A DNA stretch of 24,828 nt from a virus. Its lineage: Duplodnaviria > Caudoviricetes. The DNA lies in IMG/VR virus record IMGVR_UViG_3300006751_000124, positions 1 to 24,828 of that record; one strand, given 5' to 3'. Shown here piece after piece: positions 1 through 24,828 of the stretch. The notes under the pieces are model-generated. The model was given only the letters and a program-made list of their open reading frames with translations, was not told the origin of the DNA and searched no databases. Numbering within the stretch: the first letter of the stretch is position 1; the number at the start of each line of letters is the position of its first letter. The position numbers were made by a program, and so were the translations under genes.

Positions 1-480
1 AGCTCCATACCCAAGCCCGGTGCCTAACATACCACCGATTGCTCCTAAACCTGCCATTCCTCCACCAGCTGCATATGCACCTCCACCCGCCATTAACCCA
101 GCGAGTGGTCCATAATTTTGAGTCGCGCCGCGGCGTTGAACAAGAGTTCTATAAGCTTCATATCCAATCCCAGCCCGAAGTAGGTTTTTAGTGGTAAGTG
201 AGGGGAGTAAACTACTACCTTTATCTTTACTAGTACCGGTTAATCCTTCTGGTTTTAATCCTTTTAAGAGTTTAGTATGTTCTTTAGTAGCCTCTAATAA
301 TTTTTTAAAAGATGTTGAAGTCTCTTTATCGTATCGAGTAGATTCAGCTAATGTATCTTTTACTCCCTTAAGAGTTTCTTCTGTATCATCTATTCTTTTA
401 TCTGAAGCATCCTTCGCGTCTTTTAGTTCGCGAACGATGTCAGTTAGTTTGCTGAAGAGCTCATCACCGGTAGCTGACAT
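1..480 (-). CDS. 5' part of a long ORF running off the window; probable tail tape-measure / gp29-like hub protein
   Basis: Not in the ORF track. ATG at 480 opens 160 codons to position 1 (MSATGDELFSKLTDIVRELKDAKDASDKRIDD...GLMAGGGAYAAGGGMAGLGAIGGMLGTGLGYGA): a helical charged N-terminus, then Gly/Ala-rich sequence. TAAATATTTA lies upstream and the gene follows gp26/gp51-like genes. The CDS is well supported; the function is inferred. Confidence 0.5.
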   Translation of the reverse strand, partial: MSATGDELFSKLTDIVRELKDAKDASDKRIDDTEETLKGVKDTLAESTRYDKETSTSFKKLLEATKEHTKLLKGLKPEGLTGTSKDKGSSLLPSLTTKNLLRAGIGYEAYRTLVQRRGATQNYGPLAGLMAGGGAYAAGGGMAGLGAIGGMLGTGLGYGA

Positions 481-485
481 ATCTG

Positions 486-495
486 TAAATATTTA
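486..495 (-). promoter_or_regulatory. T4-like late promoter core (palindromic TAAATATTTA)
   Basis: TAAATA 495-490, 9 nt before ATG 480, in a 24-bp intergenic gap. Confidence 0.6.
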
Positions 496-504
496 ATTTT
501 AAAA

Positions 505-1167
505 TCAATAAAAAGCGGAAAAATCTCCCTCATGATTTCTAATATTAGATATGCTTTCAAATGTAGAAGATATTGTTTGTGTGATTTGTTTTATATTATC
601 TATGTCAAACAATAGGTATAACTCATATAATTCTCCTATAGAAAGATTAGCTGTTTCATAATCTTTATCATCAACGGCTATTGAATGTAAAAATCTAAAA
701 GAATCAAAAAACAAAATATCAGTTTCGTTTAATTCTTTTTCTTTGTTTAATAAAAAATCTATTATATTATTTTCATGCATTAAGTTACACTGTGTAAATT
801 TAATAGAAGCTTTTATTTTGTTTAGTTGTAACTCTAAACTTATATCTTTTAATTTATCTATAACGTTTAAATCTTTAACATTAAATGGATTTTGTTCATC
901 AATTATATCTTGTCTCCAAAAATTAATAATGCATAATTTATCTTTGTATGTAAATTGTCGATTTAAATCTATATTAATAATATATTCATTTACATATTGT
1001 AAATATCTAAGAACAATACTAGTATCACTATAATCTATATCTCCTAAGGCATCATGTAATTTAGATTGAAAATCTACATTAACCTTTGTTAATTTAATTT
1101 CTCCATTATCAGGTAGAATTAAAGTAGTAGTACATAATTGTTTAAATTTGTTTAATAACTCAGACAT
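505..1167 (-). CDS. baseplate hub subunit, T4 gp26-like
   Basis: N-terminal TLILPDNGEIKLTKVNV and FTYKDKLCIINFWR resemble the gp26 pattern (LxLPSxGxxIKxRPF ... D..YL..xLR); lies in the tail/baseplate block. Confidence 0.5.
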   Translation of the reverse strand: MSELLNKFKQLCTTTLILPDNGEIKLTKVNVDFQSKLHDALGDIDYSDTSIVLRYLQYVNEYIINIDLNRQFTYKDKLCIINFWRQDIIDEQNPFNVKDLNVIDKLKDISLELQLNKIKASIKFTQCNLMHENNIIDFLLNKEKELNETDILFFDSFRFLHSIAVDDKDYETANLSIGELYELYLLFDIDNIKQITQTISSTFESISNIRNHEGDFSAFY

Positions 1168-1831
1168 TAGAATTTTCCTTACTTGTTTGTTTGTTAATTA
1201 ATTTTATGTATAGATTTACAGACTTAATAGAAAGTTGATTAAAATCTTGATATGTAAAATTATATTCTCTCATTAAATGTAATTGTTGTTGTAATAAAGA
1301 TTCATAATCTTGAACAAAACATAAGTATATTATATGTATAATTAAGGGTTTATTATAAGAAAATCCACTATTAAATTCTTTATTTACATAATATGTATAT
1401 GTGTTGTTTAATTTATCTAAATAATATTGTATTTCCTTAGAGTATTTTTTAATTAAAAATAGTGGTATATCTGTTGTATTGAAACTTAAAACAGTATCTT
1501 TGTATTGTATTTTTTTAATGCAGGATGCTTTTAGTAAAGATGTAGTATCCGGATATCCTATTGTTAAAATGTAGTCATCTATTTTATGTTTTTTTTCTTC
1601 GTAAGTCGGTAGGTTTTTTAAAAAATTATCTTTAAAGATTATTATTTCTTTTTTGTTTATATCTAATTTTATTGAATCAGTTTTATCTATGTATTTGCTG
1701 TTTTTACATTTTTGTAAAAATTCTATAATATTATTACTAGGTAATTTATTATTAATAAAAGAAAATAGATTATCAATTTGATTCTGTGTATAGAGTCTTG
1801 ATATTTCTATTACATCATTGTAACTTATCAT
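1160..1831 (-). CDS. baseplate hub assembly protein, gp51/gp26-family-like
   Basis: C-terminal YESLLQQQLHLMREYNFTYQDFNQLSIKSVNLYIKLINK resembles the LM..h.ys..e.e.m...e..iY..ll motif of T4-like hub assembly proteins; overlaps both neighbours. Confidence 0.5.
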   Translation of the reverse strand: MISYNDVIEISRLYTQNQIDNLFSFINNKLPSNNIIEFLQKCKNSKYIDKTDSIKLDINKKEIIIFKDNFLKNLPTYEEKKHKIDDYILTIGYPDTTSLLKASCIKKIQYKDTVLSFNTTDIPLFLIKKYSKEIQYYLDKLNNTYTYYVNKEFNSGFSYNKPLIIHIIYLCFVQDYESLLQQQLHLMREYNFTYQDFNQLSIKSVNLYIKLINKQTSKENSNV

Positions 1832-2559
1832 TAGTTAAACGGTATGTTAACGTCATATTTAGAGAATCTCCAGCCGACAGTTATACTACCTATTTTTGTA
1901 TCACCATCATATTCGGCAACATTTTGAGTTTTTATAATATATGGAATACAATCTTTATATATGTAATTTTTTCTAATTACAGGATCCGGATCCCAGCCTC
2001 CATCAACTGTTTGTTTAGATATATATGAAATTGTTATATTTGTAGATAACAGCGGCTCTGTTGTATTACCATATACGCTATATAATTGTACCCATGATCT
2101 AAATATACTGTCAACCAAACTAATATTAGTATCTGAAAATTGTATATCAAGATCATTATCAGGGTACTCTCTTGCTTCCATAAAGGGACCTACAGGTAAT
2201 AATCCATTAATTAACGTACCTCTATTATTTACATTAGTAGTTTCTGTAGTGAGATCAATTCCAGTTGCTAAAAACATCCAATTATTACCACCACCAAAAT
2301 AAGGCTGAAAGGTGGTGGTAGCTGCGTCTAGACCAGATGAAGTAGTTCCGGTACGTACACCTAATTTATTAATATCATTTTCTGTTATAGCAGATGGTAA
2401 TGTATCTATATTAACTAAAAAGAAATTTTGGGCAGCAGGGAATGTGGAAAAATTTTGAAGAAGTTCATAAAATGATTCTCTCAGATTCGATGCATTTGAA
2501 GATACAAGATCAGGAGAATCTTTTTTGGAACCAAAAAAATCGCTCAGCCAACTGCCCAT
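1831..2559 (-). CDS. tail-tube-fold protein (gp19 paralogue; gp54/gp48-like tube initiator)
   Basis: LDIQFSDT...FRSWVQL, NITISYI, YIYKDCIP and SITVGWRFSKY mirror the tube-protein motifs of the adjacent gp19. Confidence 0.65.
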   Translation of the reverse strand: MGSWLSDFFGSKKDSPDLVSSNASNLRESFYELLQNFSTFPAAQNFFLVNIDTLPSAITENDINKLGVRTGTTSSGLDAATTTFQPYFGGGNNWMFLATGIDLTTETTNVNNRGTLINGLLPVGPFMEAREYPDNDLDIQFSDTNISLVDSIFRSWVQLYSVYGNTTEPLLSTNITISYISKQTVDGGWDPDPVIRKNYIYKDCIPYIIKTQNVAEYDGDTKIGSITVGWRFSKYDVNIPFN

Positions 2560-2560
2560 G

Positions 2561-2570
2561 TAAATATTTA
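2561..2570 (-). promoter_or_regulatory. late promoter, probably leaderless (TAAATATTTAC-ATG)
   Basis: TAAATA 2570-2565, 5 nt before ATG 2559; the identical 14-mer TAAATATTTACATG occurs at 9145-9158 (+). Confidence 0.7.
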
Positions 2571-2576
2571 AGACAA

Positions 2577-3167
2577 TTAACCTACTAGAGCACCTGCTAA
2601 TTTACCTATAGTATTAACAGTACCACGAATAGCAGGATCTCTCCTAAAGAATTGATAGGCCATTGTAATAGTTACTGTAGCAACTTCTCCGTCACCTGAC
2701 ATAGAATATCCTATATTACCACAATCAGTTGGAAATACTCCGTGGAGTTTATATGTACGCATTGGTTCGAATTTAGTGTTTAATTGAACTAATGTTATTG
2801 TACTATTATTATGAAGTATACCATCTCCGGTTGTAGTTTCATCATTATAAGTTTCAGTTATCCAATTTTCCATTGCAATGCGAGAATTAGTTGTTGCATC
2901 ACAATAAAAATCAATTGTAAATGCATCACTATTATTATAAGAGACAGTCCCGGGGATTCTAAATGTAAATCCGTTATAAGGAACATCTTTTGTTGCAATT
3001 GTTTTACCTGGTAATTCTGCGGTTGTAGCATATACTAAGTCATCTTCAGTAAAAACAGGGATGCCTTTATTAGAGACGTCTAATACGCGGAATTGAAAGT
3101 CACGTGCAAAGTCTCTCGTTTGAGCTACCTTATAAAAATCTTGAATTGTTTGTTTAATATCAGCCAT
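2577..3167 (-). CDS. gp19: tail tube protein
   Basis: 196 aa directly downstream of the sheath; motifs ARDFQFRV, ELPGKTI..VPYNG..FRIPG, FTIDFYCD, MENW, YKLHGVFP and TITMAYQFF. Confidence 0.85.
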   Translation of the reverse strand: MADIKQTIQDFYKVAQTRDFARDFQFRVLDVSNKGIPVFTEDDLVYATTAELPGKTIATKDVPYNGFTFRIPGTVSYNNSDAFTIDFYCDATTNSRIAMENWITETYNDETTTGDGILHNNSTITLVQLNTKFEPMRTYKLHGVFPTDCGNIGYSMSGDGEVATVTITMAYQFFRRDPAIRGTVNTIGKLAGALVG

Positions 3168-3178
3168 GATGTTATAAT

Positions 3179-3184
3179 TATTTA
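3179..3184 (-). promoter_or_regulatory. late promoter core upstream of tail tube
   Basis: CTAAATAATTATAACATC-ATG; TAAATA 11 nt before ATG 3167 in the intergenic gap. Confidence 0.55.
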
Positions 3185-3198
3185 GTGTTTACTTTAAT

Positions 3199-5895
3199 TT
3201 ATTGTCCAACTATCTCCTGGAAATTAACATCGTTGTTCACTGCGTAAAAGTTAACCAATATAAACTCTGCAGCACGAACTGGCTTCAAATAGATATCTAC
3301 TCTTAGCTCATTCTGTTCGATAACACTGTTAGGGTTATTTCGGTCATCACAAACAATAAGATAATCATATATACCTTCTGTTTGTTTACAGTTTTCAAAC
3401 ATTGGTGTTAATGTATTAACAACTTTGTTTCTTGTTAAGAACGTATTAGGTTCAAAGATAAAGAATTTCAATGTCTCTCGTGTTCTTTTCTCTAAATCGA
3501 GGAACAATCTACGAACGTTAATTCTATCAAATGCCGTAGGTTTACGTTGTAATGTCTTTTGACCGAATATAACAATACCTTCTCCCGGGAATTGTGTAAC
3601 AGGATTAATCGCAATCCTATATAATTGATCTCTTTGACGTTGGGTCGGGCTTATTGCAATGTCATTTACACCACCAACAACACCGCGGTTAAAACCAGCT
3701 GGTGCATACCAAGGTGCATATGCGGCATCGTTTTGGGCAAAGATCTTTGCAGCGACTCCAGAGAATGGAATCCAAATTTGTGCACCACTGGATGCATCGC
3801 CAACCTTTGCCCAGTTACCATATGTTGTCGCGAAATTACTATTAGCAACACCAAATTGATGTCTTAAGGGCCAATACACATGCTTACTAAAGTTCTTAGA
3901 TTTATCATCTAATACTTTTTGACCAGGCGCAGATCCTTGAACAACTAATGGTCGGAGTGCATCAGCAATAAAAATATGATCCTTTCTAGTCTCACGCGCA
4001 AATGATTCAAATTTATTGAATATAGTTCTGTAATCATTTCTATAATTTATTTGAGTAGTAGTGCCTTTCATATTAGGGTCTGCTGTATAAAACCCTGTTC
4101 CCGTACTTGCATTACCAACATCTACATAAGTAGTATCATCAAAATTAGATCCATTACCTAAAGCATGAACTGTTCCTAATCCAGCTTCAACAGTAACATC
4201 CATTTGGAATACATCAACATTACTACCAATTTCAAATATTCTATCTAACTTATCTGGAATACTACCAATATTTTTATCCAGGGCTGTGTTAGTTGTAGAA
4301 CTATAAACACCTAATGGGAACAATCCTTGTTCTTTAGCAAAATTAACCAAATTTCTTAATCTTTGATTAGCGGTATCATCAACAGCAGCTTGTAATACAC
4401 CAGCATTTGTAGTATTAGTATGAATAGTTCGTACAAACTTCTTAGGTGCACCACCGGCTACAGTCCATGAACCACTCTTTGTACTAATATATGGATTTAC
4501 TAAAACCTTAACATTAGGAGAGCCGCTTTCGACATTTTCAATGAAAATTGATTTTTTCGCACCACCATTCTCATCTTGAATTTTTCTAGATGCATCTAAT
4601 GATCCAGTATATCCTTCTGCTAAGAACTGGGTTAGTTCAATTTCAGAATTCGAGAATGGAGTATTTCTAATCTTAAAAATACCTAAATTAATTGTATCAA
4701 CAAACTCTGGACCTAATTCCCACTTTGAAATATTTTCAAGAGATTTACTCACACTACTCTTTTCATCTGTCGCAGATCCAGATAATGAAAAATCAATTCT
4801 CGAAGTCGGGACAGTTGCATATTGCGCCGGGGTTCGGGTTCCAGTTACTGATGTTGTATAAACATAAGCTCCAGCTGCATCATATGGTGTTGATGGGTTA
4901 GTATGCGAGCTATCTGAAATTGCTCCATAATAACCTTCAAAGGAATCGTTAATATAAGTCGCACCTGTATTTAAAACAATAATACCAGCGTTACCTAGTT
5001 TATCCGATGTACCATCAAATGTTTCTTCCGCCCCAGCAGATACATTGTTTGACCAAGTAATGTTACCGTCTTTGGCTGCGTTGTATTGCGCTTCGGTTAA
5101 TTCGACTAATGTTGGATTACCAATTACGTAGTAATTAGATGAACTTAAAGATGTTGTTGTTCCGTTACTTACCCCAAATGGAACATTACCAAAATTGTCA
5201 GCTGCATTACTAAACACTTCTCCTGCAACTAACGATGTTCCTACAGCAGTAAGAGCAGAGAAATCAGAAGCAGCACCAAACGCTGAAGGAATAGCAGACA
5301 ATGTATATGTGTTTATATCGCTCGCGGCCGCCGAGTGGGCCCCGGTTGCGGCGCTTGTAGCAAACATGTTTGTTTTTGCAGAAACATAACTTAAACTATC
5401 ATTTGCATCTTTAATAATTAATTCTACCCCGACTGTTGATCCACCTGCTGCAGTCATTTGAGTCTCTACACCGCTTATCATACCAACAGCGCTTTTATTA
5501 AGAAGTAAATCTAATTGTGCTGTTCCTGTTCCTGTAGTATTTGCATTAAATCCAGTAACAGTTGCAGTATTAAGGCCACCAACCGGGTAAACTAGAGCAG
5601 AATACCTTCTCGTACCAGTTGAACCACCATAAGGTATACGAGAGACAAAAACGTTGGCATCACTATTAAACACTTGTCTAGCCGAATGATAAAAATATCT
5701 CTCGGCGGCGTTGGTTGGTACTCCATAAATTTCTTGAAATTCTCCGAATGTACCAACATTAAAAATTTCATCTGTTGGGCCTTGATCAGAGAATCCAGCG
5801 ATGAATACGCTTGTTCCTACGGCGGCGGCTGGCCGTTGAGTCATATCAATTTCTCTTATTTCGATACCTGGTGATTGAATTGTTCGTCTGCTCAT
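3199..5895 (-). CDS. gp18: contractile tail sheath protein
   Basis: N-terminal SPGIEIREID...GPTDE..FQEIYG; C-terminal PWYAPAGFNRG, LYRIAINPV, FGQKTL, FDRINVRRLF, FEPN, CDDRNN and IYLKPVRAAEFILVNF. Confidence 0.97.
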   Translation of the reverse strand: MSRRTIQSPGIEIREIDMTQRPAAAVGTSVFIAGFSDQGPTDEIFNVGTFGEFQEIYGVPTNAAERYFYHSARQVFNSDANVFVSRIPYGGSTGTRRYSALVYPVGGLNTATVTGFNANTTGTGTAQLDLLLNKSAVGMISGVETQMTAAGGSTVGVELIIKDANDSLSYVSAKTNMFATSAATGAHSAAASDINTYTLSAIPSAFGAASDFSALTAVGTSLVAGEVFSNAADNFGNVPFGVSNGTTTSLSSSNYYVIGNPTLVELTEAQYNAAKDGNITWSNNVSAGAEETFDGTSDKLGNAGIIVLNTGATYINDSFEGYYGAISDSSHTNPSTPYDAAGAYVYTTSVTGTRTPAQYATVPTSRIDFSLSGSATDEKSSVSKSLENISKWELGPEFVDTINLGIFKIRNTPFSNSEIELTQFLAEGYTGSLDASRKIQDENGGAKKSIFIENVESGSPNVKVLVNPYISTKSGSWTVAGGAPKKFVRTIHTNTTNAGVLQAAVDDTANQRLRNLVNFAKEQGLFPLGVYSSTTNTALDKNIGSIPDKLDRIFEIGSNVDVFQMDVTVEAGLGTVHALGNGSNFDDTTYVDVGNASTGTGFYTADPNMKGTTTQINYRNDYRTIFNKFESFARETRKDHIFIADALRPLVVQGSAPGQKVLDDKSKNFSKHVYWPLRHQFGVANSNFATTYGNWAKVGDASSGAQIWIPFSGVAAKIFAQNDAAYAPWYAPAGFNRGVVGGVNDIAISPTQRQRDQLYRIAINPVTQFPGEGIVIFGQKTLQRKPTAFDRINVRRLFLDLEKRTRETLKFFIFEPNTFLTRNKVVNTLTPMFENCKQTEGIYDYLIVCDDRNNPNSVIEQNELRVDIYLKPVRAAEFILVNFYAVNNDVNFQEIVGQ

Positions 5896-5920
5896 AGTAA
5901 AAAACCTTTACAAGTATTTA
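5896..5920 (-). promoter_or_regulatory. late promoter with short leader and SD-like AAAGG for the sheath
   Basis: aaTAAATA (5920-5915)-CTTGTAAAGGTTTTTTACT-ATG 5895. Confidence 0.6.
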
Positions 5921-5944
5921 TTGTTTTCCGGTGGCATAATTTAG

Positions 5945-5973
5945 TTGATTTGGCGAAATAGGCATTATAATAT
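5945..5973 (+). promoter_or_regulatory. sigma70-like promoter for rmlA, probably leaderless
   Basis: TTGATT (5945-5950), 17 bp, TAATAT (5968-5973), then 6 nt to ATG 5980; an overlapping TATAAT lies at 5966-5971. Confidence 0.45.
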
Positions 5974-5979
5974 AAATAT

Positions 5980-6843
5980 ATGAAGGGCATCATATTAGCT
6001 GGAGGTACAGGATCTAGAGTGTATCCTAGTACAAAAACAGTCTCAAAGCAGCTGTTACCAATTTACGATAAGCCTACTATCTATTATCCTCTATCGACTT
6101 TAATAAGATTAGGAATAAAGGATATAATGATTATTACAAATGCTCAAGCGTATCCTCATTTGTTGCATTTGTTTAATCAAACAGATAAACCACGACCATA
6201 TCTAGGTCTTAATATTACATTTAAAATACAAATGTCACCAGCTGGTATAGCAGAGGCATTAATTATTGCGGAAGGTTGGCAAGGAGATGATAATATATGT
6301 TTAATTTTAGGGGATAATATTTTTACTGGTATAAAGAAACCAAAACTTAATGGCAATAAAGCTTGTGTTGTGAGTTATAAAGTTTCAAACCCAAGCGATT
6401 ATGGTGTTATAGAGCTTGATGCAACTGATACAATAGTTTCTATAGAAGAAAAACCAGATGTTCCTCCTAGTAATTTAGCTGTTACAGGTATTTATTTTTA
6501 TGATAATACAGCTGGAGAACGAGCACGTAGATTGGAACCATCAGAGAGAGGCGAATTAGAAATTACTGATTTAAATAAAAGTTATTTACAAGATAATGTA
6601 CTAGGTCACAGTAGTTTAAATAGTAATTATGCATGGTTTGATACTGGAAATCCAGATGAAATGTTCGCTGCATCGATGTATGTTAAGTCTATACAAGATA
6701 GAACTAATACAATGATTGGATGTATTGAGGGAGAAGCATATAAACAAGGGTTTATCACATATGACCAATTTATAAAAATTAAAGATAAAATGCCTATGTG
6801 CTCATATACGACTAATTTAGTTATGAGTTATTGCTTTGATTAA
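5980..6843 (+). CDS. rmlA: glucose-1-phosphate thymidylyltransferase
   Basis: MKGIILAGGTGSRVYP, SKQLLPIYDKP.IYYPLSTL, LILGDNIF, IEEKP, RGELEITD and AWFDTG. Confidence 0.95.
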   Translation: MKGIILAGGTGSRVYPSTKTVSKQLLPIYDKPTIYYPLSTLIRLGIKDIMIITNAQAYPHLLHLFNQTDKPRPYLGLNITFKIQMSPAGIAEALIIAEGWQGDDNICLILGDNIFTGIKKPKLNGNKACVVSYKVSNPSDYGVIELDATDTIVSIEEKPDVPPSNLAVTGIYFYDNTAGERARRLEPSERGELEITDLNKSYLQDNVLGHSSLNSNYAWFDTGNPDEMFAASMYVKSIQDRTNTMIGCIEGEAYKQGFITYDQFIKIKDKMPMCSYTTNLVMSYCFD

Positions 6844-7427
6844 ATTAATTTTGCTTCCACCCGGGTGAATTCAAAAGTAGCAGAGGAGGAAATTTCTTCA
6901 CTAATAGCATAATTCCATTTAATTTGAGTTAATTTAGTTGGAAATGCTCCAATATAATCCCATTGGATTTTTCTGTTTTCATATTCATCTAATCCGTATA
7001 CAGTTAAATTAGATGAATATACTGGTAGTTGCTGAGAAGGGGATGATAACTCTTGGGCTGATTTATATTTTATAATATCATCCTCGTTAAAGTTACCAGT
7101 TTTAATATCATTTATAATATCTAGCCATTTATATATTGCCCAATAATTTTTAAATTCGTTATCAATTTTAAAATCTATATCTAAAGATTCATATGAAGGT
7201 CGTGCATGTGAGCTAACTTTTATAGTTTGTGCTCCGTATGGAATAGTTTTTTCAGGAACACTAATAGTAGGAGTTACTGCACCTGCAATACTAATTTCTA
7301 AACTATTAGCATCGAGTCTGTTTGTATTTCTAGTTATATTGTCTACAATATTTTTTATACCTTCAGGTAAATTTAAAACTAATATAAATTTATCTTGTCT
7401 ATTTTTATTAAGTGGTGATTGGTTCAT
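6840..7427 (-). CDS. gp3: tail tube terminator / tail completion protein, T4 gp3-like
   Basis: P.ISV.E..IPY, YESLDIDFKIDNEFKNYWAIYKWL, GAFPTKL and SATFEF are tube-fold gp3 motifs; 195 aa. Confidence 0.7.
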   Translation of the reverse strand: MNQSPLNKNRQDKFILVLNLPEGIKNIVDNITRNTNRLDANSLEISIAGAVTPTISVPEKTIPYGAQTIKVSSHARPSYESLDIDFKIDNEFKNYWAIYKWLDIINDIKTGNFNEDDIIKYKSAQELSSPSQQLPVYSSNLTVYGLDEYENRKIQWDYIGAFPTKLTQIKWNYAISEEISSSATFEFTRVEAKLI

Positions 7428-9142
7428 ACTTTAACATATCCTTGTGCTTCTAGTTCATCCATATCTGCATTATAATTAGGATCGGAATCCTGATTAAAAA
7501 TATTTATATCTTCGAAGATGACTGGAGGTGGTTTCCAGGTGTCGTCAATATTTTGCATCTTATAATCTTGGAGGAAATTGCTAAATTTTTGATCGATATA
7601 TGGGCCGAGTTCTATTTTTGCTGGTCGTTGATTATCATCAATTTCTACAACATTATAATATTTTTGAATGACGCTATTTTCTAATATTAATAATGCCCAC
7701 ACCATCGCCATAACCCTATCATCATAATCAAACCCTGGCTGGGCTGCCCACGACCCATTAGGGTATCGTACAAAATTTTTCATTTCTACAACAGCTGGTC
7801 TTGATCTTACATCAACACACTTAATATCATTAACCCAATATCTCATATTAGTAATACCTTTGTATTTGGTATTAGTGTGAGCATATACCCCTAGTCTGTC
7901 ATATTTTACTTGACCTACTTTAGGCGACCAATTAACTATACTTCTGTAATTATATTGGTGATATAAATTATCTACAACCTGACTACCGCAATTATTTCTT
8001 TCAATTAATACAGGAGGTGCGCCCCAGTGATAACATATATCACGAACTTTAGTAGTAAATTCAAATGGATTAATTTCATTAGATGCATATTCTGCAACTT
8101 GTTTTATGTCTTGTAGTTCAGTTATATCTAAGACCTGTATAACGCTAAAATTCTGACCTACACCCTCTGCTACATCAACACCAATAGTATATAAATGATC
8201 TTTATCAGGTTCTTCCCATACTTTATAACAACCGTCATCAAACACATATGTTGGTTCTGTTGCTTTTGCTAATAATTTTTCAAAGAAGATTTCATCAATA
8301 AATGAATCGCCAGTGTCAAGAAACTTACAGTCAAACTCTTGTGCAAAAGCTTCTTCACTTCCTATAGATTTAATAGTTTCGTGCTTCCATGCTTCATCTC
8401 TACCTGGAACTTCATGCCATAATATTTTTTCTGCCTTCCAGTTGTTTATTCCTTTTTCTGCTTCTGTATACAATGTGTGAAATAAATTACCACTCCCATT
8501 AGGGGTAGATGCAACAAATATTTTAGATTTTGTTGATGCTGAAATAATTGGGTATACTGACTTCCAAAATTCTTCAACAAGATTATTTGGAATAAAAGCT
8601 AACTCGTCAAGAACTAAAACATTTACAGATTCACCTCGACCTGCATCTGAACTTGTAGTACTAATACCAATACTACTACCGTTTGCTAATTTCATAGAAG
8701 TTTTACCGTACTCTATAACACCTGGTTTTAAATAATTTGGTAAATTCTCATATGCAAGCCTAACTCGTGAAAAAATACTAATAGCAGTCTGTTCTTTATT
8801 TGCGACGATTAATATTCGCTGATCGTCTTGAAAGCAAGCAATCCATAACGCGTAGATCGTCATCATAGTAGTTTTTCCTGTTTGTCTACTAGCCATACAA
8901 GCTACAAATCTATTATCTCTTAAACTACGTAACACTCTTTTTTGATAAGAGTATAAACTAATTTTTATTCTACCTTGATCAAGATTAACAATGTGAAAAA
9001 AGTTTTCTGCAAAGTGGAGAATGTTCTGTCTCGCCTTCTTAAGAGACTTCACCATTTCAGGAGTCCATTCGTACTCCATATTGGGGTTAGGTAAATTTGT
9101 ATTACCTAAATAAAATTTATCGTCCTTTTTTAGCCTAGGCAC
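7424..9142 (-). CDS. gp17: terminase large subunit (GTG start)
   Basis: Walker A ASRQTGKTT, Walker B VLVLDELAF, STPNG.GNLF, FAQEF.C.F, and RNase H-like nuclease motifs GVDVAEG, IERNN and DDRVMA. Confidence 0.97.
   Translation of the reverse strand: MPRLKKDDKFYLGNTNLPNPNMEYEWTPEMVKSLKKARQNILHFAENFFHIVNLDQGRIKISLYSYQKRVLRSLRDNRFVACMASRQTGKTTMMTIYALWIACFQDDQRILIVANKEQTAISIFSRVRLAYENLPNYLKPGVIEYGKTSMKLANGSSIGISTTSSDAGRGESVNVLVLDELAFIPNNLVEEFWKSVYPIISASTKSKIFVASTPNGSGNLFHTLYTEAEKGINNWKAEKILWHEVPGRDEAWKHETIKSIGSEEAFAQEFDCKFLDTGDSFIDEIFFEKLLAKATEPTYVFDDGCYKVWEEPDKDHLYTIGVDVAEGVGQNFSVIQVLDITELQDIKQVAEYASNEINPFEFTTKVRDICYHWGAPPVLIERNNCGSQVVDNLYHQYNYRSIVNWSPKVGQVKYDRLGVYAHTNTKYKGITNMRYWVNDIKCVDVRSRPAVVEMKNFVRYPNGSWAAQPGFDYDDRVMAMVWALLILENSVIQKYYNVVEIDDNQRPAKIELGPYIDQKFSNFLQDYKMQNIDDTWKPPPVIFEDINIFNQDSDPNYNADMDELEAQGYVKV
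7501..7508 (-). promoter_or_regulatory. possible internal late promoter for gp3
   Basis: Perfect TATAAATA in the terminase 3' end, 73 nt upstream of ATG 7427; could be chance in AT-rich DNA. Confidence 0.35.
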
Positions 9143-9155
9143 TATAAATATTTAC
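9143..9155. promoter_or_regulatory. bidirectional palindromic late promoter
   Basis: The whole 13-bp intergenic gap reads TATAAATATTTAC. The palindrome TAAATATTTA (9145-9154) puts TAAATA 5 nt before ATG 9156 (+) and 6 nt before GTG 9142 (-). Confidence 0.75.
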
Positions 9156-10547
9156 ATGAACAGCAGAGATTTAAACTCTATTAATGAAGCCTTTGTGCAA
9201 GCTACGGCAAAGGTAGTTGCTGAAGATACTATCGAAGAAGCGAGACCACCGATTGGTGCGGCAGCCCGGGAAGGTGATCCAGTGAAACAGAAAACAAAAC
9301 CATGGACTGGTTCTTCGAAAACAAAAAATAGTGGCAAGAAGGCGAACCCCCCCGGTAGGCCAAAGCCAAATGACAAAGAAGAGGATGACGAGATAGAAGA
9401 GGTGAAGGAAGATCTTGGTCCGGATTTTGGTGATGAACAAGATTTTGGTGATCCTTCTCGTCATAGCGGTGACTATTTAGATGATGAGCCATTAGATGTC
9501 GGAGATATAGTAGAGGTTGAGGGTGAAGACGATGACTTCGTAGTTCTTGATCTTGATGGAGAGTACGTGAATTTAGCTGCTGTTAGGGATGCAATTGAAG
9601 TTAAACGATCCTCAGTTGTAAAACGGGAGTCAGTTAAAGTAGAGAAAAAGTTAGTTACATTAAAAGAAAAAAAGAAAGTTATGAAGTATACAGATATAAT
9701 GGATGAGTATGAAAGTCGGCTATCGACAAGCTCTAGAGGATTTTCACTAAAATCTAAACTAAATGAAGAAGATGGAACTTCATTCAAACAACCAGATGAA
9801 GGTGTTGGAGTGAAGGTAGATGACAAGACACAACGCCCAAAAGATGAAGCTAGCGCAGAGGTAGTTGAGGAGCCAACGGAAAATGTAAAGGATGATTTAC
9901 AGGAGCCTAAAGAAGGAGAAGAAAAAAATACCAAAAAAGAAGAGAAAGTTGTAGAGGATAGTATAAATAATTCTAACAAAGGTAATATTATGTCACAAGA
10001 TAAATCAATTTTTGATAAGCTCTATGAGCAAGTTATGAGTGAGGACGATGATTTCGAACTCGGTGTCCCAGGTGATGGACTCGGCGCAGTCGGTGATGAG
10101 CTCGGAGACGAGATCGGAGATGAAGGCGGCGAAGATGTCACTGTAACATTAAGCCCGGATCAAGTCGATGCTCTTAAGGCAGTAGTTGATCAATTTCCAT
10201 CACCGGAAGATGATCTCGGTGGTGAGGATGAATTCGGTGGCGATGAAGAGGAGCCTGAAGAAGGCTTCCGGCGCGAGAGCACTGAAACCGTTGCCGAGGG
10301 AGACGAGCAGTCTACCGGGAAGCCAACTACAGATGGTGCCAAGCCAGGTGTTGATCCTTCCGATGGTGGAGGTAAGTCTACTGATGTTGCAGCTGATAGC
10401 CTAGGTGGTAAGTCATCTGGTACAGGTGATGCAAAGGTTACTGACGATCCTGCCTCAACTGGGAAACCAACTACAGACGGTAGTAAGCCTGGTGTTGCAA
10501 AGAATTCAGGGAAACCTGGTAAGCAGAAAGCTAACGCTAAGATCTAA
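9156..10547 (+). CDS. acidic low-complexity protein; probable prohead core/scaffold or internal head protein
   Basis: 463 aa, very D/E/G/K-rich; late promoter upstream and terminator downstream; several (I/L/V)xE sites of the type cut by T4 gp21; SH3/KOW-like segment LDVGDIVEVEG..FVVLDLDGEYVNL. Confidence 0.55.
   Translation: MNSRDLNSINEAFVQATAKVVAEDTIEEARPPIGAAAREGDPVKQKTKPWTGSSKTKNSGKKANPPGRPKPNDKEEDDEIEEVKEDLGPDFGDEQDFGDPSRHSGDYLDDEPLDVGDIVEVEGEDDDFVVLDLDGEYVNLAAVRDAIEVKRSSVVKRESVKVEKKLVTLKEKKKVMKYTDIMDEYESRLSTSSRGFSLKSKLNEEDGTSFKQPDEGVGVKVDDKTQRPKDEASAEVVEEPTENVKDDLQEPKEGEEKNTKKEEKVVEDSINNSNKGNIMSQDKSIFDKLYEQVMSEDDDFELGVPGDGLGAVGDELGDEIGDEGGEDVTVTLSPDQVDALKAVVDQFPSPEDDLGGEDEFGGDEEEPEEGFRRESTETVAEGDEQSTGKPTTDGAKPGVDPSDGGGKSTDVAADSLGGKSSGTGDAKVTDDPASTGKPTTDGSKPGVAKNSGKPGKQKANAKI
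9962..9992 (+). promoter_or_regulatory. internal late promoter, SD-like site and in-frame ATG
   Basis: TATAAATA (9962-9969)-ATTCTAAC-AAAGG-TAATATT-ATG (9990, in frame with 9156). Confidence 0.55.
10311..10496 (+). repeat. two copies of a 14-aa coding repeat STGKPTTDG(A/S)KPGV
   Basis: Copies at 10311-10352 and 10455-10496; 13 of 14 aa identical, with synonymous divergence. Confidence 0.85.
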
Positions 10548-10573
10548 TACAATTAAAACATAGTACCTTTGAC

Positions 10574-10602
10574 AGCCCCTTGCAGTGCAGGGGGCTTTTT
10601 TT
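10574..10602 (+). terminator. Rho-independent terminator
   Basis: AGCCCCTTGC-agt-GCAGGGGGCT hairpin (one G-U pair) followed by a T-tract, 27 nt after the stop at 10547. Confidence 0.9.
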
Positions 10603-10604
10603 AT

Positions 10605-10610
10605 TAAATA
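10605..10610 (+). promoter_or_regulatory. late promoter core, probably leaderless
   Basis: TAAATA-ATTAAA-ATG 10617, immediately after the terminator. Confidence 0.65.
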
Positions 10611-10616
10611 ATTAAA

Positions 10617-10925
10617 ATGTTATTCACTCGAAAATTTCTTGAAGCTTTAGGTTGTAAGGATTTATATAAATTAAGAGGAAGTACCGGTTCTGGTAGAGCT
10701 CGTCAAAATCTGTTACCTGCTAATAGTCGTGCGAAACCTGAGCCAAATGGTTTAAAAAGCTTAAAGGCATGTCAAACTGGAGTTCGACTTTTAAATGATC
10801 AAGAAGTACAAGAGATAAAACAATTATTTGGAATTACAGATCTCGAAGAGACTGGATCTAGGAATTTAGGTAATACAGGAATAACAATGTATGTTGCAAA
10901 CAATCAATATTATATTAAAAAATAA
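10617..10925 (+). CDS. hypothetical late protein
   Basis: 102 aa ORF with its own promoter; stop overlaps the gp14 start (TAATG). Confidence 0.7.
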   Translation: MLFTRKFLEALGCKDLYKLRGSTGSGRARQNLLPANSRAKPEPNGLKSLKACQTGVRLLNDQEVQEIKQLFGITDLEETGSRNLGNTGITMYVANNQYYIKK

Positions 10926-11677
10926 TGGCATCAGCATGGAGTACAGAGACAGTAACTGCAGTTAATTATCTTAGTGATGCAGAAGATCTTACACGGTTTA
11001 ATAATAAATCGTTAGGTACGAATGAACGTAATCAGACATATAAAAGATGGTGGAAAGAACAAGTAAGGTTATATGGAACCAGTGTTAGTTATTATGTCCG
11101 AAAATTTGATTTAAGTAAGACTGATAAGGTATATGGTGAAAATCCATATCAAGGGTATCAACTACCTCAGACCCTTACTATGTTAGTAGACTTAACGGAC
11201 GGTGCAATAACATACTCTCAATATGGTTTAGTATCTGATGATGAACTGGCAGCTGTAATAGATATTGAAACTTATCAAAAAACTCTTTCTTCTTATTATC
11301 ATACCGCAGGTTATAGTGGCACGCTAAGTGCTATGCCTAACGCAGGAGATGTATTTCAATTAACTGAATACGGTGACGACCGACCAGGAGGGAAAGACGG
11401 TAAAATATTTGAAATTACAGAACGTATGGATCAAATGGTTGGTGAAATTAATCAGCTTCAAGGTCATTATGTATTTAAACTTCGAGCTCGTAGGAACGAT
11501 CATACATTCTTACCAGGGCTACCTGCTGAAGCTAAATCTACTCAAGTTACTGATACATCAGGAGTTGGTCCTTTAACAGCTCTTGAGACTGATTATATTA
11601 ATGATTTAGACACCGAACAGGCGTCGTATTTTAGTGAATATGGTACTAACGACGATGTGTATGGTGATTATTACTAA
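10925..11677 (+). CDS. gp14: neck / head-closure protein, T4 gp14-like
   Basis: EQVRLYG.SV.YY.R, D.VYGEN, YSQYGLVSDDE, PNAGDVF, IFEIT and QLQGHYVFKL. Confidence 0.8.
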   Translation: MASAWSTETVTAVNYLSDAEDLTRFNNKSLGTNERNQTYKRWWKEQVRLYGTSVSYYVRKFDLSKTDKVYGENPYQGYQLPQTLTMLVDLTDGAITYSQYGLVSDDELAAVIDIETYQKTLSSYYHTAGYSGTLSAMPNAGDVFQLTEYGDDRPGGKDGKIFEITERMDQMVGEINQLQGHYVFKLRARRNDHTFLPGLPAEAKSTQVTDTSGVGPLTALETDYINDLDTEQASYFSEYGTNDDVYGDYY

Positions 11678-11882
11678 GTTCATATTCAACGTCCTTTAAA
11701 ACAGAGTGATATCTTTCATTAATATACTTGTTAATAGGAATCGGTTTTAGACAATCTGTTGTATGTTCTATTTTTTCTGCCTTTTCAGCGATAATATTTA
11801 CTGCTTCAAATAAGCACAACCATCTTGCTAGTCGTGAATAGTCGCTTGTTACTGGTGTGTTCTCGGTTGAGTTATTTGTCAT
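11646..11882 (-). CDS. hypothetical protein
   Basis: 78 aa; start overlaps the upstream gene; 3' end overlaps gp14 convergently by 32 bp. Confidence 0.6.
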   Translation of the reverse strand: MTNNSTENTPVTSDYSRLARWLCLFEAVNIIAEKAEKIEHTTDCLKPIPINKYINERYHSVLKDVEYELSNNHHTHRR

Positions 11883-12261
11883 AAATCATTGTAGTTTGTA
11901 GTATGGTGCTAATATCAATTTTTATTTTATTAAGACTATCACACTCTTCACATTTAAATTCGTTTTCGTCGACTAACGTTACATATACATTATTCATTGC
12001 CTTACATCCTTGACATTCAGCTAAAATTCTATTTTGTTCTGCTAATTGAGATAATTGAAGCACTTCCTTTTCAAGATTCAATCGAGCGACATATCTAAGG
12101 ATATTATTATATAAAAAAAAGAATAATAATTGGATTCCGGTTGTTCCTATTACAACCTTTAAGAACGTTGTAAGTGATGGGTAAAATAAAACTGCTATGC
12201 TACTTATTGAGGTTGAGATTAGTAATACAATAAATACACTTTTAATTATCTGTCTCGTCAT
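11872..12261 (-). CDS. two-TM membrane protein with C-terminal zinc ribbon
   Basis: Hydrophobic IIKSVFIVLLISTSISSIAVLFY and VVIGTTGIQLLFFFLY; CQGC...CEEC. Confidence 0.7.
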   Translation of the reverse strand: MTRQIIKSVFIVLLISTSISSIAVLFYPSLTTFLKVVIGTTGIQLLFFFLYNNILRYVARLNLEKEVLQLSQLAEQNRILAECQGCKAMNNVYVTLVDENEFKCEECDSLNKIKIDISTILQTTMIYDK

Positions 12262-12604
12262 GATCTAAATCTTCCGATACAGATTTTATAAGATCTTGAA
12301 TTTTTTGCAACTTTAAAGTCGCGGATTTCACATTTTTTTCATCTAGGTGTACGGAAGGATTTTCGAAGAGCTGACTTATTAACGCATTCGCGTCTGATAT
12401 ACTCTTATAAGCGGCTCCTAGTTGTTCAATTAAGTGATCACCCGGAAATGGAACTAGATTAGCTTTAACTTGATTATACGTATCAGGACTAGCTTTTGCA
12501 ATATCAGCTAACGTTTTTGTAGTTGGTCGAACGTGTCTAGACTTTACGTCTTTCCAGTACTTGTTAGTGTACTTATATAAATCTTCAAAAAGTATGCCTT
12601 TCAT
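12242..12604 (-). CDS. hypothetical helical late protein (start 12604 or 12607)
   Basis: About 120 aa; TAAATA 12616-12611 lies 6 nt before ATG 12604, which favours the second Met. Confidence 0.7.
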   Translation of the reverse strand: MKGILFEDLYKYTNKYWKDVKSRHVRPTTKTLADIAKASPDTYNQVKANLVPFPGDHLIEQLGAAYKSISDANALISQLFENPSVHLDEKNVKSATLKLQKIQDLIKSVSEDLDHDETDN

Positions 12605-12610
12605 CATAAG

Positions 12611-12623
12611 TATTTAATAAATA
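12611..12623. promoter_or_regulatory. back-to-back divergent late promoters
   Basis: TATTTA-A-TAAATA: the (-) core 12616-12611 is 6 nt before ATG 12604; the (+) core 12618-12623 is followed by GTTAC-ATG 12629. Confidence 0.7.
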
Positions 12624-12628
12624 GTTAC

Positions 12629-13045
12629 ATGGGAAAGTTTGAAAATAAATTTTTATCTTTGTTAAAAGAAGATGATATAGCAGGAACTGCACCACCGCCA
12701 CCTCCAGCGGTCGCGGCTGAGCCCGAAGATGATCAGCAATCTTTTGCAAATGCTTTAGATGAACCGGGAAATGCTGTCGATTTTGAAGATGTAATAGATC
12801 AGAATCCCAACGAGCAGGAAGAACTTTCAGACTTACAAGAATGGATTGGTAATATTGACGAAGTATTACAATACCTTAATGGCGGTGTCTCAAGCGTATT
12901 AGGCAAATTAAGAGATGATAATAAAGTAGGTACTATTTTTGCTGATGTATCAGATGCTACAAAAAGTGAAATCTTAGATGTATGTGAAAGATTCGCAAGT
13001 TTAAATCAAATTTTTAAAAACCTTTATATAGAAAAACATAAATAA
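12629..13045 (+). CDS. acidic protein with Pro-run; possible prohead core/internal protein
   Basis: MGKFENKFLSLLKEDD N-terminus, PPPPP linker, acidic middle and helical C-terminus. Confidence 0.6.
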   Translation: MGKFENKFLSLLKEDDIAGTAPPPPPAVAAEPEDDQQSFANALDEPGNAVDFEDVIDQNPNEQEELSDLQEWIGNIDEVLQYLNGGVSSVLGKLRDDNKVGTIFADVSDATKSEILDVCERFASLNQIFKNLYIEKHK

Positions 13046-13055
13046 TTAAAATATT

Positions 13056-13535
13056 ATGGCAACACAAGCAGAATTACAAAAAGCAGTAGACGATACAACA
13101 GCAGTAGCATCGGCAGCCAGGGGTGCCTGGAAAGAAGCGATCCCAAGCGAAGATGCCCCGAAGATGACTGATGACGAACAAGCTGTAGTCGATGATCTTG
13201 AAGCGAAATTTCTTGCTGCTAAAGCCGCTCGTAAAGCCGCGGAGCGTGAACTCGCTGATGCTGTCGCTCAGGCTGCCGCAGATGCTGCCGCCGTTGAGGC
13301 TAGTGAAAAGGCTAAAAAGGAGGCCGAAGAGGCGGCTGCTGCAAAAGCTGCTGCGGACGCTGCTCTTGCGAAAAAAGTTGCTGCTGAGGCTGGTACTCCA
13401 GTTGGTTCATCTGATAAATTTTCGGAGTTAGATAAAAAGTGGATTTTAGAAATTGCTGGGCCTAAGGGATTAACTGATAAAGCGTGGCGTGATGAGATTG
13501 CAGGGCCTCGGCCAGAGGGATGGACGGCGGGTTAA
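13056..13535 (+). CDS. Ala/Glu/Lys-rich coiled-coil protein with tandem C-terminal motif
   Basis: 159 aa; AAAKAAADAALAKK helix; DKxWxxEIAGP twice; TAAATA at 13039-13044 upstream. Confidence 0.75.
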   Translation: MATQAELQKAVDDTTAVASAARGAWKEAIPSEDAPKMTDDEQAVVDDLEAKFLAAKAARKAAERELADAVAQAAADAAAVEASEKAKKEAEEAAAAKAAADAALAKKVAAEAGTPVGSSDKFSELDKKWILEIAGPKGLTDKAWRDEIAGPRPEGWTAG

Positions 13536-14560
13536 ATTCTAGATAGTAATAATTTACCTTTTAATTCGGTATAGCTATTTTTAATTATAAATCGAGATGA
13601 AATTTCATCTCGATTTACTTTTATACATAACTCATTAAAATCTTTAAAATTTAATAATTCCTTAGGCCATATAAAACACTGTTCTCCTTGACCGAGTAAT
13701 GATCGGGTTTTTTCTTTTGCTGTTTCATCACAATATTGATTATCTAATACCCATATTCGTTTATGAAAAGGTTTTTGAATTATTTGTTGTTCTTGTCGTT
13801 TTGTAAAACAAGATCTACCTTTACTAATACCACCTACTGCAACTCCGTTTTTAACAAAAAAACTATCTATTGGACCTTCAAAAACAAACATATAATCTAA
13901 AGTATTTTCTACCTTATCGATATTAAACACAGTCTTGTCGGAGCCTATTTTCGAAAGGTATTTTGGCTTTGTGTCTTTTTTATTTTGTTTTAATTTTCTT
14001 GATTGATAAAATACGATTTTATTACGATCATAAAATGGTATTATTATTCTATTTTTATGTACAAAATCATTTCGACTAAACCATAAAGATTCAGGTTTAT
14101 TAATTGCTGTTAATAGTCTTCTCTCTTTACATGTAACTATAGCATGAGTAACCATTGGTTCATGATTATAAAAACTACATTGAGATTTATCATATAGATT
14201 AATACAATCTCCCGGGAGGGACGAAGGTGGTTTATCAGGAATTAACTTATCTTCTTTTTCAATAGGGACATTAAATACATCTATATCCTTACATTCATTA
14301 ATTATATCAATATAATTTTTACCAGTTACTTCCTGGACCCATTTAACAGGTGATCCAGTCCACCCACAATTATGACAAAAAATATGATCTTCTTTTACTA
14401 TAAAGTAAAGTCTTCTTTTTTTATTCCAAGATTTACCTTCTCTGCAGAGAGGACAGCCTCCTTCGTATACATTAGTTAATTTCTTATACTTAGGATACCC
14501 GGCGTATTGATAAAATTTCTCAACAATATATTCTTGAGGTATTACTTCATTTAGCTTCAT
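13532..14560 (-). CDS. gp61: DNA primase
   Basis: Zn finger CPLC...KKRR...CHNCG, RIIIPFY...YQSR, KYL and TOPRIM FEGPIDS...LDN...KDFNE. Confidence 0.93.
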   Translation of the reverse strand: MKLNEVIPQEYIVEKFYQYAGYPKYKKLTNVYEGGCPLCREGKSWNKKRRLYFIVKEDHIFCHNCGWTGSPVKWVQEVTGKNYIDIINECKDIDVFNVPIEKEDKLIPDKPPSSLPGDCINLYDKSQCSFYNHEPMVTHAIVTCKERRLLTAINKPESLWFSRNDFVHKNRIIIPFYDRNKIVFYQSRKLKQNKKDTKPKYLSKIGSDKTVFNIDKVENTLDYMFVFEGPIDSFFVKNGVAVGGISKGRSCFTKRQEQQIIQKPFHKRIWVLDNQYCDETAKEKTRSLLGQGEQCFIWPKELLNFKDFNELCIKVNRDEISSRFIIKNSYTELKGKLLLSRI

Positions 14561-14738
14561 CTACTGGTCGAACATCAACTATATGCTTTGTAACAAATTG
14601 GCCGGTGTGAGGATCAGTATAATGCGCTTCTGTACGTATCTCATTACCCATTCGAACTTCTCTCATTACAGGGGTAATTGAATTACCCGCAGGTCCCTGA
14701 ATAATATTAGGATTCTTTTTTAATTCTCTGTTTTGCAT
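14547..14738 (-). CDS. hypothetical protein
   Basis: 63 aa filling the gap between rnh and primase, overlapping both; AGAAGG upstream. Confidence 0.65.
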   Translation of the reverse strand: MQNRELKKNPNIIQGPAGNSITPVMREVRMGNEIRTEAHYTDPHTGQFVTKHIVDVRPVDEAK

Positions 14739-15628
14739 TTTTTAATCGCCTTCTTAATAATATTTATTATATTTTCGTTATTATTAAATGACTCTCGCCA
14801 TGAAGAATAGTTTCTCACAATAGACCACATATTTAATTTTTTTGCTTCTTCTATAAATTTATTATAATTACTTTTATTGTTTTTGCAATTATTTAATTGT
14901 TCTTCGTATACAGGTACTTCATCCGGATAATAATCATAACCAATTGACAGATCCATTAATTGTAAATTTCTTTCATAAATGGTTTGTTGCTCTTCTGTTA
15001 ATTTAGTTAAGTCTAATTTTTTAAATCGTGCTAATCCGTATTTAGGTATACCAGGTATATTATCAGATTTATCGCCTGTTACTGCTCTATAGTTTAAATA
15101 TTGATCTTTAGACACACCCGTATATTCTTCAAAATTTTGTAATGTAACTATTTTCTTTTTTATAGGGCTATAAATTTTAGTATCGACGGATATTGTTTGT
15201 AGTAAATCTTTATCGGTTGTTACTATAACATTTTGTCCAGAGAGATGAGATGCTAACCAGGCCATTAAATCATCAGCTTCCATTCTAAGCGGATACATAT
15301 TGTGTACACCTAATAAAGAAATAATTTCTTGTATTTTCTCTGAGTATTCATGTACGTCTTTAAATTTATCATCATCCCTATTCGCTTTATATTCTACAGT
15401 GATAATTTCATTCCTGAAATTAGTAGAAGGCCATTCTAGCTTTTTATCCCAAGTACAATAAATTTCTTTTGATTGAAATTTATCTACATAAGATTTTAAG
15501 GATTGTAAAAATAGAAATACTTGTCCAGGACTGTTTGCTTCGTCTAATTTAAAATTATTAGTCCAGAAAATTCGATATAATAGATTGTTACCGTCTATTA
15601 TAAGATTATTTGCTCCACCATTTTTCAT
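14720..15628 (-). CDS. rnh: T4-type RNase H / 5'-3' exonuclease (FEN family)
   Basis: IIDGNNLLYR, YKANR, EADDL, TTDKDLLQ and GDKSDNIPGI. Confidence 0.92.
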   Translation of the reverse strand: MKNGGANNLIIDGNNLLYRIFWTNNFKLDEANSPGQVFLFLQSLKSYVDKFQSKEIYCTWDKKLEWPSTNFRNEIITVEYKANRDDDKFKDVHEYSEKIQEIISLLGVHNMYPLRMEADDLMAWLASHLSGQNVIVTTDKDLLQTISVDTKIYSPIKKKIVTLQNFEEYTGVSKDQYLNYRAVTGDKSDNIPGIPKYGLARFKKLDLTKLTEEQQTIYERNLQLMDLSIGYDYYPDEVPVYEEQLNNCKNNKSNYNKFIEEAKKLNMWSIVRNYSSWRESFNNNENIINIIKKAIKKCKTEN

Positions 15629-16613
15629 TTTTAATATACCACATTATAGTATATCTTAAATCATCGGCAAATGTTTTTTGAGTTTCAGAAAATTCTAATT
15701 GGGTACCAGCTTGAATCATCATACTTCTATACATTGTGTCTCTTAAACTATATCTAAGATCATGACCTTTTCTGTCTTCAACGTAGCTAATTAACCTTTT
15801 AGGTTTTTTCAAAATCGTCAAAATTATCTCTACAATTTCAATATTAGATATTTCTGAATGGTACTCTGAGTCAGGAGCGAGGTTATATATATTTCCTGCA
15901 TCTCCTTGCAGTAGTACGTTATATATTTTTTCGCAATGGTCTTTAACGTATATCCATTGACGTATGTTATTACCTTTTCCATATACAGGAATTTGTTCAT
16001 CATTATTAGCCTTGTACGCAATAACTGGAATAAATTTTTCGGAATATTGTCTAGGTCCGAAATTATTTGTACATCTTGTTATAATAATATCTTTTTTATA
16101 TGTTTTGTGGAAAGACAGTGCTAGTAAATCTGCTCCAGCTTTTGTTGCGGAATATACAGATGATGGTTCTAATAAATCGTATTCTTCGCTTGGTGAGGAA
16201 TTAAATTGTAGACTACCGTAAACTTCATCTGTACCTACTTGAAGAAATCTAGTGGTGTCAGGTAGTTGTTTTAGTAATTCATATACACCTACATAATTAC
16301 TATCGATAAAAACATCACCATCGGTGATGCTATTATCTACATGAGACTCTGCAGCGAAATTTACAATATAATCATATTCTTTATCTAATTTAAAATCTGA
16401 TATGGTTTCATATACTATATTTAGCTTATTACTATGTCCTGATGTGTGGTAGTATAAGTCATATAAATAATCTTCTGTTTTACGTGATACGCAGTAACTA
16501 TAACTATCTACTATGGTTATCTTACAATTTGTGCATTTATTATAAAGTAGCTCTATAAAGTGACTTCCAATAAAGCCCAAACCACCCGTTACTAATATAT
16601 TTTTATCTTTCAT
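15606..16613 (-). CDS. rmlB: dTDP-glucose 4,6-dehydratase
   Basis: LVTGGLGFIGS, NFAAESHVDNS, TDEVYG, YSATK, NNFGPRQ..EKFIP and DRKGHDLRY. Confidence 0.95.
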   Translation of the reverse strand: MKDKNILVTGGLGFIGSHFIELLYNKCTNCKITIVDSYSYCVSRKTEDYLYDLYYHTSGHSNKLNIVYETISDFKLDKEYDYIVNFAAESHVDNSITDGDVFIDSNYVGVYELLKQLPDTTRFLQVGTDEVYGSLQFNSSPSEEYDLLEPSSVYSATKAGADLLALSFHKTYKKDIIITRCTNNFGPRQYSEKFIPVIAYKANNDEQIPVYGKGNNIRQWIYVKDHCEKIYNVLLQGDAGNIYNLAPDSEYHSEISNIEIVEIILTILKKPKRLISYVEDRKGHDLRYSLRDTMYRSMMIQAGTQLEFSETQKTFADDLRYTIMWYIKNEKWWSK

Positions 16614-17491
16614 TCACTTAATATTCTAATTAAGGATTCTCTCTCTAGTGGCATATCTAGTCCGTGTGTTTTTAATTTTTCTGTCGAAAGAACACAATTA
16701 GATCTGTTGGCAACAATATGTTGTTTTAATTCATTATAATTAATAAGCTTCCAATTCGGGTTCCACATTCCGTACTTATCTAAGATTTGACAAACTTCAT
16801 TTGTTGAAAGAGGCTCAGGATTCACACAATTATAAATACCGCCCGGTAAGTCTTGAATGTTAATAATCTTATTAATCACGAGAAGTAGGTCTTCAATAAC
16901 AGTTTTAGAATTTACTTCATCGAGAATATTATTATATTTTAAGAGTTTACATAAGTAATTTTTTGACGCATTAAAGTCATTACAAACAGGCATTCTTATT
17001 CGAAGAGTATATACGTTGTTGTAATTACGTAAACATAGCTCTGCTGCGTGTTTTGTTTTACTGTACCAACTACTATCAGAGTTAAGTAATCCAAAATTAG
17101 GTTCATCTTCCTCTGTATAGAGTACATTTTCTGGACCGTCATATATACATCCTGAACTTACATTAATCAGTTTTATATCGTACTGTTTACAGAACTGAGC
17201 TAGAACGGTAGGAAATGTTACATTTAAATCCCAGCAGATTTGCTTATTTTCTTCACAAGCGTCTACATTTGGTTTTCCAGTATATCCAACACAATTAACT
17301 ATCCATTTAAGTTGTGATCCGCGAAACTCGGACAATAAGTTACTAAATAATGTTTCTTTTAAGCTTTCTGGTACATTATACTTGTAATCTGATAGGTGAA
17401 CTATATCATGTATATTTCCGATAGTATCAAAAAGATATCTATATGTCTTACTCCCTATGTAACCGTTTCCTAAAACAACTATCTTATTCAT
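16610..17491 (-). CDS. NDP-4-keto-6-deoxyglucose 3,5-epimerase/4-reductase (UER1/NRS-ER-type, RmlD superfamily)
   Basis: G.GYIG, GYTGKPNVDACE, GCIYD, EEDEPNF, SWYSKTK, TLRIRMP, KNYLCKL..Y, GIYN.VNP and ANRSNCVL match the plant UER1 / giant-virus bifunctional subfamily signature (GxTGRPNVDWCE, TLRVRMP, PRSNNEL). Confidence 0.8.
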   Translation of the reverse strand: MNKIVVLGNGYIGSKTYRYLFDTIGNIHDIVHLSDYKYNVPESLKETLFSNLLSEFRGSQLKWIVNCVGYTGKPNVDACEENKQICWDLNVTFPTVLAQFCKQYDIKLINVSSGCIYDGPENVLYTEEDEPNFGLLNSDSSWYSKTKHAAELCLRNYNNVYTLRIRMPVCNDFNASKNYLCKLLKYNNILDEVNSKTVIEDLLLVINKIINIQDLPGGIYNCVNPEPLSTNEVCQILDKYGMWNPNWKLINYNELKQHIVANRSNCVLSTEKLKTHGLDMPLERESLIRILSE

Positions 17492-17774
17492 TTGTATTTG
17501 TTTGTTCTTGTACGTCTCTAAAAAAGTCTACTCCCGCAACGCGTCTTAATAATGTTTCTATAGCGTCGTAATCTTGAGGTGTTTTACCAGAGACCATTAC
17601 TACACTTTCTCCTTTAAGATCATATCCTAGTAGTATAAATGATTTTAAATGCTCTCCGAGATAGTCAGTAATAAACGACATATCCTGTTCTTCTATCTCA
17701 GCTGGTTCGACGGCATTAATACTGGACTTTAATAAATTATCGAAATTTTTAGATTTAGGAATTGTCTTTTTCAT
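17484..17774 (-). CDS. hypothetical protein
   Basis: 96 aa, overlapping both neighbours in the run. Confidence 0.7.
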   Translation of the reverse strand: MKKTIPKSKNFDNLLKSSINAVEPAEIEEQDMSFITDYLGEHLKSFILLGYDLKGESVVMVSGKTPQDYDAIETLLRRVAGVDFFRDVQEQTNTNE

Positions 17775-18063
17775 TAGGCATTATATCTTTTTCGATTAAT
17801 TTAGTCATAATAACTTCCATACTATCTGTTTTTAACTGAAAGTTTTTAAATCGACTACCGTCATTTAGTTCAAATTTAAAATCTTCAGTCCAGTCGTAAT
17901 TAACATAACAAGTTATATATAAAGCGTTTGTTTGTGGGTTGAGCATTACTGTCCAGCGTCTAGGGTCTTCAGTGGTATACTCGGAGAAAATCCTATTTAC
18001 TGTATACCCATTATCCCTTAATCGCTTAATAAAATACCCGCAAGTTGTGACTTTATTTTTCAT
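17755..18063 (-). CDS. hypothetical protein
   Basis: 102 aa, coupled to the clamp gene by a 1-bp stop/start overlap. Confidence 0.7.
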   Translation of the reverse strand: MKNKVTTCGYFIKRLRDNGYTVNRIFSEYTTEDPRRWTVMLNPQTNALYITCYVNYDWTEDFKFELNDGSRFKNFQLKTDSMEVIMTKLIEKDIMPNEKDNS

Positions 18064-18794
18064 TAGTTTTTATAACTAGTACTAACAAACGTGAGGTCGC
18101 TGTCTTTAAGTTCTAGTTTAATCATAAGCATTTTATATTCATTATTTATATAAATTATAGCTTCGGAAAAACTCAATACAGATATAAGTCTAAATAGTTC
18201 TACGTCTAAAATTAGCTCGTAATCTAATTTATCTCCATCATATTCCTCAGCGAGTATTGTAGTGTAACTATCTACGTTTTGTAGTTTTTTATCTGATAAT
18301 TCAGCATATACGTTTGTATTTTCAGTCTTAAGATATACTTTACTTGATTCGGTGACAAACGGTAATGCTTTTAATATTGCATTATTTTTTTCTTTTGTAA
18401 GTTTAAAATTAGTGTTAAATGTAATATCGTCTATTTTATTAAAATCAAATGCAGTATTTTTAGTTATACTACTATCAAATAAATGATATTTAAATCTATT
18501 AAACTTATCATTATATGTAATACTGTTTTCCTCTACTTTAAGGCGTATATCAGCTTCATCTAAGCATGATAAAATTTTAATTAATTTAACTGTATCCGGT
18601 AAACATATAATATTGTCTTGAGGGTGATCATCCCAACTGACTTTATATTCTGCTTTAAGAAAAATGTTAGAATTATTATGAACAATAGTAGATATATTAT
18701 TGCTTATATCTAGTGTCACCGCTGAATCTAATCTCGAGACCGGATTAAGAAAATTTTGAATAAAATTATCTTTATTCTTTATTGGTAGAATCAT
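18063..18794 (-). CDS. gp45: DNA polymerase sliding clamp, gp45-like
   Basis: 243 aa; ICLPDTVKLIKILSCLDEADI...ITY...RFKYHLFDSSI resembles the gp45 pattern IYDLNxFLxxLSLxxD...KYxxADPS; replication context. Confidence 0.6.
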   Translation of the reverse strand: MILPIKNKDNFIQNFLNPVSRLDSAVTLDISNNISTIVHNNSNIFLKAEYKVSWDDHPQDNIICLPDTVKLIKILSCLDEADIRLKVEENSITYNDKFNRFKYHLFDSSITKNTAFDFNKIDDITFNTNFKLTKEKNNAILKALPFVTESSKVYLKTENTNVYAELSDKKLQNVDSYTTILAEEYDGDKLDYELILDVELFRLISVLSFSEAIIYINNEYKMLMIKLELKDSDLTFVSTSYKN

Positions 18795-19161
18795 TATTTT
18801 CGTTTAATTTGATTCGTATATTAATTTCTTTTGCGTTTTTTGCAACTCTCCGTTCAATTAAAGTTATGAATTTAGTAAATTGTTTTTCAACAGCAGAGAC
18901 CCGCTCTATTAAACTATTCAATAGAGCAGGGTCTCCTGTAATTTGCGGTTGAGGAGCAACAGGTTGAGAAAGAGCAACCTGTTGTTGATGTACTGGTTGT
19001 TGCTGTTGTGGGACTGAGTGACGCGCTGGTTGCTTATATATATCCTTTTGTATAGGAATATCATTCATTGTAGCACTCTTTTGAACAATATCTCTGTTCA
19101 AGCCATGTGCTTGTTTATTCATATCATGAATAGCTAACTTTACTGCGTCTTCGTCGGTCAT
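18772..19161 (-). CDS. hypothetical protein (Gln/Pro-rich linker, coiled coil)
   Basis: 129 aa between gp32 and the clamp gene. Confidence 0.7.
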   Translation of the reverse strand: MTDEDAVKLAIHDMNKQAHGLNRDIVQKSATMNDIPIQKDIYKQPARHSVPQQQQPVHQQQVALSQPVAPQPQITGDPALLNSLIERVSAVEKQFTKFITLIERRVAKNAKEINIRIKLNENNDSTNKE

Positions 19162-19163
19162 CT

Positions 19164-20024
19164 TTATTCTAGAGTATCAAGAAGCTCTTTAACTTTATCA
19201 TCATCAATAGTAGACGATTTAGAGTCACCTTTTGATGTAGATTCTAAATCATCAAAAGGTATATCATCTTCTTCTTCAGCAGGCGGCTTTGTTGATTGTT
19301 TCTGTACGGGCTCTGTTACTGAATCTTCTGTAACTCCGTGGTAGTGCTCGGTAAGCATTGTCTGTAACTCGTCATAGCTTTTGACTGGGAAAACATTTTC
19401 TAGATCAAATGTTTGATCATAAACATCTTTAATAGTATTATCCGTTACTCCTGAGATTTGAGAAGGACTAGCGAAGCGAGAGCTTACGTATGTCGGATAT
19501 CCTCCTTGCTCTTCAACTTTAACTCGAAAACTACAACCTTCACTCGAGAGGTCAAAAATCTTCTCACCGAACTCGTCAGCGTCTTCTCCCTCCATTGCTT
19601 CCATTACAATTTTATGCAACTGACGACCAAAGCGAAGAATTTTTACCTTACCTTCATTTTCAGGATTATCAGGATCCTTTACTACATAAACATTAACAAG
19701 CCAATTTTCTTTACGGTTTAAAGCTTTTGCCTTTTCTTTTTCTTCTTCAGAACCGGTACGAGAGAGTCTATATCGAGCCTCTGCAATAGGATCTCTTTCT
19801 CCCCATGTCTGCGGGCTAATCGCGCTTTGAAATTGCCCGGTCATTTCACTTACCCAACCGTGTGAATAATAATGAAAGAACGTTTTACTAGGATCCTTTA
19901 CGAACGGTACAAGCCGTAATATATATGTATTACCTGGCTTTAGTCGCATAATATTACTAGTTGACGTTTGTTGCGCGGTCTGAGCCATCGCTCCTCTAAT
20001 TGATTCAAACATATTTGTTGTCAT
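19164..20024 (-). CDS. gp32: single-stranded DNA-binding protein
   Basis: LRLVP, HYYSHGW, GERDPI, NVYVVKDPDNPENEGKVKILRFG, FDLSSEGCSFRVKV, YPTYVSSRF and an acidic tail. Confidence 0.93.
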   Translation of the reverse strand: MTTNMFESIRGAMAQTAQQTSTSNIMRLKPGNTYILRLVPFVKDPSKTFFHYYSHGWVSEMTGQFQSAISPQTWGERDPIAEARYRLSRTGSEEEKEKAKALNRKENWLVNVYVVKDPDNPENEGKVKILRFGRQLHKIVMEAMEGEDADEFGEKIFDLSSEGCSFRVKVEEQGGYPTYVSSRFASPSQISGVTDNTIKDVYDQTFDLENVFPVKSYDELQTMLTEHYHGVTEDSVTEPVQKQSTKPPAEEEDDIPFDDLESTSKGDSKSSTIDDDKVKELLDTLE

Positions 20025-20662
20025 TTTCTTTTTAATATTTTATTTATAGTATTAGTTAATTTTATTCCCAAAGGTTTGAGTTTTTTCGAAAATGTATATT
20101 TCGATCTCAAACTACTCAACGTATTATAGAAGCTATTACATGCAAATTCAACTATATTTTTTTCTAGCTTAATATTTTTTTCTGATATATCGAGAGACAA
20201 CAAGGAATAGTAATTAATATCATTATTTTTTAGATCTAGAATAAAATTAGGATATATTCCCGACTGTATGTCGAGGTATTCGTCACATCTTGTTAAATTA
20301 TGTTCAATACACATACCATAAATAAATTTAAAGCTATTTCTTAATCTAGTAATATTAAATTCATGATCAGGTTTTGTTAATTCTATATCTGTTGTGTATT
20401 TTTTATATGTAGAAATAGCGTTAAATGTACTATAAAAATCAAGCGGTACATATTTTTCTGAATATAATTTATATGGTGCATTAAAAAATATAATCGGATC
20501 TATTTTTTTATTTCTTAAAGTATTTGATATTTTCTTAAGTATAACGTATTTTGTATCGTCTAGTTTTTTAAAATCTTTTCGAGGAGTAAACCCCTTTTTA
20601 TCTCTAGAAGTTTTAAGATAAATATTATATATATTTTTCTCAAACACTGATAGGTTATTCAT
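20021..20662 (-). CDS. probable helicase loader, gp59-like
   Basis: 213 aa, basic, immediately upstream of gp32 as in T4; IYNIYL, FKKLDDTKYVILKKIS, AISTYKKY and LKNNDINYYSLLSLD loosely match gp59 segments. Confidence 0.5.
   Translation of the reverse strand: MNNLSVFEKNIYNIYLKTSRDKKGFTPRKDFKKLDDTKYVILKKISNTLRNKKIDPIIFFNAPYKLYSEKYVPLDFYSTFNAISTYKKYTTDIELTKPDHEFNITRLRNSFKFIYGMCIEHNLTRCDEYLDIQSGIYPNFILDLKNNDINYYSLLSLDISEKNIKLEKNIVEFACNSFYNTLSSLRSKYTFSKKLKPLGIKLTNTINKILKRK
20041..20048 (-). promoter_or_regulatory. possible late promoter for gp32
   Basis: Perfect TATAAATA 16 nt before ATG 20024. Confidence 0.5.
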
Positions 20663-20937
20663 AAATCTATAGAATTCTTTTTAAGGTATTTTGTTATATA
20701 TTTACTTTTATATAGATATGGATCGTGTTGTAGAAATATTTTTACTAATCCGAAATTATTATCTATTAATAATGCCCTTTTAAACAGTTCTCTATATTTC
20801 TCTTCTTTTAGAACTACTAAAAATACATTTGCGAGGTTAATCTTTCTATTCTCACAAATAGAAACAAAACTACATAATGTTAGAAAAGTATGTACAATAT
20901 CTTTTCGTTCTAAAATTGTGTATGGACTATCTGTCAT
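20659..20937 (-). CDS. hypothetical protein (occupies the T4 gp33 position)
   Basis: 92 aa helical protein upstream of gp59-like; the gp33 link is positional only. Confidence 0.6.
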   Translation of the reverse strand: MTDSPYTILERKDIVHTFLTLCSFVSICENRKINLANVFLVVLKEEKYRELFKRALLIDNNFGLVKIFLQHDPYLYKSKYITKYLKKNSIDL

Positions 20938-21829
20938 TTTTATTTAGAGGTTCAAATTGTTTACTTAAAGAAAGTACATTATCATTTAATATACCACCAG
21001 CTGCATATTCATGTCCGCCACCGTCACATATTTTCTTAGCGAATTTACTTAAATTAAAATCAATATTTCTATTTCTGCGTAAATATACTCTGTTATTTTT
21101 TAAATTAATCATCATACATACATCACACTTATAATTATCAACAATATATTGTCCAAGATCATTAACATATTCATTAGCAAAAGTACTAATAAAATTATAT
21201 TCTTTTCCTGCTATCGAGAGCTTTGCTTTATATAGATCTATATTATCTCTCATTTTTTTGAATCTATAGAAATGATAGCTGATTATTTTATTTTGTTCAT
21301 TAGTAAAGCCGAAGAACCCATTTTCAAAATCATTAATAAAATTTTGTAATTTATCACCGTTTTTATACCAAAGATAAAAGTTTAATTTATTACTTTCAGG
21401 ATATTTTAATTCATAACAATCATAATCGTTAGCAAATGTAATTAGCTTTTTCTGTTCCCTGGTTAAATTTACGTCTGGATATATGTGATTGAATATTTGA
21501 TATAAATGCTTACTGCATGACGGTTGGTTTACATCGATATATGTTTTAGCAAATGAATAATCATCTTCATGGGATTTGTGATGATCAAAAATAAGTACGT
21601 TGGGTTTATCTATTAAATCTTTAATCTCTGTAGTGTCTAAGTCAAAGAAATATACCCTTTTATAATCTTCAATTTTATTGTAATTAAGCCAACCTAATAT
21701 TTTCTCACGTATGTTAGATACTTTTAATGTTATAGCTTTTGGCTTGGCTTGTTTAAACCATGTATAAATTAAATAACTACAGCAACCGTCGAGATCTAAG
21801 TCTGTAAAAATTATTTCATTCTTGGACAT
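20927..21829 (-). CDS. DHH/DHHA1-family phosphoesterase
   Basis: Motifs TDLDLDG, FFDL, FDHH, NDYD and C-terminal GGGHEYAAGG. Confidence 0.9.
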   Translation of the reverse strand: MSKNEIIFTDLDLDGCCSYLIYTWFKQAKPKAITLKVSNIREKILGWLNYNKIEDYKRVYFFDLDTTEIKDLIDKPNVLIFDHHKSHEDDYSFAKTYIDVNQPSCSKHLYQIFNHIYPDVNLTREQKKLITFANDYDCYELKYPESNKLNFYLWYKNGDKLQNFINDFENGFFGFTNEQNKIISYHFYRFKKMRDNIDLYKAKLSIAGKEYNFISTFANEYVNDLGQYIVDNYKCDVCMMINLKNNRVYLRRNRNIDFNLSKFAKKICDGGGHEYAAGGILNDNVLSLSKQFEPLNKNDR

Positions 21830-21838
21830 TATTTATAT

Positions 21839-23185
21839 TTACAATACTCTCCCGAATTGTACAGCATCGTTTTCCGCAGTATTTACATCTTCGTTAATAT
21901 TTAAATCATTATTTTCTGTAAGTGTAAGAGTGTTATAGTCTATAGAGACTCGAGTGCTCCCTGTATTGGAACCAAATCTATTTTTAATAATGCCGATATG
22001 AAGCGCATCATCTTCTTCATCTTCTTCCGTTCTCCAAATACTTACAATAACATCTGAAGTGGCTCCTAATCCATAACTTTCTCCAATAGCTTCTAATCCA
22101 GGACCATTGGTAGTGTTTCCATAACCTGTTCTATTTACTTGTGTAGCGGTAATGATAGGACATTCAAATGTATATGACATTGCTCTCACTTGTTCAGAAA
22201 TACTCTTAACACGCTCATACGAATTATTACCATATGTACTTGCTAGGAGATTTAAATAATCAAGAACTATAATATCAGGTTTAAATTTCTTATTTATTAA
22301 TTTTTTAATATACCCTTCAAGTTGTGGAGGTGTAATAGAACTCGGAGCAAATTCTTTAATTATCATATTAGCTCGTGGATGAGTCATTTTAAATTTACCT
22401 ACACTTTCTCTTAATTCTTCTACATGATCATGTAAATAGTTTATAGGTAAACCGGTGAGCTTTGATGTAATCCTTTTACAATAAATCATTTCTGACATTT
22501 CAAGAGAAACGACTAAAACATTTTTACCTTCTGCTGCTGCATTGCTTGCAATATTACTTAAAAATATAGACTTACCCACATTAGTAGGTCCGGCGAATAC
22601 ATACATACTACGACCTTGTTCTAAGAAACCACCACCAAGTCTAGAATCTAACCAATCCCATCCTGTTTTAATTTTTTCTTCCCGGGTTGTCAAGTCAGTA
22701 ATATGTTGCTCAACATCTTTAAAATAATTATGACCTACATTAGTAGTAATAGAAATATTACATGCCTTTGAAAATTTGTCATGAATACTTTTTATATCTC
22801 TCTCTTTATTATCAACAATTTCTAAAAATGTATTAAATACGGCTTGCTCTTGTAAGAACCTCTCTGTATAAGAAAGTAATATGTCATTAGATAATTCTAC
22901 TTCTAGAGTGTTAGTAATCTTCTTACTTGCTTGATAATGATCTTTAAGCTGCGGTGTGTTTAAATATAATTCTAATTCAGTGTGAGTAGGTCGTCTATTG
23001 TTTTTTCGATAGAGAGCCTGTATGATTTTAATTATTTGTTTAAAGTCTTTATTTTTAAAGAATTTATAATTAAGATTATCAATAATAGAAGTTAGATAAA
23101 TTTCATCTTCAAGACAATTCTTAAAAACTACCTTTTCTAAATATTCTAAATCTATATCTAAATAATTACTTTCGTTTGTCAGCAT
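21839..23185 (-). CDS. gp41: replicative DnaB-family helicase
   Basis: Walker A GPTNVGKS, SLEMSE, IKEF, IVLDYLNL, TATQVNR.G, ESYG..ATSD and KNRFG. Confidence 0.95.
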   Translation of the reverse strand: MLTNESNYLDIDLEYLEKVVFKNCLEDEIYLTSIIDNLNYKFFKNKDFKQIIKIIQALYRKNNRRPTHTELELYLNTPQLKDHYQASKKITNTLEVELSNDILLSYTERFLQEQAVFNTFLEIVDNKERDIKSIHDKFSKACNISITTNVGHNYFKDVEQHITDLTTREEKIKTGWDWLDSRLGGGFLEQGRSMYVFAGPTNVGKSIFLSNIASNAAAEGKNVLVVSLEMSEMIYCKRITSKLTGLPINYLHDHVEELRESVGKFKMTHPRANMIIKEFAPSSITPPQLEGYIKKLINKKFKPDIIVLDYLNLLASTYGNNSYERVKSISEQVRAMSYTFECPIITATQVNRTGYGNTTNGPGLEAIGESYGLGATSDVIVSIWRTEEDEEDDALHIGIIKNRFGSNTGSTRVSIDYNTLTLTENNDLNINEDVNTAENDAVQFGRVL

Positions 23186-23867
23186 GTTCTAACAGAGTAT
23201 TATAGAAGTATTCTTCTGAATTGCTATAACTTTCTGTGTGGTTGAGCAAGCCAGGAGATTCGTGAATGACATGAATAGGAGCTGTAGTTAAACGTAAACC
23301 AGCTAAATGACAATCTAAACAAAATTTTAAATCATAATGATGAAAACCTTTAAGGTTATTATCAAATTTTATTTTCTTCTTTGCAATTGATTTAGTTCGA
23401 ATAGCTAAAAATACACCATCTAATAATACCACTTCTTTTGGTGTTGCACCAAATATTGTGGGAGAGTAGTCTGTATTATTTTGATAATGTGATACTATTC
23501 CAGATAGGGAGTCTGGTTTACACAATAAATGCCATAGGCAAGGTTTTTTAACTTGTAGTTTACTTCCACCTGCTAGACCTACTACATCAAACCCTTGTTT
23601 AAACAAATTACGGATCTCTACTAAAAAATTTATACTATCAATAAACACATCATCGTGTACGAATAGAATACAATCATATTTTTTAAAGTTTTCTGGTGTA
23701 AGATAATTATTGTAAACATCACACAACCCGCTAGTATTTTTATATGTAGGTTGAAGATCAAACGTAGTTATAGTGTTTTCTTCGTGATGTTGCAAGCTTT
23801 TAGATAATCTAGAATTTAAAAACTCTGCACTCGTAGCTTGTGTAGCGACTGCTATTAAAGTTTTCAT
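23166..23867 (-). CDS. GT-A fold glycosyltransferase (GT2-like, Glyco_tranf_2_5-type)
   Basis: GL..VYN, FVHDDV (DxD-type motif), VVGLAG, LDGVFLA, FD...GFHHYDL.FCL and VIH.S.G. Confidence 0.8.
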   Translation of the reverse strand: MKTLIAVATQATSAEFLNSRLSKSLQHHEENTITTFDLQPTYKNTSGLCDVYNNYLTPENFKKYDCILFVHDDVFIDSINFLVEIRNLFKQGFDVVGLAGGSKLQVKKPCLWHLLCKPDSLSGIVSHYQNNTDYSPTIFGATPKEVVLLDGVFLAIRTKSIAKKKIKFDNNLKGFHHYDLKFCLDCHLAGLRLTTAPIHVIHESPGLLNHTESYSNSEEYFYNTLLEHADKRK

Positions 23868-24505
23868 AAAAAGAATGGTGTCATGTTTAGTTCAAATTCT
23901 TCTTCTTTATTAAAGGTATTATTAGTAAAATTATAAATCAGAACAGTACCTTCAGTTATATCTTTATATTCATCACTCACTTGAATCGAACTAAAATCCC
24001 CACCGTTACTAAATAGTGTAGAGCCTGATCTAAATATACGTAATTCTGCATGGTCGGTGTCATAGTACCAGCAACCAAATGTTCCTTGTAGCGCAGAGAT
24101 TGCGTCATTAAATCCTATTTTTTCTATTAAGGGTAAAATCACATTACTATCTACTTTACATTTAATATCTAAATTATACTCTTGTATTAATTCTTCATGA
24201 TTAGATAGTACGCCATTATGTGCTATGTATCTATTTTTAAAACTAAACGGGTGAGAAGTCTCTATATTAAAGTCTCGAACGTTGGATGTTGGTGACTGTA
24301 CGTGACCTAGGTAATATATACAGAAAGGGTTTTCTTCTATATGCTTATCAAAATCTTGTTCATATTTTGTTGACACACGAATATCATTTTTCATCCCACC
24401 GGGGAATAGCATTGTCACGCTACGTACAAAGTTTCCTCTTTCAGAGTTTTTTGTATATAGCTCTCTAAACGTCTTAATATTGTTTGATCCAAAAATTCCA
24501 CACAT
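23864..24505 (-). CDS. stand-alone class II (Ntn) glutamine amidotransferase
   Basis: MCGIFG (catalytic Cys after Met removal), ERG, GHVQSPT, HPF, AHNGVL.N, VDS and LQGTF; no synthase domain. Confidence 0.85.
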   Translation of the reverse strand: MCGIFGSNNIKTFRELYTKNSERGNFVRSVTMLFPGGMKNDIRVSTKYEQDFDKHIEENPFCIYYLGHVQSPTSNVRDFNIETSHPFSFKNRYIAHNGVLSNHEELIQEYNLDIKCKVDSNVILPLIEKIGFNDAISALQGTFGCWYYDTDHAELRIFRSGSTLFSNGGDFSSIQVSDEYKDITEGTVLIYNFTNNTFNKEEEFELNMTPFFL

Positions 24506-24507
24506 AG

Positions 24508-24828
24508 TTATTTTAATTGTATGAACTCCGCTTTACTTAGGCAACTTAAATCTTTGCAACCAGCATATGAAACAGAGCTCTTAAGAGCCTTTTCAATTTC
24601 TCTTAATCTAATATTATATTCCGGTGCTAATTCTATTTCTATTTGTTTACCTTCAACAAAATTTAATTTATTTCTTTTTTGAGTATATGATGTACTACCG
24701 TAGTATTGTTTATGTCCGTTAATATGTTTTGCAGGAGAGTCAATACAACCTGCAAAAAAAGATCCAGCCATTACACAATCTGCTCCAGCAACTAAAGCCT
24801 TTGCAATATCTCCAAATTCTTTACATCC
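24508..24828 (-). CDS. guaC: GMP reductase (Bacillus-type), 3' part; 5' end lies outside the window
   Basis: Frame open to the window edge: GCKEFGDIAKALVAGADCVMAGSFFAG..DSP...KQYYGSTSYTQK...VEGK...LKSSVSYAG. IMPDH/GMPR fold; the short flap best fits GuaC. Confidence 0.8.
   Translation of the reverse strand, partial: GCKEFGDIAKALVAGADCVMAGSFFAGCIDSPAKHINGHKQYYGSTSYTQKRNKLNFVEGKQIEIELAPEYNIRLREIEKALKSSVSYAGCKDLSCLSKAEFIQLK

Follow-up and report, generated by a model that had tools for sequence, protein, structure and literature searches.

Why would a T4-like phage keep genes for rhamnose synthesis and a glycosyltransferase among its replication genes, and where does the sugar go? The window analysed here, a stretch of 24,828 nucleotides from the Caudoviricetes record IMGVR_UViG_3300006751_000124, had been interpreted from its letters alone as a candidate system for rhamnosylating phage DNA. 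Pieces of known systems explain the block best, not a new DNA sugar mark. We propose that one T4-like replication operon houses two unrelated systems, a QueC-linked pathway to fdPreQ1 and a rhamnose kit with a core glycosyltransferase (GT) for virion-protein glycans (probability roughly 0.52). The clade is widespread, uncultured and T4-like, and its likely hosts are Verrucomicrobia or other PVC bacteria. The argument refers to the following features:

5945..5971, plus strand: putative promoter-like site of rmlA, early/middle-type (TTGA box; -10 hexamer 14 nt 5' of the ATG)
5980..6843, plus strand: rmlA-like glucose-1-phosphate nucleotidyltransferase (PF00483, E 6e-52; TIGR01207, 289 bits, below the cut-off of 361)
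14720..15628, minus strand: rnh, RNase H / 5'-3' exonuclease (PF02739, E 4e-25)
15606..16613, minus strand: rmlB-like NDP-glucose 4,6-dehydratase (TIGR01181, 312 bits, below the cut-off of 365)
16610..17491, minus strand: NRS/ER (UER)-type bifunctional 3,5-epimerase/4-reductase (PF04321; best PDB match 4QQR)
18063..18794, minus strand: putative sliding clamp (synteny conserved)
19164..20024, minus strand: gp32-like ssDNA-binding protein (PF08804, E 3e-21)
21839..23185, minus strand: gp41/DnaB-like replicative helicase (PF03796; phrog_19, E 5e-78)
23166..23867, minus strand: GT-A-fold glycosyltransferase, majastridin-like (PF13712, E 1e-12)
23864..24505, minus strand: stand-alone class-II glutamine amidotransferase (PF13522)
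24508..24828, minus strand: guaC (GMP reductase), 3' part (complete gene in L001, best model PRK05458)

An ORF check of the window bore out all the reading frames of the sequence-only reading, with their order and positions, including the 20-bp overlap of the GT with the helicase start, the ATGA coupling of the amidotransferase to the GT, and the 3' part of guaC just upstream of the amidotransferase. The rmlB and epimerase-reductase genes do sit where they had been placed, between the clamp-proximal genes and rnh, but the clamp label comes only from size and position, and that ORF gave no match in Pfam or PHROG profile searches. Gene overlap as a sign of special GT-helicase coupling was rejected, since overlaps are the rule along this run of minus-strand genes (11 of 13 junctions). 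The rmlA gene is inserted amid tail and terminase genes.

By homology, RmlA, RmlB and the bifunctional epimerase-reductase are predicted to form a complete route from Glc-1-P to NDP-L-rhamnose, in agreement with the earlier claim. From what is known of these families, the three enzymes would make the sugar nucleotide without RmlC, which was found in none of five genomes searched (positive control positive in 11/14). The epimerase-reductase matches the Arabidopsis NRS/ER structure 4QQR (E 1.3e-38) and 7JID (E 2e-20), with RmlD structures at E 6e-6 or weaker, and the Y-x3-K catalytic pair, Y143 and K147, is invariant in 15 homologs. The kit is bacterial-type. Its trio has a cellular counterpart in Verrucomicrobia, the UER-rmlB-rmlA cassette, with rmlA and rmlB no more than 4 kb apart in 38 of the 45 loci that have full flanks. 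Relatives of the phage often lack the rml genes in the replication block or carry them elsewhere, as in G044, where the trio lies ~65 kb from the GT. The complete trio occurs in three of seven near-complete relatives and the GT-A in all seven. Hosts can supply NDP-rhamnose, so loss of phage rml genes does not exclude a rhamnosyltransferase; equally, the donor of the GT-A need not be rhamnose. PMC6024577 was set aside: in its matching passages, rhamnose appears only as a standard.

The absence of a base-activating enzyme, as first reported, holds for the window but not beyond it. A proposed search for DpdA and QueC in the rest of the genome found queC directly before guaC in G001, a contig that shares 99.97% identity with the window (TIGR00364 above cut-off), and both DpdA3 and QueC in G002, a complete relative with ~81% nucleotide identity. 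G002 encodes FolE, two copies of QueD, QueE (recognized only by sub-cut-off models), QueC, QueF, DpdN and DpdA3. Its DpdA3 shares 46% identity with the DpdA3 of Flavobacterium phage immuto_2-6A (92% of the query aligned, E 9e-56), its DpdN (PF00551 formyltransferase) is 40% identical over 186 columns, and the gene order dpdA3-dpdN-kinase-queF is common to both phages. In immuto_2-6A, dG is reported to be replaced by fdPreQ1 (bioRxiv 10.1101/2023.04.13.536721). DpdA3 occurs in 6/7 near-complete relatives and has DpdN beside it in 16 of 19 loci; in some relatives (for example, G009) a GNAT takes the place of the adjacent DpdN. Modification of the phage's DNA is very likely, and the predicted base is formyl-preQ1, a formyl-capped 7-deazaguanine replacing guanine. 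Based on family knowledge, FolE, QueD, QueE and QueC would produce preQ0, QueF would reduce it, DpdA3 would exchange the base into DNA, and DpdN would formylate the amine of the side chain, after which a sugar would find no free handle. One point against our preferred explanation is that DpdA3, DpdN and QueF are known from relatives; the window's own 45-kb contig ends short of the DpdA3 locus and contains only queC of the pathway. Dinucleotide frequencies in G002 are flat (0.92-1.06) and uninformative. Members of the clade may already be present in the supplementary genome tables of bioRxiv 10.1101/2023.04.13.536721 and 10.1101/2023.12.21.572611.

The amidotransferase, with conserved Cys2, H96-N97-G98 and D119, had been suggested as a possible helper in preparing the base that would receive the sugar. 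The enzyme tracks QueC and not the GT. In the slot between uvsX and the helicase, QueC and the amidotransferase are both present in 65 of 72 lineages and both absent from the other seven, five of which retain the GT; guaC is found in this slot in 7/72. Because of this exact co-variation the amidotransferase is likely the ammonia donor of QueC, and would supply it with ammonia for preQ0 synthesis. A complex prediction for the pair scored 0.18 against a mark of 0.32 and is counted neither for nor against this. Cultured homologs also follow queC, for example in a Schizotequatrovirus whose cluster includes QueF. That last arrangement also weighs against a rival reading, to which we give a slim chance, namely a split Gat-QueC, formed by QueC and this amidotransferase, that would make archaeosine (dG+) and not preQ1 derivatives. 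The domain class is the same, and fused Gat-QueC is reported to give dG+ in phage 9g (PMC10484667); however, a two-domain QueF and DpdN are both neighbours of DpdA3, as in the fdPreQ1 phage.

The GT scores 48.7 bits against PF13712 (cut-off 27) and its predicted structure is a GT-A fold (pLDDT 94.6). H71-D72-D73, D150, Y178-D179 and H202 are invariant in 68 homologs, and an acidic motif of the metal-binding kind is present; judged from sequence alone, the homologs have a median net charge of 0 and no conserved basic cluster. It is a core gene of the clade, lying upstream of the helicase in 73/73 helicase-anchored loci, and in a second lineage that has lost the helicase it remains near queC-amidotransferase. 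Apparent losses in L055/L056 and L229 were traced to an artefact of ORF calling and to a copy with a frameshift; in L231, a 39-kb fragment, the GT is truly missing. The synteny put forward for testing, of GT, amidotransferase, helicase and rmlB/UER, divides: the first three are strongly conserved together, but the rml linkage is often absent, GT and rhamnose genes co-occurring at the replication slot in 12/53 lineages. The GT is independent of both the rhamnose genes and the deazaguanine pathway. G042 (248 kb, estimated 100% complete) keeps both of the clade's core GTs and has no FolE, QueD, QueE, QueC, QueF, DpdN, DpdA3, amidotransferase, RmlA or RmlB. The second core GT lies beside the polymerase, outside the window, and both are kept in 7/7 near-complete genomes. 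This second GT is tentatively labelled GT-B / group 1 from Atlas names and from its 26% identity to a protein annotated as a glycosyltransferase; its nearest cultured homolog, at that identity, lies just before terminase in Streptomyces phage KimJongPhill, and a PDB profile search gave no match. For the GT-A, an alignment-based search of genome contigs returned no match and no cultured or cellular context. A link between PF13712 and spore-protein rhamnosylation loci was considered and dropped, as it was not found among the literature matches listed.

Could the GT nevertheless put rhamnose, or some other sugar, on phage DNA at the fork, using the side chain of the deazaguanine or a different base? 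Its fixed position beside the helicase speaks for this, and so does an early-type expression pattern; in T4, genes for DNA modification lie close to gp43, uvsX and gp41. GT-A-fold DNA glycosyltransferases are also known, with the motif R...DDD...EDY/F (bioRxiv 10.1101/2023.12.21.572611). However, compared by eye, the invariant columns of the phage GT (HDD, D150, YD and H202; no Arg is invariant) differ from that motif, and the GT had no tblastn match in 50,697 GenBank phage records. The cap predicted on the preQ1 amine would be added by DpdN or, in G009, by the GNAT. The seven near-complete genomes hold no route to hmC, hmU or 5hoC: ThyA-family hydroxymethylase (PF00303; control positive in 10/14 genomes), C5-methyltransferase (PF00145; control positive in 9/14) and PurZ were each found in 0/7, so that the suggested search for a hydroxymethylase or PurZ came back empty. 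The TET/JBP profile PF12851 matched in 0/5 genomes, with its positive control silent too, and no 2OG-Fe(II) family appeared in the 151 G002 and 119 G042 proteins scanned. In one sub-lineage, a PF10014 dioxygenase does precede the GT at a distance of two genes, but this family occurs in 1/16 genomes and not in G002, and G042 retains the GT with neither the deazaguanine pathway nor any hydroxymethylase. No paper among the literature matches listed describes rhamnosylated phage DNA or the GTs of this clade. With the amidotransferase tracking QueC, the predicted base capped by a formyl group and the rml genes often off the replication block, rhamnose on phage DNA is improbable. Slimmer still is the chance that the two core GTs put sugar on the DNA itself, at a canonical base or along the backbone; this would make a doubly modified genome, with full guanine replacement by DpdA3 and a glycan needing no hydroxylated base.

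Virion glycosylation, which the sequence-only reading had named in brackets as an alternative and which is predicted here from genes, fits better than sugar on DNA, and there is about an even chance that the rhamnose feeds virion-protein glycans. Relatives keep the transferase without the rhamnose kit, so the sugar is likely on virus-particle proteins. The original argument that no separate LPS-like island exists fails in G002, where GTs, together with cytidylyltransferases and methyltransferases, make up a glycan island of ~30 kb; in relatives, GT8, GT34-like, cytidylyltransferase and epimerase genes are also inserted into the replication operon. The soluble GT-A and the second core GT may start or extend a cytoplasmic glycan, which the variable GT islands could elaborate, the rhamnose kit perhaps merely topping up one donor sugar in some lineages. 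Against this stands the fixed place of the GT beside the helicase. Expression signals also seem adverse: the rmlA promoter-like pattern precedes 10 of 242 ORFs in G002, including those of DpdA3, dUTPase, gp43, QueD and RmlA, and the late TAAATA motif that precedes many virion genes is absent from rmlB, the reductase and the GT, so that their timing matches DNA metabolism. However, most glycan-island genes in G002 also lack the late motif, and the promoter test therefore cannot separate DNA from virion targets. The same early/middle appearance suits a further reading that leaves the deazaguanine part unchanged and would have rhamnose and GTs alter the surface of the infected host cell (LPS, capsule or proteins of the host) through host export machinery, for superinfection exclusion or grazing avoidance. 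Matching of the rml trio to the cellular Verrucomicrobia cassette and LPS-type GT8 and GT25 families in relatives favour it; yet no flippase, polymerase or O-antigen ligase family was present in 151 of ~243 G002 proteins scanned, and both core GTs are probably steadier across the near-complete genomes than a host-serotype trait would be. We regard host-surface remodelling as unlikely, though a reading to be taken seriously.

Replacement of guanine by formyl-preQ1, if it occurs as predicted, would bias restriction-, PCR- and long-read-based surveys. The amidotransferase, by tracking QueC exactly, becomes a candidate glutamine-to-ammonia subunit, and if the two core GTs start virion glycans, these myophages would glycosylate their particles much like giant viruses.

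Compared with known systems, the guanine pathway most resembles that of immuto_2-6A, all seven genes of which, as well as their dpdA3-dpdN-kinase-queF order, recur in G002; here, however, the genes are spread over three loci, with queC in the replication operon beside a stand-alone amidotransferase and guaC. DNA-glycosylating phages (T4 with alpha/beta-GT on hmC, RB69 and DLP3 with arabinosyl-5hoC, and those with TET-linked GT-A) share the T4-like backbone and the GTs beside polymerase or helicase, but the present clade has no ThyA-family hydroxymethylase, C5-methyltransferase or detectable TET, and its GT motif differs. Majastridin (PF13712; ORF6 of the Rhodobacter blasticus ATP-synthase operon) is the best fold match to the GT (Foldseek, 2QGI/2NXV, E 2e-12, TM 0.67, 18% identity), and the title of record 2QGI names a UDP complex; it is distant and gives no acceptor, the phage GT forming its own, mostly viral cluster. 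'Moraphages' also have core GTs (PMC12619734), and we do not equate them with this clade. Like viruses that glycosylate their own virions (mycobacteriophages, as cited in PMC12619734, chloroviruses and Mimivirus), the clade has several soluble GTs and NDP-sugar enzymes; here, however, glycosylation of the virion is a prediction, and the GT genes belong to replication operons and lack the late motif. The NRS/ER pathways of Arabidopsis (4QQR), Mimivirus (R141 and L780) and the Verrucomicrobia cassette likewise pair a bifunctional-type reductase with a 4,6-dehydratase and dispense with RmlC, several Verrucomicrobia loci even in the UER-then-rmlB order of the phage. In Mimivirus, the same pair of dehydratase and bifunctional enzyme is reported along with abundant rhamnose in the fibres (PMC4691112). 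Here, in contrast, the pathway is in a bacteriophage, with rmlA ~9 kb removed and a nucleotide that could be dTDP or UDP.

The window, a 24.8-kb contig of 33% GC, belongs to a T4-like myophage and carries tail tube, sheath, terminase, primase, gp32 and helicase genes. Every gene named in the sequence-only reading was found in place, and both the 20-bp overlap between the glycosyltransferase (GT) and helicase genes and the ATGA junction were verified. Overlaps are the rule here (11 of 13 junctions in the minus-strand run), so the GT/helicase overlap carries no functional weight. Two low-complexity ORFs, both higher in GC and with late-type motifs, lack a family match: 9156-10547 (463 aa, acidic) and 13056-13535 (159 aa, Ala-rich, 52% GC).

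Assigned to PF13712, the GT is of the GT-A type, and its closest fold is majastridin. All 73 helicase-anchored loci that could be scored have it upstream of the helicase (53 clusters; 80 loci were returned, of which 7 fell short of the required minimum of 1 kb of upstream DNA). The proposed GT-helicase synteny is therefore real. The GT stays in its slot in five clusters without QueC and the amidotransferase, and the converse occurs in one. A further glycosyltransferase lies outside the window, in the interval from gp46 to the polymerase:

L001:2332-3558, + strand, second GT, 408 aa

It has no Pfam match and is highly conserved (40-88% identity); both GTs occur in 7/7 genomes at least 88% complete. 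The 248-kb G042 retains both, the second relocated beside the GT-A, and lacks the deazaguanine genes, the amidotransferase, RmlA and RmlB; its rml-like content is one RmlD-like protein at 24%. Counting against independence, in a second lineage with a relocated helicase the GT remains three genes from queC-amidotransferase, though locus L385, with the same arrangement, is missing both of these genes. The GT is independent of its neighbouring genes and is a core gene of the clade. A DUF366 protein is also kept across the clade (L044:6027-6614 in G002; L422:7354-7914 in G042).

The best models for RmlA and RmlB are TIGR01207 and TIGR01181, both with scores under the cut-off. The reductase matches Arabidopsis NRS/ER (4QQR) at E 1e-38 and RmlD structures at E 6e-6 or weaker, and RmlC was found in none of five near-complete relatives tested. 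From these assignments we can soundly infer that NDP-L-rhamnose would be made by three enzymes. The genes are unevenly distributed. Among 53 GT-bearing clusters (86 loci) spanning the reductase/rmlB slot, both genes are present in 12, the reductase alone in 20 and neither in 21; one reductase call in this count is a weak 23% match. Among the seven genomes at least 88% complete, an RmlB-like gene occurs in five, the reductase in four, and RmlA, like the full trio, in three. The trio lies ~65 kb from the GT in the relative G044 and is scattered in G006.

The best 80 cellular-collection matches of the reductase, from a scan covering ~600 of some 1300 stretches, carry the labels Verrucomicrobia or a subgroup (71), Planctomycetota (4), Kiritimatiellia (2) and others (3, one a mis-binned phage contig). 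L437, labelled an archaeal MAG, is a fragment of the phage clade's replication operon and was probably mis-binned. In 38 of 45 fully flanked cellular loci rmlA and rmlB lie at most 4 kb away, frequently in the order reductase-rmlB-rmlA, and the window's reductase/rmlB pair looks like a piece of a Verrucomicrobia-type cassette inserted into the replication operon. In relatives the same operon also gains GT8, GT34-like, cytidylyltransferase, epimerase, carbamoyltransferase and haem-oxygenase genes; at L168:6541-7786, a haem oxygenase and a ferredoxin-dependent bilin reductase separate queC from the amidotransferase. The rhamnose kit is an accessory cassette of known type. We infer a PVC host, with which DUF1552, DUF2589 and prepilin-type genes in G002 (a complete relative of 200.8 kb with terminal repeats) are consistent; these we take to be associated taxonomically with PVC bacteria.

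The sequence-only reading proposed phage DNA as a possible target of the sugar, partly on the premise that no separate LPS-like island exists. G002 contradicts this premise with a glycan island at ~166-196 kb (GTs, cytidylyltransferases, methyltransferases and an aldolase), and no export or ligase families were found among the 151 of its ~243 proteins scanned. The GT is soluble, with a median net charge of 0 over 68 homologs, and its invariant residues are unlike the motif of known DNA GT-As. Together with the nearest cultured homologs of the second GT, which sit before terminase (Streptomyces phage KimJongPhill), Mimivirus, whose rhamnose-rich fibres accompany the same two-step route (PMC4691112), and the mycobacteriophage virion glycans cited in PMC12619734, these features favour a cytoplasmic glycan built on virion proteins, to which we give a probability of about 0.5. 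Because the host can supply NDP-rhamnose, this may be the GT's donor even where rml genes are missing. The gene observation behind DNA rhamnosylation was sound and its interpretation holds in part. Glycosylation of DNA by this GT is improbable; remodelling of the host surface by rhamnose or the GTs is a doubtful alternative, the likelier of these two.

Promoter-like motifs count against the virion glycan. TAAATA, a late motif, precedes 60 of 242 G002 ORFs by 9-19 nt, many of them structural, and is missing before rmlB, the reductase and the GT, while rmlA has an early-type promoter in common with DpdA3 and dUTPase. TAAATA starts 11-15 nt ahead of ATG in 50 cases among these ORFs, early -10 boxes lie 10-16 nt ahead of the start codon, and only 23 of the 242 have an SD-like word. 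Such close-to-start motifs, seen window-wide and in G002 (L034-L044), suggest mRNAs that are leaderless or have very short leaders.

The amidotransferase retains Cys2, HNG and Asp119, which are class-II features. Its best cultured-phage matches mostly adjoin queC, as in the Schizotequatrovirus cluster folE-dpdA-queF-queC-amidotransferase. Across 158 loci spanning uvsX to helicase (72 helicase clusters at 90% identity), QueC and the amidotransferase occur together in 65 clusters, neither in 7 and one alone in 0. Since QueC requires ammonia (PMC13082051), the likeliest role of the amidotransferase is that of its ammonia-donor subunit; the presence of QueF and DpdN makes it less likely that the two form a split Gat-QueC yielding archaeosine. 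One sub-lineage that carries the reductase, rmlA and rmlB together has a PF10014 2OG-Fe(II) dioxygenase (L102:2389-3021) in the interval from guaC to the amidotransferase; of 16 genomes tested, 1 had this family.

The base-activating system sought beyond the window is present in relatives, and is of an already known type. G001, a contig 99.97% identical to the window, extends further, with queC directly before guaC, then uvsX, the polymerase and the second GT. G002 (~81% nucleotide identity across the replication block) encodes FolE, two QueD, QueE, QueC, QueF, a PF00551 formyltransferase and a 272-aa protein. Among GenBank phages this protein matches only DpdA3, from the immuto phages of Flavobacterium (46%) and from Campylobacter phages (18 records). 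QueC and DpdA3 each occur in six of the seven genomes at least 88% complete; the suggested hydroxymethylase (ThyA family) and PurZ routes, like a C5-methyltransferase, are absent from all seven. The TET search among near-complete relatives had a silent positive control. ThyA and ThyX were both unseen in four genomes (G002, G007, G008 and G009); G002 nevertheless has dUTPase and dCMP deaminase, and ThyX is present in G006 and G042.

In some relatives with dpdA3 but no adjoining dpdN (G009), the genes after the amidotransferase encode a GNAT acetyltransferase and the PF18909 dATP/dGTP diphosphohydrolase (L158:8541-9354; L402:9137-9631), which suggests an acetyl-preQ1 variant in such relatives. 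In the L077/L345-L350 lineage kinase-queF is kept, a metallophosphoesterase occupies the usual dpdA3-dpdN position, the GT-A adjoins a baseplate gene ~5 kb from rmlA, and DpdA3 was not found within the fragments.

In phage immuto_2-6A, formyl-preQ1 (fdPreQ1) replaces dG and DpdN is the predicted formyltransferase (bioRxiv 10.1101/2023.04.13.536721). G002 shares that phage's dpdA3-dpdN-kinase-queF order, and the DpdN of G002 is 40% identical to its counterpart there. Gene content predicts a DNA modification that adds a new case to the DpdA3/fdPreQ1 system; its product would have the amine capped and the hydroxyl absent.
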